Assembly: GCA_018396975.1 (NCBI GenBank)
Contig: JAGTQA010000015.1
Coordinates: 1 to 51,830 of the forward strand
From: Candidatus Bathyarchaeota archaeon
GTDB taxonomy: Archaea; Thermoproteota; Bathyarchaeia; Bathyarchaeales; DTEX01
Direction: 5' to 3'
Length of the DNA stretch: 51,830 nucleotides
Shown here piece by piece: positions 1 through 51,830 of the stretch. Made by a program: the position numbers and the translations under genes. Below the pieces are notes generated by a model, which ran no database searches, was not told the origin of the DNA, and was given only the letters and a program-made list of their open reading frames with translations. Numbering within the stretch: the first letter of the stretch is position 1; the number at the start of each line of letters is the position of its first letter.

Positions 1-17
1 AAATAAGCAAGATTTTT

Positions 18-95
18 TGGTGCGGCCGCCGGGATTTGAACCCGGGATCGCAGGCTTGGAAGGCCTGTGTCCTAACCAGGCTAGACGACGGCCGC
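18..95 (-). tRNA. tRNA-Gly (anticodon UCC), CCA encoded, intron-less
   Basis: The reverse complement folds as a cloverleaf. Acceptor GCGGCCG/CGGCCGC, D loop TAGCCTGGTTAG, anticodon stem CAGGC/GCCTG with loop CTTCCAA, T arm CCGGG-TTCAAAT-CCCGG, discriminator A plus CCA. Confidence 0.9.
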
Positions 96-178
96 TTATG
101 CTACTGTTGGAGGATTATATCTATTTGTTCTATGTTTTTCTCTATTTCTGGGATAATTAAATTTTTTGTAGGTCTGTT

Positions 179-1087
179 TTATAGGCGGGATATTTTGAAT
201 CTTGGGTGGTTTGGTGCTGGTCGCTTTCCCTCCTCCATTAGGATTTGTGCGTATGCTGCGTTTATTAGGCTTATTGCTGGAAACATATATTTGGCGTCGC
301 TTATCGGCCCATATAATACGAAGTCTGCGCCTATAGCTATTGGCAGCCCATTTGTTACTGCTGAGCATGCCATACTCAAAATCTTATCCTTCTTGTCTTT
401 GAGGGCTTTCCATGAGGCTATGGCGTTGTGGGCTCCACATCCGGCGGGATAGCCATAGCGCTCCTTAACCTCAAATATGGCTTTACATGCTAATCCTAGT
501 GTGGCTATATCTAGGACAACTGTGTCAACAAGAATATTCTCTATTCCGGCGGATTCGATGCGTGGTATGAGAGTTTCTAAAAGTTTAATCCTCTCTCTAT
601 AGGATATTATGGCCCTTGAGCTGTATGTTAGCGCTATAGCTGATCGGATCCCAACCTCCTTAGCCTTCTCATATATCGAGGATTTCGTCTCCGGGTTGAT
701 GGAGTTTAAAATGGTTCTGTCTATTATGCCAAGATCTCTGGCGGTCTCCATGCCGCTTAAGGCGGCCTCCTCAGAAACATAATCTATTAGGATGGGCATC
801 TTTGTTACGTCGGCTGCAAACTCAAGGTATCTTCTGGCATTCTCCGAACTGGAGCATACGACGTCGAGCATCGCTGGGAGCCCAGTCCTACTGGAGATAT
901 CTTCGAGCTCTGCGATTAGGGCTTTAGCTGCTTCACGATCGAATATGCCGGTTTTATCGTCTTGAACGCACTTATCGCCCTTATAAAATATGCTCCCAAT
1001 CATGACTGTTGGGTTCTCGCCGGGCTGACCGCCAACTTTAACGCCGCCTATATCAAAAACTATTTGCTCCCTACTAAATTTGAACAT
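179..1087 (-). CDS. mtrH: MtrH-family methyltransferase (tetrahydromethanopterin S-methyltransferase subunit H-like)
   Basis: N-terminus MFKFSREQIVFDIGGVKVGGQPGENPTVMIGSIFY and overall length fit the MtrH family. Start moved to the second Met of ORF 179..1102. No other mtr subunits are adjacent. Confidence 0.8.
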   Translation of the reverse strand: MFKFSREQIVFDIGGVKVGGQPGENPTVMIGSIFYKGDKCVQDDKTGIFDREAAKALIAELEDISSRTGLPAMLDVVCSSSENARRYLEFAADVTKMPILIDYVSEEAALSGMETARDLGIIDRTILNSINPETKSSIYEKAKEVGIRSAIALTYSSRAIISYRERIKLLETLIPRIESAGIENILVDTVVLDIATLGLACKAIFEVKERYGYPAGCGAHNAIASWKALKDKKDKILSMACSAVTNGLPIAIGADFVLYGPISDAKYMFPAISLINAAYAQILMEEGKRPAPNHPRFKISRL

Positions 1088-1195
1088 GGTGGATCCCTGC
1101 ACGCTTGATTAAGAGTCTTTTATTGTTGGAAAATTTAACATTTTTGAATTCATTTAGAAAAAGGTATTATTGAGTGTTAAAGGGTTGCTGAGATT

Positions 1196-1804
1196 GTGAG
1201 GGGACGATTGATTTGTATTGAGGGGATTGATAAGAGTGGTAAGACGACGCAGTCCCGCCTTCTCGTTGAGGCGCTTAAGAATCTAGGGTTTGATGCAGTT
1301 TATACCGCTGAGCCTAGTAGTGGGGAGATTGGCAAGTTTATAGAGCGATATGTTTTGAGGAGGGAGAGACGTCTACCGGTTTCTGTGGAGGCGCTGCTCT
1401 TCGCTGCTGATAGAATTGAGCATTTTGAAAGGGAGATAAGGCCCATGCTTGAGAGGGGGAGAATAGTTGTCTCGGATAGATATGTTTATTCGTCCTTCGC
1501 CTATCAGGGCGCTGCCGGATTGGATATAGAATGGATTAAGGAGATCAATAAGATGGTTCCTGAACCGGATTTAGCGATATACTTAGACGTCCCAGTTGAG
1601 GTTGTGGTAGAGAGGTTGAGGGGGAAGCATAGAAGATCCGTTATGGAGTTCCCTGAGACGCAGAGAAGGGTTCGGGAAGTTTATATGCGCCTTGTTAGAG
1701 AGGGGAAACTCGTGCTTATTGATGGGAATCGCCCAATAGATGTTGTCTCGAAGGATATTCAAACGGTTGTCCTTAGAAAGTTAGGGCTTCAAACCAGTCC
1801 ATAA
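1196..1804 (+). CDS. tmk: thymidylate (dTMP) kinase
   Basis: P-loop IEGIDKSGKTTQ and the SDRYVYSS motif; about 200 aa; GTG start. Confidence 0.85.
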   Translation: MRGRLICIEGIDKSGKTTQSRLLVEALKNLGFDAVYTAEPSSGEIGKFIERYVLRRERRLPVSVEALLFAADRIEHFEREIRPMLERGRIVVSDRYVYSSFAYQGAAGLDIEWIKEINKMVPEPDLAIYLDVPVEVVVERLRGKHRRSVMEFPETQRRVREVYMRLVREGKLVLIDGNRPIDVVSKDIQTVVLRKLGLQTSP

Positions 1805-2335
1805 ACGCTTAATTTTCACCGCGCCATCTCCCCCTTTAGCCATCTCCAACCCTATGCGCTCAGCTAAGAATTTGAGGAGACCTTCCACCGATATACGCTG
1901 GAGCCCCCTTTCGTGGAATACTTGAACTTCAACCTCACTGTCTCTAAAGAGGAATCTAATGAAGTAGTAGTCGAATCTTAGGGCTCTAGGCCTAGACCCA
2001 CCATTTTTCCCAAGCGCGTAGTATCTGATGATGCAGAAGACATCCAGATTATGGAGGGTGCGTTTCTTAACCTCATCTAGGAGGGATTTTAGGATTTCCC
2101 CATCGATATAATTGAATACTAGGCCGTCGGCAACCCCAAACTCAAATATGACATTTATATTCGACCCAATTAGGGTCTTTAGATAGTCTCCTATGCTGCG
2201 GCCGTTTAATCTGTAGAGGGCATTTAAAATCGACTTTTGAACTTCAATCATCGGCAGGTTAAATTCCAGTATGGCGGCGCCATGATACCTGCTTGGGAAG
2301 TCCCAATAGGTTCCTAAACTGCCTTTGGACTTCAT
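1781..2335 (-). CDS. hypothetical protein
   Basis: 184-aa ORF. It overlaps the upstream UPF0148 gene by 4 nt (operon-like). Its 3' end overlaps the convergent tmk by 24 nt. No motif recognised. Confidence 0.5.
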   Translation of the reverse strand: MKSKGSLGTYWDFPSRYHGAAILEFNLPMIEVQKSILNALYRLNGRSIGDYLKTLIGSNINVIFEFGVADGLVFNYIDGEILKSLLDEVKKRTLHNLDVFCIIRYYALGKNGGSRPRALRFDYYFIRFLFRDSEVEVQVFHERGLQRISVEGLLKFLAERIGLEMAKGGDGAVKIKRLWTGLKP

Positions 2336-2703
2336 CCCTTAGATTTCCCAATCCTTCTTATTTTTTCAAGATTGTCCAATAATATTGAGATGACTGAGCC
2401 TAGTCTCTGGATTTCGTATGGGTCCTCCTCAGCCTTGAGTCTCTCGTTAATTTCCCAGATTTTTGTTAGGATTGTTGTCTCTGTTTGGCTTAGGGCTGAT
2501 AGGATCTCAATCTCTCTAGCCTCTTCCTCCTCCTTTACAACGATGACCTTCTTCTGGCATTGGGCGCACCATAATTCGCCGCTTTTAAGCTTAAAAATTG
2601 GTGACGCGCATGCTGGGCATGAGAGGTCGGTTAGTGTAGCTCCGCTCCTAAGTAGGTCGGCCATTAGGCGTATTTTGTCGCCCTTTCCGCCCTTCTCGGA
2701 CAA
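2332..2703 (-). CDS. UPF0148 / autoantigen-p27-like zinc-ribbon protein
   Basis: LLRSGATLTDLSCPACASPIFKLKSGELWCAQC zinc ribbon followed by a helical tail, as in the archaeal UPF0148 family. Confidence 0.6.
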   Translation of the reverse strand: MSEKGGKGDKIRLMADLLRSGATLTDLSCPACASPIFKLKSGELWCAQCQKKVIVVKEEEEAREIEILSALSQTETTILTKIWEINERLKAEEDPYEIQRLGSVISILLDNLEKIRRIGKSKG

Positions 2704-2748
2704 TCTCCGCCGCCTCCAGCCCCTACTCTTTTATAGGCTTCCATGCTA

Positions 2749-2946
2749 TTAAGCCTTCTTAGCCTTATATATCTTGGTGAGGTCGATGGCGTCTCTAACA
2801 TTCTTTGCTCTCGCTAAAATCCTAATCTTCTGGGCATCTATTTGAATCTGGTATCCGCATTTTAGGCACCTTGCTGTCTTCTGCCCCTCCCTAGCGTATC
2901 TAACCATACCGCACCTTGGGCAAGCGAAAATTATGTAGTCGGTCAT
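2749..2946 (-). CDS. small zinc-ribbon protein (DUF1922-like)
   Basis: 65 aa with CPRC ... CLKC and a basic C-terminus. Confidence 0.55.
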   Translation of the reverse strand: MTDYIIFACPRCGMVRYAREGQKTARCLKCGYQIQIDAQKIRILARAKNVRDAIDLTKIYKAKKA

Positions 2947-3038
2947 GATGCTGAACCGCTAACAATTAGGATTATGACATAATATAAGTCTTCCCTCCGG
3001 ATTACTTTCCGGAGGAGCCCTAGGCCGCTCCCATGGAT

Positions 3039-3076
3039 GATACCTCCCTATCTTCCCGAATACCCTATCCTCCTCC
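3039..3076 (+). repeat. 38-nt pyrimidine-rich intergenic element, copy 1
   Basis: GATACCTCCCTATCTTCCCGAATACCCTATCCTCCTCC. It is 33/38 identical to copy 2 (19853..19890). Confidence 0.8.
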
Positions 3077-3117
3077 TGAACTTAGTGGCTTATTATGTGG
3101 ATAGGATGAAATGTGCT

Positions 3118-4104
3118 CTAGGTAAGTCTATATAATGTAAAGCTGAATACTCCGTTCTTGTAGGCTGGATCTATAACTTTCGGTATAACTGGAACTGGCA
3201 GTGCTATGTGCTTGTAAAACCTAACGTCTCCCCTCTCAGCCTCAATTATAACGTCCCATTCGGAGACTGATACTCTTATGTCGCCCTCTTCTAGGCCGGG
3301 CATATAGGCCATAATGAAAACTAAATTTGGCTCAACATAAATATCTACGAGCGGGGCTCTAACCCAAGGTGCCACAATAGGTCTAATGGCCTCCTCAGCG
3401 GCGGCTACGGGTTTTCTCCTCGGCTTTATATTGAAAGCCTTCACGACCATCAGTCCGAAGACAAAGCCCCCTATATGAGCCCAGAAGGCTACACCGGATT
3501 TTATACCAGTTAGGGATACAACGCCCATCAGTAGCTGGTAAATGAACCAGAAGCCTAGATAGAAATATGCTGGTATGCTGACTACCGTGATAAATATGTA
3601 GAATACTAGTGTTCTTATCCTAGCCTTGGGATATAGGAGCATGTAGGCGCCTAAAACGGCTGATATTGCCCCGGAAGCCCCAACGGCTGGCGTTATAAGG
3701 TCAGCGATCACATAGTAGATTGGCGCCGTGTAAAATGATAGGAGCGCTGAGGCCGTATGCGTTAGGCTGGCAAATAGACCTCCAGCCAGATAGAAGGCTA
3801 GGTATTTCCCATGTCCAAGTGCATCCTCAACATTATCGCCGAAGATCCAGAGGTAGAGCATGTTCCCGAGGAGATGTAGGATGTCAGCGTGAAGAAACAT
3901 GCTTGTAAAGATTGTTTCGAGTCTTTTCCCCTCAAGAATATAGATTGGCCGCATCCCATAATTGTTGATAGCCGACCTAAGAGATCTCTCAAGAAGGGGG
4001 TCTTGGAGAATGAAAAAGAAGAAAACTAGGATATTTATGAGTATTAACACATAGTTTATGTATGGTCTTCTAGAGGGCCTATTCTCATCATGGATCGGTA
4101 TCAT
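3118..4104 (-). CDS. rhomboid-family intramembrane serine protease fused to a C-terminal alpha-crystallin (Hsp20-like) domain
   Basis: Multi-TM protein with the rhomboid motifs GASGAISAVLGAY (Ser) and AHIGGFVFG (His). The C-terminal ~85 aa (VDIYVEPN..MPGLEEGDIRVSV..AYKNGVFSFTLYR) match the sHSP alpha-crystallin domain signature. Confidence 0.75.
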   Translation of the reverse strand: MIPIHDENRPSRRPYINYVLILINILVFFFFILQDPLLERSLRSAINNYGMRPIYILEGKRLETIFTSMFLHADILHLLGNMLYLWIFGDNVEDALGHGKYLAFYLAGGLFASLTHTASALLSFYTAPIYYVIADLITPAVGASGAISAVLGAYMLLYPKARIRTLVFYIFITVVSIPAYFYLGFWFIYQLLMGVVSLTGIKSGVAFWAHIGGFVFGLMVVKAFNIKPRRKPVAAAEEAIRPIVAPWVRAPLVDIYVEPNLVFIMAYMPGLEEGDIRVSVSEWDVIIEAERGDVRFYKHIALPVPVIPKVIDPAYKNGVFSFTLYRLT

Positions 4105-4108
4105 CGCC

Positions 4109-5263
4109 CTATTTTCCCACCGCCATCTTGGAGACTCCGGAGGAATCTAAGATTTTCTTCACCGCCCTCTTATAGATTTCTATGCTGGCTAAATACTCCG
4201 TTATGCTTATGTACTCGTTTGGTGTGTGGCTTAGGCTTGAGTCTCCGGGACCATATGTTGCAACCGGCACATTATAGTGTGCTCCGAAGATGTTCATGTC
4301 CCCGGTTCCAGTCTTCCGGAGGAGCCTCGCCTCCTCACCAGTTACCTCTAGGATTGCATCCTTTAAGGATTTTACTACAACCGTGTCTCTCCTAGCCACG
4401 TAGGGTTCAACCCTATCAATAATTCTTAGTTTAGACGCTAACCCATAATTTTCCGCCCTAAAATCGTCGATTAAGCCGCCAATTATCTTCATGGCATCAC
4501 CACACTTTATTGTCGGCGGCAATCTTAGGTCAACCTCTAGAGTGCATATGTCCGGTATGCTCCTCGTTGTTCCACGGCCGGAGATTCCGGTTAATGCTGG
4601 TGTGAGAGAGTAGAATATTCCATAGGGCGATTTATACTCCCGCTCGCATCTCTCCTTGAGTTTACTCCAGAACTCAAAACCCTTCTCTATGGCATTCGGT
4701 AGTAGGTGTTGGGCTCCCACATGTCCGGTGGCTGTTCTAAACTCAATCCTAATTTTTAGGTGGCCCTTATAGGCGAACACCACATTTTTTATTCCACTAG
4801 GCTCTCCAAAAATTGCATAATCAATACTCGGCCTATCCCTCACTAGGCGCTTAATTCCCCTAGCCCTCCCCTCCTCATCAACAACACATGCGACCAGAAT
4901 CCTACCCCGAGAGAGACTTGACTTCAGACTTGAGGCTGAGATTATCATGGCCGCTAGGGATGATTTTGCATCCACGGAGCCCCTACCATATAGCCTATCG
5001 CCCTCAACCCTAACCGGTATCCACCCGGGCACTGTATCCATGTGTCCACATAGGAGAATAGTTGGGCCGGCGGAGCCAACCTCGCCATAAACGTTATTGA
5101 CTGAATCCGTCCAAACCCTACTGAAGCCAGCCCTCTTAAGCTCATCAGCCAAGTAGGATGCTATCTTATCTTCTTTTCCACTCGGACTGTAGATTTCAAG
5201 CATTCCCCTCAGAAGCTCTAGCGGATACATCTCATCTTGGTACATGTTAAATCCGCATGCCAA
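4109..5263 (-). CDS. lysK: [LysW]-lysine/ornithine hydrolase (M20 deacylase, ArgE/LysK type)
   Basis: M20 motifs [11 protein letters not shown] and VVDEEG. Last gene of the lysW operon. The start may be a downstream Met. Confidence 0.8.
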
Positions 5264-5273
5264 GAATTATTTG

Positions 5274-6478
5274 TTAGATGCCAGTCTCTTTAAGAAGGCT
5301 CTCTTCCTCAGATATCGCTACCCTGAGAACTTCAGCAACCTTCTCCAGCTGCTCCATGCTTATTACTAGCGGTGGGAGGAAGCGTATCACGTTCCTACCG
5401 CAATAGAGCAATATTACCCCCATCTTTAAAGCCCTCATGAGGATATTATAAATGTCCACTCTAGCCTCTAAGCCCAGCATTAAGCCTAAGCCTCGGGCCT
5501 CCCTTAAGATCCTAAATTCACCGACTAAACCATCTAGAATCTTTTTGAAGCGCTCCCCTAGAACCCTCGCCCTATCAACAAGATTCTCCTCCAATATCAC
5601 GTCTATTGTTGCGCATGCTGCTGCACATGCAAGCGGGTTCCCGCCGAATGTGCTTGTATGCTCTCCAACCTTAAGCGACCCCATCACATCGTTTCTGCCA
5701 ATAGTCGCCCCTATTGGCACACCGCCCCCCATAGCCTTAGCAACACACATTATATCCGGCTTAATATTCCAGTGCTCTGATGCCCACATGCGCCCAGTCC
5801 GCCCAAAGCCGGTTTGAACCTCATCGAATATTAAAACAATTCCATGCTCATCGCAGAGTTTACGTAGGCCCTCTAAAAAGCCGTTTGGTGCAACATGAAT
5901 CCCTCCCTCACCTTGAATCGGCTCAACGATCACCGCCGCAGTATCCTCCGTTATCGCCTCCTCAACCCTATCAAGTCTACCAAACGGCACAAACTTAAAG
6001 TTTGGGCTTAAAATTTGCTTGAATGGCTCACGATATTTTGGGTTCCATGTTGCTGATAATGCGCCGAGAGTCTTGCCGTGGAAGCCCCTAACCATGCTTA
6101 TAATTTCGCGCTTACCAGTATATTTTATGGCAGCCTTTATTGCGCATTCTACCGCCTCAGCTCCACTGTTAGACAGAAATATTTTTTCCAGTCCCCTCGG
6201 GGCTATTTTAACCAGCTTCTCTAGAAGCTCGGCCCTCTTATCATTATATAGTGATCCGTGGCATGCTATAAGTCTCTCACACTGCTCCTTAACGGCCTTA
6301 ACAATCTTTGGGTGACAATGTCCAACTAGGCTTACACCATATCCGCCCATACAGTCTATATAGGCTTTCCCATTCACATCGTATAGGAGCGCCCCCTCAC
6401 CCCTAACAACGCATACTGGAAACTTCTGGTAGACGTTTGCGAGGTAAGAATTCTCTATGGCTATTATCTCCTCCTCAT
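5274..6478 (-). CDS. lysJ: [LysW]-aminoadipate semialdehyde / acetylornithine aminotransferase (class III); frame break next to the start
   Basis: Class-III aminotransferase sequence (GHCHPKIV, DEVQTGFGRTG, VAKAMGGG). Homology continues upstream of the track start (6377) to about 6482 (EEEIIAIENSYLANVYQKFPVCVVRGEGALLYD) with no in-frame ATG/GTG/TTG. The ATG at 6478..6476 overlaps the lysZ stop but is 1 nt out of frame. Confidence 0.8.
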
Positions 6479-7281
6479 TCAGCTGTTATCACCGTTCCAT
6501 TTAAACCATTTAAGGCACTTATCAGAGGATTCTCCACTAGGCCGCACGCTATAATGGCCTCTTTAACTCCCGCCTCCAAGGCCTCTATCGAGGCAATAAC
6601 CTTCTTATCCATGCCCGAACCTATCTTGGGCAGGATCTCCCTAGCACCGCTTAAGGTTATCCTCTTAATGTATTCCTCACCCAACAATATTCCTGGAACA
6701 TCCGTTAGGAAGATTATTTTGTCAGCCTTTAGGGCACCAGCTATCTGTCCAGCAGCCCTATCACTATCAACATTCAAGTACTCGTTTTCCCTGCCCAAAG
6801 CTATTGGCGAGACAACTGGCAAGTATCCATGGTCGATGAGGATCTTAAGCAGACGCGAATTAACCTCAAGTATTTTACCGGTAAAGCCCCCATCAATTAT
6901 ACGCTTCCTACCCCTCTCGTCAACTATAATGAGCTTCTTCTTCCTCTCCGCCAGCATTAATGTACCGTCTATGCCCGATAAGCCAACAGCCGATATATTA
7001 TGGCTTATAAGCCATCTGACAATCGCCTTATTTATCTTGCCAGCCATAACCATAGTGTATATCTCCACGGTCTCCCAATCCGTATATCGGCTCCTTATAC
7101 CCTCGGGAGAAACTACAAAAACCTGTTTTTTACCGAGCTTCTCAGCAACCTCCGTAACCTCATCTCCGCCGCCATGGACAATGGCGATACTATCATTTTC
7201 TAGAACCCTCTTTATGTCATTAGCTAGGGTGTCATTCAGCCCCCTCTTAAATATGTCCCCGCCGATTTTGAGAACTATCAT
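6475..7281 (-). CDS. lysZ: [LysW]-aminoadipate / acetylglutamate kinase
   Basis: The amino-acid-kinase N-terminus MIVLKIGGD was chosen as the start (internal Met of ORF 6475..7356). Also contains VHGGG and operon context. Confidence 0.85.
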   Translation of the reverse strand: MIVLKIGGDIFKRGLNDTLANDIKRVLENDSIAIVHGGGDEVTEVAEKLGKKQVFVVSPEGIRSRYTDWETVEIYTMVMAGKINKAIVRWLISHNISAVGLSGIDGTLMLAERKKKLIIVDERGRKRIIDGGFTGKILEVNSRLLKILIDHGYLPVVSPIALGRENEYLNVDSDRAAGQIAGALKADKIIFLTDVPGILLGEEYIKRITLSGAREILPKIGSGMDKKVIASIEALEAGVKEAIIACGLVENPLISALNGLNGTVITAE

Positions 7282-7303
7282 CCTCCACAGCCACCATATT
7301 CTT

Positions 7304-8356
7304 CTAAATTGGGTGTAGGGCGGAGTAGCGCAGTCCCTCCCTCTCATCCCAACCACACATAATATTCATGTCTTGAACCGCTGTTCCAGCAGCACCCTTC
7401 ATTAAATTGTCTATGGCCGAGAATATTACGAGCCTATTAACGTGATCATCTATCTCAAAACCTATATCGCAATAGTTTGAACCGACAACAATCTTTGGAT
7501 CCGGATATCTAAATACTCCTTTAGTATCGCGTATGAACCTAATGAATGGCTCATTAGCGTAGAATCCTCTATAGGCTCGCCAAACCTCGATCGGCGCGAT
7601 TGGCTCCCTAAGGAAGACGTGGCATGTTGACAGTATGCCCCTAACCATATTAACGGCGTGGGCAGACATAGATATTCTAACCTTCTCACCACATATTAGG
7701 CTTAGCTCCTGCTCTATCTCAGCGGTATGTCTATGCCCAGCCGGCTTATAAGGCCTAACAACACTATAATGTTCTGAGTGGTGGGAGGATAGCGAAGGCT
7801 TGGCGCCGGCTCCGGAGGACCCAACCTTAAAATCTATGACAATCCTATCCCTATCAATCTTAGTTGACTTGATTATTGGTGCAAGGGCCAGTATGCCGGC
7901 TGCAGCCATGCAGCCTGGAACCGCAACTAGCTGAGCATTCCTAATCTCATCACGATGTAGCTCCGGTAAGCCATAAACCGCCTTCTCCAGAAGCTCCGGA
8001 TTTTTATGGCTCCAACCATACCACTTTACATAGTCCTCTGGATTCTTAAGTCTGAAGTCTGCGCTTGTATCGATAACTTTGAGCCCTGCCTCGAGGAGCT
8101 GGGGCATAAACGCCGATGATACCCCATGTGGTGTTGCCACGAAGAGTATGTCGCATAGATCCGTAACCTTGGCGGGGTCGGACTTAATGAATTTTAGGGT
8201 TGTTTGTCCCTTAAGGTTCGGGTGAACCCTATGGATATACTCGTCAGCATAGGTGTTTGAGGTCGCCGCTGTCACCTCAACCTTTGGATGCGAGAGCAGT
8301 AATCGGAGGAGTTCGCCGCCAACATATCCGGATGCGCCGAAGATTCCAACCCTCAC
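7304..8356 (-). CDS. lysY: [LysW]-aminoadipyl-phosphate / N-acetyl-gamma-glutamyl-phosphate reductase
   Basis: MRVGIFGASGYVGGELLRLL Rossmann N-terminus and the active-site region VAVPGCMA typical of ArgC/LysY. Confidence 0.9.
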   Translation of the reverse strand: MRVGIFGASGYVGGELLRLLLSHPKVEVTAATSNTYADEYIHRVHPNLKGQTTLKFIKSDPAKVTDLCDILFVATPHGVSSAFMPQLLEAGLKVIDTSADFRLKNPEDYVKWYGWSHKNPELLEKAVYGLPELHRDEIRNAQLVAVPGCMAAAGILALAPIIKSTKIDRDRIVIDFKVGSSGAGAKPSLSSHHSEHYSVVRPYKPAGHRHTAEIEQELSLICGEKVRISMSAHAVNMVRGILSTCHVFLREPIAPIEVWRAYRGFYANEPFIRFIRDTKGVFRYPDPKIVVGSNYCDIGFEIDDHVNRLVIFSAIDNLMKGAAGTAVQDMNIMCGWDEREGLRYSALHPI

Positions 8357-9216
8357 TTCTTCATCACCTTAATAGCATACTCGATGATTTTTTCCGGTAT
8401 ATTAACTTTGGTTGCTGAGTATAAGCCCTTAAACTCCGGTGTATTATTAACTTCATGCACAATTATGCCATCAGGTGACTCCATACAGTCAATGGCGAGA
8501 ACTCCCCCTCCAACGGCCCTAGAAGCCCTAATAGATAGCTCAACAACCTCATCGGTTATTGGGAATGGTTCGGTTCTTCCACCACGTGCAACATTAGTCC
8601 TCCACTCCCCATTAGCTGAGTATCGGTAGGCTGCCGCAACAACCTCATCCCCGATGGTTAATATGCGTATGTCCCTTGGGGGCCTCCTCACATACTCCTG
8701 AAGATAATATATCTGCATTAGTGAGTTCTGCATCTCTTCACGGGACTCTATAAGCGCTTGGGCCGAGTCCCTATCTCTAACAAGCGCAACCAAACGCCCC
8801 CAGCTACCCACAACCGGCTTTAGAACAGCTGGGTACCCTAAAACCTCTAGGGCTTTAAAGGCGCTTTCATCAGTGAATGCTACAAGGGTCTTTGGGACTG
8901 GAACACCGGCCTTAACCAACGCTAGGGTTGTGAAGAGCTTATTGCCACATATTAGGGAGACATGGAATGGATTAATCACCTCCACACCGAAGTTCTCTAG
9001 GATAGCCGTTATATGCAGCCCCCTAAAGTAGCTTATACATCGCTGTAGCACTAGATCGCCAAACTCCTCCTTAATCCCCCTAGAATCTCCTGAAGTGCTT
9101 AGATAGATCTCCTTTGAGTCTATTGGCTTCAGGTCTAGCCCGAGCCTTCTAGAGGCCTCTATTAGCGCCTTCTCCTCCCACCTAATTCTATCATACACTA
9201 GGCCCATTCGATACAT
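8353..9216 (-). CDS. lysX: RimK-type ATP-grasp ligase, [LysW]-aminoadipate/glutamate ligase
   Basis: LVYDRIRWEEKALIEA N-terminus and the ATP-grasp core, lying immediately downstream of lysW. The start may be Met4 (9207). Confidence 0.85.
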   Translation of the reverse strand: MYRMGLVYDRIRWEEKALIEASRRLGLDLKPIDSKEIYLSTSGDSRGIKEEFGDLVLQRCISYFRGLHITAILENFGVEVINPFHVSLICGNKLFTTLALVKAGVPVPKTLVAFTDESAFKALEVLGYPAVLKPVVGSWGRLVALVRDRDSAQALIESREEMQNSLMQIYYLQEYVRRPPRDIRILTIGDEVVAAAYRYSANGEWRTNVARGGRTEPFPITDEVVELSIRASRAVGGGVLAIDCMESPDGIIVHEVNNTPEFKGLYSATKVNIPEKIIEYAIKVMKK

Positions 9217-9222
9217 GTGTTT

Positions 9223-9408
9223 TTACTCGCCCCAGTCCTCACCCTCTATCTCGGCTGGTTTAAGGCTCACTAAACCCTTCTCATCAAACCTAACTTCTAG
9301 GTCTAGGCCGCAGTCTGGGCAGCTGACAATCTCGCCTGAAATCGCATCCTCTGGAATACTTATCTCGGCATCACATTCGGGACATTTTGCCTTGAAGGCT
9401 CCCGCCCC
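9223..9408 (-). CDS. lysW: LysW amino-group carrier protein (open frame lacks a canonical start codon)
   Basis: Not in the ORF track. The minus-strand frame reads GAGAFKAKCPECDAEISIPEDAISGEIVSCPDCGLDLEVRFDEKGLVSLKPAEIEGEDWGE-stop. This is a Zn ribbon plus the EDWGE C-terminus diagnostic of LysW. The frame is closed by TAG at 9409..9411 and has no ATG/GTG/TTG. Confidence 0.75.
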   Translation of the reverse strand, partial: GAGAFKAKCPECDAEISIPEDAISGEIVSCPDCGLDLEVRFDEKGLVSLKPAEIEGEDWGE

Positions 9409-9433
9409 CTATCACGCTCTAATAGGAGAATAA

Positions 9434-9555
9434 CATTTTCTTTATAAATATTTCGGATTCCTCAAAGAATCTTTAAGATATTCGCCATAATATATTTTTT
9501 CCTAAAATAATTTATATACCCAATTAAGGAATTTTTATTCTTGGGAAGAGATAGA
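9434..9555. promoter_or_regulatory. divergent lysW / lrp promoter region
   Basis: AT-rich region with the TATA-like TTTATAAATA (9441..9450) about 30 nt from the lysW frame. AATTTATATA (about 9509..9518) lies about 40 nt upstream of the lrp ATG. Contains the inverted repeat GATTC-N6-GAATC at 9456..9471. Confidence 0.5.
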
Positions 9556-10008
9556 ATGAAGACCGAGATTGATGAGATTGATAGGGAAATTTTGAGGATG
9601 CTTCAGGAAGACGCCCGCGTGTCATTTAGAAAGATATCTGAGAGACTAAATTTAAGTGAGGCAACAGTATTCGTCAGGGTTAAGAAGCTCATTAAGAAGG
9701 GTGTTATTAAGGGGTTCACAACGATAGTCTCGCCTGAAGCCCTCGGCAAGAGGATAACCGCCTTCGTCCTAATAAATACTGACCCAAAGAAGCTCCAGAG
9801 CGTCCTTGAAACCATAAGTAGAATGGACGACGTATACGAAGTTTACGATGTTACTGGCTCATATTATGCTATAGTGAAGGTTCGGGCCGAGGACCAGAAT
9901 CGGCTGGCCAAGATAATTGATGAGATAGGTATGATTGATGGGGTTATAAGAACCGAGACCGCGCTGGTTCTTAGGAGCATAAAAGAGGATATTCGAATAA
10001 AGGTTTAA
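9556..10008 (+). CDS. Lrp/AsnC-family transcriptional regulator (LysM-like by position)
   Basis: MKTEIDEIDREILRMLQEDARVSFRKISERLNLSEATVFVRVKKL HTH plus a C-terminal RAM domain. Divergent from the lysW operon. Confidence 0.85.
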   Translation: MKTEIDEIDREILRMLQEDARVSFRKISERLNLSEATVFVRVKKLIKKGVIKGFTTIVSPEALGKRITAFVLINTDPKKLQSVLETISRMDDVYEVYDVTGSYYAIVKVRAEDQNRLAKIIDEIGMIDGVIRTETALVLRSIKEDIRIKV

Positions 10009-10076
10009 ATTTCAACTAGCTTGAAAACTACGAATGACTAAAGAGTAGATAGGGTTAGATATTTCCCTAGAACATT

Positions 10077-10688
10077 TTGAGTTATATATGGGGTGGTGGC
10101 ATAATCAGGCGAATAATAATTATTACTGGGACTCCTGGCGTAGGAAAGTCCTCGGTCTCAAAGGCTCTCGCCTCCAAAATAAATGCACACATCATATCTA
10201 TAGGCAACCTCGTTAAAGAGGAGAAACTTTATAGTGGTGTAGATAGGGAGAGGGATACATTAATCGCTGATACAGAGAGGGTCTCGAGGAGGGTTAAAGA
10301 GATAATCTCTAAAGTTCAGGGGGACGTTATAGTTGAGGGGCATTTTGCTGTCGATGTTGTCCCACCAAAATGGGTCAGCGTGGCCTTTGTTTTGAGGAGG
10401 GATCCGGAGGAGCTTAGGAGGATCCTTGAGGGCCGCTCCTATAGCGAGAGAAAAATTATGGAGAATCTTGCAGCTGAGATCCTAGATGTCTGCCTTTATG
10501 AGGCTATAAAGAGGTGCGGTGTGAAGAAGGTTTGCGAGATAGATGTAACCTCGAAGAGTGTGGAGGATGTTGTTGGGGAGATCCTAGATGTTCTTAATGG
10601 TGTGAGGGAATGTAGGGTTGGGATTGTAGATTGGCTTGGAAAACTTGAGGCTGAAGGAAAGCTTGATGAGTACTTAAAGGATTTTTAG
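10077..10688 (+). CDS. Fap7/AK6-type putative adenylate kinase (ribosome biogenesis NTPase)
   Basis: IIIITGTPGVGKSS P-loop and NLAAEILDVCLYEAI typical of archaeal Fap7-like kinases. TTG start. Confidence 0.75.
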   Translation: MSYIWGGGIIRRIIIITGTPGVGKSSVSKALASKINAHIISIGNLVKEEKLYSGVDRERDTLIADTERVSRRVKEIISKVQGDVIVEGHFAVDVVPPKWVSVAFVLRRDPEELRRILEGRSYSERKIMENLAAEILDVCLYEAIKRCGVKKVCEIDVTSKSVEDVVGEILDVLNGVRECRVGIVDWLGKLEAEGKLDEYLKDF

Positions 10689-11077
10689 AAGGCTTTTATT
10701 CCCTTTAAGATGTCTGTTCTTGCGAGTAGCCTTATTCCCCTACGGCTCGCATATGCTTTGGCGTGCTCACTAAACTTTTCAGCTATTAGGATTGGGCTAG
10801 TAAATCCCGCACTCTGGGCGACCTTATCTATATTTATGACTACATTTACGCCAATGGTTCTATTCCAGTCCTTGATCCAAACCGGATATACTTCGCTTCC
10901 CCTCCGAACTATCAGATCGCATCTCTTTGTTGATGGCATATCGCTCCGATTCGGATTCTTATCTATCGTGTAGCCTCTTCTAGTAAAGTATTGTATTGCG
11001 AGCTTCATCAGCGGCTGCCGATTCATCCCTTCCACAGTAGAGAGATTAACGTGGATAGAGAAAAATCTTTTCATCAA
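10685..11077 (-). CDS. Mrr_cat-like PD-(D/E)xK nuclease-fold protein
   Basis: The pattern RRGYTI ... CDLIV ... VWIKDW ... ILIAEKFSEHAKAYA ... IRLL resembles the restriction-endonuclease (Mrr catalytic) domain. Confidence 0.45.
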   Translation of the reverse strand: MMKRFFSIHVNLSTVEGMNRQPLMKLAIQYFTRRGYTIDKNPNRSDMPSTKRCDLIVRRGSEVYPVWIKDWNRTIGVNVVINIDKVAQSAGFTSPILIAEKFSEHAKAYASRRGIRLLARTDILKGIKAF

Positions 11078-12138
11078 CCTGATGTTTCTTTTTGATTTCG
11101 GCTAAGCAGATTTTTTACACCTATCCATTGAGCTATTGCGTAGCCTACTAGGATCTGAAGCCAGAAGGTTATGATCCTAATAAGTAGTGTCGCGGTTCCG
11201 CTTAGGGCGATTGGGATCTTAAATAGCGTGTATAGGCTCGTCATAACTATCTCGACGAGACCTAGGGGGAGAGCTACCGGGATCGTTTGAACAGCTACGC
11301 TAATCGAATAGACTATGATGGTCTCATTTATTTTTTGGAGGATCTCACCGAAGCCTAGCGCATAAAATACTAGGAGATATATGCTCATATGTAAGAGCCA
11401 AGCAATGAAGTTGTAGGCTGCGGATCTTGTCAGTGCCCCCCAACTCCTACTGAAAATCTTAAATCCATCGTAGAAGTGCGCTAAATTCCGCTGCACTTTA
11501 TCCCTAAGATCTAATGGGTTTATCCGGCCCCTAAATATGAAGGCTATAGCCTTTATGGGCAAGCCGAGCAATCTCTCAACCGCCCCCTCCTTAAGGGACA
11601 AGTAGATTAGAGAGGCTATTAGAAAGATGGAGCCTAATAGGACGGCTAGTAAAAGGCTTAGGGCTTCGGTGCTAACCTTATATTTTAGGATTATTAGGGC
11701 TGAGGCAAATATTAGGCTGCCCAATGTTATAGACGTCGTTATTATTCGATGGGCAACGACTGATGCAATAATTTTTCCAGAGGAGACTCTGGTCTCCCTA
11801 TGGACAAGGTATATTCTCGTGATCTCCCCGGAAACGCTCTCCAATGGGATGACTAGGTCCACAAATATTCCAACCCAGGAATAAAAGAGCGCATTCCTTA
11901 CGCTAAGGTTTATTGAGAGAGCCTTCATGAGTTCCCTCCAGCTCATCGAGTAAAAGAGCATGCTCAGTATCATGGCCATGATTGTTATGGAATAATAGAG
12001 GAGATATTCGCGTGGATCAACACTTTTAAATACTCCAATTATCTCCTCAAAACCCACAAAAAAGTGTAGGTATAAGATGAAGATTATTAATCCGGCTGCT
12101 AAGGATACTATTAATTTAATCGGCGAAGACTTTTTCAT
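11074..12138 (-). CDS. UPF0104 / flippase-like (LPG synthase TM-type) membrane protein
   Basis: About 8 predicted TM helices with family-like N-terminal organisation. It overlaps the downstream nuclease-fold gene by 4 nt. Confidence 0.5.
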   Translation of the reverse strand: MKKSSPIKLIVSLAAGLIIFILYLHFFVGFEEIIGVFKSVDPREYLLYYSITIMAMILSMLFYSMSWRELMKALSINLSVRNALFYSWVGIFVDLVIPLESVSGEITRIYLVHRETRVSSGKIIASVVAHRIITTSITLGSLIFASALIILKYKVSTEALSLLLAVLLGSIFLIASLIYLSLKEGAVERLLGLPIKAIAFIFRGRINPLDLRDKVQRNLAHFYDGFKIFSRSWGALTRSAAYNFIAWLLHMSIYLLVFYALGFGEILQKINETIIVYSISVAVQTIPVALPLGLVEIVMTSLYTLFKIPIALSGTATLLIRIITFWLQILVGYAIAQWIGVKNLLSRNQKETSG

Positions 12139-12252
12139 CTCAATCTACTAAATTTTTAGGTCTTCAACAATATAAAATTGGCTTATCGTCCCCGTATCTC
12201 GCTATCTTTTTAAACTTCTGACTATTTTATTGAGGATTTAAGGGGTTGATCT

Positions 12253-12954
12253 TTGGGCGTAAAGGCCGTTATATTTGATCTAGACGACACCCTAGTTTAT
12301 TCGGGAATAGACTATAAGGGGATGAAGAGATCACTTATTAACTTTCTGGTCGAGGCTGGCGTTGACCCAGATCTATTAAGTGAGGAGATGCCCAATATTG
12401 AAATTTTTAGGGTTGCCCTAGAGCATCTAAGGGATAGGGGTCTCTCTGAGGATAAGATAAAGCGCATTTTTGGGGAGGCTAATGCAATACTGGATAGGGC
12501 TGAGATGGAATCCTTGGGCAGAGCCAGATTAATGGATGGCGCCCTAGAGATTCTAAAGTCCCTAAAGAGGTTGGAATTGAAGATCGGTATTGTAACTAAT
12601 GGGTGTAGAAGATACGCAGCAGAAATAATTAAGGTGTCCTCCCTAGATGATTATATTGATGCGCTTATCGCTAGAGATGATGTGCCAAGTCCAAAGCCGA
12701 GTCCAGACCACCTCTTAAAGGCTCTAGAGGTTTTGGGCGTCTCCGCTGAGGAGGCAATCTTCGTTGGCGATCACTGGATAGATGCATTATGCGCCAAAAA
12801 TGCTGGGATAAAATTCATTCTATTTAATAATAGAGGGGGATGTTGGGAGGAGATTAGAGGCAGAGACATGGCAATAGCAACCATCAGCGATTTGAGGGAT
12901 ATAACCAACTTTCTTCCTTCCGGGAGGGAAATGCTAGAACGAAACAATTATTAG
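12253..12954 (+). CDS. HAD-superfamily hydrolase
   Basis: Motif I VIFDLDDTLV, motif II VTNG, motif IV GDHWIDA. Confidence 0.8.
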   Translation: MGVKAVIFDLDDTLVYSGIDYKGMKRSLINFLVEAGVDPDLLSEEMPNIEIFRVALEHLRDRGLSEDKIKRIFGEANAILDRAEMESLGRARLMDGALEILKSLKRLELKIGIVTNGCRRYAAEIIKVSSLDDYIDALIARDDVPSPKPSPDHLLKALEVLGVSAEEAIFVGDHWIDALCAKNAGIKFILFNNRGGCWEEIRGRDMAIATISDLRDITNFLPSGREMLERNNY

Positions 12955-13025
12955 CATCAGAAGATCTTATCAGACCTATACTAGGGCGCATGTCCGCTAA
13001 TGACTGTTAAGAAGGCGGTAATATA

Positions 13026-14018
13026 ATGGAGTATGCCGTTGAGACCTTCGATTTAACTAAGGTGTTTGAGAGTAAGGAGGGAGGCGTTAAGCGGATTATT
13101 AAGGCAGTTGACCATGTGAACATTAAGGTTAGACGGGGCGAGTTCTTCGGGCTCCTTGGGCCTAATGGGGCTGGAAAGACCACGCTCATAAAGATGCTCT
13201 GCACCATAATACTTCCAACCAAGGGAACAGCTAAGGTAAACGGCTATGATATAATTAGGGAGCCCATGAAAGTTAGGAGCTGCCTAGGCTGGTTTCATGG
13301 GGAGACAGGTGGGCGATCACTTTATTGGAGACTTAGCGCCGAGGACAACCTAAGATTCTACGCCTATTTACAGAATGTTCCTAAGGATATCGCCGAGAGA
13401 AGGATTGAGGCCCTACTAGAGTTCTTTGGACTAACTAAGGATAAGAAGAAGCTTGTTAAGGACTATTCGACCGGCATGAAGGTTAGGGTTATGCTGGCTA
13501 GGGCCCTACTACACAACCCACCGATCCTATTTATGGATGAACCGACAATAGGGCTTGACACAATAAGCGCTGTTGAGACCAGAAGGCTTCTAAAGGCATT
13601 AAATACGGAGCTTGGGAAGACAATAATATTCACGAGTCACAACATGTTTGAGGTTGAGCAGTTATGCGAGAGAATAGTGATGATGAAGGATGGGCGCGTA
13701 ATAGCCGATGCCCCACCATCCGTTTTAAGGGAGATGCTTAGGGATGTGCGCGCCGTTGAGGTGGAGATAAGAGAGAATGGTGATCTATCAAGGGCAATTC
13801 AAGCCTTATCAAGCCTATCAATTGTTAGGAGGGTTGTGGAGGTAAAAAGTGAGTCGCTAAGTGCCATAGTGCGCCTTCAGGTTGATGATGAATATGAGGC
13901 CATACCAGCAATAGCTGGCAGATTACATAATCTGGGAATTAAGGTTTCGGCGATACGGAGGTCGGAGCCAACACTTGAAGACATATTCGTGAAGCTGACG
14001 AGGGAGGAGTCTGCTTGA
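13026..14018 (+). CDS. ABC transporter ATP-binding protein (ABC-2/DrrA type)
   Basis: Walker A GPNGAGKTT, signature YSTGMKVR, Walker B ILFMDEP. Confidence 0.9.
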   Translation: MEYAVETFDLTKVFESKEGGVKRIIKAVDHVNIKVRRGEFFGLLGPNGAGKTTLIKMLCTIILPTKGTAKVNGYDIIREPMKVRSCLGWFHGETGGRSLYWRLSAEDNLRFYAYLQNVPKDIAERRIEALLEFFGLTKDKKKLVKDYSTGMKVRVMLARALLHNPPILFMDEPTIGLDTISAVETRRLLKALNTELGKTIIFTSHNMFEVEQLCERIVMMKDGRVIADAPPSVLREMLRDVRAVEVEIRENGDLSRAIQALSSLSIVRRVVEVKSESLSAIVRLQVDDEYEAIPAIAGRLHNLGIKVSAIRRSEPTLEDIFVKLTREESA

Positions 14019-14896
14019 GGGTTGAGGACTTAATTAACCTTTTTAGGGAGGATAGACCCCGAACGTCATCTGACATTAGACATGTCTGGGCGGTCTTCTG
14101 GGCGAACTTCAAAATATTCCTATCCTACAGGACTTGGGTTATAATGGAGACTATAAGCACCGTTGCCTCAGTCGCCATGTACTCCTTCATGGGTTTACAG
14201 GTTGATGCTAGGAGGGTTGCCTTAGCCGGGTATGGTGATGTTGGCTGGCTGCCCTTCGCCCTAGTTGGGGTTGCCACGGCAAATTATTTGTGGATGTGTA
14301 TCAGTAGGCTGAGCCACTCACTGCAGCATGAAATACGTGAGGGAACCTTAGAATCCATAATTACATCATTAATAAAGATGAGGTCTTACATTATTGGGCA
14401 GTCAATTAGGGGTTTTCTGGTAAGCGGATATTTCATGCTGGGAGTCTTCGTCGTTGGAGTTGGGATTTTAAGGGTTCCATTAATAATTAACCTAGAAACA
14501 ATCTTATCATTCATAGCCATAATCCTACTGATGGTTCTGAGCTACGCCGGGATAAGCATAATGGCCGCCGGCCTAATCCTCGTATATAAGAAGGGTGATC
14601 CGCTCACCTTCCTATTCGCCAGCATAACCGAGTTCCTCGGCGGGGTCCTCTTCCCACTAAAGTATCTCGAAAGCTTCCCAGTCCTCTATACGCTGGCCTG
14701 GCTTATGCCATACACCTACGCGCTGGATGCAGCCCGCAGAATTCTCCTTAATGGCGCGACAATATTCTCCCACAGCGTTCTCATGGATGTAATCGTCTTA
14801 CTCGCCTATGCCGCCGTGTTCATTCCGATTGGATTGAGAGTTTTCAGGTGGGGTATTAACCGCATAAGGTATGAGGGGACGGTTGCAACATATTAG
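14015..14896 (+). CDS. ABC-2 type transporter permease
   Basis: 6-TM hydrophobic protein that overlaps the ATPase gene by 4 nt. Confidence 0.75.
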   Translation: MRVEDLINLFREDRPRTSSDIRHVWAVFWANFKIFLSYRTWVIMETISTVASVAMYSFMGLQVDARRVALAGYGDVGWLPFALVGVATANYLWMCISRLSHSLQHEIREGTLESIITSLIKMRSYIIGQSIRGFLVSGYFMLGVFVVGVGILRVPLIINLETILSFIAIILLMVLSYAGISIMAAGLILVYKKGDPLTFLFASITEFLGGVLFPLKYLESFPVLYTLAWLMPYTYALDAARRILLNGATIFSHSVLMDVIVLLAYAAVFIPIGLRVFRWGINRIRYEGTVATY

Positions 14897-14909
14897 GAGG
14901 GAGGTAAGT

Positions 14910-15785
14910 ATGGATATTGAGCGGCTAATTGAAATAATCTCTGAGGATATTCCTCGAAGGAAGACACCGATTTACCGCATCGTTCTCTCCTTCATCACTA
15001 GGGACTTTAAGGTTTGGTGGACCTATAAATTCTGGCTTCTACTTGACATCTCGGGAATAATACTCTTTGTGATCACATACTATCTCTTCTCACTAATCAC
15101 AACCGCCCAGCAGATTTATGAGGCAGGCTACATGACTGGCGGATACTTTACCTTTGCCCTTATAGGCATAGCTTTCCAACAGTATGTCCACTTCGCCGTC
15201 CAGAGTATTAATGAGAGCATACGTGAGGAGCAGTGGAATGGAACGATGGAAACCATACTCTCGGCGGCAATAGACTTTAAAATATTCCTTCTGGGGGAAG
15301 TCTGCTTCTCATTCATAGTCTCCTCAGCCCTACTCCTTATGTCGCTACTTGTAGGGATAATTTTAGGCGCGGAATTCTATGCAACACCCTCATCAATCCT
15401 CACGGCGGTGATACTGACAATACTCTTAATCGCAAGCCACATGGATATTGGCATATTAAGCGCTGGTGTAATAATGAAGGTTAAGCAGGGCAGTCCAGTT
15501 ACATGGGCATTCTCATGGCTGAGCCAGCTGGTTTCAGGAGTCTTTTATCCACTCAAACTATTGCCATGGTATCTTGAGTGGGTTGGAAGAGCTTTCCCAC
15601 TAACATACTCCCTAGACGGAATAAGATTGTGCCTGCAATCGGGAAAAGATTTGACGCATCCAACGATAATCTCCAACATTATAAGCCTAATAATCTTCAT
15701 ATTCATCGCAACACCAATAGCCCTATACATCTTTAAAGTCGGCTATGACGCCGCTAGAAGAGACGGGTCCCTAGGACAATATTAA
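14910..15785 (+). CDS. ABC-2 type transporter permease (second subunit)
   Basis: Multi-TM paralog of the previous gene. The internal ATG at 14910 is preceded by GGAGGGAGGT. Confidence 0.7.
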   Translation: MDIERLIEIISEDIPRRKTPIYRIVLSFITRDFKVWWTYKFWLLLDISGIILFVITYYLFSLITTAQQIYEAGYMTGGYFTFALIGIAFQQYVHFAVQSINESIREEQWNGTMETILSAAIDFKIFLLGEVCFSFIVSSALLLMSLLVGIILGAEFYATPSSILTAVILTILLIASHMDIGILSAGVIMKVKQGSPVTWAFSWLSQLVSGVFYPLKLLPWYLEWVGRAFPLTYSLDGIRLCLQSGKDLTHPTIISNIISLIIFIFIATPIALYIFKVGYDAARRDGSLGQY

Positions 15786-15870
15786 AGAAAAATTGCTCCT
15801 CCAAGTAATCACTAAGAGAGTAAAAATACTAAGTCTAAATTCTTATTATTTTGATTTCATTATTTTGTTA

Positions 15871-16725
15871 ATGGGGAGAGAGGCTTCTAGGTTGGAAAGC
15901 CCTGAATATCTCCTCTGCCCATTCTGCAGTGCACCATATAGAGAGTTTATTCCACCTGGAACAGTTCAAGTTAAATGCCCCTATTGTGGATCAACAATCC
16001 TAGTTCCACCAAAATTTGGTGGTCCAGTCCAGCGATGCCCAAACCATTCGGAATCACTGGCCATAGGGCTCTGTAGCAAATGTTATGGAAGCTTCTGCGG
16101 TGACTGCTTATTCCTAATAACAAGTGTGAAGATGGTGGGGAAAAGTGTGATAATTGATAGACTTTTCCTTTGCGCTAAATGTAGGGATGGAGCCAAGGAT
16201 GGGGAGAAAGGCACGCTCATAGCTAACACTATTTGGCTCCTCATATTTTCATCCCTAATCCTATATGCTTTCTCTTGGCAATATGGCGGATGGCTCCTCA
16301 ATATAATACTAGTCCTTTTGCCACTATTCATCGCTCTAGCATATTGGAGACTCAAGGCTATTGATGAAAGGTATAAGATGGCTCCCTCCCTTCGCAAGTT
16401 TAGGGAAGTAAGTCTAAAATTAAATGATAAGATAGAGAGTTTAAAGGCTACTTTAACCGCCGAGGAACTCTACCATAAAATTATTGGGGGGAAATGGACA
16501 CGTTTAGAGGTCGGTTACAAACCTTTTGTTGAAAAGCGTCTGGAGGAGTACATGAAATCTGGTCTTGACAGGAAAGAAGCTCTCTTAAAAATAATGAGTG
16601 AGGATGGGTTGGAAATAGCTCCTGGACTACACATTCCACTGAGATTAGATGATATCTTACATGAAATTGAAAGGGAATTCAAACTTGAACGCCGGAAACA
16701 AAAGTTTTTTGCCAAATCCTCTTAA
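15871..16725 (+). CDS. zinc-ribbon / B-box-like membrane protein
   Basis: CPFC..CPYC ribbon followed by CPNH..CSKC..CGDC..CAKC (B-box-like), then 2 to 3 TM helices and a helical tail. Start taken at the internal Met. Confidence 0.5.
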   Translation: MGREASRLESPEYLLCPFCSAPYREFIPPGTVQVKCPYCGSTILVPPKFGGPVQRCPNHSESLAIGLCSKCYGSFCGDCLFLITSVKMVGKSVIIDRLFLCAKCRDGAKDGEKGTLIANTIWLLIFSSLILYAFSWQYGGWLLNIILVLLPLFIALAYWRLKAIDERYKMAPSLRKFREVSLKLNDKIESLKATLTAEELYHKIIGGKWTRLEVGYKPFVEKRLEEYMKSGLDRKEALLKIMSEDGLEIAPGLHIPLRLDDILHEIEREFKLERRKQKFFAKSS

Positions 16726-16773
16726 TAGCCCTATCTTAATTAAATGTTTTTAGAATTTAGTTTTGGTGTCGGT

Positions 16774-18495
16774 ATGGAGTCTCTTATAAACTCATGCTTG
16801 GGTTTAACTCCTCTGGACTTGCTGATTTCAGGCAGGATAGTTGATGTTTATGGTGGAAGTATTTTTGATGGCTATGTTGGTGTTAGGGGCGGCTTAATAG
16901 TGTATGTTGGAGTTAAGCCTAAACCCTCTAGGGAGTCTTTAATTTTACCCTCAAGCTATGTTCTGCCAGCATACATTGATGGGCACATTCATATTGAGAG
17001 TTCGCTCATGACGCCCAGCTCCTTCGCTAGAGCCGTTATTCCGCATGGAACATGCTGTGTTGTGGCGGATCCACACGAGATTGCAAACGTTTTAGGCCTA
17101 GATGGAATAAAATTTATGATTGAGGACGCTAGGAGAACCCCGCTTAAATTCTACTTTATGATCCCCTCGTGTGTCCCATCAACAAATCTTGAGACGTCTG
17201 GAGCTGAGATAGGCTTAAGGGAGATAGAGGCGCTCAAGGGCTTTAAAAATATTCTAGGTTTAGGTGAGGTCATGAACTATAAGGGTGTGGTGATGGGTGA
17301 CAAACAAATTCTAGATAAGATAGGGGCTTGCAGGGGGATGATTATTGACGGGCACGCTCCGGGCTTAAGGGATGAAGAATTATGCGCGTATATCTTAGCC
17401 GGGATAGGCTCAGATCACGAGGTAATAAGCCTAGAAGAGGCAAGGGAGAAAATAACTCTTGGAATGTGGATTATGATACGTGAGGGCTCAACAACTAAGG
17501 CCATTTCAAATCTCATTAGGGTTGTTTCTAGAGGTTGTCCTGAGAGGGCTATGCTCGTAACCGATGATAAGCATGCTGGCGACATAATCCGTGAGGGCCA
17601 CATAGACCACTGCTTAAGGAGGGCTGTTGAGGAAGGACTAGACCCAATAGACGCCATTAGAATGGTCACTATTAAGCCGGCGGAATACTTTAGACTATCA
17701 AATTTAGGGGGTCTATCACCTGGAAAGGCAGCGGACATAGTTATCGTGGATGACTTAAGGAGTTTTAGGGCTAAGATTGTTCTAATAGATGGTAGGATTG
17801 TGGCTAAGGACGGAAAGTATCTGGGCGATGAGACTGGGAGACCGTCAAAGATCACCCTAGGATCAGTTAATTTTAAACCCTTACATCTAGAGGATCTGCG
17901 CATAAAACATCCGAGCATAAATGATGGCAGGGCAACTGTTAGGGTTATTGGCTTAATTAAAGATCAGATTATCACTGAAGAGATTCGGTGCGAGATGAGT
18001 GTTATTAATGGTGAGGTTAATCCCGATCCAGATAGGGACATACTTAAGATATGTGTTATTGAGAGACATAAGACATCGGGTAGGATTGGAAAGGGTTTCG
18101 TGAAGGGTTTCGGCCTCAAGAGTGGTGCGATAGCCTCAACAGTTGCCCACGACTCACATAACATTATTGCTGTGGGCGCCAGCGATCTAAGCATGTATAG
18201 GGCCATTATGAGGATTAAGGAGATAAATGGGGGATTCGTCATAGTTGATGGTGGAAGGGTTATTGGGGAGCTTCCTCTTCCAGTGGCCGGTTTAATGACC
18301 ACATTAGATGCTGAGGATATAGCGAGAAGAATGGAGAGGCTTGAGGAGGAGACTTCTAGGCTCGGATGCAAAATTAGGAATCCCTTTATGGCTCTCTCGT
18401 TTCTCTCGCTGCCAGTCGTTCCAAAGCTTAAGATTACCGATTACGGGCTCATTGACGCTGAGAGACTTGAGATTGTCAGCCCATTTATTGATTGA
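16774..18495 (+). CDS. ade: adenine deaminase
   Basis: Amidohydrolase motif YIDGHIHIESS, ~570 aa length and C-terminal domain typical of Ade. Start at the internal Met of ORF 16744..18495. Confidence 0.85.
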   Translation: MESLINSCLGLTPLDLLISGRIVDVYGGSIFDGYVGVRGGLIVYVGVKPKPSRESLILPSSYVLPAYIDGHIHIESSLMTPSSFARAVIPHGTCCVVADPHEIANVLGLDGIKFMIEDARRTPLKFYFMIPSCVPSTNLETSGAEIGLREIEALKGFKNILGLGEVMNYKGVVMGDKQILDKIGACRGMIIDGHAPGLRDEELCAYILAGIGSDHEVISLEEAREKITLGMWIMIREGSTTKAISNLIRVVSRGCPERAMLVTDDKHAGDIIREGHIDHCLRRAVEEGLDPIDAIRMVTIKPAEYFRLSNLGGLSPGKAADIVIVDDLRSFRAKIVLIDGRIVAKDGKYLGDETGRPSKITLGSVNFKPLHLEDLRIKHPSINDGRATVRVIGLIKDQIITEEIRCEMSVINGEVNPDPDRDILKICVIERHKTSGRIGKGFVKGFGLKSGAIASTVAHDSHNIIAVGASDLSMYRAIMRIKEINGGFVIVDGGRVIGELPLPVAGLMTTLDAEDIARRMERLEEETSRLGCKIRNPFMALSFLSLPVVPKLKITDYGLIDAERLEIVSPFID

Positions 18496-18534
18496 AAAGG
18501 CATAAATCCATGTTTAAAGATCATATTTTTCGGG

Positions 18535-19251
18535 GTGGCGGTTTTGACGAGAGCCCTATATCTGGAGGATAGTTATCTTAGGGAGTGCGATGCAACCGTA
18601 GTTAAGGTTACTGATGGTAGGTACATAGTTCTAGATCAGACAATATTTTATCCCAAGGGTGGTGGACAGCCTTGGGATACTGGGAAGATAATACGTGGGA
18701 ATGAAGTCTTTAATGTGGTTTATGTTGGGAAGTTCGGAGATGAGATATCTCATGAGGTTGATAGGGAGGGGTTGAGGGAGGGCGATAAAGTCCACTGCAT
18801 CCTGAACTGGGAGAGACGTTACAAATTTATGCGCAGTCACACGGCTGCACATGTCTTTGCATCGTTAATATGTAATGAGACCGGCGCTCTAGTAACTGGT
18901 AACCAGATAGAGGAGGATAAGGTTAGATTCGACTTCAGTCTGGAGCGCATGGATAGGGATCTGGTAATGAAGTATATAGAGAAGGCCAACGAGCTCTTCA
19001 AGAAGGATATTCCAGTAATATGGTATGAACTTCCTAGGGAGGAAGCCCTAAAGATACCCGGCATAGTTAAGATGGCAGAGGCCTTCCCACCCGACATACC
19101 GAAGCTACGCATAGTTGAGATTGTGGGCGTTGATAAGCAGGCTGATGGTGGGACACACGTTAGGAATCTTAGGGAGGTTGGGCAGATAAGGCTCCTTAAG
19201 GTTGAGAGTAAGGGTAGGCTTAATAAGCGCGTCTACTTCGCGCTTGAGTAG
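18535..19251 (+). CDS. alaX: alanyl-tRNA editing protein AlaX (AlaX-M type)
   Basis: HTAAHV ... and the C-terminal QADGGTHV Zn-binding editing-domain motifs; 238 aa; GTG start. Confidence 0.85.
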   Translation: MAVLTRALYLEDSYLRECDATVVKVTDGRYIVLDQTIFYPKGGGQPWDTGKIIRGNEVFNVVYVGKFGDEISHEVDREGLREGDKVHCILNWERRYKFMRSHTAAHVFASLICNETGALVTGNQIEEDKVRFDFSLERMDRDLVMKYIEKANELFKKDIPVIWYELPREEALKIPGIVKMAEAFPPDIPKLRIVEIVGVDKQADGGTHVRNLREVGQIRLLKVESKGRLNKRVYFALE

Positions 19252-19254
19252 TCG

Positions 19255-19839
19255 GTGCATATCTTGCGCCTCCACGTCCACAAGAGGGCGTTTAGGACCC
19301 TAGGGATCTCAGAGAGCTTTGTTAAGGGCTTGAGTGATAAGTCGATCTTGGCCGGCGTCGTCTTTAGGAGCGATGGGATAATTGACGGCTTCACCTTCTC
19401 GAGGGCCACTGTTGGCGGCATGGATGCAACCGAGAAGATTATTGAGATGTATAGGGCTTTAAAGAGGGATGATATAAATGTTCTGATGCTTAATGGCTGC
19501 GTGATAAGCTGGTATAATGTGATTGATTTAGAGATGGTTCATAAGGAGACGTCGATCCCACTTATATGCGCAACATATGAGGAGTCCCCGGGCCTAGAAA
19601 AATACTTCAGGGAGCTGTTTCCAAGCGACTATGAGAGGCGCATCGAGGTCTACCGAAGAAATGGTCCTAGAACGCCCGTGAAACTCCATACTGGACATGA
19701 GATTTACATAAGGTTTCTTGGGATGAGCCTAGATGAGGCGAAAGGCATATTGAATAAGCTTACGTTGCATGGCGCCATACCCGAGCCTCTTAGGGTAGCT
19801 AGGCTGCTGGCTAGGGGAATAATGAGAATGCTATGCTAG
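19255..19839 (+). CDS. UPF0215 (DUF99) endonuclease V-like protein
   Basis: The N-terminal region RTLGISESF ... LAGVVFRSDGIIDGF ... GGMDATE fits the DUF99 family. Confidence 0.65.
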   Translation: MHILRLHVHKRAFRTLGISESFVKGLSDKSILAGVVFRSDGIIDGFTFSRATVGGMDATEKIIEMYRALKRDDINVLMLNGCVISWYNVIDLEMVHKETSIPLICATYEESPGLEKYFRELFPSDYERRIEVYRRNGPRTPVKLHTGHEIYIRFLGMSLDEAKGILNKLTLHGAIPEPLRVARLLARGIMRMLC

Positions 19840-19852
19840 GCATTTGCCAGTC

Positions 19853-19890
19853 GATACCTCCCTATCCTTCCGAATACCCTCTCCTCCCTC
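19853..19890 (+). repeat. 38-nt pyrimidine-rich intergenic element, copy 2
   Basis: GATACCTCCCTATCCTTCCGAATACCCTCTCCTCCCTC, starting 14 nt after the DUF99 stop. It is followed by a 7-bp hairpin at 19894..19917. Confidence 0.8.
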
Positions 19891-19902
19891 AAACCACCAT
19901 CT

Positions 19903-20931
19903 CTAGATGTGTGGTGGGCTTCTACCCGCTCTCTTTAGGGCAAAGCAGATTATCCTCATAATGAACTCCTCAAATGATATTCCGGCGGCTCTTAAGGATC
20001 TCGCGAAGCCCGCCTCCGGCGATATATCAGGGTTTGGGTTAACCTCTAGGACATATGGTTTCTTGGTATTTTTGTCTAGGCGTATGTCGACTCGGGCGTA
20101 GTCTCTACATTGTAGCGCCCTATAGGCTTTTAGGGCCGTCTCTTCAATGGCGCCTTTTAGCTCCGGACTGACCTCTGCTGGGCATATGGGTCTGGTCTTA
20201 GCGTATTCCTCGCTCTCCTTAAGCCATTTCGCTGCATAATCCACTATCTTAGGCTCCTCATCGAAGTCGAAGATTATTTCTGATATTGGTAGGACCGTTG
20301 GCTCCTCATTTCCTAGGATTGATACGTTAAATTCTCTCCCATCAACATACTCCTCTACCAGTGCCGGCTGCTCATAAACCCTATTAATATATTTCACTTG
20401 CCTCTCCAGCTCCCCTAGACTCCTAACAAAGCTATCTCTCGTTATTCCTATGCTTGCATCCTCCCTTAGGGGCTTAACTATGAGCGGAAACCTTAGTTCG
20501 CACTTTACCCGCTCAGCCCATCCATCAATTACTTGATAGTTTGGTGTTGGCACACCATGGGCTCTCAAAATAGCCTTTGCCAAACCTTTATTCTGGCACA
20601 ATCCTAGCGCTAGAGGGCCCGAGCCAGTATATGGTATCCTAAGGACCTCCAGTATGGCAGGTATATGCATCTCAAGGCTACTATCACCCATAAAGCCCTC
20701 ACAGAGATTAATTACAACATCCGGCCTATACCCCCTTAAAACCTTGATGGCCTCCTCAATATCATCCTTTAGTGGAATCTCACAGTATCGGATTCCAAGT
20801 TTTTCTAGGGTCTCTTGGACCGCGCGGACTTGATCTAAGACCTCCACCTCTGCCAGGTAGTTTATGCTCTCGCCTCTAGATGGCCTTCTGGGATAGTTGT
20901 AGAGGATTCCAACTTTGATTGTCAATGACAT
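19903..20931 (-). CDS. D-alanine--D-alanine ligase-family ATP-grasp enzyme
   Basis: Ddl-like organisation (VGILYN..., ATP-grasp core EEYVDGREFNVSILG, LEVNPNPD). Start taken at MSLTIKVG. Confidence 0.75.
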   Translation of the reverse strand: MSLTIKVGILYNYPRRPSRGESINYLAEVEVLDQVRAVQETLEKLGIRYCEIPLKDDIEEAIKVLRGYRPDVVINLCEGFMGDSSLEMHIPAILEVLRIPYTGSGPLALGLCQNKGLAKAILRAHGVPTPNYQVIDGWAERVKCELRFPLIVKPLREDASIGITRDSFVRSLGELERQVKYINRVYEQPALVEEYVDGREFNVSILGNEEPTVLPISEIIFDFDEEPKIVDYAAKWLKESEEYAKTRPICPAEVSPELKGAIEETALKAYRALQCRDYARVDIRLDKNTKKPYVLEVNPNPDISPEAGFARSLRAAGISFEEFIMRIICFALKRAGRSPPHI

Positions 20932-21032
20932 CCCACGCCTCAATGCCTCTAAAAATAATAACAGGATATATTTCTCTATATCCTTGAGGGAGATGTTTAT
21001 TAGGATGGTTCAAGTAATACCTCATTCTAACC

Positions 21033-22877
21033 ATGGTGGCGAAGGCTCTGGTAAGTATTGCTTCAACAACTAAGGCTGCACTTAAGGGAAACATTAGGGT
21101 ACTTGCCATTAGGGACCTTGCTCTAACGGTTATTGCCGGATTGAGCGGTGGACTTGATATACTTTTTGTTAAGGAGGTTTTGGGGGCTGATGCAATAGTC
21201 CTAAGTATGCTTGCATCAATATGGTCGGCTGTCTTCTTAGCCTTCATACTGATAGGTGGATGGATATCAGACCAGTATAGCCGGAAGAAGATGCTTATAG
21301 CCGGTATGATCCTAACATTACCAAACCCATTGATCTTCGCATTTGCCCCAGACTGGCGTATAATTGTTGTAGCCCATTTCCTCGGGGCCATTAGCACGGC
21401 GCTTATTGCACCAGCCCATGTTGCGCTTCTATTCTCCCATTCTGAGCAAAGGACCCGGAGTAGAACAATAGCGCTAATGAACACGATTAATAGTATAGCG
21501 AACATTATTGTTCCACCAATCGGCGCGCTGCTAATACAGAACCTCGGCGGCGGAAACCTAAACTGGATCAGAAACATCTTCCTAGCGCAGTTTTTCCTCA
21601 CTATAGGAGTTCTAGTTTACACGTGGAGAAGACTTGAGGATAAGACTCCGATGGGTAGGAGAGAGCCGAAAAGTCTAACATGCGCCATTAAGGAGATATT
21701 CGGTCAGATGGGCAGAATCTATAGGATATCTAAGGAAAGGGGCGCTACACCATGGCTATTCTTGGCATTAACAGGTCCATGGGCTTGGGAGGCCGTTGCA
21801 CCATTCTGGATAGTCTATGCTGCCGAGGTCTGCGGCTCACCAATAATTATTCTAGGTCTTCTGCCCTCATTCTACAGTTTAACTGCCGCCCTAATAATGC
21901 TTCCATTAGCCGAGATATCTGACAGAAGGGGTAGGAAGAGGGTGATACTCATCGCTAGGCCATTCCTATATCTGTGCATAATCCTACTCCTTATCGGTGG
22001 AACATTCAATAGATGGATAATCGCACCATTTATTCCGCTAATTGCATGGATATTTAGGGCTGTAGGGGATGCATCCGGCCCTTCATGGACCGCCGCATCT
22101 ACAGAGGTTATTCCTGAGGAGTTCCAGAGCGAGTGGGAGGCGACGAGAGACTTTCTATGGAGGAGCATGGCTATACCCGCCGTAATTGTTGGCGGATTAC
22201 TTTGGGATATTGACCCAAGATTGCCGTTCATTATGGCTCTGCTCGTTGATGGGTTGATTAGACTTCCAATTCTAATATATAAGATACCGGAGACCTTGAT
22301 TACCCACGAGCATCATCATCCGACCGGACCACATATAATTTTATACGGCCTGCCGGGCTCGGGTAAAACATCAATTGCACGCCTAGTTCAAAGGGAACTC
22401 TCCCTTGAGGTTGTTGATGAGAGAACCCTCGGTGTTGAAGAGGAGCATAAAGGAACTCCGATTCCCATACCCTTTATAGGAAATAATAATGGTGAGAGGA
22501 AGATTGAGGAGAGATTGAATGCGATCCTATCAAAGAGGGATAGGGCTGTAATAATTGAGGGTGAACCAGCCATATTCGCGGCTAAGGATGAGGATAGAGG
22601 CCTAATTATTATGCTCGTTGCATCGAGAGATGAGAGGATTAGAAGGGAGATCAAGAAGTATGGGGGACCAGACTTCGTGGTCTTCAAGAGGGTTGAGGAG
22701 GAGGATCGGAAAATCGCCAAGCTAACACGCCAACTCTTCGGCGCCGACATCTCTAAGCTCCCACCATTCGATATAGCCATAAATACTGAGAGAATCCCGC
22801 CGGAGAAAATCGTGAAGATAATTGCTCTATTACGTGAGGGGGAGAAGAAGCGAGAAGAGAGCAATCCCAGCGGCTAG
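21033..22877 (+). CDS. MFS transporter fused to a C-terminal archaeal cytidylate-kinase-like P-loop domain
   Basis: The N-terminal ~420 aa form a 12-TM MFS-like region. The C-terminal ~180 aa (from about 22330) carry ILYGLPGSGKTSIARLV and resemble archaeal Cmk/AAA kinases. Confidence 0.7.
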   Translation: MVAKALVSIASTTKAALKGNIRVLAIRDLALTVIAGLSGGLDILFVKEVLGADAIVLSMLASIWSAVFLAFILIGGWISDQYSRKKMLIAGMILTLPNPLIFAFAPDWRIIVVAHFLGAISTALIAPAHVALLFSHSEQRTRSRTIALMNTINSIANIIVPPIGALLIQNLGGGNLNWIRNIFLAQFFLTIGVLVYTWRRLEDKTPMGRREPKSLTCAIKEIFGQMGRIYRISKERGATPWLFLALTGPWAWEAVAPFWIVYAAEVCGSPIIILGLLPSFYSLTAALIMLPLAEISDRRGRKRVILIARPFLYLCIILLLIGGTFNRWIIAPFIPLIAWIFRAVGDASGPSWTAASTEVIPEEFQSEWEATRDFLWRSMAIPAVIVGGLLWDIDPRLPFIMALLVDGLIRLPILIYKIPETLITHEHHHPTGPHIILYGLPGSGKTSIARLVQRELSLEVVDERTLGVEEEHKGTPIPIPFIGNNNGERKIEERLNAILSKRDRAVIIEGEPAIFAAKDEDRGLIIMLVASRDERIRREIKKYGGPDFVVFKRVEEEDRKIAKLTRQLFGADISKLPPFDIAINTERIPPEKIVKIIALLREGEKKREESNPSG

Positions 22878-23047
22878 GATAAGCGATAAAGATTTATGTT
22901 GGGTTGATCATTAGGGGGCTTTGGATTTCACGCTTAGACAATCTAGGGGTCGCGAGGGATTAGATGTGAAGTATCTTTTTAGGCAACTAGGATCCCATTA
23001 CGCCTCAGCCAGTATTGAAGAATTGAAATGTAAGAAGCGGTATTGAT

Positions 23048-23800
23048 ATGGTCTTTTATATTGTATATAGGGCATCAAGGGAGTGTAAAAATAGGGGCGC
23101 ATTATCCAAGCGCCTCAGGAGCCTAGGCTGTAAGCGCGTATGCAGCTCCTTCTGGGAGGTGAATGAACGAAGGATCAACGATGTCCTTAAGGTTGTGGGT
23201 GATAACCAGCCGATACTTCTTAAGAGAACCCGAGACATCAGGAAGCCAGCCTACGACGATGAAGGAAACATAATTGACTTCGGCAGCCTAGTTGTTGTCG
23301 CCTACAATTCTGAGAGAGATGAGAGCGGTAGGGTTAGGAGTCTACTGGCGAGAACACCATATATAAGGCTGTGCCGCTCAGTATATGCCTTCTGCCAGAA
23401 CAGCCATCAATATGATAAGAGAGGCGAAATATTCGATATGAGCCATCTCCTTACACTTATGAGGGAGAGCGATAAGGACATGAAAGTCCTCTCTAGAATA
23501 GTGATTGTAAACAGCGCCGAAACTAAGGACATGCTACTTGAGAGTGTGAAAATGAGAATATTGAAGAGGGTGGAGAAGATACTCAGCGGCTATAGAAACC
23601 TTACATACGCCATTTCAGAGGATAAGATGGAGATAAGGAATGTAATTGAGGAGGAGAGGAGACTCCGCAGCGAGTTCATAGCCCTAAGGAGAATGGCCAT
23701 CTTCTACGAGAGGTGGCTTAAACTCGATTTAGCCAAGGACTTAATGAGGGTTTACTCGGCCATAAGGAAACTCCACTTAATAAAGGTGAATGCAATCTAG
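23048..23800 (+). CDS. hypothetical protein with two Cas2/PaaX_C-like beta-alpha-beta modules and a helical C-terminal domain
   Basis: Two modules are seen: FYIVY..LSKRLRSLGCKRVCSSFWEV and LVVVAY..RVRSLLARTPYIRLCRSVYAF. Both mimic the Cas2 pattern (strand, helix, xRVQxSVFE strand). The call rests on pattern recognition only. Confidence 0.4.
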   Translation: MVFYIVYRASRECKNRGALSKRLRSLGCKRVCSSFWEVNERRINDVLKVVGDNQPILLKRTRDIRKPAYDDEGNIIDFGSLVVVAYNSERDESGRVRSLLARTPYIRLCRSVYAFCQNSHQYDKRGEIFDMSHLLTLMRESDKDMKVLSRIVIVNSAETKDMLLESVKMRILKRVEKILSGYRNLTYAISEDKMEIRNVIEEERRLRSEFIALRRMAIFYERWLKLDLAKDLMRVYSAIRKLHLIKVNAI

Positions 23801-23897
23801 AATACACCCATTAGAGTAGGCTTAGCAAAAATATTGAAAAATTAAAAAAATGTTTTAGGGTTCTAACTGGGTTTTTCTGGAAGAATGAGGTGGGGCT

Positions 23898-24119
23898 CTA
23901 CCACTCTTCCTCCTCTTCCCACTCTTCTTCCTCTTCCTCCCACTCCTCTTCCTCGCCCCAGTCCTCCCACTCTTCCTCTTCTTCCTCTTCCTCCTCCTTT
24001 GGCGGAGTCTTCCTTCTTGACATAGGTTTTTCACCTACCAAAATGATAGGCGCGCGAGAATCAAATAAATCTTTGCCAAAGAACTCGAAGAAACATATGG
24101 GGCAAATCTGAAAAAACAA
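23898..24119 (-). CDS. highly acidic Glu/Trp-repeat micro-protein (likely 41 aa from the ATG at 24023)
   Basis: MSRRKTPPKEEEEEEEEEWEDWGEEEEWEEEEEEWEEEEEW-stop, with AGGTGA 8 nt upstream of the ATG at 24023. GAA and GAG codons are mixed. A mirror Ser-rich ORF exists on the plus strand, so the coding strand is uncertain. Confidence 0.35.
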   Translation of the reverse strand: MFFQICPICFFEFFGKDLFDSRAPIILVGEKPMSRRKTPPKEEEEEEEEEWEDWGEEEEWEEEEEEWEEEEEW

Positions 24120-24252
24120 GCAATTTAAATCCTTCTCTGAACAAATAAAGAGTTTTTTAATATTTTTTTAACTAATTGCGTCTTAAAGCTCCTCTTTAAA
24201 GAGTGAGAGTCTTAAAGGGCGGGTAAAAACCATTCTACTATGACATTTAAAT

Positions 24253-24891
24253 CTACTTTAGGACTTTCCCCGTCTCCATGTACCATAGGTATAGGTCTAG
24301 CTCCCCTAAAGTTAGCCCAGCTTTGCTGGCTATTTCCTCAAGCAGCCTCTCAATTTCCATGTATCGGCGCCTCGTTAGGGTTCTCGGCCTACTAATCAGC
24401 CCATATCTAAGCAGAATATTGATTATGTGGAAGTCTATTATTGCGACGTCCATAAAGCCAATATTTCTGAGGAAGTGGCTGGCCTCCTTATAGCCGATTC
24501 CCCTAACATTCTCAACGAGCCATTCCCTCATAGACTTCCCGCCTCCGGAAGATTTCAGCATATTATATAGGGGATTAATGATTTTTCTAGCCTCAACGAT
24601 ATATCTGGCTCTAGCCTCCGGATAGCGGTGTCCTAGAACTCTGAGCTTCTCAGCCAGCTCGCGCTCCGTGAGGTTTAGAAAGCCATCATTTATCTCCAGC
24701 TGAATTCTCATGCTCCTCTCAGCGCTGAAGTTTGCGGTCAATATGCAGAAGCAGAGTTCCTTGAAGATTTCAGCGGCTGACTTACTCCTATTCGCCATGA
24801 ACTCCCTAATTCTGGCATCGACTAGGCTTCTAACCGCACTATTCTTTAGGCTCTCCACCGCCTCTAATAGGCTGGCTAGGCCACCACACAT
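24253..24891 (-). CDS. ogg: 8-oxoguanine DNA glycosylase/AP lyase (archaeal Ogg2 type, HhH-GPD)
   Basis: CFCILTANFSAE and VRGIGYKEASHFLRNIGFMDVAIIDFHI match the HhH-GPD region of the MjOgg family. Confidence 0.8.
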   Translation of the reverse strand: MCGGLASLLEAVESLKNSAVRSLVDARIREFMANRSKSAAEIFKELCFCILTANFSAERSMRIQLEINDGFLNLTERELAEKLRVLGHRYPEARARYIVEARKIINPLYNMLKSSGGGKSMREWLVENVRGIGYKEASHFLRNIGFMDVAIIDFHIINILLRYGLISRPRTLTRRRYMEIERLLEEIASKAGLTLGELDLYLWYMETGKVLK

Positions 24892-24929
24892 TTTTAGCCG
24901 CCCCAGCCCTGTTTAGGACCCCACTCTTT

Positions 24930-25982
24930 TTAGCATCCCTCCCTCAGCTTAGCTTCAATCTCTTTAGCTACATCAGTGCTCTCGCCATCTAGCGGGTTAA
25001 TCTTTATGTCTAGGGGTGAACCTACGCCAACACCTATCTCTGACGCCCGCCTTATCTGATCTAAATCAAATATTCTCCCGCCCTGCACCTCCCTAGTCGT
25101 CCCATAAATTCTTAAGATTGCCACGCCCACAGCGTCCACGGCAACCCTATCCCTACCAGCGACCAGAAGGCTTGGCTCAATAACCCTTCCCTTCTCCGGC
25201 CCACCTGTGGCAAAGGCTCTCATGGCGTCCATAACGACTAGGTCAACATTATAAAACTTGTTTATCTCGGCTATCATAAGCCTTTGATAGGGGGATGTAT
25301 GGAGCTCAGCCATATAATCATAGTTTTCTCCGGGAACCTGCCTAGCCACTAAGCCAACAGAATTCTTAAGGGACATTGTGAAGTGCCCACCGAACCTATG
25401 GGTCTTTAGGCAGCATGTCTGAACAACCCTATCAGCCTCTAGGAATATTCTTGCGATATAAAAGCCCCTAAGCCAATGGGTTCCCTGCGGTTTAATCTTA
25501 ACCCAATCGTCCCTCCCAGCCTCATCTAAGACTAAAACTTTAAACCCCATCTTCTCAGCCAGATCGAAGACCCCTAGGTGTCTTAGGACATCTCTTGTTC
25601 TACCCATTCCGCTTCGCTCAGCAAGTATTATTTCATCCGCACCAGCATCTCTAAGCCACTCAACTATCACTTTTAGCGTGTCAATATGTGTTGAGGCTGG
25701 GAAGGGGTCAGCACTATTAAAGTTAGCCTTTAAAGCAACCCTCCTACCCCTATAATAGCTCCTATCAAACTGGTCCAGAAGCCTACTCAAACCATACACC
25801 CTATCAGCGGTTTTAATTATGAAGACCTCAGAGCCACCACGCTCATGAATGGTGCCGCCATCCACTTTACTCCCACCCCTAAAGAGAACCGCGGCGCTCC
25901 CTATAGAGCCACCTAACGCCCCAAGTAAGAGCGCTGGGACGGACTTAAGTCTTGAAAGAGGCATTCTCTCAGAAGCCACCAA
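24930..25982 (-). CDS. DUF362 domain protein
   Basis: VALKANFNSADPFPASTH ... CLKTH pattern typical of DUF362, with an N-terminal hydrophobic segment. Confidence 0.6.
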   Translation of the reverse strand: MVASERMPLSRLKSVPALLLGALGGSIGSAAVLFRGGSKVDGGTIHERGGSEVFIIKTADRVYGLSRLLDQFDRSYYRGRRVALKANFNSADPFPASTHIDTLKVIVEWLRDAGADEIILAERSGMGRTRDVLRHLGVFDLAEKMGFKVLVLDEAGRDDWVKIKPQGTHWLRGFYIARIFLEADRVVQTCCLKTHRFGGHFTMSLKNSVGLVARQVPGENYDYMAELHTSPYQRLMIAEINKFYNVDLVVMDAMRAFATGGPEKGRVIEPSLLVAGRDRVAVDAVGVAILRIYGTTREVQGGRIFDLDQIRRASEIGVGVGSPLDIKINPLDGESTDVAKEIEAKLREGC

Positions 25983-25991
25983 GGAGAGGTA

Positions 25992-26267
25992 TTAAGTTTG
26001 ACCGCCCAGCACCTTAAATGTTACTATGGCGCCCTCCTCAGTCTCCTCTATACTCGATATTACAGTGCTAAGTCCCATATCCTCTAGAATAACCCTATAA
26101 TCCTCAATGTAATCGTAGAAGCCGCATGTGTAGCAGAAACTCCCCCTAAACTCTATCTTAAACTCCTCCATGGAGATTGAGACTAAATTTGCCTCGGCCT
26201 CTGGAGACCTATATTTATTATATTCGAGTATGGCGCCCTCAAGGGTCTCCCTTAAGTCCATCGGCAC
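25992..26267 (-). CDS. hypothetical small protein
   Basis: 91-aa ORF packed 14 nt after tfb and 9 nt before the DUF362 gene. No motif recognised. Confidence 0.45.
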   Translation of the reverse strand: MPMDLRETLEGAILEYNKYRSPEAEANLVSISMEEFKIEFRGSFCYTCGFYDYIEDYRVILEDMGLSTVISSIEETEEGAIVTFKVLGGQT

Positions 26268-26281
26268 CCCAACATAATGAT

Positions 26282-27232
26282 CTAGAGTGTTACAATGAAC
26301 ATTAGCCGCTCAATAAGTTCCTTATACCTATTTCTTATAGTTACCTCCGTCACTTTGGCTATCTCCGCAATCTCCCTCTGGGTTCTCTTCTCGCCGATCA
26401 AGACCGATGCAACATAGCTTGCGGCGGCAGCTATACCGGTCGGCCCCCTCCCAGATGTTAGCTTAAGCTCAGATGCAACGGAGAGTATCTTGTTGGCTAT
26501 CTCCTCAACCCTCCCCTGCATTGTAAGCTGGTTTGAGAATTTAGATATGTAATGGCTTGCTTTTAGGGGTGGTACGGATATGTCTAGCTCCTTAACTAGG
26601 AACCGATAGCTTCTTCCAACCTCTCTTTTACTTATATTAGCCGCGTCAGCTATCTCATCTATGGTTCTTGGTAGGCCGCACTGCCTACATGCTATATAAA
26701 CTGCCGCCGCGCTTATCCCCTGAATCGACCTTCCACGTATAAGATGCTCCTTAACGGCCTTCCTATAAATAACTGAACTCGTCTCAAAAACACTCTTTGG
26801 TAGGGAAAGATTATTTACGATCTTCGTTATCTCTGAGAGGGCGAATGCAAGATTCCTCTCTATGGCATCTGAAACCCTTATCCTCCTCTGCCACTTCCTA
26901 AGCCTATACATCTGCGCTCTTTGGCCGGCATCGAATCTCTTGCCTAAGGCATCCCTATCATGCCAGTCAATCACGGTGGATAAACCCTTATCATGTATCG
27001 TGAATGTGACTGGCGCGCCGACCCTAGCCCTCTTATCCCTCTGCTCATTATCAAATGCCCTCCACTCAGGTCCCTGATCAGCTATCTTCATGTCAACCAC
27101 GTAGCCGCATTCCATGCAGACTACTTCGGCGGACTCATAATCGCGCATCAATTTTATGCTGCCGCATTCTGGGCAGCGCTGGATATCCCTCAATATTGGT
27201 GGGAGGGAGCTACTTTCATCCTCTTCGCTCAT
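26282..27232 (-). CDS. tfb: transcription initiation factor B (TFIIB homolog)
   Basis: N-terminal Zn ribbon CPECGS..CMECG, B-reader, and two cyclin repeats. Confidence 0.95.
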
Positions 27233-27488
27233 ATCTATCCTTCCCCTTTAGCTGTTTTGGTTTGGGCAGAACATATAGTGGGCTATTAACAATCTTGTTG
27301 GGGTCAATATCTCCAACAACCTCAACCTCCATGTAAGGGGACTTCACGGGCCCAAAAATGTCCAGAACAACACCTATCGGCCTCTTTTTAATATCGAAAA
27401 CAGTTGAGCCAATCTTTGGGAGAAAATCGATTTTCGCTATAATTCTATTCCCCGGGCCCACATGGAGAGCTTGCCCAATCTTCTTCAA
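27216..27488 (-). CDS. gar1: H/ACA RNP protein Gar1
   Basis: [34 protein letters not shown] is the Gar1 signature, with the conserved gar1-tfb adjacency (17-nt overlap). Confidence 0.85.
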
Positions 27489-27563
27489 GATGGTACCCCG
27501 CTAGAAAGGAATGGATAAAAAATTCAACTCATCCGGATTATTTAAATGTTTCTTAGGAGTAAT

Positions 27564-27857
27564 CTATGTGCGGCTCTTCACCAGCTCAGCCGCAACCTTC
27601 CTCAGGATCCGCCCCTTACTCCTCCCATTCCTCTTCACGATTATAAAGCCCGATTTAGCCCAGGGAAGCCTAGGATGGGATGCATCCGGAAAAACCTCAT
27701 ATTTTAGGCCTAGATTTTTTAGGGCGCCCTCAATAACGCCTATATTCGGCGATGGGATGCATAGTTTTTTCGGTAGGCGCCTCCCCTCCCTTCTGGTCTT
27801 AAGTGAGTCGAAGTAGACTGGCCAGAGGGTGACTCCATCCCTCTTCCGCACTCCCAA
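27564..27857 (-). CDS. srp19: signal recognition particle protein SRP19
   Basis: LWPVYFDSLKTRREGRRLPK and the ~97 aa length are typical of archaeal SRP19. Confidence 0.85.
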   Translation of the reverse strand: MGVRKRDGVTLWPVYFDSLKTRREGRRLPKKLCIPSPNIGVIEGALKNLGLKYEVFPDASHPRLPWAKSGFIIVKRNGRSKGRILRKVAAELVKSRT

Positions 27858-27905
27858 GCACCCTACAAAATTTATTTCATGTGGCTTAGTGCCTATCGAA
27901 GAATT

Positions 27906-28298
27906 TTACTCTTTCTTGCTAATTAGTATGGCGTTTAAAACTCCCGACTGTCCGGGTCTGGAGGTTACCTTCGCCGTTCCTAGTGGTGTTTCTATTAGGC
28001 AGCCCCTTGTTATTACACCTCTCCTATCATAATCTACATTAGCTGGGTTCTTTATGACCCTAATTATCTCAACCCTCTTCGTCTCACCAGTCTCCGGATC
28101 TGATACGTTCGCCCATTTAGCGCTCACAAGCCTAACTTTTATGTTTCCTCCCCTCCTGCGGCTCACCCTCGTCTTATGCTCGCCTAGCACGGTTTCTGTT
28201 GGGAATGATCCCATCTCATACTTTCGCTTACCTCTATAGGGATTCCTCTTGCCGCCAGTTGGCTTCCTCTTATGTAGGTCACCGTGCCAAACAGACAT
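27906..28298 (-). CDS. rps8e: 30S ribosomal protein S8e
   Basis: WHGDLHKRKPTGGKR ... RRGGNIKVRL ... GVLNAILI. Confidence 0.9.
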   Translation of the reverse strand: MSVWHGDLHKRKPTGGKRNPYRGKRKYEMGSFPTETVLGEHKTRVSRRRGGNIKVRLVSAKWANVSDPETGETKRVEIIRVIKNPANVDYDRRGVITRGCLIETPLGTAKVTSRPGQSGVLNAILISKKE

Positions 28299-28352
28299 TT
28301 ACTTCCCCTTCATCTCTTGAGATTTTAAGTGGCTTCTCCGGCCAATATAAAT

Positions 28353-29828
28353 TTAACGGTAGAGCGCTGCCTCATCAGCCGAGGATGCCTCCCTAATAAA
28401 TGCGTCCAAATAAGCCCTTAAGTCATCCATATCTATTGGGGGTTTAGGTATCTCCTCCTCACCTAGATTGAGCAAAAATCTATCAAGCTCATGCGGCCTG
28501 ACACCTTCTAGGGCGGATTTTGCGCATAGGGCTGCGCCTAGGCCTGTGGCCTCCGGAAAGGTCGCTCTTAAGATCCTATTCTTTGGGAGTAGGGCTGAGA
28601 GGGTGGCTAGGTATATGTTGTTTCTTGCGAAGCCTCCCTGAACAATTATGTCAACCTCCCTCCCATCTGTTATTAATTTTATTGCCACATAGGATTCTAT
28701 TGCCAGATAGATGTTTAGTAGGTGATATGCCTCCCTAGCGCTCCTATTGAATGCCCCACCAATTAACCTCGCCCTAGACTTCTGGAATTGTCCGGAGCCG
28801 GGAACTAGGCCGGGCATTATGAAATCTTCCCTACGCTCCAGAATATCCTTCAAAATCCCCATGTCTAGGGCTATGTTTTCTAGGTCGGCTTGGAATCTGC
28901 TTCTTATGAGAGCCGTATAATAATCGTATTCGAAGCCTCCCTTAAATCTTGAGGATCTGACAGGCCTACGATATGCATCGATATAATATAGGACATCCCT
29001 ATGTAGGTCTTCGCCCCTCGGTTTGAATTCGCCGCCTGGATACATGAAGACGCACCATGTTCCAGTTGAGGCCAGTAGGAAATCTCCCCCACGAGCCATG
29101 TATGATAGTAAGCATGCGTTTGAGTCATGTATTCCTGGAGTAACGAGGATATTTGAGCCGTTAAGTTTATACTCGCCCAGCTGGCTCCAGACATCAGATA
29201 TTTCTGGCGATCTAGAGGGGACATTTAATCCCTCAGCCACACTGCTCCATCCACCCCTCCTTATATCGTATAAATATGTGTGGCAGCCTATGCTTGTGAT
29301 CTCGCTGGCCCTATATCCCGTAAGCGCGTATATGAGGTATTGTGGTAGGAATAATATCTCATCTATCTCCCTAAATATTTCCGGATATCTCTCCCTTATC
29401 CAGAAGAGTTGTATCCCAGCATTCAGAAGCTGCCCGTAAGGCGGTGTTCCAGTCGACATATATAGTTCGATTGGGCTCCCGAACTCGCTATAGAATTTGT
29501 CCCTAATATGCCCCTCAATCTCATGGTTATAGGATATTATTGGAAGCCTTAGGATTCCGCCCTTTAGGTTAGCTATTGTCGCGCCGAATGTTGTTATTGC
29601 CAGCGCCCTTATCCGCCACCTCCTAGCAGCCTCTGTCAGCTTGGCTTTCATCCATGAAACCATTGAGTCAGCGTCATCGCATAGTAAATTGCCAACCCTT
29701 ACCTCATCTATCCTCCTAGACTCCCCATATATTGGCTTCAGATCCTCCTCAGAGAAGACCAGAATTTTCTTATTGGACTTCCCTATGTCAAATACAACTA
29801 TTGTCTCGCCGTCCATAAATTCTCCCAC
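28353..29828 (-). CDS. FGGY-family carbohydrate kinase
   Basis: N-terminal VVFDIGKSN and the two-domain actin-like ATPase pattern (GIHDSNA, GGFARN). Confidence 0.65.
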   Translation of the reverse strand: MGEFMDGETIVVFDIGKSNKKILVFSEEDLKPIYGESRRIDEVRVGNLLCDDADSMVSWMKAKLTEAARRWRIRALAITTFGATIANLKGGILRLPIISYNHEIEGHIRDKFYSEFGSPIELYMSTGTPPYGQLLNAGIQLFWIRERYPEIFREIDEILFLPQYLIYALTGYRASEITSIGCHTYLYDIRRGGWSSVAEGLNVPSRSPEISDVWSQLGEYKLNGSNILVTPGIHDSNACLLSYMARGGDFLLASTGTWCVFMYPGGEFKPRGEDLHRDVLYYIDAYRRPVRSSRFKGGFEYDYYTALIRSRFQADLENIALDMGILKDILERREDFIMPGLVPGSGQFQKSRARLIGGAFNRSAREAYHLLNIYLAIESYVAIKLITDGREVDIIVQGGFARNNIYLATLSALLPKNRILRATFPEATGLGAALCAKSALEGVRPHELDRFLLNLGEEEIPKPPIDMDDLRAYLDAFIREASSADEAALYR

Positions 29829-29855
29829 CTAGGGAAATCCCAAAAAATAGAAATT

Positions 29856-30524
29856 CTATTCTTGGTTTTGTATATTTGCTAAATCCTCCTCACCGAGCTT
29901 TGCTGGCAGGGTCTCCTCACCCCGCCGCTCAAATATCTTCTTTAGCTGGCGCTTCATAACCTGTATGTTGCGGCTTAGGCCAAAGTAATCTGCGAAGTAA
30001 TCTGTTGTCTTCAGGATCATGTCCCTGCCGCTCTTCTCCCGCGTAACCAGCCCCATCTCAACTAGCTCCTTTATGTGGCTGTATGCGTGTCTCCCCCTAG
30101 CCTCCACAACCTGCTTTTGGGTTATCGGCTGCTTATAGGCTATATATGATAATGTTCTTAGGGGGCCATCCGTTAGGAGTGGTCTAATAGCCAGTCTCCT
30201 AACCCTATCCACATACTCCGTCTTGAGCTGTAGAACGAACCTTCCATCCTCAAGCTCAATTATCTCTAGGGCCGTGTTTCTCCGCGCATACTCCTTCATC
30301 AATACCCTCGCAAGCTTCTGAACCCTCCTCTCAGACCTAGAACCCAAAATCTTACATAGGGTCTTCAGGTCTAGCGGCCGCCCGGCAACATAGAGCGCTG
30401 CCTCAAGCAACCTAAGCTTTGCATCGGCATCGTTCCTAGCCGCCCTTCTCTTCTCCTCCCTCTTTTCTCTATCGGTCTGGTTCTCTACGCTAGCCGCTAA
30501 TGTCAGCCCCAGACACCTCCCCAT
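29856..30524 (-). CDS. scpB: segregation and condensation protein B
   Basis: LLEAALYVAGRPLDLKTLCKIL and tandem winged-helix domains. Follows scpA. Confidence 0.85.
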   Translation of the reverse strand: MGRCLGLTLAASVENQTDREKREEKRRAARNDADAKLRLLEAALYVAGRPLDLKTLCKILGSRSERRVQKLARVLMKEYARRNTALEIIELEDGRFVLQLKTEYVDRVRRLAIRPLLTDGPLRTLSYIAYKQPITQKQVVEARGRHAYSHIKELVEMGLVTREKSGRDMILKTTDYFADYFGLSRNIQVMKRQLKKIFERRGEETLPAKLGEEDLANIQNQE

Positions 30525-31176
30525 TCAGGGTTACATATATCTCGCCGAACTCCTCATGTTGCCATAGGGTTATCTTACCCCTTTGCGCCATGAAGAGGAG
30601 GATTACGAAGACCCTCACCATTTCAATCCTCCCCAATCCCTCAACGAGCTTCGAGAAGGTTATTATATCGCCTCTATCGACCAGCAGCCTCATTTTTCTG
30701 GTTAACCGCTCAATCTCATCCTCAATCTCCATCAGATATGCACTTATGGTTGGAACTATCTCTGGTGGTGGGAGTATGGGCTTTTGGGGCGCCTTAAGTG
30801 TTAGGAGACTCTCGCTCCTCAAGGCCTCATCCAAGGCCTCTATGAGACTCTCTATAGTTGTTGTTGTCAGCTCGTAGCGTAAGGGTAAAATTAATGGGGG
30901 CGGCACAAAATCCACGCTGGGCTTAGGCTGGGCTGTTGGCGGCTCCTCAAGCTTTAGGAGGAGGTTTGACTTTAGGAGATATATGGATGCTGAGGAGTCT
31001 AGGGCTACGCCGGATGCCCTAAAATCTATGTTAGCCCTCCGCTCCATCTCCTCAAGAAATGAGAGGAGCAGGAAGGCTATCTTTACGCTCCAAGGATTGA
31101 TCCTCTGCAGCTTATGCACGTTGAATAGTATGTCCCATGGTGGTTGGAGATAGAAGGGCTTATTGTCGGCATTCAT
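30490..31176 (-). CDS. scpA: segregation and condensation protein A (kleisin)
   Basis: Position between smc and scpB (4-nt overlap with smc), ~228 aa, and the winged-helix C-terminus RIEMVRVFVILLFMAQRGKI. Confidence 0.8.
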   Translation of the reverse strand: MNADNKPFYLQPPWDILFNVHKLQRINPWSVKIAFLLLSFLEEMERRANIDFRASGVALDSSASIYLLKSNLLLKLEEPPTAQPKPSVDFVPPPLILPLRYELTTTTIESLIEALDEALRSESLLTLKAPQKPILPPPEIVPTISAYLMEIEDEIERLTRKMRLLVDRGDIITFSKLVEGLGRIEMVRVFVILLFMAQRGKITLWQHEEFGEIYVTLNGEVSGADISG

Positions 31177-34100
31177 GCCCCCACCCCCTTAAATGTTGTT
31201 GAGATTACATGCGATACTCCATTCTGTCCATAAACCCCATAGATTCTATCAGCCTTACTAATCATCTCAGGCTTTAAGGTTATGACTATGAATTGGAGCT
31301 GGGATTTGGCAGCCTCCTCAGCCAATAGCTCGCCAAGCCTCTCAACATGGAATGCGTCTAGATGAGCGTCTATCTCATCGAAGAGATAGAAGGATGCTGG
31401 CGAGAATTCTTGGAGCGCGAACAAGAATGCAACGGCTGACACTGATCTTTCACCACTACTCGCCCCGCTCACCAGTATTGGGGGTTTTCCGGGGAACTGA
31501 ACTATCATGTCTATTCCCCCAGCGAATGGATTCTCTGGATTCTCGAGCTTTAGGGATGCGCTGCCCCCACCTGTCAGCCTAGAGAAGTATCCGTTTATTC
31601 TCTCATTTATTTTGTTGAAAGCATCCATGAAGACTTCACGCTTCTTCCGCTCAATCTCATCTATAAACCTTAGGATTGCCATCTTCTCCTCCTCAAGCTC
31701 ATTAAGCCTTGTCGAGAGTTCCTTATACCTTGAGACTTGCTCCGCATACTGTGTCTCGGCCAGCTGATTAACTGCGCCTATACGGTTGAGCTCATCCATC
31801 ATGAGTCTTAAGCGCGAGTCTATGTCTAGGCGGGCAATGATCTCATGTGGCAAATCGATCGGCTCATCGTAGCCTAGTGCCTTAAGTCTCTCCCTATATT
31901 GGCCCACCCTAAGGTTTAATGTCTGGAGTTTAAGTCTCAGCTCATTGAGCGCCCTTACCCCATCCTCATAATCCCTATCCAGCCTTAGGATCTCATTCTC
32001 TAAGGTATCTAACTCTGAAGTAAACTTCTTCACCTCCTCCTTAGCGCCCTCGAGGTCCCTAGATATCTCCATCCTCATCCTCTCTAGCTCCTCGATTCTC
32101 CTCTCAACCTCCTCCCTCTCCCTAGTGGCGCTCGCAACATTATCCTCTAGGGATGATATCTGCCCAGAAATGTCCTCTATTTGGGCTGCTATATTCTTTA
32201 GGCTCACCTTTAACGCGTTCTCTATTTTCGATCTTAGGGCCGATATTTCGGACTCAACACCATTATACTTCTGCTTGAGGAGTATTATCTCGCGTGCAAT
32301 AGTCTCGCGCTTAGAGTCCTTATCGTGCAGATTTAATAGGCTTATCTCCTCCCTTAGGCGCTTAAGCTCCTCACTTAATGCCCTCTCTCTTTCGCCTATC
32401 TCCCTAAGTCTCTCTTCATAGGATGCCAGCTGAGCCCTATCACCTTCTATTCGACCCATTAAATCGGCTATTGTCTTCTCAGCCTGCTCAATACTCAACT
32501 CAGCTTGGGATATGCTCCTCTTAACCCTCTCAACCTCACCCTCAACCTTACCTATAGACTCAGATAACCCAGCTATGTCGCTTTGTATCTTCGCTATTTC
32601 ACCCTCTATCTCAGCAATGAGACCCTCCCTATTCTCCAGATAACCCCTTAATGTCCTGACAGCCTTATCCAGATTCTTCAGGGCCTCATCGCTTGGAATA
32701 AAGGATGATAGGTCTATTGGGGTCCTGTAGAATCCGCTCTCAACCCCTCCGCCAGCCTCATAGAGATCGCCGCTTAACGTAACTACGCGGAGCCCCTCCT
32801 TAGAGGCCCTTAACGCAGCCTCCTCATTTAGGGCTAGTAGGGTGTCTCCAAGAACAAAGTTTACAGCGGCCTCATAGCGCCCATCACACTTAACGAATGA
32901 CGATATAGGCTCCCCCAAACCATCAATGTTCAGGGGTTTGGCGAAAACACCGCTGCTATTTGGCGATAACCCCTTTAAAGGAATTATCTTCACCCTACCA
33001 AGCTTCATTCTCCTTAAGGTCTCTATGCACGTGAATGCGACATCTAAGTCCTCAACAACTAGGGAGTCAAGCCATCCGGATGCGGCGGCCTCAACAGCCT
33101 TCTCATAGCCGCTCTTAATCTTTATCAGGTTCTTGAGTCTTCCGTGAATGCCGCCTATAACCCCTAGAGCGCTGAGCTCCTCAAGGTTTCTTAGGGCCAT
33201 CTCCTCAGACTTAATCTTCTTCACCAGATCCTTCTGGGCCTCGAACTCTATGAGTGCGCTCCTAGCTGCCTCAGCGATCCTCTCAGCCTCCTTAATCTCC
33301 TTCTCTAGAATAGCCCTCCGCCTAGCCCTCTTCTCCAAAGTCGCCTGCAACCCCTTCATCTGCTCCATCTGGCCGCTTAATATCTCCTGTAGTCTAAGCA
33401 GCGACTCCTGCAGTTTCTCCCTGGAGGACTTAAGATCTTCCATCTTGGCTTTTACATCCTCGAGCCTTTGTGTGAGCACGGTTATCCTCGATTGGAGCCT
33501 TTCACGCTCACCCTCAATCGAAACCCTCTCCTTACGCAGTTGATTCAGCTGCTCCTCAATCTCATCAGCTCTCCTCGCCCTCTCCTCAAAGGCTGATCTT
33601 ACCCTCGCAATATCGTCAGATATGGAGTTGTAGAGGGATTGTTTCTCATCTATCTCCCTACCGAGCTGCTCTAATGTGGCCGTTAGCTGAGCAATCCTCT
33701 CCTCAACCCTTCTAATCTCGCCCACAATATCCTCAGATTGCTTTTGAAGTCTCTCCCTTAGGTTCTTAAGCCTCTCAATACTTGCCCTACCATCACTTAT
33801 CCTCGAAGTGATCTCACTTAGCCTAGATCTTAGGCTTCCAATACTCACTTGAATCTCAACTATGCTGCTCCGTTTCTTCTCAGTCTCCTCGAAGCCTATT
33901 TTCCGAAGCTCATTCTCCAGCTCGCGGCGCCTTAACCTAAGGTTCTCCCTAAGCTCACCCAACTCCCTATTCTTCTCCTCAAGCCCCACAATCTTGCGCG
34001 ATATCTCCTCTATCTCGGCCTCTAGGGCTCTTATCTCCCCAGATATCTTTATTGACTCCAGATAGGCTATCTCCTTCCTAAGGAGGTTATAGCGTAGGAG

Positions 34101-34739
34101 ATTGTTCCGCTCCCTCTCTAAATCCTCAAGCCTCCTCTGAACCTCACCTATCTGTCCTAGGGCCGTCTTTATCGCTACATCCGCCTCCCTAAGCTTAGCC
34201 TCCGCCTCAGATTTCTCAGCATCATACTGGGCTATTCCAAGCATGTCCTCAATGATCTTCCTACGCTCCTGTGTAGATACCTCAGCCATGCGCGTTAGAG
34301 TACCCTGTAGAACAATATTATGTCCATATGGGCTTATCCCGGCGACTGAGAGAACCTCAAGTAGGTGGTTTCTTGGAACTCTTCTACCATTTATCCTATA
34401 TATGCTCTCGCCATTACGGTCTATTTCACGCGATATTGTAACAGTTGCAGTCTCAACGGGTATGCGCCCATCAGAATTATCAAATTGTATTATAACCTTC
34501 GCCTCGCTCTTCCTTATATTTGATCCCCCACCGCCATTAAATATGAGGTTGGAGAAGCTCTCGGCTCTAAGCCTCTTGGCGCTCAGCTCACCCAGACAGA
34601 AGAGGATGGCATCTATAATGTTGGTTTTGCCGCTGCCATTAGGCCCGGTTATAACTGTGAAGCCCCTATCAAATGATAGCGTGGTCTTTAAGCCAAACGT
34701 CTTGAAACCATTTATCTCTATACGCTTAATGTATGGCAT
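31173..34739 (-). CDS. smc: chromosome segregation protein SMC
   Basis: Walker A GPNGSGKTN, long coiled coils, a hinge, the signature SGGERS-like LVSGASSGERS, and Walker B YLFDEIDAHLD. Confidence 0.95.
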   Translation of the reverse strand: MPYIKRIEINGFKTFGLKTTLSFDRGFTVITGPNGSGKTNIIDAILFCLGELSAKRLRAESFSNLIFNGGGGSNIRKSEAKVIIQFDNSDGRIPVETATVTISREIDRNGESIYRINGRRVPRNHLLEVLSVAGISPYGHNIVLQGTLTRMAEVSTQERRKIIEDMLGIAQYDAEKSEAEAKLREADVAIKTALGQIGEVQRRLEDLERERNNLLRYNLLRKEIAYLESIKISGEIRALEAEIEEISRKIVGLEEKNRELGELRENLRLRRRELENELRKIGFEETEKKRSSIVEIQVSIGSLRSRLSEITSRISDGRASIERLKNLRERLQKQSEDIVGEIRRVEERIAQLTATLEQLGREIDEKQSLYNSISDDIARVRSAFEERARRADEIEEQLNQLRKERVSIEGERERLQSRITVLTQRLEDVKAKMEDLKSSREKLQESLLRLQEILSGQMEQMKGLQATLEKRARRRAILEKEIKEAERIAEAARSALIEFEAQKDLVKKIKSEEMALRNLEELSALGVIGGIHGRLKNLIKIKSGYEKAVEAAASGWLDSLVVEDLDVAFTCIETLRRMKLGRVKIIPLKGLSPNSSGVFAKPLNIDGLGEPISSFVKCDGRYEAAVNFVLGDTLLALNEEAALRASKEGLRVVTLSGDLYEAGGGVESGFYRTPIDLSSFIPSDEALKNLDKAVRTLRGYLENREGLIAEIEGEIAKIQSDIAGLSESIGKVEGEVERVKRSISQAELSIEQAEKTIADLMGRIEGDRAQLASYEERLREIGERERALSEELKRLREEISLLNLHDKDSKRETIAREIILLKQKYNGVESEISALRSKIENALKVSLKNIAAQIEDISGQISSLEDNVASATREREEVERRIEELERMRMEISRDLEGAKEEVKKFTSELDTLENEILRLDRDYEDGVRALNELRLKLQTLNLRVGQYRERLKALGYDEPIDLPHEIIARLDIDSRLRLMMDELNRIGAVNQLAETQYAEQVSRYKELSTRLNELEEEKMAILRFIDEIERKKREVFMDAFNKINERINGYFSRLTGGGSASLKLENPENPFAGGIDMIVQFPGKPPILVSGASSGERSVSAVAFLFALQEFSPASFYLFDEIDAHLDAFHVERLGELLAEEAAKSQLQFIVITLKPEMISKADRIYGVYGQNGVSHVISTTFKGVGA

Positions 34740-34838
34740 CCCAGCGCTCCCTCAGCTACTCCACTACCCTAGCCGATACAGCCAAATTCCCTTAAATCCT
34801 TAAGCTTGATACTGGTGATGTAACTTGGACTAAGTAAC

Positions 34839-35369
34839 CTATCTTCCCTTAGCCTCCCGGAATACTTCAGCCATCTTTCTAACGAAGCTCTTTATACCCT
34901 CATCCCCACCATAAACTAACACATACCCATCCTCTTCAACCCTACATTTTAGGCCGCATTCGCCCACAATCTTCTTAATCACCTCAAGTGGGACATCATC
35001 TGTCACCTGAACCCTAATCCACCTCTCCTCCCTAGGAAGCCCGGGACGGAACCTTACTTGTGGCTCCACCACAGCCTCCTCAAACTCAACCTCACATATC
35101 CTCCTTAAAATCTCGTTCACATACTTCTCCCCAAACCTCTCCTTGGCAGCCGAGAGAACATAAGCCTCAACGCTACTCAAATATTCTTCTAGGCGCGAGA
35201 TATTCTCCGGACGGGATCTGTCAGCCTTAACAATCTCGATCATTGTCTTCGCCGAGCGCAAATCATTAATTACGCTGGGCGGCACATCCCAACCACTCCT
35301 ACGGAGATCCGTGATTACATCTGCCAGAATCCTCCAGCGCCTCTCCCAATCCATCATATTATACCTCAC
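34839..35369 (-). CDS. hypothetical protein (conserved archaeal type)
   Basis: 176-aa ORF with good coding appearance. No motif assigned. Confidence 0.5.
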   Translation of the reverse strand: MRYNMMDWERRWRILADVITDLRRSGWDVPPSVINDLRSAKTMIEIVKADRSRPENISRLEEYLSSVEAYVLSAAKERFGEKYVNEILRRICEVEFEEAVVEPQVRFRPGLPREERWIRVQVTDDVPLEVIKKIVGECGLKCRVEEDGYVLVYGGDEGIKSFVRKMAEVFREAKGR

Positions 35370-35572
35370 GAAGCAGATAACGCCAATACAACAATAAACT
35401 TATCGGCTGAAAAATCAACATATTCCTAGGATAAGATGCTGATGAGATGAGCAGGAGCGAGATAGAATCCAATAACATAACCATTCTATCATCCCCGCAC
35501 AATTAAGGATGCCGCCCATGCATAAATATCCATTTCTAATATGCTAATCTACACATTACACATAAGTGTGTA

Positions 35573-35610
35573 GAGGGAGGAGAGGCTACTCCGAAAGATA
35601 GGGAGGTATC
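35573..35610 (-). repeat. 38-nt pyrimidine-rich intergenic element, copy 3 (inverted orientation)
   Basis: The reverse complement GATACCTCCCTATCTTTCGGAGTAGCCTCTCCTCCCTC is 34/38 identical to copy 2. It starts 16 nt after the stop of the minus-strand gene 35626..36027. It is followed, in its own orientation, by a 7-bp hairpin at 35549..35573. Confidence 0.8.
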
Positions 35611-35625
35611 TATTTAGGGGAGAAC

Positions 35626-36027
35626 CTAAAGCAGATAACTCCCCTCTACACTATCCCTCTCCCCCTTCTTCCTTGCCACATCAAGCAGCGCCCTATAGTA
35701 CTCACCGCTCTCGATCTTCTGGCATATATATGAAAGGGTCTCATGAACACTCCTAAAATACTCTTTATCCTCCTCGTTAATCTCCCTCTTCTCAATTAAC
35801 ATAACCCTCATCTTAATTCCCAAACCAGCCTCCCTAATGGATTGGTAGAGCACCCTATGCCCAACCAGTGACAGCTGAGGATATATGTCCGTTGAGAGCC
35901 TAATCAGCTCATCGCCAACGCGCTTAAGCCTAGCAAAGTCCCATGAGAGCATGCAATCCTCGCTCTCGGTGAGAATCTCTCTCAACCTAACACTAATCCT
36001 GTCGAGTATTGGCAGAAACCTCTCCAA
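35626..36027 (-). CDS. hypothetical helical protein
   Basis: 133-aa ORF. No motif recognised. Confidence 0.45.
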   Translation of the reverse strand: MERFLPILDRISVRLREILTESEDCMLSWDFARLKRVGDELIRLSTDIYPQLSLVGHRVLYQSIREAGLGIKMRVMLIEKREINEEDKEYFRSVHETLSYICQKIESGEYYRALLDVARKKGERDSVEGSYLL

Positions 36028-36141
36028 ATCAAGCCCTCACCAAAAAATATTTCATTATGCCCTTATATAATTGAGGGTTCCTCTAAACAAAACAGTTTTA
36101 TGCCCGGCAGAGCTGCTTTAATAGATTGAGGGGATACGCTC

Positions 36142-36357
36142 TTGTCCTATAGGCAGAGGGCAGTAACATGCCCAAAATGCGGCTTCCAATTCGACATACT
36201 ATATGCTAGGACAATATCATGCCAAGGATGCAACAGAATACTGTCTTCATTAAGCTGCGAGTATGTAAAGTGCCCGAGATGCGAGTTTGAGTTCCCACTC
36301 TCAAGGAGCGCTGCGAAAGCAGCTAATGTCTTGAAGAGGTGGAGACCCAGCATTTAG
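36142..36357 (+). CDS. small double zinc-ribbon protein
   Basis: CPKC..CQGC and CPRC pairs; TTG start; 71 aa. Confidence 0.4.
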   Translation: MSYRQRAVTCPKCGFQFDILYARTISCQGCNRILSSLSCEYVKCPRCEFEFPLSRSAAKAANVLKRWRPSI

Positions 36358-36368
36358 CCCCCAATAAA

Positions 36369-36980
36369 CTACTTGCGCCTAAATCTTATCTCAGCGCTTA
36401 GGGCCTTAAGCTTCTCCTCCAATCTCCTATTCCTCTCCTCAGCCTCTGCAAACATACCCTCCCATCTTTTACCCTTAATCTCGCTGGAGATCTTCTCGAT
36501 CACTGACGGGATCCTCTCGATCGTAGATGATAAGGCCTCGGTGAAGTATTTGTCGTCTGAGACCACCTCTAGAGCCTCCTCTGGACAGTACTTTACACAT
36601 TTAGGCTCGCCATCACATAGGTCGCAGGCTATGACGAGAGGCTTCTCCGGATGGAGCATTATTCCACCGTAGGGGCATGCTTGGATGCATAGGACGCAGC
36701 CATCACACTTCTCCTCATCTATAATGAGTATTCCGCCTCTCTCAGACTGCTTTATTGCATTCCTAGGGCAAGCCCTAACGCATGGAGCATTCTCGCAGAA
36801 GCGGCATGTAACCGTGAGATTAAAAATCGGATTTAAATGTATAACCCTTATCCTAGACTTTAGTGGGTTCGGCTCCCCCTCCTTCTCTAGGGCGCAGACA
36901 AACTCGCATAGGCTGCAACCTATACACTTGCTTGGGTTAACGGAGACAAAGCGTCTAGCGGTGAAACCAACCCTATCCAT
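36369..36980 (-). CDS. 4Fe-4S dicluster (multi-cluster) ferredoxin-domain protein
   Basis: CIGCSLCEFVC, CRFCENAPCVRACP, CDGCVLCIQACP and CDLCDGEPKCVKYCP cluster motifs. Start taken at an internal Met. Confidence 0.8.
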   Translation of the reverse strand: MDRVGFTARRFVSVNPSKCIGCSLCEFVCALEKEGEPNPLKSRIRVIHLNPIFNLTVTCRFCENAPCVRACPRNAIKQSERGGILIIDEEKCDGCVLCIQACPYGGIMLHPEKPLVIACDLCDGEPKCVKYCPEEALEVVSDDKYFTEALSSTIERIPSVIEKISSEIKGKRWEGMFAEAEERNRRLEEKLKALSAEIRFRRK

Positions 36981-37125
36981 ACTATGAACCCCGCACCTTT
37001 TATTCTTCAATTTAAAGCCCAAGATTTAAGCTTCTCGATAAACTAGGATTTTTAGTTAAGAATGAGCATTACATTAAAGAATCCCTTAAGCCACCTAATA
37101 ATTTTAGGCATATTGGCATGAAATT

Positions 37126-38082
37126 ATGGGGAAAGATGATGGCGCCTTGACGGAGGCAAAATCCGCTGGTAAGTTTAGGAGAAAGAGGCTGCCAGTATTC
37201 AATTCTTCTAGGTCCGCCCTCTGCACATGCCCGCCAAAATATAATATAAACCCCTATCTGGGCAGATGTTCCCACAACTGCCTATATTGCTATGCCATAA
37301 AATTCCCAAGCTTCACGGGCCCAATCATCCCACGCCTAAAACTCAAGGAGGAGATTTTGGAGATGGCTAGGGGAACTGGGATGCGCCTACCGGTCATGCT
37401 CAGCGATTCAACAGACCCGTATCAACCGCTCGAAAAGGAGTATGAGTTGACAAGGGCATGTCTAGAGACCCTATCCAAATATGAGTTTCCACTGCTAATC
37501 GTTACAAAGTCGGATCTGGTTGTAAGGGATATTGACATATTTAAGAAGACGCCAACCGTTGTCTCCATTACCATAACCACATGCCGCGATGATATCTCAG
37601 CGCTAATCGAGCCAAACGCTCCAAAGCCACATGCAAGATTCACGGCCCTAAAGAAGATTGCCGATGAGAATATACCAACCGTTATCAGAATAGACCCAAT
37701 AATACCGACGGTTAACTCAGACCTCAGCGACCTCAAACAAATCGTCTCCAAAGCCTCCAAGATAGGTGTTAAACAGATAACGGCATCCACAATGAAGATG
37801 GTTAGGGGCCTACCAGAGGTAATGAGGAGCATAAACCCCCATCTCTATAGTAGACTGGCCAAAATCTACTCTGGCGGGGAATGGATTGGGGGCTATAAGT
37901 ATCTAAATAGAGACTTGAGGCTAGGCATACTAAAGGCCCTAAGGTCAATAGTCCAAGAATACGGCCTAGAGTTTGCAACCTGCCGGGAGGGTTTCCAAGA
38001 ACTAAACACTACAATATGTGATGGAACAGCCTATTGCCGAAGGACCCTAGACGGCCTCCTAAAATCGAGAAGCGCCAAATAA
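37126..38082 (+). CDS. radical SAM protein (SplB/DNA-photolyase-like family)
   Basis: CSHNCLYCYA CxxxCxxC motif about 50 aa from the N-terminus; ~318 aa. Confidence 0.7.
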   Translation: MGKDDGALTEAKSAGKFRRKRLPVFNSSRSALCTCPPKYNINPYLGRCSHNCLYCYAIKFPSFTGPIIPRLKLKEEILEMARGTGMRLPVMLSDSTDPYQPLEKEYELTRACLETLSKYEFPLLIVTKSDLVVRDIDIFKKTPTVVSITITTCRDDISALIEPNAPKPHARFTALKKIADENIPTVIRIDPIIPTVNSDLSDLKQIVSKASKIGVKQITASTMKMVRGLPEVMRSINPHLYSRLAKIYSGGEWIGGYKYLNRDLRLGILKALRSIVQEYGLEFATCREGFQELNTTICDGTAYCRRTLDGLLKSRSAK

Positions 38083-38097
38083 GGTCCCTCTTCAACT

Positions 38098-40215
38098 TTA
38101 ATCCATGAAATCTTTGGCTCTTGGTATCTCGGCTGATAACCCCTTTCTAAGCCTTATGGAACGTATTATATGCGCCGCATGCTCCCCCGGAACCCTCTCC
38201 CAATGAGAGAAGTAGCTCTGCCAGAAGGCCCTTCCGGAGGATACGGCCCTCATCTCATCTGCTAGACCGAAGGATTCAGCAACCGGTATAAAACCGTTAA
38301 TAACCGAGAATAAACCCTTATCAGATACAGATGAAATTCTACCGCGCCTCCTAACAATCAAATTTATTACGTCGCCGATCCGCTCGGTTGGTGCCGAAAC
38401 CTGAATCCCATAGATTGGCTCAAGCAATACTGGTCTGGCCGTTAAAATCGAGCCTATTATCGCCCTCCTAACCGCCGGCATTATCTGAGCATACCCACCT
38501 TGAGATGGCTCCCCACATAAGCGGGCCTCAACAAGCTCAACCACCAAATCCCTCAGCGGTTCACCGCATAAGGGTCCGGATCTGCACGCCCATCTAAAAC
38601 CATCTATGATGGCTTCAAGACATTCACCGGATAAAACGCTTTCCGTCAAATCCACTAGGACATTTCTATTCTCATCCGATAGGATTATTTTTCCGTAAAT
38701 TTGGGCTGAGCCCCGCTCATCCAGCGGCCTAACCCTAACCGAAATCTTATTCAACCTATTCAGGCTACTCGCAGTGAAGACATCCCCAACATCACTAACA
38801 CTCTCCCTATAGGAGATCATGGGCTTAGAGACGATAACCTCCAAGCCCGGCTCAATCTCCCCTATAGATTTAACCGCTATATCTAGGTGGAGCTCACCGA
38901 TCCCGCTGAGGAGATACTCGCCGGTCTCCCTATTAATTGTAACCGTTAAGTTTGGATCCTCAATTAATAGGACATTTAGCGCGTTGAGAAGTCGCTGTAG
39001 GTCGCTTGGGCTCTTGGGCTCAATGGAGACCGCCACAACCGGCTCAGAAACATACTGAATCCTCTCGAAGGGGATCGCACCCTCCCTATAGGCTGGGTCG
39101 ATAATAGTTTCACCAGCCCTTAGGGGTTCAAGGCCGGATAGGGCAACTATATTGCCGGAATCCATCCAGCCGACATGCTCCCTAACGGCACCCATATATA
39201 CTGAGACTTGGCGGACAACACATTCTTTCCCAGCGCTAAGAAGATAGACCCTATCGCCATCCTCTATCTTTCCGGAGAAGATCCTACCCGTAGCGATTAA
39301 TCCCTCTTTAGGGTCTACTTTAACGCTCGCCACACATATCGCGGTTGGCCCCCCAGGATCACATTCAAGCATAGCCCTTCCAACATCCGAGGATAGATCT
39401 CCTCTCCAAATCTTCGGGATTCTATACTTTTGCGCCTCAACTGGGCTAGGTATCTTCTCAATGATCAGTCTGAGAATTGCCTCATGTAATGGTATAATTT
39501 CTTGGAGATCCCGCCAGCTTCCACTCAAATACATATTAATTATGTCGCTAAATCTTACGCCTCTCTCAATAGCGGTCTTCAGGGTTAAGCCCCACTTATG
39601 TAGCGCCGAGCCTATGACTACATCCCCTCGGGATATGCTAACCTTCCACTTATCTCTGAACTCCGGCTCACCATAAAGGTCTATTAATCCATTAAACTCC
39701 TGAATTATATGCAATATTCTCTTCTGTATTTCCTCAGCTGGCAATCTAAGCTCCCTAATCAACCTATCAACCTTATTTATGAATAGAACCGGCTTAACCC
39801 GCTCACCTAAAGCCTGCCTCGTCACAACCTCAGTCTGCGCCATAACACCCTCAACAGCATCAACGAGAACTACTGCACCGTCAACAGCCCTTAAAGCCCT
39901 TGTGACCCTACCAGTAAAATCGACGTGGCCCGGTGTATCAACGAGATTTATCACGTATTCTCTACCATTAATGTTATAGGCCAATGATATATTGGCGGAT
40001 TTTATTGTTATGCCACGCCTCTGCTCCTCCTCGAGATAATCGAGAACGCGGGCTTCGCCAGCCAGACTATAAGGTATTAACCCAGCCCTAGCCAAAAGCA
40101 GGTCCGTCAAAGTTGTCTTGCCATGATCTATATGGGCTATTATACTCACATTTCTAATACTTCTCTTATCCCTCATGATTTTCAGAATCCGCTCAGCCCC
40201 TTTAAAGCCCGACAT
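38098..40215 (-). CDS. elongation factor 2 paralog (aEF-2-like GTPase lacking the diphthamide histidine)
   Basis: G motifs AHIDHGKTT, DTPGH and NKVD are present with the five-domain EF-2 length. At the tip of domain IV the canonical HxDxIHRGxxQ is replaced by LCGEPSQGGYAQ (38491..38517). Confidence 0.8.
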   Translation of the reverse strand: MSGFKGAERILKIMRDKRSIRNVSIIAHIDHGKTTLTDLLLARAGLIPYSLAGEARVLDYLEEEQRRGITIKSANISLAYNINGREYVINLVDTPGHVDFTGRVTRALRAVDGAVVLVDAVEGVMAQTEVVTRQALGERVKPVLFINKVDRLIRELRLPAEEIQKRILHIIQEFNGLIDLYGEPEFRDKWKVSISRGDVVIGSALHKWGLTLKTAIERGVRFSDIINMYLSGSWRDLQEIIPLHEAILRLIIEKIPSPVEAQKYRIPKIWRGDLSSDVGRAMLECDPGGPTAICVASVKVDPKEGLIATGRIFSGKIEDGDRVYLLSAGKECVVRQVSVYMGAVREHVGWMDSGNIVALSGLEPLRAGETIIDPAYREGAIPFERIQYVSEPVVAVSIEPKSPSDLQRLLNALNVLLIEDPNLTVTINRETGEYLLSGIGELHLDIAVKSIGEIEPGLEVIVSKPMISYRESVSDVGDVFTASSLNRLNKISVRVRPLDERGSAQIYGKIILSDENRNVLVDLTESVLSGECLEAIIDGFRWACRSGPLCGEPLRDLVVELVEARLCGEPSQGGYAQIMPAVRRAIIGSILTARPVLLEPIYGIQVSAPTERIGDVINLIVRRRGRISSVSDKGLFSVINGFIPVAESFGLADEMRAVSSGRAFWQSYFSHWERVPGEHAAHIIRSIRLRKGLSAEIPRAKDFMD

Positions 40216-40343
40216 GAGCCTCGCATCCTAGCATTACACTTCTATATAATCCTAAGAATCTAATGTAAAGGGTAAACTTAAGCGTCGAGGAGAATCTAGA
40301 ATTGTGGTAAGGTTCCCAAGGAGTAAAGGTTCATTCTTTAATC

Positions 40344-40430
40344 TTACTTAGCTACTTGTATCTCTCGCGCCTCTTCTTTCTCTTCCTCTTCTCACGGCGC
40401 ATGCGCTTCTTCTTCCACTTAGCCCTCATC
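40344..40430 (-). CDS. rpl41e: 50S ribosomal protein L41e (eL41)
   Basis: 28-aa ORF absent from the track: MRAKWKKKRMRREKRKRKEEAREIQVAK. The first 18 residues are nearly identical to eukaryotic eL41 (MRAKWRKKRMRRLKRKRR). Confidence 0.75.
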
Positions 40431-40634
40431 CCATGCCATCTTCTCCAAACAAGCTTTTAATGGTTAAAGATTGAATTGCGAGCGCAGGCCCCAGTAAATG
40501 AGGCTTTTAATATGGTTTTCTCCTTCACCTTATTAAGTTTTCGGACTTAGGCTTATGGAATAGAACGCTATGCTTATAAAAGCCGAAAGGCCTTTAGTAG
40601 TGGAAGAGACTTAAGGGTGAGGGAAGAACCCCAG

Positions 40635-41534
40635 ATGAGGGGATATCTACTCTGCATACCATGCACCCTAAGAGCTGCATACGACATAGCCATAAAGGCC
40701 ACAGAAGATGAGGAGCTGCAGAGAAGGGTTCTCCTAGAAACCCTAAGGTGGATGAATGAGGAAAATAACTTAATGAATATAACTCCCGCCATGCTACATA
40801 CTCATGTCTTTAGACTCGTCCAAAAAATTACTGGAAATAGGGATCCATTTGCGCATCTAAAAAGGGAGTCGAATAAATTGGCGATGAAATTAACGCCTAT
40901 TCTAGAGAGTGAGATCGAGAAGCTAGGTCCCGAGGAGGCCTTCAGACTGGCGGCTTTAGGGGCAATATGCGGTAATTCAATAGACTTCGAGGTTGAGGGC
41001 TACCAAGTCTTACTAGAGGATCTTGAGCGGCAATTGCTAAGCTGCTTGAAGAGCGGCCTAGCAATTGATGATACACCTAAGCTTAGGAATGCTCTCTCAG
41101 AAGCTAAAACAGTCCTTTATTTGCTGGATAATGCCGGAGAAATAGCCTTTGACAAGACCTTCATAAAATTTATCGTTAAGAACTATCCGGTTAAGGTATT
41201 AGCCGCCGTCAAGTCCGGTCCGATCCTAAACGATGTAACCATGGAGGATGCACTTTATGTCGGCCTAGGAGAGGTTGCGGAGGTCATCACAACAGGCAGC
41301 GACTCAATAGGCTTAAACCCAGATGAGTGCTCAGGCGAATTCATGGAGCGCCTAAAGGAGTCCGATCTAATAATTGCGAAAGGTCAGGGATATTACGAGA
41401 GCCTAACGGAGATAGAGAATATCCTGAAAAAGCCCATAGTATACATGCTCAGAGCCAAATGCTCGGTCGTCGCCAGATCCCTCAATACGCGCCAAGGGTC
41501 AAATGTGGTCAAGGTTGTGGGATACCCTAAATAA
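40635..41534 (+). CDS. DUF89 / ARMT1-like damage-control phosphatase family protein
   Basis: CIPCTLRAAYD N-terminus, DPF..LK, LLDNAGEIAFD and AKGQGYYESL motifs of DUF89. Start at the internal MRGYLL. Confidence 0.75.
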   Translation: MRGYLLCIPCTLRAAYDIAIKATEDEELQRRVLLETLRWMNEENNLMNITPAMLHTHVFRLVQKITGNRDPFAHLKRESNKLAMKLTPILESEIEKLGPEEAFRLAALGAICGNSIDFEVEGYQVLLEDLERQLLSCLKSGLAIDDTPKLRNALSEAKTVLYLLDNAGEIAFDKTFIKFIVKNYPVKVLAAVKSGPILNDVTMEDALYVGLGEVAEVITTGSDSIGLNPDECSGEFMERLKESDLIIAKGQGYYESLTEIENILKKPIVYMLRAKCSVVARSLNTRQGSNVVKVVGYPK

Positions 41535-41565
41535 GATAATTGCTCTAAGTAAAGTATGAGATGCC

Positions 41566-42246
41566 ATGAAACTCGGTGCGCTTTTTTCTGGCGGAAAAGA
41601 CTCTTGCTTGGCTATTCATAAGGCCCGAGCATTCCATGAGATAGCCTGTCTAATAAGCCTAATTCCGAAGAGTGAGGAGAGTCTCATCTTCCATTTCCCA
41701 AATATATGGGTCACTAGATTCCAAGCCGAGGCAATGGGCATACCAATAATTCAGATAGAGACTGAGATAGGTGAAGAAAAAGAGTTAACCAGTCTATTTA
41801 AGGCTTTAAAGCTGGCTATTAAGAGGTATGGAATCAGTGGGATAGTCACTGGTGCAATAAGATCCACCTATCAAGCAAGCAGAATACAGAGAATATGCAA
41901 TAGACTTGGGCTCTGGTGCTTTAACCCCCTATGGCTTAAAGATCAGGAAGAGTTAATCCGCGAGGTTTTAGAGGCAGGTTTCGAGGTTATAATCTCGGGA
42001 GTATTCGCATACCCACTTAACAGCAGCTTCCTCGGCAAGAAATTAGATGCAAAACTCCTAATCGAACTCTTAGATTTATGGAGGAAGTATGGCATAAGCA
42101 TCGCTGGTGAGGGGGGCGAGATAGAGACAACAGTCCTCGACGCTCCCATGTTTAAGAGGAGGATAGAGGTAACCGATTATGAGATACAGTATAGGGGCGG
42201 CTCCGGCATCTTCAGGATAAAAGACCTTAGGCTCGTGGATAAATGA
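41566..42246 (+). CDS. PP-loop ATPase of the MJ0570 / diphthine-ammonia ligase (Dph6) family
   Basis: The ALFSGGKDS PP-loop, GAIRSTYQASRIQRIC and AGEGGEIETTVLDAPMF match the DUF71/Dph6 N-terminal domain family. Confidence 0.75.
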   Translation: MKLGALFSGGKDSCLAIHKARAFHEIACLISLIPKSEESLIFHFPNIWVTRFQAEAMGIPIIQIETEIGEEKELTSLFKALKLAIKRYGISGIVTGAIRSTYQASRIQRICNRLGLWCFNPLWLKDQEELIREVLEAGFEVIISGVFAYPLNSSFLGKKLDAKLLIELLDLWRKYGISIAGEGGEIETTVLDAPMFKRRIEVTDYEIQYRGGSGIFRIKDLRLVDK

Positions 42247-42788
42247 GAGCCCTACTCATAAACCTATGCCTAGATCCATTAAGTGAATTGGAGTTCGTTA
42301 AGCCAATCGAATATATTCTTAGATATCATGGAATCAATACGTTCATTAAACGCTATATGGAGATTTCTCCAGAAGATCTAGGGCTGGCAGAAAAAGTGAT
42401 TCTTTGTGGCTCAGCTTTAAAAGATGATCACTTCTTAACGGACAAATGGTTTAGATGGCTTGAAAAATACGATAGGCCAATTCTCGGAGTGGGCTCAGGC
42501 TCCCATGCTATAGCGAAGGCTTTCGGCTGCAGCCTTATTAACAAGACGAAGATTGGAATGTTTAAGGTTAGATTGATTAGAGAGAGTAGGCTAATGGATA
42601 AAAGAGTTTTCTACGCCTACTTCTTAACGAAGAGAGCTATAATACCCACCAAACCTCTAGAGTCTCTAGCCAAGGTCGGAAACCTAGACTGTATGATCAA
42701 ACATGAGTCTAGGGAGATTTACGGCTGCCTATTCCATCCTGAAGTAATGAACCCGGAGATAATTGTGAACTTCATCTCAAAGACCTAG
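42243..42788 (+). CDS. class-I glutamine amidotransferase-like protein lacking the nucleophile Cys
   Basis: GuaA-subunit-like layout. PILGVGSGSHAIA stands where GATase1 has ILGICLGHQLIA, so Cys is replaced by Gly84 (about 42492..42494). The His-Glu element FHPE is retained. ATGA overlap with the upstream gene. Confidence 0.55.
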   Translation: MRALLINLCLDPLSELEFVKPIEYILRYHGINTFIKRYMEISPEDLGLAEKVILCGSALKDDHFLTDKWFRWLEKYDRPILGVGSGSHAIAKAFGCSLINKTKIGMFKVRLIRESRLMDKRVFYAYFLTKRAIIPTKPLESLAKVGNLDCMIKHESREIYGCLFHPEVMNPEIIVNFISKT

Positions 42789-43561
42789 CCGAATTTAAAG
42801 ATCTTTCTGGCATTCTCCGTTGTCTTTTCGGCTACAGTCTCCATGCTCTCACCCTTCAATTCCGCAACAGCCTTCAGCGCCTTAATTATGTGGGCTGGTT
42901 CAGCAGCCTCCCCAGCATAGACAACAGGCGAATCCGTCTCTAAAACTATATTTTCCAAGGGTGTTCTCACAAGGATTTTCCTATGCTCCTTGCTGTATGC
43001 GGCTGCTGGTGTGGCGGAAACATAATAGCCATAGTCGAGTATTTTTTTAAGCGCCTCCAATGGCCCACTAAACCAGTGGAAAATGGCCCTCTTAACCCCT
43101 GCCTCTATAGCCATATCAACACAGTCCATCCACGCACCTCTACTATGAATCGATACCGGCTTATCACTCATCCTTGCCAAATTAAGTATCCTCCGGAAAA
43201 CATCCCTCTGAACCCCTCTAACACTATCACTCTTCCTAGCATCCCCATACCAGTAGTCTAGTCCAACCTCGCCTAAAGCAACAATATTATCAAGGTTCTT
43301 CTCGATGAGGCTAATGGTCTCATCAATCCTCGAAACATTTAAGCCGCAGGGATGAAGCCCAAGTGCCGGATAAATCCTTAATCTGCTGGTTCCATATTTC
43401 CAGCTTTCATGCATAACCCAAAGATTAGATTCATAGTCTGAGCCTACAGCGATTATCGCGGTAACCCCCACTTTAACAGCTCTTCTAATAGCCTCTTTTA
43501 AGTCCTCAACTTCCTCTAAATGGGCATGCGTATCTATTATCTCCATAGTAGGCGACCTCAA
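42785..43561 (-). CDS. TatD-family metal-dependent hydrolase
   Basis: IDTHAHL N-terminal motif with further His/Asp metal ligands (SIHSR, FHWFSG, ETDSP). Confidence 0.85.
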   Translation of the reverse strand: MRSPTMEIIDTHAHLEEVEDLKEAIRRAVKVGVTAIIAVGSDYESNLWVMHESWKYGTSRLRIYPALGLHPCGLNVSRIDETISLIEKNLDNIVALGEVGLDYWYGDARKSDSVRGVQRDVFRRILNLARMSDKPVSIHSRGAWMDCVDMAIEAGVKRAIFHWFSGPLEALKKILDYGYYVSATPAAAYSKEHRKILVRTPLENIVLETDSPVVYAGEAAEPAHIIKALKAVAELKGESMETVAEKTTENARKIFKFG

Positions 43562-43718
43562 GAGATGAAACTACCATAACTAACAATAATGTTTTGCAAT
43601 AATAAGGCTTGGATGCTTATTAAATTTTAGGCTCATGGATCCAATAAAGGCACAAAAATTAAAATTTTAATGTCTGATAGAAAACTAAATTTTTAAACAA
43701 CTGGAAGGCTAAGGAGCA

Positions 43719-44558
43719 ATGTACAGAATAGTTGAGAGTAGGGAGATAGCGCCAGCAGTCAAGCTTATTAGGATTTTAGCCCCCGAGATAGCTAGGAAAG
43801 CCCAACCCGGCCAATTTGTCATCTTAAGAGTAGATGCTATGGGTGAGCGTATTCCATTAACTCTCGCCGATTGGAACATTACTGAAGGAACGATAACGCT
43901 AGTTTTCTTAGAAGTTGGGGTTTCAACTAGAAAACTTGGGGAATTAAAGGAGGGCGATGCAATATTAGATTTGCTCGGGCCGCTTGGAAATCCAACCGAT
44001 GTGAGAAATTATGGAACTGTATGTATTGTTGGTGGTGGTGTTGGGATAGCAGCCGCCTATCCAATAGCTCGCGCACTTAAAAGAGCCAGAAATAAAGTAA
44101 TTTCTATAATAGGCGCAAGAACAGCTAAACTGCTGATTTTTGAGGAAGAGATGAGGAGATGCTCGGATGAAGTACATATATCTACGGATGATGGAACAAA
44201 GGGATATAAGGGCTTTGTAAGCGATGTCCTCAGAAAACTGCTACAGGAAGGATATGGTTTCGATATGGTTTACGCCGTTGGGCCAGCCGTAATGATGAGA
44301 GCTGTAGCCGAGGTAACTAGACCATACAATATCAAGACTATTGCGAGTCTAAACCCAATAATGGTCGATGGAATGGGTATGTGCGGTGCTTGCAGAGTGA
44401 CGGTTGGCGGAAAAACAATGTTTGCATGCGTGAATGGACCCGAATTTGATGCTCATAAAGTAGATTTTACCGAGCTAATAAGGAGGCAAATGGCTTTTAT
44501 CCAAGAGGAAAGGATGGCTCTTGAACTCTGGGAAGCAAATAAGAGGGGCGATGAGTGA
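43719..44558 (+). CDS. NfnA/SudB-like FAD/NAD-binding and [2Fe-2S] subunit (dihydroorotate dehydrogenase electron-transfer-like)
   Basis: PGQFVILRV, GGGVGIAAAYP and the C-terminal CGACRV..C motif. Confidence 0.75.
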   Translation: MYRIVESREIAPAVKLIRILAPEIARKAQPGQFVILRVDAMGERIPLTLADWNITEGTITLVFLEVGVSTRKLGELKEGDAILDLLGPLGNPTDVRNYGTVCIVGGGVGIAAAYPIARALKRARNKVISIIGARTAKLLIFEEEMRRCSDEVHISTDDGTKGYKGFVSDVLRKLLQEGYGFDMVYAVGPAVMMRAVAEVTRPYNIKTIASLNPIMVDGMGMCGACRVTVGGKTMFACVNGPEFDAHKVDFTELIRRQMAFIQEERMALELWEANKRGDE

Positions 44559-45959
<1,401 letters not shown>

Positions 45960-45984
45960 ACAAAAATCTATTGTCTCCTCAATT

Positions 45985-46908
45985 TTATCTAGAAGCCTCA
46001 ACCAAAGGCGGTATTATCTCTTCATAGCCAACTGACATTATATGGCATCCGGCGGCGGAAGTCGTCTTCTTCAGCTCTTTAATGAAACTAGAGAAGTAAT
46101 TGAGGTTTATCTCATCATACTTCAATCTTCTCAGATTCTTATCAGATATTTCACTAGCCTTAGCTAGAGCATCCATAAGATCTTTGGGCACCTTAACCCC
46201 CGGCACATTCTTATCAAAGTAATCAGCCACACCATAGGATTTTAGTGGAAAAATACCTATTATAACAGGAACATTATATTTACTAGTCTCTTTAAGGAAA
46301 GATTTCGCCTTCTCAATGTCAAATACAACCTGCGTCTGGAAAAAGTCAGCTCCAGCATTAACCTTCTTCTCAAACTTTATTAGCTCTGGCTCGATGGGAT
46401 TAGCATTCGGGTTGGCTCCGGCACCGATAAAGAATTTTGGCGGAGACTCGATGGGCCTCCCATTCATGTCAACGCCCTCATCAACTATGCGTCTTACCAT
46501 TTTAATGAGCTGAACAGAATCTAGGTCAAAGACTGGCTTAGCTTGGGGGGTATCTCCTAAAGTTGTGTGGTCGCCGGTTAACGCGAGGACATTTTTTATT
46601 CCCAAAGCGCCCGCGCCTAGAAGGTCTGAGAAGATCGCTATCCTATTTCTATCTCTACACGTTATCTGATATATTGTTTCCAGCCCCGAGTCTCTCTGAA
46701 TAATATATGAGGCAACCAGACTGCTTATGTATGCAAAGGATTGAGGATTATCCGTCACGTTACAGGCCACAACATAATCCTTAATCTTCTTGGCAGCCTC
46801 AACATAACGTGTTAGATTGGTCGTCTTTTCCGGCTCAAGCTCACCAGTAAAAGTGAATTTCCCAGACTTAAGACTCCTCATCAATTCGCTTATAAATACC
46901 TCCGGCAT
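45985..46908 (-). CDS. metF: methylenetetrahydrofolate reductase-like protein (MetF family)
   Basis: MTHFR TIM-barrel pattern (CNVTDNP, QITCRDRNR, LALTGDH, GAGANP, FFQTQVVFD). Confidence 0.8.
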   Translation of the reverse strand: MPEVFISELMRSLKSGKFTFTGELEPEKTTNLTRYVEAAKKIKDYVVACNVTDNPQSFAYISSLVASYIIQRDSGLETIYQITCRDRNRIAIFSDLLGAGALGIKNVLALTGDHTTLGDTPQAKPVFDLDSVQLIKMVRRIVDEGVDMNGRPIESPPKFFIGAGANPNANPIEPELIKFEKKVNAGADFFQTQVVFDIEKAKSFLKETSKYNVPVIIGIFPLKSYGVADYFDKNVPGVKVPKDLMDALAKASEISDKNLRRLKYDEINLNYFSSFIKELKKTTSAAGCHIMSVGYEEIIPPLVEASR

Positions 46909-46923
46909 GAAAACCCCTCACTT

Positions 46924-47628
46924 TCAAGTTTTCACCCAGATAACTTCCCTTGGCTGCACATTTAGCCTCGAATTATCTCTCGGTGGCCTATAAGCCCTAT
47001 AAATATCGAGCATACCGAGTTCTTTAAGTCTGTTATAGATTAGAATCCATGCGCAATCACGCTTGTATCCGCCAACTTCGCACTTACCCTCATACATGCC
47101 TCCACATGGCCCATTAAGCATCCCCTTCGGACATCGAACAATAGGGCATATTCCACCAGTCTCATAAAGAATACATTCACCGCATGCCCTACATCTCTCA
47201 TAGAACTCTCCTATATGCTCTATTATTCCAAGGAATTTTGTGTCTAAAGCTGGTATAGAGGGTTTTTTGAGGTGCTCAACTATATCCTGAACGCCAGCGC
47301 CACAAGTCATACAAAGTATTGCATCAGAAGATTCAATAGCATCCTTTAAGTTGCGGGTATCTCTCCTTAAGATTCTTGCATCACAAGGTGTCTCTACAAC
47401 AACTGCGCCAACAACCTCTTTACCAACACTCCTCAATCTCTCAGCCATCCGCTTAACTTGTTCCTCACCACCAGTCTGAACAACAGTTGAGCATTCTCCA
47501 CAACCAATAATGAATATCCTATTAAAGGGTTCAAGCATTCTCAGAATTTCCTCAAAAGACTTTTGCTCCGTTATTATCAAATCAGGCAACCTCCAGTAAC
47601 CTATTATTTGAACATGAACTGCACACAT
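46924..47628 (-). CDS. metV: MetV-like protein (MTHFR C-terminal zinc/FeS domain)
   Basis: CPKGMLNGPCGG signature of the MTHFR_C domain and the Cys-rich region CRACGECILYETGGICP, directly upstream of metF. Confidence 0.75.
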   Translation of the reverse strand: MCAVHVQIIGYWRLPDLIITEQKSFEEILRMLEPFNRIFIIGCGECSTVVQTGGEEQVKRMAERLRSVGKEVVGAVVVETPCDARILRRDTRNLKDAIESSDAILCMTCGAGVQDIVEHLKKPSIPALDTKFLGIIEHIGEFYERCRACGECILYETGGICPIVRCPKGMLNGPCGGMYEGKCEVGGYKRDCAWILIYNRLKELGMLDIYRAYRPPRDNSRLNVQPREVIWVKT

Positions 47629-47965
47629 ATAAAACCGTTATGTACGCGAAAAATAATAAGATGAGATTATGAATAAATTTTCAACACAAATCCCCTTGCT
47701 GGATATTAGAAAAAGAAGGAAGATTGCAGAAAGCCTAATATTTAAGTTGGTTTTTCAGTGGTCAGGACCAAAGTTACCTTAGAAGATTGCGCATCAAGCA
47801 TATAAATGCTACATAAAACGTTAAATTAAATCCTGTCCCCAATTCACATAAGAAGATACTTGTGCATGAAGTGATTGAAATTAGACTTTTTCAAAAATAC
47901 TTTTATAGAATGTATCAGTTGAATGGACAAATATGAGAAGTACATTCCCTAAAGGAGGCAACAAT

Positions 47966-49363
47966 ATGATTGAAGGGCTGGATGTTAGGGATGAGAAAGC
48001 GAGATTATTTCAGAAAGATTTTCCTCCGGAAGAGTTTAAGGAACGCCGGAGAAAAATATTTAATGCAATAGGTCCGGATGCATGCGCTCTTCTTCAGGGT
48101 AAACCTCAGGTTAGGGGTTTCTATCCCTTTAGGCAATCCAATGATTTTTATTATTGTTGTGGTGTGGAGATTCCGCATTCCTACTTACTAATGGATGGAA
48201 GAGATCAATCGGCTAGGCTTTTTATACCGCGTTTTATTAGCGATCGCGGAGGGGAAAACATTTTAACGCTTGAGGATGCGGATCTAATAAGGGAATTTAC
48301 CGGAATAGATGATGTCCTTCCTTTAGAGAGTCTCACAGAATATTTTAAGGATATTCGTGTACTATATGTTCCTCATAAACCATCTGAAGATAGGGCGGAG
48401 TCCCGCCATACAATACTCCATTCTAATAGACTTATTGCCCTAGATTCATGGGATGGGAGCCTACCACGAGAGCAGCATTTTATCAGCCTATTACATGTTC
48501 GTTTTCCATATATCATGATCAGAGACTTATCACCTATACTTGATTCTTTAAGATTGGTTAAGAGCGAGAGGGAGATAAGTCTTCTTCGTAAAGCTGGTAA
48601 GCTTTCAGCCTTAGCTGTTACTGAAGCTATGCGTGTGACGAAACCAGGTATGATGGAGCATCATTTAAGGGCTGTTGCCAACTACATTTTTATAGCACAT
48701 GGGGCATCTGGGGAGGGCTATCACTCAATAGTTGCCTCAGGAAGAAATATTTGGGACCCGCATTACTATCGCGAGGACTGTATAATGAAAGATGGCGATT
48801 TAGTGTTAATGGACGCTGCACCCGACTACCACTATTATACTAGCGATATTGGGAGAATGTGGCCTGTTAATGGAAAGTACTCATTGTGGCAGAGAGAGCT
48901 TTATGGCTTTATCGTAGAATATCATAAAACATTATTGAGCAATATTCGCCCAGGATTAACTGCTGATCAGATACTTAATACAGCATCTGAGATAATGGCT
49001 GATTTTATTAGAGAATATAGGTTTTCAAAGGAGATTTATAGGAGGTCTGCTGAGCGGGCACTTGAGTTTCGTGGGCATCTTTCACATACTGTAGGTATGT
49101 CTGTACATGATGTTGGTGATTACAGGTCTATGCCGCTTAAGCCTGGAATAGTCTTTTCCGTTGATCCACAAATGTGGGTGCCTGAAGAGAGACTTTACAT
49201 CCGTGTTGAGGACACCATAGTGGTGACTGAAAATGGAGTTGAGGTTTTAACTGGTTCAGCACCCTTGGAATTAGATGACGTTGAATCAATAATGCGCGAG
49301 AAAAGTGTTTTCTTTTCAAATCTAGATAGAATTTTAGAGAGTTTGGTGAGTAAAGATGAGTAA
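47966..49363 (+). CDS. Xaa-Pro aminopeptidase (M24B)
   Basis: M24 metal ligands are present in LMDAAPDYHYYTSDIGR, HTVGMSVHD and RVEDTIVV. Start at an internal Met of ORF 47933..49363. Confidence 0.8.
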   Translation: MIEGLDVRDEKARLFQKDFPPEEFKERRRKIFNAIGPDACALLQGKPQVRGFYPFRQSNDFYYCCGVEIPHSYLLMDGRDQSARLFIPRFISDRGGENILTLEDADLIREFTGIDDVLPLESLTEYFKDIRVLYVPHKPSEDRAESRHTILHSNRLIALDSWDGSLPREQHFISLLHVRFPYIMIRDLSPILDSLRLVKSEREISLLRKAGKLSALAVTEAMRVTKPGMMEHHLRAVANYIFIAHGASGEGYHSIVASGRNIWDPHYYREDCIMKDGDLVLMDAAPDYHYYTSDIGRMWPVNGKYSLWQRELYGFIVEYHKTLLSNIRPGLTADQILNTASEIMADFIREYRFSKEIYRRSAERALEFRGHLSHTVGMSVHDVGDYRSMPLKPGIVFSVDPQMWVPEERLYIRVEDTIVVTENGVEVLTGSAPLELDDVESIMREKSVFFSNLDRILESLVSKDE

Positions 49364-50207
49364 AATAGTTAAGGTCGGCGTATTAAAGGCTGGATGCATA
49401 GGATCGCTTCCATTAATAGAATTCCTTTTAGATGAGAGAGCTGATAGGGAAGATATTCAGGTTAAAGTTATCGGTTCAGGAGCTAAAGTTACCACTGAAC
49501 AATGCATAGAGAGCGCTGAACAAATTTTGAAGTATGATGTTGACCTAATAATCTTTATTGGTCCAGCGCAGACAACGCAAGGTCCCTCTGAGGCACGCAG
49601 AATTCTTAGAGTCTCTAATAAACCAGTAATAGTGGTATCAGATAGCCCTGCGAAAAGAATCATTAAGGAACTTGATGAATCTGGTTTTGGGTATATAATT
49701 GTTGAAGCTGATTCAATGATAGGTGCTAGGAGGGAGTTTCTCGATCCGGCTGAAATGGCCCTATACAATTCCGATATAATTAAGGTTTTAGCTGTAACTG
49801 GTGTCTTAAACCTCATTGTTAGTGAGATAGATAGAGTGATTGATGCGATTAAATCCGGCGGCGAGCTTAATCTGCCTAGACTTATAATTGATGGTAAGAG
49901 GGCTGTTGAGGCGGCTGGTTTCTCGAATCCTTATGCTAGGGCTAAGGCTATGGCAGCTTATGAGCTCGCTAAGCAGGTCTCCACATTAACCTTTGAGGCT
50001 TGCTTTAAAGTGCAGGAGCCAGAGACTTATATTCCGCTCGTTGCCGCAGCGCATGAAATTATGAGGACAGCGGCGAAACTTGCTGATGAGGCTAGAGAGA
50101 TTGAGAAGAAGAACGACTCTGTCCTTAGGAGACCGCACTTCAGGGACGGCTCCCGTGGAGAGAAGAGACTTCTAATGGAGAGACCTAGAAGACCTGTTAC
50201 TTCATGA
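49356..50207 (+). CDS. mtd: F420-dependent methylenetetrahydromethanopterin dehydrogenase
   Basis: N-terminus VGVLKAGCIGSLPLIEFLLDERADREDIQVKVIGSGAK matches the Mtd signature (LLDERADRED). Confidence 0.85.
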   Translation: MSKIVKVGVLKAGCIGSLPLIEFLLDERADREDIQVKVIGSGAKVTTEQCIESAEQILKYDVDLIIFIGPAQTTQGPSEARRILRVSNKPVIVVSDSPAKRIIKELDESGFGYIIVEADSMIGARREFLDPAEMALYNSDIIKVLAVTGVLNLIVSEIDRVIDAIKSGGELNLPRLIIDGKRAVEAAGFSNPYARAKAMAAYELAKQVSTLTFEACFKVQEPETYIPLVAAAHEIMRTAAKLADEAREIEKKNDSVLRRPHFRDGSRGEKRLLMERPRRPVTS

Positions 50208-50285
50208 GGGATGGACTTTAAGCCAGATAAACAGATATAAGCGAGATTCGTTCTGAGAAGAATAAAAAGGAATGGTGAGGGACTG

Positions 50286-50561
50286 ATGCCGGCAATAGAG
50301 ATCGGAAGGGTTTGTGTGAAGATTAGGGGCAGAGAGGCTGGAAAACGCTGTGTAATACTTGACATCATAGACAAGAACTTTGTGTTGGTAACCGGGCCAA
50401 AAAATGTTACGGGTGTTAGACGAAGACGCGCAAACATAAGCCACCTAAAGCCGACGGAAGATATCCTCAAGATAAGGAGGGGTGCATCAGATGAAGAAGT
50501 CTATAAGGCCTTAGTTGAGTCAGGAAAGCTTGAGGAGTATAGGCGAGAAGAAAAACTTTAA
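50286..50561 (+). CDS. rpl14e: 50S ribosomal protein L14e
   Basis: IEIGRVCVKIRGREAGKRCVI KOW-like N-terminus; ~91 aa. Confidence 0.85.
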   Translation: MPAIEIGRVCVKIRGREAGKRCVILDIIDKNFVLVTGPKNVTGVRRRRANISHLKPTEDILKIRRGASDEEVYKALVESGKLEEYRREEKL

Positions 50562-50597
50562 GGTATTTAACTATCGATTATTGTTGAGGAGGATGAG

Positions 50598-50826
50598 ATG
50601 CAAGAGATTAAAGCCCCATGGAACATAAAACGGGAGCTACTGACAAAGTCCGAGGACGAAACGGATCCAAAGTATGGATATAAGCCCGAAGAACGTCCAT
50701 ATCCGGACATAATAAGGTTCGGCATAATAAACTTGGATAAGCCTCCAGGCCCCTCGAGCCACGAGGTTACAGCGTGGATTAAGCGCATACTTAGTATTAA
50801 TCATGCTGGTCACGGAGGGACCTTAG
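50598..50826 (+). CDS. cbf5: Cbf5 (H/ACA tRNA/rRNA pseudouridine synthase) exon 1
   Basis: Ends ...HAGHGGTL + G of the Asp codon. The unspliced frame runs into TAA at 50844. Confidence 0.85.
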
Positions 50827-50863
50827 AGCCCATAGCAGTATCTTAAGGGCTATGGGCGTGGAA
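50827..50863 (+). other. bulge-helix-bulge (BHB) intron within the cbf5 coding sequence (37 nt)
   Basis: Helix A GGGA(50817-20)/TCCC(50865-68). Central helix CCTT(50821-24)/GTGG(50858-61). Bulges AGA (50825-27) and AAA (50862-64). Inner 9-bp helix GCCCATAGC/GCTATGGGC. Removal restores GGTL-D-PKVTGILPVALEEA in frame (229+764 nt = 331 codons). Confidence 0.8.
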
Positions 50864-51627
50864 ATCCCAAGGTGACCGGTATCCTACCTGTAGCCCTAGA
50901 GGAGGCAACAAAAGTTATACAGGCGCTGCTAAAGGCTGGTAAAGAGTATGTTGGCGTAATGAAACTCCACGGTGACGTGTCCGAGGAGCGGATTAAGGAG
51001 GTTTTCAGCGAGTTTAAGGGCAAGATTTATCAGAAACCCCCGCTCAGGGCATCTGTCAAGAGGGCTATACGCGTAAGGTCAATCTATTACCTAGATATGT
51101 TAGAGATTGATGGTAGAAATATCCTCTTTAAGGTTGGATGCGAGGCTGGAACATATATTAGGAAGCTTGTTCATGATATAGGTAAAGTTCTAGGCTGCGG
51201 CGCACACATGCATGAGCTCCGCAGAATTAGGGCTGGCCCCTTCATTGAGGACGAAAGCACGGTCACCCTACACGATGTACTATACCTCTACGAGAGGTGG
51301 CGTGAGACTGGCGACATAAGAATGCTTAGAAGGTTCATACTGCCAATGGAGAGGGCCCTTAACCTACTACCAAAGGTCTTTATTAGGGACTCCGCCGTGG
51401 ACGCTATATGCCACGGCGCGCACCTAACGGCCCCGGGCATAACTCATGTTGAGTCTGGAATAAATCCAACAGATACTGTCGCCATACTCACCCTTAAAGG
51501 TGAGGCAGTAGCATTGGGAACAGCTGTAGCCAGCACCGAAGAGATGCTCAAAGCCACGCATGGAATAATGGTTAAGACAGAGAGGGTCCTAATGCCAAGG
51601 GGGACATACCCAAAACTCTGGCGATAA
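50864..51627 (+). CDS. cbf5: Cbf5 exon 2
   Basis: Begins with AT of the Asp codon, then PKVTGILPVALEEATK ... and a PUA domain at the C-terminus. Confidence 0.85.
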
Positions 51628-51689
51628 AAATCAAACAACTTAAATAGCCTAGAAAATTTTATAGAAGATTGAGAGCCGGGGTCTCCTAG

Positions 51690-51714
51690 AGCCCAATAAG
51701 AAAGAGGCGGGAAA
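51690..51714 (+). other. tRNA-Ser intron 1 (D-loop, 25 nt)
   Basis: Central helix TCCT(51684-87)/GGGA(51709-12), bulges AGA(51688-90) and AAT(51713-15), inner helix GCC/GGC. The outer helix is not contiguous (relaxed BHB). Confidence 0.6.
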
Positions 51715-51729
51715 TCCGGTAGGGAGCAG

Positions 51730-51755
51730 ATTACAACAAGCAAACGTAAGCTTAA
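51730..51755 (+). other. tRNA-Ser intron 2 (position 29/30, 26 nt)
   Basis: Canonical hBHBh'. Outer helix AGG(51721-23)/CCT(51757-59), central helix GAGC(51724-27)/GCTT(51750-53), bulges AGA(51728-30) and AAG(51754-56), inner helix TTAC/GTAA. Confidence 0.75.
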
Positions 51756-51763
51756 GCCTGGAG

Positions 51764-51778
51764 ACAGAAAAGCCGAAT
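51764..51778 (+). other. tRNA-Ser intron 3 (canonical 37/38, 15 nt)
   Basis: Bulges AGA(51762-64) and ATA(51777-79). The central helix CTGG/CCGA forms 3 of 4 pairs. The outer helix is the anticodon stem and the inner helix is minimal. Confidence 0.55.
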
Positions 51779-51830
51779 AGCCTGTGGCCCACTCTGGGCC
51801 GCGTGGGTTCAAATCCCACCCCCGGCGCCA

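Follow-up and report, generated by a model that had tools for sequence, protein, structure and literature searches.

The closest described relatives of the protein studied here are the aEF-2p proteins of Narrowe et al. (2018; PMC6143161), which include 'potential paralogs' in Bathyarchaeota RBG_13_46_16b and SG8-32-3. That paper describes two bathyarchaeal EF-2 clades, one placed with TACK and holding canonical copies together with paralogs, the other deep and canonical. Paralogs were tied to missing dph genes, dph5 and dph6 not having been found in two paralog-bearing Bathyarchaeota drafts, and the bathyarchaeal pattern was left open from two to three genomes. What His-less archaeal EF-2 paralogs do has been an open question since 2018, with diphthamide loss as the leading idea, and a search that covered few subscription papers returned no later work settling the bathyarchaeal pattern or testing aEF-2p. 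Two further systems concern the large ribosomal subunit: Sulfolobus aEF-2 frees 50S of aIF6 in a reaction that depends on GTP (PMC8024482), and EFL1/Ria1 is an EF-2 derivative proposed to act at the factor site of free large subunits and evict IF6 (PMC6710477).

The window, the whole stretch of 51,830 nucleotides analysed here, carries an EF-2-like gene whose product we call P0001. The gene and its conserved motifs are as follows.

38098..40215, minus strand: EF-2-family GTPase P0001, 705 aa, a native-locus EF-2 with degenerate domain IV, bathyarchaeal aEF-2p type (ORF, HMM, alignments)
40111..40137, minus strand: G1/P-loop AHIDHGKTT (aa 27-35), intact (sequence and alignment)
40006..40026, minus strand: switch I E64-Q65-x-R67-G-I-T70, intact (residue comparison)
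39925..39939, minus strand: G3 DTPGH with catalytic His97, intact (sequence and residue comparison)
39766..39777, minus strand: G4 NKVD, intact (sequence and residue comparison)
39550..39552, minus strand: Phe222, equivalent to Pyrococcus F226, the key P-stalk-binding residue, kept (alignment)

The gene is a single ORF on the minus strand, with the plus frame full of stops. A sequence-only reading of this DNA, which gave no strand, had described a 705-aa EF-2-like protein with intact GTPase motifs, and both points were borne out (AHIDHGKTT at aa 27, RGITI at aa 67, DTPGH at aa 93 and NKVD at aa 147). In Sulfolobus aEF2, the equivalents of E64 and Q65 contact the sarcin-ricin loop (PMC10516650). 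Next to Phe222 in the P-stalk groove, F205 is replaced by Ile201 in P0001. An AlphaFold2 model built from a 60-row alignment had a mean pLDDT of 86.7, and its best fold matches were archaeal EF-2. A sequencing, frameshift or assembly artefact was ruled out by contigs from three of three DNA runs (three studies), which span the gene with no indel inside it; no diphthamide-loop change was among the differences listed for these runs, one of which is possibly the source sample. Contigs of one RNA run from a related strain (X12) covered both neighbouring genes with no long piece on the EF-2-like gene, a contig gap that is non-diagnostic. The host is a Bathyarchaeia relative, and its lineage comes from a hot spring. 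An Rfam scan returned tRNA only, and the sigma-70 and terminator scan was uninformative for an archaeon.

Compared with canonical archaeal EF-2 (TIGR00490; 8hl1-4, 5h7j, 6u45), P0001 is alike in its five-domain fold, GTPase motifs, switch I, stalk-groove Phe and domain III and V signatures. It differs in falling below the family cut-off (714 bits against TIGR00490, cut-off 738.45, with 879 and 935 bits for the two intact types), in the loss of its domain IV loops and insertion, in a scrambled domain II loop and in relaxed selection. Its best sequence match was Sulfolobus EF-2 at 725.6 bits, compared to 268.6 bits for the EFL1 structure 5anb_K. The likeness to EFL1/Ria1 is a functional analogy only: P0001 lacks the domain II insertion (705 versus 1120 aa; EFL1 feature from PMC6710477), its domain II matching archaeal EF-2 with no long insert, is probably of separate origin, is dispensable in related genera, and matches EFL1 far more weakly than archaeal EF-2. 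One long EFL1 candidate that we checked was a better match to eEF2.

The lesions of P0001 lie in domains IV and II.

38494..38517, minus strand: diphthamide loop, CGEPSQGG instead of HEDPVHRG, with His replaced by Gln572 at 38500-38502 (alignments)
38749..38766, minus strand: domain IV loop I, SLNRLN (aa 484-489) instead of SPNKHN, with the tRNA-contacting K and H replaced by R487 and L488 (alignment)
38698..38703, minus strand: approximate junction of a deletion of ~28 aa in the domain IV insertion subdomain (alignments)
39301..39315, minus strand: domain II loop DPKEG, which is DPH(A/S)G in intact copies and scrambled across degenerate copies (residue comparison)
39208..39213, minus strand: domain II QQ dipeptide, RQ here, invariant in intact and variable in degenerate copies (conservation counts)

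Alignment of the diphthamide loop VHEDPAHRGPAQ with that of Sulfolobus aEF-2 (8hl1), LCGEPSQGGYAQ, was gapless and placed His at Gln572 and Arg at Gly573, and multiple alignments agreed with this pairwise placement of the His. The sequence-only reading had reported a missing diphthamide-acceptor His and had named a careful alignment as the check; the alignment indeed puts Gln, not His, at that position. Its loop residues were correct, but the segment 38491..38517 that it gave as LCGEPSQGGY encodes CGEPSQGGY, the leading L lying at 38518-38520, and it missed two further lesions, the loop I change and the domain IV deletion. P0001 has 25 residues between the anchors of the domain IV insertion, compared to 53 in intact EF-2, and domain IV measures 128 aa compared to 156-158 aa. 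The insertion subdomain of Sulfolobus aEF2 contacts 30S head rRNA (PMC10516650), and the four tRNA-contacting residues named for Sulfolobus, K490, H491, D601 and H604, correspond to R487, L488, E569 and Q572, so that all four are changed. These lesions bear on the reading that P0001 still translocates, whether in a secondary or low-fidelity role that does without diphthamide, or as the one EF-2 of the cell, its diphthamide target rewired. Its intact five-domain fold and its status as the only EF-2 in the assembly would suit such a role, but with all four of these tRNA contacts changed and the head-contacting insert deleted, we consider it very unlikely.

Conservation was counted over alignment columns in which at least 95% of 78 intact EF-2s agree, for 17 degenerate copies of the host genus and 20 of family f10. 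The genus and f10 sets kept 64 and 66 of 71 such columns in domain I, 29 and 25 of 34 in domain II, 19 and 20 of 25 in domain III and 18 and 16 of 19 in domain V, and just 14 and 7 of 29 in domain IV. E64, R67, T70, H97, NKxD, F222, G438, G440, L442, H443, R624, P644, E647 and R656 were held in all 37 degenerate copies. Both sets had a scrambled DPH.G loop and QQ in domain II, where 55 intact copies show little or no variation; by mapping from eukaryotic and bacterial papers, the DPH(A/S)G loop would form a small-subunit (16S h5) face. On these counts, P0001 keeps the predicted contacts to the large subunit and has lost those predicted to the small subunit in domains II and IV.

Degenerate domain IV ranged from 124 to 154 aa, and its tip differed between the host genus and f10. 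A new tip pattern, G-Y-A-Q-x-x-P, was fairly conserved in the host genus (Tyr575 in 13 of 17), and domain IV dN/dS was 0.13-0.26 in the six correctly bounded pairs of seven (the G000-G011 pair excluded). Both observations would fit a 70S rescue, protection or back-translocation factor that works as Tet proteins or LepA do, a role put forward for aEF-2p by Narrowe et al. (PMC6143161), and even when shortened, domain IV could still reach into a 70S that is rotated or stalled. However, neither the tip nor the length is shared across the two lineages, the small-subunit face of domain II decays as well, and the version in which the protein compensates for lost diphthamide is inapplicable because the dph genes are present. 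We regard this explanation as quite unlikely.

The neighbouring genes bear on where P0001 came from.

40352..40429, minus strand: rpl41e-type ribosomal protein gene, 25 aa, Lys/Arg-rich, marker of the ancestral EF-2 locus (synteny)
37126..38082, plus strand: radical SAM gene, convergent, ancestral-locus marker (HMM, synteny)
40617..41534, plus strand: damage-control phosphatase-like gene, divergent neighbour, context (HMM, synteny)
41566..42246, plus strand: dph6, diphthine-ammonia ligase, 262.6 bits, cut-off 197.3 (HMM)

The adjacency to rpl41e pointed out in the sequence-only reading holds for the 25-aa gene, which, following that reading, we take to be rpl41e. This link is ancestral and common to intact EF-2 copies, and the P0001 locus is the locus of intact EF-2s in sister genera and families. 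At the loci compared, no partner gene was linked to the EF-2-like gene, and there was no sign of a functional link with the radical SAM neighbour. The dph6-like gene previously placed at 1.3 kb is dph6 itself, which scores above cut-off and begins 1.35 kb from the EF-2-like start codon. A functional partnership by proximity was not supported: it is near the gene in the host genus, not at most intact loci, and the closeness looks like local gene order. The host genome (G000) contains dph2, dph5 and dph6, and dph2 was found in 58 of 61 genomes searched.

Phylogeny, also proposed in that reading, usually placed P0001 inside the order's canonical EF-2s. In trees built without domain IV, it was nested among the order's intact copies; the best 18-row tree made it sister to genus g9 at 91, with the order clade at 98. 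A 30-row tree left its placement as an open fork and another pulled it to the base, joining P0001 to Asgard-type aEF-2p was not rejected by the 18-row AU test (p = 0.21), and a separate AU test did not reject monophyly of family f1 (p = 0.25). Host-genus copies joined f10 in a 40-row tree, and a neighbour-gene tree grouped the host genus with g4/g9 (86). Sequences below 640 aa were dropped from trees and site counts, and those below 520 aa from the graded-decay alignment; the trees had no eukaryotic rows, and their outgroup paralogs were one named protein (P0141) and look-alikes. We call the native-locus EF-2 type A, and type B a divergent second EF-2 with an RQMTV switch I and intact domain IV. 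Outside its genus, P0001 was closest to intact type A, at 59-62% identity; its best identity to Odinarchaeum aEF-2p was 50%, and that to type B about 50%. Lineage-specific residues, which are of weak help, were common to the order at 8 of 23 positions and to eight outgroup paralog-like rows at 2 of 23. In family f10 the diphthamide loop decays by degrees, from HEDPVHRG through HEDPSHRN and HENPKMRE to unrecognisable. Synteny favours an origin separate from Asgard aEF-2p, and together with the graded intermediates and most trees it suggests that the native gene decayed at its own locus, probably independently of the Asgard paralogs. Between one and two origins of decay, we lean towards two.

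A second EF-2 was sought in the host assembly and none was present. In congeners the gene order is antiporter, EF-2 B, rps19 and argS (reverse). In the host, the antiporter match stops 14 nt before the end of contig C70, contig C64 begins inside argS, and rps19 is missing; locus L214 matches C70 at 99.84% identity over 5038 nt and then runs into the first 245 codons of type B. No type B was seen in nine of 23 host-genus genomes; eight of these also lack rps19, and in the ninth rps19 lies ~100 nt from the contig start. Type B and rps19 of the host fall in the C70-C64 assembly gap, and the option raised by the sequence-only reading, that a canonical EF-2 exists elsewhere, proved right. For the host species, type B is read as 245 N-terminal codons and its domain IV is known from relatives, in which HEDPVHRG is present in each of the 39 type-B copies whose domain IV is complete.

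The status of P0001 as only copy is thus due to the assembly gap, and the sole-EF-2 form of the translocase reading is largely refuted by L214 running into type B; with the gap and the missing rps19, we rejected both a sole EF-2 and a rewired diphthamide target. Among the genomes read, no His-less copy occurred in any genus without type B (102 genomes in all, as a subset of matches, with the second matches of seven f10 genomes called type B by identity alone). With dph2, dph5 and dph6 present and type B as an ordinary target, there is therefore no need for the rewiring that had been offered as the other option, and the substrate of dph6 would be the second EF-2, not P0001.

A donor of type B was sought and not found; its nearest outside relative was P0127, whose cluster includes a 'Euryarchaeota archaeon' EF-2 and which two trees place with type B at 97, on a long branch. 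An RQMT switch I is not exclusive to type B, as RQMTI occurs in several other families that have a single EF-2. Type B is probably of outside origin, a direction of transfer that we infer. P0001 is very probably the lineage's original EF-2 (type A) at the ancestral locus, and type B would do the translocation and carry diphthamide. The earlier label of 'paralog' fits in that a second EF-2 exists, and fails in that P0001 is most likely the original gene, demoted after type B arrived.

P0001 resembles aEF-2p in keeping G1-G5, in losing the HxDxxHRG and SPHKHN loops and in sharing its organism with a His-bearing EF-2 (here by the 245 codons and the relatives' HEDPVHRG), a likeness drawn from the features described in PMC6143161. 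It differs in that the typical correlate in that paper, dph absence, does not apply, all three genes being present. The basic object has been in print since 2018; the in-situ origin and the coexistence with a full dph set are new here.

The dN/dS of P0001-type genes was 0.08-0.18 (14 pairs), with 0.06-0.21 for neighbouring enzymes, 0.012-0.067 in seven type-B pairs and 0.012-0.078 in seven pairs of intact type A. Where both were compared across the same two genomes, selection on the EF-2-like gene was 3-10 times weaker than that on type B, and the gene was present in 20 of 23 congeners across saturating synonymous divergence. By these ratios, it is under purifying selection, relaxed compared to canonical EF-2. 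That the P0001 copy is a pseudogene was ruled out by its open frame and a dN/dS of 0.10-0.11 versus G011. In type-B-only genomes the gene was gone from the locus without remnant in 5 of 5 checked (4 genera). In congener G002 it was split into two ORFs with G1 and G3 altered, and G007 had a D-to-N change in the P-loop; both fit drift towards loss. Clean losses, the split copy and weakened selection would be expected of a redundant leftover in slow decay towards loss, held back only by general demands such as folding and not jamming ribosomes, or by a slight gain from dosage. Yet the gene persists in most congeners over that divergence with the dN/dS of working enzymes, and two lineages keep its GTPase and sarcin-ricin-loop residues unchanged, which makes a leftover unlikely.

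We propose instead that type B took over translocation and diphthamide, and that the original EF-2 would then have lost its tRNA- and small-subunit-facing surfaces while keeping its GTPase engine and large-subunit surfaces. The P-stalk would recruit P0001 to free 50S subunits, where it would dock on the sarcin-ricin loop and stalk base via domains I, III and V, and by hydrolysing GTP it would drive off aIF6, an anti-association factor, perhaps together with aSBDS. Eviction of aIF6 would be the second, non-translocating job of archaeal EF-2, given to EFL1 in eukaryotes. Type B could evidently do this job too, so the P0001 gene would be helpful but dispensable. By analogy, we give an EFL1-like 50S GTPase releasing aIF6 slightly less than an even chance; GTPase activity, 50S binding and aIF6 release are predicted from the kept residues. 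Domains I, III and V would also serve any 70S-binding or storage role, and the conservation pattern is therefore not specific to aIF6 release.

Such a storage or anti-association factor would hold idle 50S or 70S inactive at the factor site, the hibernation job of EF-2. In Methanosarcina, aEF2 and PurH bridge 50S dimers (MRDF) via the sarcin-ricin loop with domain IV moved aside (PMC12605026); this aEF2 is bound to 50S alone and does not translocate, as we picture for P0001, but it is a canonical EF-2 moonlighting with PurH, whereas P0001 is a dedicated degenerate copy. The same kept surfaces would serve, and dispensability in relatives fits a stress role. Nevertheless, a passive plug would not need His97 and switch I to be invariant in 37 of 37 copies, and no partner gene is linked, leaving storage distinctly unlikely.

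For the proposed aIF6 release, aIF6 and SBDS are intact in the host genome. A predicted P0001-SBDS complex scored 0.45, which is weak, against 0.00 for the best of three controls in a set with no intact EF-2; the runs agreed on at least 95% of contacts, with partner pLDDT of at least 81. In the prediction benchmark, 116 of 157 solved pairs reached the mark, as did 2 of 215 mismatched ones; just 18 of the 157 did so at 0.60 or below, along with both mismatches. The EFL1-SBDS complex has been solved, and the score may therefore reflect the predictor's familiarity with that structure. In PMC8024482, aSBDS inhibits aEF-2 instead of aiding it, which counts against an aSBDS-assisted mechanism.

A paralog beside a full dph pathway breaks the link between paralogs and diphthamide loss. 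It also gives a reading of the bathyarchaeal puzzle in which the aberrant copy is native and its working counterpart looks like the newcomer. Such a fate is unusual for a core translation factor and calls for caution with marker-gene trees and with scores of genome completeness. A wider and rather doubtful proposal is that Bathyarchaeia more than once turned the native EF-2 into a GTPase devoted to large-subunit maturation once an imported EF-2 had taken on translocation, yielding a convergent archaeal EFL1-like factor that would act with SBDS on aIF6. Its living intermediates would be loci with both copies intact and adjacent, half-decayed, fully decayed or deleted. If true, this would also suggest a role for the Asgard aEF-2p proteins. 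The graded natural variants make the role of a tip-less EF-2 directly testable in vitro.

The gene under study and three other features of the window were located as follows.

21-95, reverse strand: tRNA, ordinary
29856-34739, reverse strand: SMC-like gene and, next to it, two ScpA/ScpB-like genes (by-eye reading), ordinary
38098-40215, reverse strand: the EF-2-family gene, a single ORF of 705 codons
42243-42788, forward strand: class I glutamine-amidotransferase-like ORF overlapping the dph6 stop codon

The EF-2-family gene was spanned without indel by contigs from 3 DNA runs in 3 studies, and every motif that the sequence-only reading had named in calling it EF-2-like with GTPase motifs was found in the ORF. 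The protein scored 714 bits against TIGR00490, below the cut-off of 738, and its structure model (60-row alignment, mean pLDDT 86.7) had an archaeal EF-2 as best match. A gap-free alignment to Sulfolobus aEF-2 placed Gln572 at the modified-His position, bearing out the reported absence of a diphthamide His. Two further lesions had gone unmentioned: loop I reads SLNRLN instead of SPNKHN, and the domain IV insertion is shorter by about 28 residues. As described in the accessible part of PMC10516650, Sulfolobus ribosome structures show tRNA contacts by K490, H491, D601 and H604 and contacts of the insertion with 30S head rRNA; all four tRNA-contact residues are altered here. Judged by its sequence features, the gene is not a canonical translocase but an aEF-2p, the His-less archaeal paralog described by Narrowe et al. 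2018.

The host has close relatives among Candidatus Bathyarchaeia, and its 1.1-Mb assembly contained no further EF-2. Relatives' genomes carry two EF-2 types: type A, with an RGITI-like switch I, to which the gene belongs, and type B, with an RQMTV switch I and HEDPVHRG kept in 39/39 copies with a whole domain IV. In congeners, the type-B locus reads Ca/Na antiporter gene, type B, rps19 and then, on the opposite strand, argS. In the source genome, the antiporter match stops 14 bases short of the end of contig C70, contig C64 starts within argS, and rps19 was not found in the assembly. Type B was not seen in 9 of the 23 genomes of the genus; eight of these also lacked rps19, and the ninth had it at a contig edge. 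Over 5038 bases, a metagenome contig, L214, matched C70 at 99.84% identity, and it continues into 245 type-B codons. Together, the contig ends, the genus-wide rps19/type-B gaps and L214 indicate that the species carries a second EF-2, its domain IV being judged from relatives' copies. The earlier suggestion of a canonical EF-2 elsewhere is thereby supported, and L214 speaks against the gene being the sole EF-2 of this species.

The dph2 and dph5 genes were found in the genome outside the window and dph6 inside it; dph2 was present in 58/61 genomes searched. With these genes and a second EF-2 present, the proposed rewiring of diphthamide targets is not needed. The amidotransferase-like ORF gave weak matches to GMP synthase subunit A and keeps FHPE. 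It apparently has Gly where we take the catalytic Cys to belong; it may supply ammonia to Dph6 as a partner, or be a relic without activity. The gene lives with a full dph set, unlike the aEF-2p of Narrowe et al. 2018; the link between paralog and dph loss is restated by Eme et al. 2023.

The gene is flanked on one side by rpl41e, as previously noted, and on the other by a convergent radical-SAM gene. The same setting surrounds intact single-copy EF-2s of sister genera and families. All 19 genus copies whose domain IV was read (17 full-length, 2 partial) were His-less. Among the type-A copies of family f10 that were read, 20/23 were His-less and 3/23 had the His. They form a graded series: G153 has an intact copy adjacent to an intact type B, further copies show HEDPSHRN and then HENPKMRE, and at the far end the tip can no longer be recognised. 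Almost all genomes of other orders sampled had one EF-2 match, and no His-less EF-2 was found among genomes read from genera without type B. Phylogeny gave a partly consistent answer: most trees without domain IV nested the gene and the other degenerate copies (type A with decayed domain IV) among the order's intact EF-2s, in one tree as sister to genus g9 (91) inside a clade at 98, but the 30-row tree left the fork between degenerate copies and Asgard-type paralogs without resolution, and the fast tree drew the degenerate copies to the base. Union with the Asgard-type paralogs was not rejected by an AU test (p=0.21). A split supported at 99-100 placed type B with the euryarchaeal side. The gene most likely arose by in-place decay of the native EF-2, in which it would differ from the aEF-2p of Narrowe et al. 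2018.

Other EF-2 loci showed further variation. Intact types A and B were adjacent in two genomes of different families (L052 in G059, L172 in G153), and at L045 (G043) type B was located in the type-A neighbourhood. Single EF-2 genes broken at the P-loop or with 1200-1330-aa frames occurred at L060 (G040) and in G088, G083, G111, G128 and G134; the VHN-T junction in G040 resembles an intein end. HTG or HFG replaced HRG in the diphthamide loop of single-copy EF-2s at L196, L199, L205 (family f15), L206 and L211. The type-B switch I at L185 (G118) reads KQRGVTI instead of KRQMTV, possibly by reversion or conversion. G013 has two type-B copies (L041/L042) and G051 a pair of intact type-A copies (L066/L068), in both cases on separate contigs, which may reflect duplication or mixed bins. 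Between L214 and L034 (G007), DNA identity was 89.6% in the antiporter gene before type B (L214:3-1888) and 90-95% in the initial 200 bases of EF-2 itself, versus 64-79% in flanking genes, an excess that suggests a between-species recombination tract at the type-B locus.

By a simple counting method, with some pairs close to saturation, dN/dS was 0.08-0.18 in degenerate copies (14 pairs), 0.012-0.067 in type B and 0.012-0.078 in intact type A. Because the values of degenerate copies resemble those of neighbouring enzymes (0.06-0.21) and exceed those of both intact types, the gene is maintained, though under relaxed selection. It was present in 20/23 congeners. We consider it rather unlikely that it is a decaying leftover. 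In 5/5 type-B-only genomes checked, no EF-2 remnant was found at the native locus, where 0.1-1.4 kb separates rpl41e from the radical-SAM gene. One degenerate copy (L020, G002) is split into two ORFs with G1 and G3 altered and another (L012, G007) carries a P-loop D-to-N substitution, which may reflect decay or assembly error.

Of the alignment columns that are invariant among 78 intact EF-2s, the degenerate copies retain about 9/10 in domains I and V and at least 3/4 in II and III. Only half or a quarter is kept in domain IV, a figure partly circular for f10 because that group was picked by His-motif loss; the figures for its other domains are free of this. In 37/37 degenerate copies, E64 of switch I, the catalytic H97, the Phe that binds the stalk (Pyrococcus F226; PMC5887453, in part), the domain III GxGxLH frame and the domain V signatures are kept. 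In domain II, the DPH.G loop and the QQ pair vary little or not at all among 55 intact copies but are scrambled in the genus and f10 sets, and Asgard-type look-alikes have comparable changes in this domain. Excerpts of PMC3150367, PMC4896748 and PMC8674143 place EF-G/eEF2 domain II against small-subunit helices 5 and 15, and we infer that these residues probably belong to that face. The pattern fits a GTPase that would still dock on the 50S subunit, no longer engaging tRNA or the small subunit. A residual translocase is very unlikely.

Archaeal EF-2 mediates GTP-dependent aIF6 release from 50S, and Sulfolobus aSBDS is inhibitory toward aEF-2 (PMC8024482, in part); in eukaryotes the IF6-release job passed to EFL1 (PMC6710477, in part). 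The aIF6 and SBDS genes are intact in the source genome. An EFL1-like action is tentatively predicted, at slightly less than even chances. The gene's anatomy is not that of EFL1. Complex prediction with SBDS supported such action weakly, with 0.45 against 0.00 for the best control, in a range reached by 18/157 solved pairs and both passing mismatches; a similar complex is already solved, and the controls were without intact EF-2. A storage factor, with a basis in an excerpt of PMC12605026, is quite unlikely, and a 70S rescue or back-translocation factor, put forward in the Discussion of PMC6143161, is doubtful to the same degree.

Narrowe et al. 2018 (PMC6143161) report potential paralogs in two Bathyarchaeota drafts and a second, deep-branching clade made up of canonical copies, a pattern left unresolved there; no later publication on the bathyarchaeal case was found in the literature searched, whose coverage was incomplete. 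The observation is real and the gene a variant of the described aEF-2p type, with a history clearer than in print. Across the genus type-B locus (L031-L043, L053, L054, L070), the type-B EF-2 and rps19 are missing in about 4/10 genomes, some rated 94-97% complete. Assemblies without this stretch show the degenerate EF-2 only, which can mislead marker-gene work.

Follow-up and report, generated by a model that had tools for sequence, protein, structure and literature searches.

A predicted bulge-helix-bulge intron within the catalytic aspartate codon of cbf5 in Bathyarchaeia

The window analysed here is the whole of a 51,830-nt stretch from a Candidatus Bathyarchaeota archaeon (assembly GCA_018396975.1, contig JAGTQA010000015.1), and it contains a single copy of cbf5. 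The genes around cbf5 are consistent with the lineage and include those for methylene-H4MPT dehydrogenase and MTHFR, with ribosomal protein L14e encoded directly upstream, and a gene for tRNA-Ser(GGA) begins 48 nt downstream of the cbf5 stop codon. The coding sequence is distributed over two open reading frames on the same strand (Table 1), of which the second, ORF2, opens with a GTG that is in fact the Val codon of the conserved KVTG motif. When the sequence is read directly, no ribosome-binding site comparable to the GGAGG ahead of ORF1 is found before this GTG. An earlier note, made from the sequence alone, took the two frames to be one Cbf5 whose GGTLDPxVTG motif is interrupted after GGTL by an intron of the bulge-helix-bulge type.

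Table 1. Features of the cbf5 region, in coordinates of the window. Arrows mark predicted cuts.
Feature	Position	Strand	Description
Shine-Dalgarno-like GGAGG	50588..50592	+	Read from sequence; 5 nt upstream of the cbf5 start codon
ORF1	50598..50846	+	82 aa; without the catalytic Asp
ORF2	50872..51627	+	GTG start, 251 aa
cbf5 exon 1	50598..50826	+	76 codons and the G of the catalytic Asp77 codon; DKCLD and start of TruB_N; ends ...AGHGGTL-(G)
Intron (bulge-helix-bulge), predicted	50827..50863	+	37 nt, AGCCCAUAGCAGUAUCUUAAGGGCUAUGGGCGUGGAA; predicted cuts 50826↓50827 and 50863↓50864
cbf5 exon 2	50864..51627	+	AU of the Asp codon, then PKVTG... to the stop; remainder of TruB_N, TruB_C_2, PUA
9-bp exon-exon helix, 5′ strand	50805..50813	+	Ala-Gly-His codons, GCUGGUCAC; MFE fold; pairs with 50872-50880
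9-bp exon-exon helix, 3′ strand	50872..50880	+	Val-Thr-Gly codons, GUGACCGGU
Outer helix h, 5′ strand	50817..50820	+	GGGA (Gly codon GGG and first base of Thr); pairs with 50865-50868
Outer helix h, 3′ strand	50865..50868	+	UCCC (third base of Asp and Pro codon)
Central 4-bp helix H, 5′ strand	50821..50824	+	CCUU; pairs with 50858-50861; U·U mismatch 50823·50859
Central helix H, 3′ strand	50858..50861	+	GUGG, inside the intron
5′ bulge AGA	50825..50827	+	Predicted cut after second base (50826↓50827)
3′ bulge AAA	50862..50864	+	Predicted cut after second base (50863↓50864)
Inner hairpin h'	50828..50857	+	9-bp stem (50828-36 / 50849-57), 12-nt loop
tRNA-Ser(GGA), context outside the cbf5 intron	51675..51830	+	Introns 51690-51714, 51730-51755, 51764-51778

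Deletion of the 37 nt leaves a 993-nt coding sequence (330 aa and a stop codon) in which GGTLDPKVTG is restored, so that both the proposed union of the two frames and the proposed interruption of the motif hold. A domain search of the spliced protein finds DKCLD, TruB_N, TruB_C_2 and PUA, and its alignment with Cbf5 from Pyrococcus abyssi (2aus; E = 3e-130) runs from end to end and is gapless across the junction. These are the comparisons with TruB_N/PUA models and Cbf5 orthologs that had been proposed as a check, and they leave the domains complete. In the 2aus chain, the counterpart of Asp77 of the spliced protein is the GGTLD aspartate, which is the catalytic residue of Cbf5 (Yokobori 2009, PMC2738675), as the earlier note had supposed, and the insertion lies between bases 1 and 2 of the Asp77 codon (TTA G↓AT CCC). 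Because 50827 and 50864 are both A, the junction can be slid by one base with the product unchanged. Compared with the L001 gene, the spliced coding sequence has 111 synonymous and 30 nonsynonymous codon differences, and both exons are, on this comparison, under purifying selection. Because of these proportions, and because the window holds only the one copy, the gene is regarded as functional and not as a pseudogene.

The sequence that spans the interruption (50817..50868, GGGACCTTAGAGCCCATAGCAGTATCTTAAGGGCTATGGGCGTGGAAATCCC) has the features of a bulge-helix-bulge motif, namely two 3-nt bulges on opposite strands, a 4-bp helix between them, and flanking helices. Every helix and bulge described in the earlier note (the outer helix, the central helix with its U·U mismatch, the AGA and AAA bulges, and the 9-bp inner helix) is present in the sequence. 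The motif is mildly relaxed because of the one mismatch in its 4-bp central helix. The junction that restores the reading frame places each cut exactly behind the second of the three bulge bases, again in agreement with the cleavage originally proposed. The 81-nt region folds with a free energy of −39.1 kcal/mol (z = −4.4), and none of 200 shuffled sequences was as stable. At 37 °C the strict bulge-helix-bulge conformer is less stable by 3.2 kcal/mol than the minimum free energy fold, which pairs the bases around the U·U mismatch slightly differently. The 9-bp helix between the Ala-Gly-His and Val-Thr-Gly codons had been overlooked in the earlier note.

In the mechanism that we propose, the exons and intron of the cbf5 pre-mRNA would fold into a near-canonical hBHBh' motif, held together by the two exon-exon helices (9 bp and 4 bp) and the 9-bp hairpin of the intron. 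EndA, the archaeal tRNA-splicing endonuclease, would then cut after the second base of each bulge, and an RtcB-type ligase would join the exons, forming the GAU codon of the catalytic Asp77 and with it the message for the 330-aa Cbf5. Unspliced mRNA would yield only the 82-aa fragment without the aspartate, as the earlier note had observed. It is very probable that cbf5 is transcribed as a pre-mRNA of this kind, with an EndA-cut intron and RtcB-joined exons giving the full 330 residues. We infer the parts played by EndA and RtcB because site and motif are identical to those of the crenarchaeal intron that is described below; a Pfam scan of 20 window ORFs found neither gene. It had also been suggested that the endonuclease of this lineage has an expanded substrate range, but no such expansion is needed, since a broad-specificity (alpha-beta)2 endonuclease has been reported as general for TACK archaea (PMC5829648).

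Among the best 120 database proteins, no full-length protein was at least 90% identical to the spliced translations of intron-bearing genes, and the six that reached at least 90% identity are gene calls consisting of exon 2 only. A search of metagenome contigs for the spliced junction with the codon signature of the clade gave 8 matches, all of them genomic intron-less genes and four of them bacterial TruB. In 50500..51830 the T-arm of the tRNA was the sole match to Rfam models, and nothing relevant appeared.

All of the nearest genomes carry the label Candidatus Bathyarchaeota or Bathyarchaeia, and many are metagenome-assembled genomes from hot springs, the best match being 90% identical over exon 2. 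Placed by these relatives, the host of the window is a hot-spring lineage of Bathyarchaeia, outside the orders known for the cbf5 intron. The database proteins closest to the window's Cbf5 are 251-aa calls of exon 2 only (85-99% identity), and cbf5 is therefore split in the relatives as well. Gene callers cut it into proteins of 82 and 251 aa in these genomes, which means that many metagenome-assembled genomes carry a wrong annotation of a conserved archaeal housekeeping gene.

Inserts were scored at 84 loci as the distance from the Leu codon of GGTL to the Pro codon of PxVTG. At the Asp-codon site of cbf5, 48 of the 55 Bathyarchaeia species genomes retrieved, Hecatellales included, have an insert of 17-45 nt and the other 7 have none; the fraction is no estimate of prevalence, because the sample is biased towards relatives of the query. 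At all 25 loci from Asgard archaea, Thermoplasmatota, Methanobacteriota, Micrarchaeota and Thermofilaceae the distance is an uninterrupted 3 nt. The insert site also occurs in further metagenome contigs, and many more distant full-length Cbf5 proteins of bathyarchaeal type are uninterrupted. In a rough neighbour-joining tree of exon 2, genes with the intron are spread over most of the sampled Bathyarchaeia, and those that lack it comprise one nested clade and L032. This looks like an early presence of the intron followed by loss in some lineages, for which a single-gene neighbour-joining tree is weak evidence.

Two proteins of 339 aa (P0033 and P0090) were considered as possible cases of read-through introns and rejected, as they are simply intron-less, with the sequence AGQGGTLDP. 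A second break in the cbf5 of L085 was likewise rejected as an intron, since the run of N at this position is a scaffold gap. The cbf5 of L088 contains a 5-nt duplication that produces a frameshift, and also a 42-nt insert that may be a bulge-helix-bulge intron at a second site of the gene.

Defects such as the scaffold gap of L085 and the duplication of L088, and the fact that the window itself comes from a metagenome assembly, are what might lead one to read the interruption as a pseudogene lesion or an assembly artefact. An artefact of assembly is ruled out because the insert site recurs in dozens of independent assemblies (the 48 species genomes, each assembled independently, and the further metagenome contigs). 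The inserts, moreover, differ from one another in sequence and keep the structure, and both the purifying selection on the two exons and the single-copy status of cbf5 in the window argue against a lesion. We attach next to no probability to either.

The splice sites of the relatives' inserts were set by reading frame alone. Every insert fits the layout of h, H, a 3-nt bulge, the inner hairpin, H', a 3-nt bulge and h', a layout thereby seen in 48 further distinct sequences from other genomes. When 49 distinct intron sequences, that of the window among them, are aligned with their splice sites as anchors, 92.8% of the cells are paired, compared with 88.2% in shuffled alignments, and the covariation score is 0.248, compared with 0.166; for both measures, 0 of 500 shuffles were as high. 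When the 3′ partners are slid by 1-3 columns, pairing falls to 28-48%. Compensatory changes, in which both sides of a pair are altered, occur in six pairs, including all three closing pairs of the inner helix, which vary as GC/AU/UA and GC/CG/AU across the relatives. The central helix H takes forms such as CCUU/AAGG, CCCU/GGGG and CUCU/AGAG, with compensatory changes in two of its four pairs, and a pyrimidine·U mismatch at the third central pair is kept in 16/16 sequences of the window's subclade. The 5′ bulge is mostly AG↓A and in some relatives UG↓A. RNAalifold gives the identical nested topology.

Lengths of the 49 distinct introns are spread evenly over the three residue classes modulo 3 (16, 15 and 18 sequences), which argues that the insert is not translated. 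This result bears on the idea that the gap is crossed in translation, by programmed frameshifting or ribosome bypassing, and is not removed from the RNA. A stable hairpin and a stop codon (50844-46) do lie within the gap, in loose likeness to the bypass element of phage T4 gene 60. However, no shift or hop can build GAU from a G and an AU on the two sides of the gap, and a +1 shift inside the insert would yield ...GRGNPKVTG, in which Asn replaces Asp and the active site gains about 12 residues. The inserts of relatives, moreover, fall in all three residue classes, and crossing of the gap by the ribosome is extremely improbable.

The exon helices are unable to covary freely, because they encode invariant residues. 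For these, the bulge-helix-bulge model predicts particular synonymous codons, and such codons are found as a pattern in the intron-bearing genes only. Intron-bearing and intron-less genes favour different codons for Gly, Asp, Pro, Val and Thr, in a contrast that is no clean test since the two gene sets also differ in phylogeny: the Gly codon of helix h is GGG in 40/48 intron-bearing and 5/30 intron-less genes, Asp is GAT in 42/48 and 13/30, the Gly of AGH is GGT in 41/48 and 6/30, and Val is GTG in 41/48 and 5/30. The 9-bp exon helix has all nine pairs in 27 of the 48 intron-bearing genes and in none of the 30 intron-less ones; at least eight pairs are formed in 40/48 and 1/30, respectively, eight being the maximum among intron-less genes. 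The seven intron-less Bathyarchaeia likewise do not have the codon pattern. The bathyarchaeal set of cbf5 genes amounts to a clean natural experiment, in which a coding sequence is visibly shaped by the need for an RNA structure.

These observations also have a bearing on whether cbf5 could be truly split, so that an active enzyme is assembled from independently made polypeptides of 82 and 251 aa. Split genes occur in Nanoarchaeum, two ORFs are called both here and in the relatives, and a possible GTG start opens the second of them. Neither fragment would carry the catalytic Asp, however, as its codon is destroyed by the interruption and ORF2 starts at the V of KVTG, and the GTG is without a ribosome-binding site. 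Gap length and downstream frame are free to vary among relatives, and the constraint on synonymous sites, together with the covariation, indicates an RNA structure and not two translation units. A split gene is therefore very unlikely, and removal of the insert from the RNA is the reading that we retain.

The neighbouring tRNA gene gives indirect support to splicing of cbf5. ARAGORN calls no tRNA on the precursor, and it calls a 90-nt tRNA-Ser(gga) once the three segments listed in Table 1 are removed, which upholds the earlier description of an adjoining tRNA with three introns. One intron is located in the D-loop, one within the anticodon stem and one at the canonical 37/38 position, and the gene order cbf5-tRNA-Ser is kept in relatives. 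As some of these positions are non-canonical, the endonuclease of the host must handle such positions, and this favours the reading of the cbf5 insert as a spliced intron. With the archaeal non-canonical tRNA introns in general, which (alpha-beta)2 or epsilon2 forms of EndA excise, the cbf5 intron shares its recognition motif and its predicted enzymes. It differs from them in that the substrate is an mRNA, with a structure built from coding sequence and no tRNA body, so that splicing would determine whether any of the protein is produced.

The D-loop intron has a core (YCCU AGA GCC...GGC GGGG AA) that nearly matches that of the cbf5 intron, and TAGAGCCCA and GGAAATCC occur at the ends of both. 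This similarity is mostly forced, because both introns pair with similar exon sequence. A recent transposition between the two was considered and rejected, since AGCC...GGCGGGRAA is constant in the tRNA intron across genomes whereas the cbf5 intron varies in its inner helix, with no co-variation between the two.

An intron of cbf5 is already known from some Crenarchaeota, as the earlier note correctly stated. It was found only in Desulfurococcales and Sulfolobales, with Thermoproteales, Thaumarchaeota and Korarchaeota scored as intron-less (PMC2738675), and measures 38 nt in Aeropyrum pernix, 22 nt in Sulfolobus solfataricus and 31 nt in S. tokodaii (Watanabe 2002; Yoshinari 2006; Yokobori 2009, PMC2738675). 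Reviews of 2020 and 2023 describe it as confined to a small group of related Crenarchaeota. No report of a cbf5 intron in Bathyarchaeia was found in the literature searched, although one may exist beyond that literature. The crenarchaeal intron splits the catalytic Asp codon after its first base (Yokobori 2009, PMC2738675), so that the comparison of positions which the earlier note had called for ends in identity. Cleavage occurs between the second and third bulge residues, and the published lengths of 16-44 bp (PMC2738675) include the 37 nt of the window and nearly coincide with the 17-45 nt of its relatives. Host gene, insertion point, an intron without an ORF, a motif of bulge-helix-bulge type and a cut (here predicted) after the second bulge base are thus common to both groups, as is the patchy presence and absence of the intron (PMC2738675).

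The host class differs, being Bathyarchaeia here and Thermoprotei for the known intron; that the window belongs to neither Desulfurococcales nor Sulfolobales concerns the known taxonomic range of the element and not its mechanism. For the crenarchaeal side of the comparison we used three metagenome genomes, L085-L087 (Zestosphaera, one labelled Desulfurococcales and one labelled Thermoprotei), which are not type strains; a profile search with the published A. pernix and Sulfolobus fragments retrieved short partial proteins only. The three genomes have inserts of 36, 33 and 67 nt at the catalytic-Asp-codon site of cbf5, with boundaries (AG↓A GCCC...GGGC GGGG AA↓A) that are almost identical to those of the window. 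Their outer pairing is weak and only 4-6 of the 9 pairs of the long exon helix are formed, and the published crenarchaeal cbf5 motifs are described as relaxed, whereas the Bathyarchaeia have a full outer helix and a 9-bp exon-exon helix that is kept by codon choice. Crenarchaeal splicing has been shown by cDNA and by in vitro cleavage, whereas for Bathyarchaeia it is predicted from sequence. With these differences, the predicted bathyarchaeal element is of the same kind as the known bulge-helix-bulge intron of cbf5, in a host class from which it had not been described.

Whether the two groups of introns have a common origin is a separate matter. The bathyarchaeal intron could have arisen by a separate insertion at the same site, and we regard this as a serious possibility, not far short of an even chance. 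Thermoproteales, Thaumarchaeota and Korarchaeota have no intron (PMC2738675), the Thermofilaceae loci in our sample are intron-less, many of the more distant Bathyarchaeia-like Cbf5 proteins are uninterrupted, and the long exon-exon helix is not kept in the three crenarchaeal-type loci (4-6/9 pairs). The likeness of the boundaries is in part forced as well, since the need to pair with the conserved exon constrains the 3′ strand of the central helix. Against independence, the two sites agree to the exact base, the introns resemble each other in their bulge bases and in the GC-rich start of the inner helix, and patchy loss follows the same pattern in both groups (PMC2738675).

We put it forward more tentatively, at appreciably less than an even chance, that the cbf5 intron predates the split between Thermoprotei and Bathyarchaeia and was no local invention of the ancestor of Desulfurococcales and Sulfolobales. 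If so, an intron in a protein gene would have persisted at one exact site, with many losses, for most of the time that Thermoproteota have existed. In a variant of this reading, the near-identical core of the adjacent D-loop intron suggests that CCUAG↓AUCC may be a recurrent landing place for mobile introns of tRNA type. The bathyarchaeal occurrence changes the picture in the literature, in which the intron was gained once, in the ancestor of Desulfurococcales and Sulfolobales, and it puts the intron's age in question again; the age and mobility of introns in archaeal protein genes can now be tested with genome data.

Two other systems resemble the one proposed here. In the unconventional HAC1/XBP1 splicing of eukaryotes, a short intron of the coding sequence is defined by RNA structure, cut out by a protein endonuclease (Ire1) and the exons joined by tRNA ligase or RtcB, and, in common with the cbf5 intron, its removal alters the resulting protein; this splicing uses another endonuclease and another recognition motif than those of the cbf5 intron, and is stress-regulated. 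The intron of HVO_1309 in Haloferax volcanii is closer in its enzyme, as the mRNA is cut at a bulge-helix-bulge by the tRNA-splicing endonuclease (Schwarz 2020, PMC7714728); unlike the cbf5 intron, it is located in the 5′ UTR, interrupts no codon, and belongs to a euryarchaeon with a homodimeric endonuclease (PMC7714728).

The gene immediately downstream of cbf5 encodes a tRNA-Ser(GGA), whose unspliced precursor in the window was missed by both ARAGORN and Rfam; once the three intron segments are taken out, ARAGORN returns a 90-nt tRNA-Ser(gga). The order cbf5-tRNA-Ser(GGA) is kept in many Bathyarchaeia (L001-L035, which are cbf5 loci fetched from other genomes and metagenome contigs, and others), with the tRNA located ∼50-100 nt 3' of cbf5. 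The number of introns in these tRNA genes ranges from zero to three and varies with the lineage, the D-loop intron being absent in, for example, L009, L032 and L033, and the 37/38 intron in, for example, L021 and L023. The cbf5-linked tRNA-Ser(GGA) genes of Bathyarchaeia represent a ready data set for the gain and loss of tRNA introns.

Features flanking cbf5 in the window (hBHBh': outer helix, bulge, central helix, bulge, inner helix)
Feature	Position	Strand	Remarks
MTD (methylene-H4MPT dehydrogenase), ribosomal protein L14e (KOW domain), MTHFR and its C-terminal-domain partner	49356..50561 and 45985..47628		immediately 5' of cbf5
tRNA-Ser(GGA)	51675..51830	+	three introns; CCA encoded; ARAGORN call after in-silico intron removal
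tRNA-Ser(GGA) intron, D-loop	51690-51714	+	25 nt
tRNA-Ser(GGA) intron, within anticodon-stem 5' strand	51730-51755	+	26 nt; perfect hBHBh' motif
tRNA-Ser(GGA) intron, canonical 37/38	51764-51778	+	15 nt

The cbf5 intron (within 50824..50868) and the tRNA-Ser D-loop intron (within 51687..51717) have boundary sequences in common, namely TAG|AGCCCA on the 5' side and GGAAATCC on the 3' side, and these two introns are the only places in the window where TAGAGCCCA occurs. The combined boundary pattern, which was picked post hoc, has two matches in the window versus zero expected. Such a likeness might be left by recent transposition between the two introns, but this is the less likely origin because the introns show no co-variation on comparison across genomes. 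The resemblance is more likely due to constraints common to both introns, or to a relationship of great age.

Three metagenome contigs related to L032 (L090, L093 and L096) carry bathyarchaeial cbf5 genes that lack the intron yet retain the signature codons of genes that have it, GGT CAC GGC GGG ACY CTA GAT CCC AAA GTG ACT GG. Among the scored loci, their closest relative is L032, itself intron-less, and L033, with an intron of 17 nt, comes next. This pattern would fit a precise and fairly recent loss of the cbf5 intron.

A second intron site may exist in the cbf5 gene of L088 (JGI 3300041075, Ga0452204_043989), where the Asp codon is free of an intron and the conserved INLD|KPPGP motif is interrupted, between its D and K codons, by a 42-nt insert (about 1931..1972) that carries an in-frame TGA. 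In this putative bulge-helix-bulge intron the central helix is CUGG/CCAG (4/4), the bulges are AUA and AAA, and the inner helix is GCUUG/CAAGC; excision of the insert joins GAU|AAA in frame. The quality of the L088 assembly is uncertain, since the frame of the same locus is also shifted near 2366, where 5 nt are duplicated in tandem (AACTA AACTA).

L085-L087 are crenarchaeal-type loci with an intron at the same cbf5 site as in the window. In L087 (QMWQ01000047.1, a MAG taken as Thermoprotei) this intron, within 1952..2021, is 67 nt long, whereas the published range for cbf5 introns of Crenarchaeota is 16-44 bp (PMC2738675). The pairing of L14e with cbf5 is also present in all three of these loci.

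Follow-up and report, generated by a model that had tools for sequence, protein, structure and literature searches.

A predicted three-intron tRNA-Ser(GGA) gene downstream of cbf5 in hot-spring Bathyarchaeia

Organization of the locus

The window, by which we mean the whole stretch of DNA that was analysed (51,830 nt, contig JAGTQA010000015.1), stems from a lineage of hot-spring Bathyarchaeia that is known only from metagenome-assembled genomes. Its 3′ end holds two genes on the forward strand. The upstream one is cbf5 (50598–51627), which encodes the Pfam domains DKCLD, TruB_N and PUA and served as synteny anchor in our comparisons. Its coding sequence (50598–50826 and 50864–51627) is interrupted by an mRNA intron of 37 nt (50827–50863, + strand), located within the codon of the catalytic Asp (G|AU).

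The downstream gene is a complete tRNA-Ser(GGA) gene (51675–51830, + strand) of four exons and three introns, all in the same orientation. It measures 156 nt unspliced, and removal of the three introns leaves 90 nt, for which ARAGORN returns a cloverleaf and the call tRNA-Ser(gga), class II. Exon 1 (51675–51689) provides the 5′ strand of the acceptor stem, U8 and C9, the 5′ strand of the D stem (UCCU), and A14 and G15. Exon 2 (51715–51729) continues with the rest of the D loop (UCCGGUA), the 3′ strand of the D stem (GGGA), G26, and C27–G29 of the anticodon stem. Exon 3 (51756–51763) comprises G30 and C31 together with positions 32–37 of the anticodon loop (CUGGAG), with the anticodon GGA at 51760–51762. 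Exon 4 (51779–51830) completes the molecule with A38, the 3′ strand of the anticodon stem (GCCUG), the long variable arm, the T arm (GUGGG-UUCAAAU-CCCAC), the 3′ strand of the acceptor stem, G73 and CCA.

In the acceptor stem, GCCGGGG (51675–51681) and CCCCGGC (51820–51826) form perfect pairs throughout. They are followed by G73 (51827) and by an encoded CCA (51828–51830), which are the last letters of the window. The spliced product also shows U8, A14, G18G19, the anticodon loop CUGGAGA on a CAGGC/GCCUG stem, and the T loop UUCAAAU. Its variable arm (UGGCCCACUCUGGGCCGC) forms a stem of 5–6 bp that covaries among orthologues, so that all marks of a class II tRNA-Ser (long variable arm, G73, anticodon GGA) are present. 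The original prediction, made from the letters of this DNA, had read the locus as a tRNA-Ser(GGA) gene with introns of 25, 26 and 15 nt in the D loop, at 29/30 and at 37/38. ARAGORN supports this identity both for the spliced product and for 30 of 30 computationally spliced orthologues, and the number, lengths and positions of the introns hold as well. The tRNA features that had been listed, including the perfect acceptor pairing, are all present in the window sequence.

The unspliced locus gave no match with default ARAGORN or with the Rfam tRNA model, while the Rfam tmRNA and mascRNA models matched the T arm of exon 4 only. With relaxed score and intron options, ARAGORN assigned the same 156-nt coordinates to a tRNA-His(gtg) with a 74-nt intron, i(35,74). 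Intron-bearing orthologues were likewise wrongly assigned or overlooked by ARAGORN. The expectation that gene finders miss or mis-assign genes of this kind was thus borne out. A permissive Rfam scan for further hidden tRNAs in the window returned only a tRNA-Gly(UCC) at 18–95 and the T arm of the tRNA-Ser(GGA). The 156-nt gene occurs in identical form on six other contigs of the same species. Moreover, the adjoining L14e protein is unchanged on 15 contigs, and the six of these that were read all carry the identical 156-nt gene.

Promoter and surroundings

Upstream of the tRNA gene lies a putative BRE and TATA box (51632–51647, + strand; CAAACAAC-TTAAATAG), which ends 28 nt before the mature 5′ end. 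The element is kept at the same distance in close relatives (L007–L021), with a varying spacer around it; its conserved form in these close relatives is CAAACAAY-TTAAATAG, about 28–35 nt upstream. Judged by this conservation, CAAACAAC-TTAAATAG is a probable archaeal promoter. Scans for sigma-70 promoters are not applicable to archaea.

The window stops at the CCA, and this more likely reflects a point at which the assembly breaks. We also considered a provirus or mobile element as the setting of the window edges. This candidate was rejected, as Pfam searches of the ~39 ORFs yielded ordinary chromosomal genes, including MtrH, thymidylate kinase, a LysX/Arg cluster, TFB, S8e, SMC/ScpAB and EF-2. 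The T-arm/acceptor sequence had no match in a collection of viral contigs.

Comparison of the flanks suggests that the 3′ end of the tRNA-Ser(GGA) gene, which is free of introns, is a hotspot for variable or mobile DNA. The ORFs found 3′ of the tRNA vary by species (a PIN-like ORF, an HNH-like ORF, a glycosidase). No integrase turned up nearby, over a range of a few kb. Immediately 3′ of the CCA, the sequence diverges between strains and between species, and some unrelated species are identical there. Contigs, the window included, tend to stop at the CCA.

Splice motifs of the three introns

The archaeal splicing endonuclease cuts between the second and third nucleotide of each 3-nt bulge beside a 4-bp helix (PMC2738675). 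We adopted the classes of BHB motifs from an earlier study (PMC6379350). Each exon–intron boundary of the gene fits the BHB rule, in strict form at intron 2, as HBh′ at intron 1 and as hBH at intron 3. For covariation counts, alignments of orthologous junctions were anchored at the splice sites, and the paired cells were compared with shuffles and with slid registers.

Intron 2 (51730–51755, + strand; 26 nt) lies at position 29/30 and has the most complete motif, a strict hBHBh′ with helices of 4/4/4 bp. Its outer helix UAGG/CCUG consists of AGG/CCU plus a U·G pair, its central helix is GAGC/GCUU, its inner helix UUAC/GUAA, and its bulges are AG|A and AA|G. This intron had been described as a textbook hBHBh′. 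In agreement with that description, no other strict match emerged when the 156 nt were scanned by brute force, and the local segment of 41 nt takes this BHB as its minimum-energy fold. Among 28 orthologues, 87% of the cells are paired and 25 cells carry double changes, and all four inner-helix pairs have changed on both sides. None of 500 shuffles reached the observed value, and slid registers gave at most 48%. By contrast, the minimum-energy fold of the whole precursor, with a z-score of only −1.7, recovered the intron 1 site but not the intron 2 BHB, which counts against the model.

Intron 1 (51690–51714, + strand; 25 nt) had been placed in the D loop with a 4-bp central helix UCCU/GGGA. This helix stands; the placement is refined here to position 15/16, and the motif to a relaxed HBh′. 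UCCU (positions 10–13), the 5′ strand of the D stem, has its partner in GGGA at the intron's 3′ end, the bulges are AG|A and AA|U, and the inner helix GCC/GGC counts 3 bp, giving outer/central/inner lengths of 0/4/3 bp. We found no outer helix at this intron, neither in the window gene nor in any orthologue, and it is this lack of an exon-side helix that makes the motif a relaxed HBh′. Covariation over 20 distinct orthologous junctions was strong, with 93% of the cells paired and 10 double-sided changes, compared to 0 of 500 shuffles at the observed value and at most 57% in slid registers.

Intron 3 (51764–51778, + strand) is 15 nt long and occupies the canonical position 37/38. It had been called short and relaxed, which holds, and its motif can now be specified as a relaxed hBH (bulge-helix-loop-like) form. 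The central helix has three of four pairs, the inner helix a single base pair, and the bulges read AG|A and AU|A. The outer helix (5 bp) is the anticodon stem itself, which is complete only when intron 2 is gone. The boundary is ambiguous by 1 nt, with an A on either side, and both choices lead to the same product. In orthologues the outer helix is paired in 100%, the central helix in 74% and the inner helix in 58%. There are 8 cells with double-sided changes; the observed value was attained in 22 of 500 shuffles, and slid registers stayed at or below 46%. Evidence that the motif is maintained in evolution is strong for introns 1 and 2, and weak where the intron 3 inner helix is concerned.

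Because the intron 2 outer helix (51721–51723 with 51757–51759, plus the U–G pair 51720/51760) shares nucleotides with the intron 3 central helix (51758–51761), the two motifs are mutually exclusive. As the BHBs at 29/30 and 37/38 overlap, the introns would have to be spliced in a set order. The BHBs of introns 1 and 2 can form together, but not alongside the D stem. In our model, introns 1 and 2 would be removed first and intron 3 last. Stepwise removal of closely spaced archaeal introns is already accepted (PMC8450103).

Conservation among orthologues

Relatives were represented by one genome per species and scanned with the C-terminal part of Cbf5. The closest ones are metagenome-assembled genomes of hot-spring Bathyarchaeia, the nearest being JZ_bin_36.3 with 90% identity in this part of Cbf5. 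In addition to the window, 25 species-level genomes of Bathyarchaeia carry all three introns, at identical sites. Across these 26 genes, the mean pairwise identity is 93.5% for the exons and 70%, 58% and 50% for introns 1, 2 and 3, respectively. Almost every Bathyarchaeia copy of the gene encodes the CCA. A regex scan of 650 kb, covering the window and the relatives' loci, met the families of introns 1 and 2 nowhere but in the tRNA-Ser(GGA) gene.

As far as sequence comparison can tell, the three-intron architecture is confirmed and lies far beyond chance, because the same architecture with covarying helices recurs in the 25 other species-level genomes and because its junctions are continuous in relatives that lack the introns.

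Intron-lacking relatives and intron evolution

A tRNA-Ser(GGA) gene lies downstream of cbf5 in lineages ranging from Thermoplasmata to Bathyarchaeia. In Thermoplasmata the gene at this locus has no introns and is directly called tRNA-Ser(gga) by ARAGORN. In Thermofilaceae, Hecatellales and some Bathyarchaeia it has only the 37/38 intron. Other loci lack particular introns: L015 is without intron 1, L020 without introns 1 and 2, and L027 and L029 without intron 3, with the continuous sequence ...CCUGGAGAGCCUG... across the junction. L038 and L039 lack introns 1 and 2 exactly at the predicted boundaries, and L039 reads UCUCCUAG-CCAGGUAGGGAGCAG-GCCUGGAG across the predicted junctions. Exon 1 runs straight into exon 2 in L015, L038, L039 and L087–L106.

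The 33-nt sequence that spans junctions 1 and 2 of the predicted product is also continuous in 20 JGI metagenome contigs. These contigs are chromosomes of other organisms, whose Cbf5 is 66–69% identical to that of the window, and several of them have the gene order L14e, cbf5, methyltransferase-like ORF, tRNA-Ser. The exon junctions are thus verified by genomic homologues in L015, L027, L029, L038 and L039 and in the 20 metagenome contigs.

In a Cbf5 tree built by neighbour joining, genes with three introns make up a single clade, and those of the sister clade have intron 3 alone. The exceptions within the three-intron clade (L015, L020, L027/L029) are scattered. On the basis of this single-gene tree, the simplest reading is that introns 1 and 2 entered the gene once, at the root of one Bathyarchaeia clade, and that a few lineages later lost them precisely. 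In the same reading, the 37/38 intron is old.

A functional gene and its alternatives

We consider it very probable that the locus is a functional tRNA-Ser(GGA) gene of a thermophilic Bathyarchaeia archaeon with three BHB introns. Transcription from the BRE/TATA promoter ~30 nt upstream would produce a precursor of ~160 nt. The 5′ half of this precursor would be unable to form a cloverleaf, since intron 1, with GGGA at its 3′ end, would pair with UCCU of the D stem, and intron 2, likewise with its 3′ end, would together with positions 30–33 pair with the 3′ strand of the D stem and positions 26–29. Two sites would thereby be presented, a relaxed HBh′ at 15/16 and a strict hBHBh′ at 29/30. The splicing endonuclease would cut between the second and third bulge nucleotides, and an RtcB-type ligase would presumably join the exons. 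Removal of intron 2 would allow the anticodon stem to form and to close the hBH site at 37/38, after which intron 3 would leave as the last one. The end product would be a class II tRNA of 90 nt that has a long variable arm, G73 and a CCA encoded by the gene.

Relaxed HBh′ and hBH motifs require an endonuclease of broad specificity, either (αβ)2 with the crenarchaeal loop or ε2 (PMC6379350). As two of the three sites are relaxed, such an enzyme would be needed here, and we assume that the host has one. Neither splicing endonuclease nor RtcB genes were found in the window or in the 650 kb of window plus relatives' loci, and a tblastn search of the window and these loci with an approximate M. 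jannaschii EndA query had no match.

The blank result of the standard detectors and the imperfection of two of the three splice motifs might also be explained by a decaying tRNA pseudogene, with three insertions and no functional tRNA. However, the exons are kept at 93.5% identity while the inserts drift to 50–70%, and in 26 genomes the inserts occupy the same positions, their helices showing compensatory changes. The upstream promoter element is conserved as well, and every spliced version yields a clean tRNA-Ser(gga). We therefore regard decay as extremely improbable. Even less weight can be given to other boundaries or another identity, such as a tRNA-His(GUG) with a single 74-nt intron, for which we see next to no chance. 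Permissive ARAGORN does place this tRNA-His(gtg), i(35,74), on the exact coordinates of the gene. Yet every intron-free or single-intron orthologue in synteny is a Ser(GGA) gene whose variable arm is long, the three-intron junctions are found continuous in relatives, and the conserved BHB motifs arise from the three-intron model only.

Another possibility is a gene that is spliceable yet redundant, with an intron-free tRNA-Ser(GGA) elsewhere in the genome doing the work. Our view of the genome spans 52 kb, and intron-poor versions with identical exons do occur in hot-spring metagenomes. But these versions come from other organisms, as shown by their 66–69% identical Cbf5, and sit at the same cbf5-linked locus; they are therefore orthologues rather than second copies. 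A redundant copy is also unlikely to remain under such constraint on exons and helices in 25 species, and we deem redundancy very unlikely. A functional gene whose three introns are spliced out is thus the reading that we prefer.

Relation to the cbf5 intron

The intron of the neighbouring cbf5 gene is present in about 50 loci of Bathyarchaeia and Hecatellales. Its central helix covaries between exon and intron (CCUU/AAGG, CCCU/GGGG, CUCU/AGAG). The crenarchaeal cbf5 intron of Desulfurococcales and Sulfolobales has the same codon position (PMC2738675; Watanabe et al., 2002) and has been described as the sole known case of such an mRNA intron in crenarchaeota (PMC7714728). The cbf5 intron shares the splicing signal with the tRNA introns, and presumably the enzyme too. 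Its junctions resemble those of tRNA intron 1 in particular, although one host is an mRNA and the other a tRNA. The motifs differ: that of the cbf5 intron is a strict hBHBh′ whose inner helix is long, while tRNA intron 1 has no exon-side helix.

This resemblance raises the possibility that intron 1 originated from the cbf5 mRNA intron, 0.85 kb upstream, by transposition into a look-alike site in the D loop. The junction windows of the two introns have a mean identity of 59%, up to 73%, against 30–42% for all other pairs of introns, and both read ...CCYUAG|AGCC...GGCG(G/U)GGAAA|UCC.... In addition, the cbf5 intron is the older of the two, as it is found in clades without intron 1, and tRNA-to-tRNA transposition of introns has been proposed for Thermoproteales (PMC4033280, PMC4090602). 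However, similar exons force similar pairing partners upon the introns, which explains most of the likeness, and the bulges AGA and AAN are common to all introns here. The sole unconstrained feature that the two introns have in common is the GCC...GGC closure of the inner helix. In deeper members of the clade the cbf5 intron has GGC...GCC instead, while intron 1 still has GCC...GGC, and both introns are too short for a test of homology. Hence, an origin of intron 1 by transposition seems unlikely to us. If true, it would be the first case on record in Archaea in which a protein-coding gene and a tRNA gene exchanged an intron. The Bathyarchaeia clade could then be viewed as a second, independent centre of BHB-intron spread, in which the D-loop intron was seeded from cbf5, a step that carries the same doubt. 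More likely than such a transposition is that the cbf5 intron dates back to the ancestor of far more of the TACK archaea than has been supposed, the alternative being two acquisitions of the intron at the same site.

Comparison with known multi-intron tRNA genes

Genes of this type are already known in archaea; for hot-spring Bathyarchaeia, our literature search found no earlier description of one. It is established that tRNA genes of Thermoproteales can have up to three introns (PMC4033280, PMC4390854). Three-intron pre-tRNAs cited there from Sugahara et al. (2008) include tRNA-Glu(UUC) of Pyrobaculum calidifontis and tRNA-Pro(UGG) of P. islandicum. The gene described here has in common with them a BHB of strict or relaxed form at every intron, the need for ordered removal, and the blindness of ordinary tRNA finders. 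It differs in its host, which belongs to the Bathyarchaeia, in its isoacceptor, Ser(GGA), and in its set of positions, 15/16, 29/30 and 37/38. In contrast to the Thermoproteales, the same three introns are here stably inherited in ~25 species, with a traceable single gain and few precise losses.

Thaumarchaeota also have non-canonical tRNA introns, for which tRNAscan-SE 2.0 provides a clade-specific BHB model (PMC8450103). Like them, the Bathyarchaeia are a TACK lineage outside the Crenarchaeota; many non-canonical BHB introns that need a model of their own are a feature of the Thaumarchaeota. A eukaryotic tRNA gene with three ectopic BHB-type introns, one of them in the D arm, has the same count as the gene studied here, but the eukaryotic endonuclease has a different composition and the two cases are unrelated by descent. 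In our literature search, no publication brought up tRNA introns or BHB motifs in connection with Bathyarchaeota or Bathyarchaeia.

Implications

The tRNA-Ser(GGA) locus reveals no new mechanism. Its occurrence extends multi-intron tRNA genes, for which three introns is the known maximum, from the Thermoproteales to uncultured thermophilic Bathyarchaeia. To tools of the ARAGORN or Rfam type, tRNA-Ser(GGA) would look absent from these Bathyarchaeia genomes, and this apparent absence skews estimates of completeness and codon capacity. The orthologues offer a natural series of 0, 1, 2 and 3 introns at one syntenic locus with identical exons. This series may be useful for studies of the gain of non-canonical BHB introns, two at once at the base of a clade, and of their precise loss, as well as of how relaxed motifs and overlapping BHBs impose an order on splicing. 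For the organisms themselves, the architecture of the gene leads to the prediction that these archaea would have a splicing endonuclease of broad specificity.

Introns in cbf5 and in the tRNA genes

The cbf5 gene (window 50598–51627, + strand), which encodes the H/ACA pseudouridine synthase and lies directly upstream of tRNA-Ser(GGA), is itself interrupted. A strict BHB pre-mRNA intron (50827–50863) splits the codon of the catalytic Asp (UUA G|A...AA|AU CCC), at the same site as the cbf5 intron published for Desulfurococcales and Sulfolobales (PMC2738675). We found this intron in ~50 Bathyarchaeia and Hecatellales genomes (loci L007–L054, L067, L078 and L082), across which the exon and intron sides of its central helix covary. 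Thermoplasmata, Asgard and some Bathyarchaeia loci carry cbf5 without it. Gene callers either drop the intron-bearing cbf5 or break it into two ORFs.

The junctions of the cbf5 intron resemble those of the first intron of the tRNA-Ser gene (51690–51714), both following the pattern CCYUAG|AGCC...GGCG(G/U)GGAAA|UCC. Junction identity between these two introns averaged 59% over 26 genomes, compared with 30–42% for other intron pairs. One explanation might be that one intron arose from the other by transposition. This is improbable, because the likeness is largely explained by the similar exon contexts of the two introns.

Interrupted tRNA genes are not universal in the source organism. At the opposite end of the window, tRNA-Gly(UCC) (18–95, − strand) has an encoded CCA and no intron.

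Variant gene architecture in relatives

In a close relative whose Cbf5 is 80% identical (L020), the tRNA-Ser(GGA) gene (4817–4914) has the same 3′ half, lacks introns 1 and 2, and differs in its D arm (GGCCGAGUGGAUUAAGGCG) and upstream region. Its 5′ portion appears to have been replaced through recombination with another tRNA-Ser gene. In the sister clade, which has only the 37/38 intron (L091, L096, L097, L101 and L105), cbf5 and tRNA-Ser are separated by an inserted methyltransferase-like ORF of ~206 aa, and the next gene after tRNA-Ser encodes a Cdc48-like ATPase.

DNA downstream of the tRNA-Ser gene

Strains of the same species differ in sequence right after the encoded CCA of tRNA-Ser (L001 versus L003, after position 11545). 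Two contigs, the window (51830) and L006, end exactly at this CCA, and downstream stretches are identical between different species (L013 and L020; L003, L018 and the metagenome locus L094). Together, these three observations suggest that the 3′ end of the tRNA-Ser gene is a hotspot for variable or mobile DNA. We found no integrase within a few kb of this end. The 3′ end of tRNA-Gly(UCC) is 17 nt from its end of the window, and hence both window ends lie at outward-facing tRNA 3′ ends.

Several species have short T-arm-like fragments (GGGTTCGAATCCC, GGTTCAAATCTCC) directly 3′ of the tRNA-Ser gene (L009, ~2462–2495; just downstream of the gene in L028, L034 and L097/L098). These may be leftovers of other tRNA 3′ halves or old attachment sites.

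A probable chance match and annotation errors

Within the adenine deaminase ORF, the segment 18291–18349 (+ strand) weakly matches the sRNA family sR4 (C/D box; 23 bits, with the gathering score at 50; E = 0.44), probably by chance.

Without its intron mode, ARAGORN mis-assigned single-intron orthologues of tRNA-Ser(GGA) as tRNA-Gly(tcc) or tRNA-Thr(ggt) (L046, L068 and L073), and missed further single-intron orthologues entirely. These mis-assignments and misses exemplify the annotation errors that occur at the tRNA-Ser(GGA) locus.
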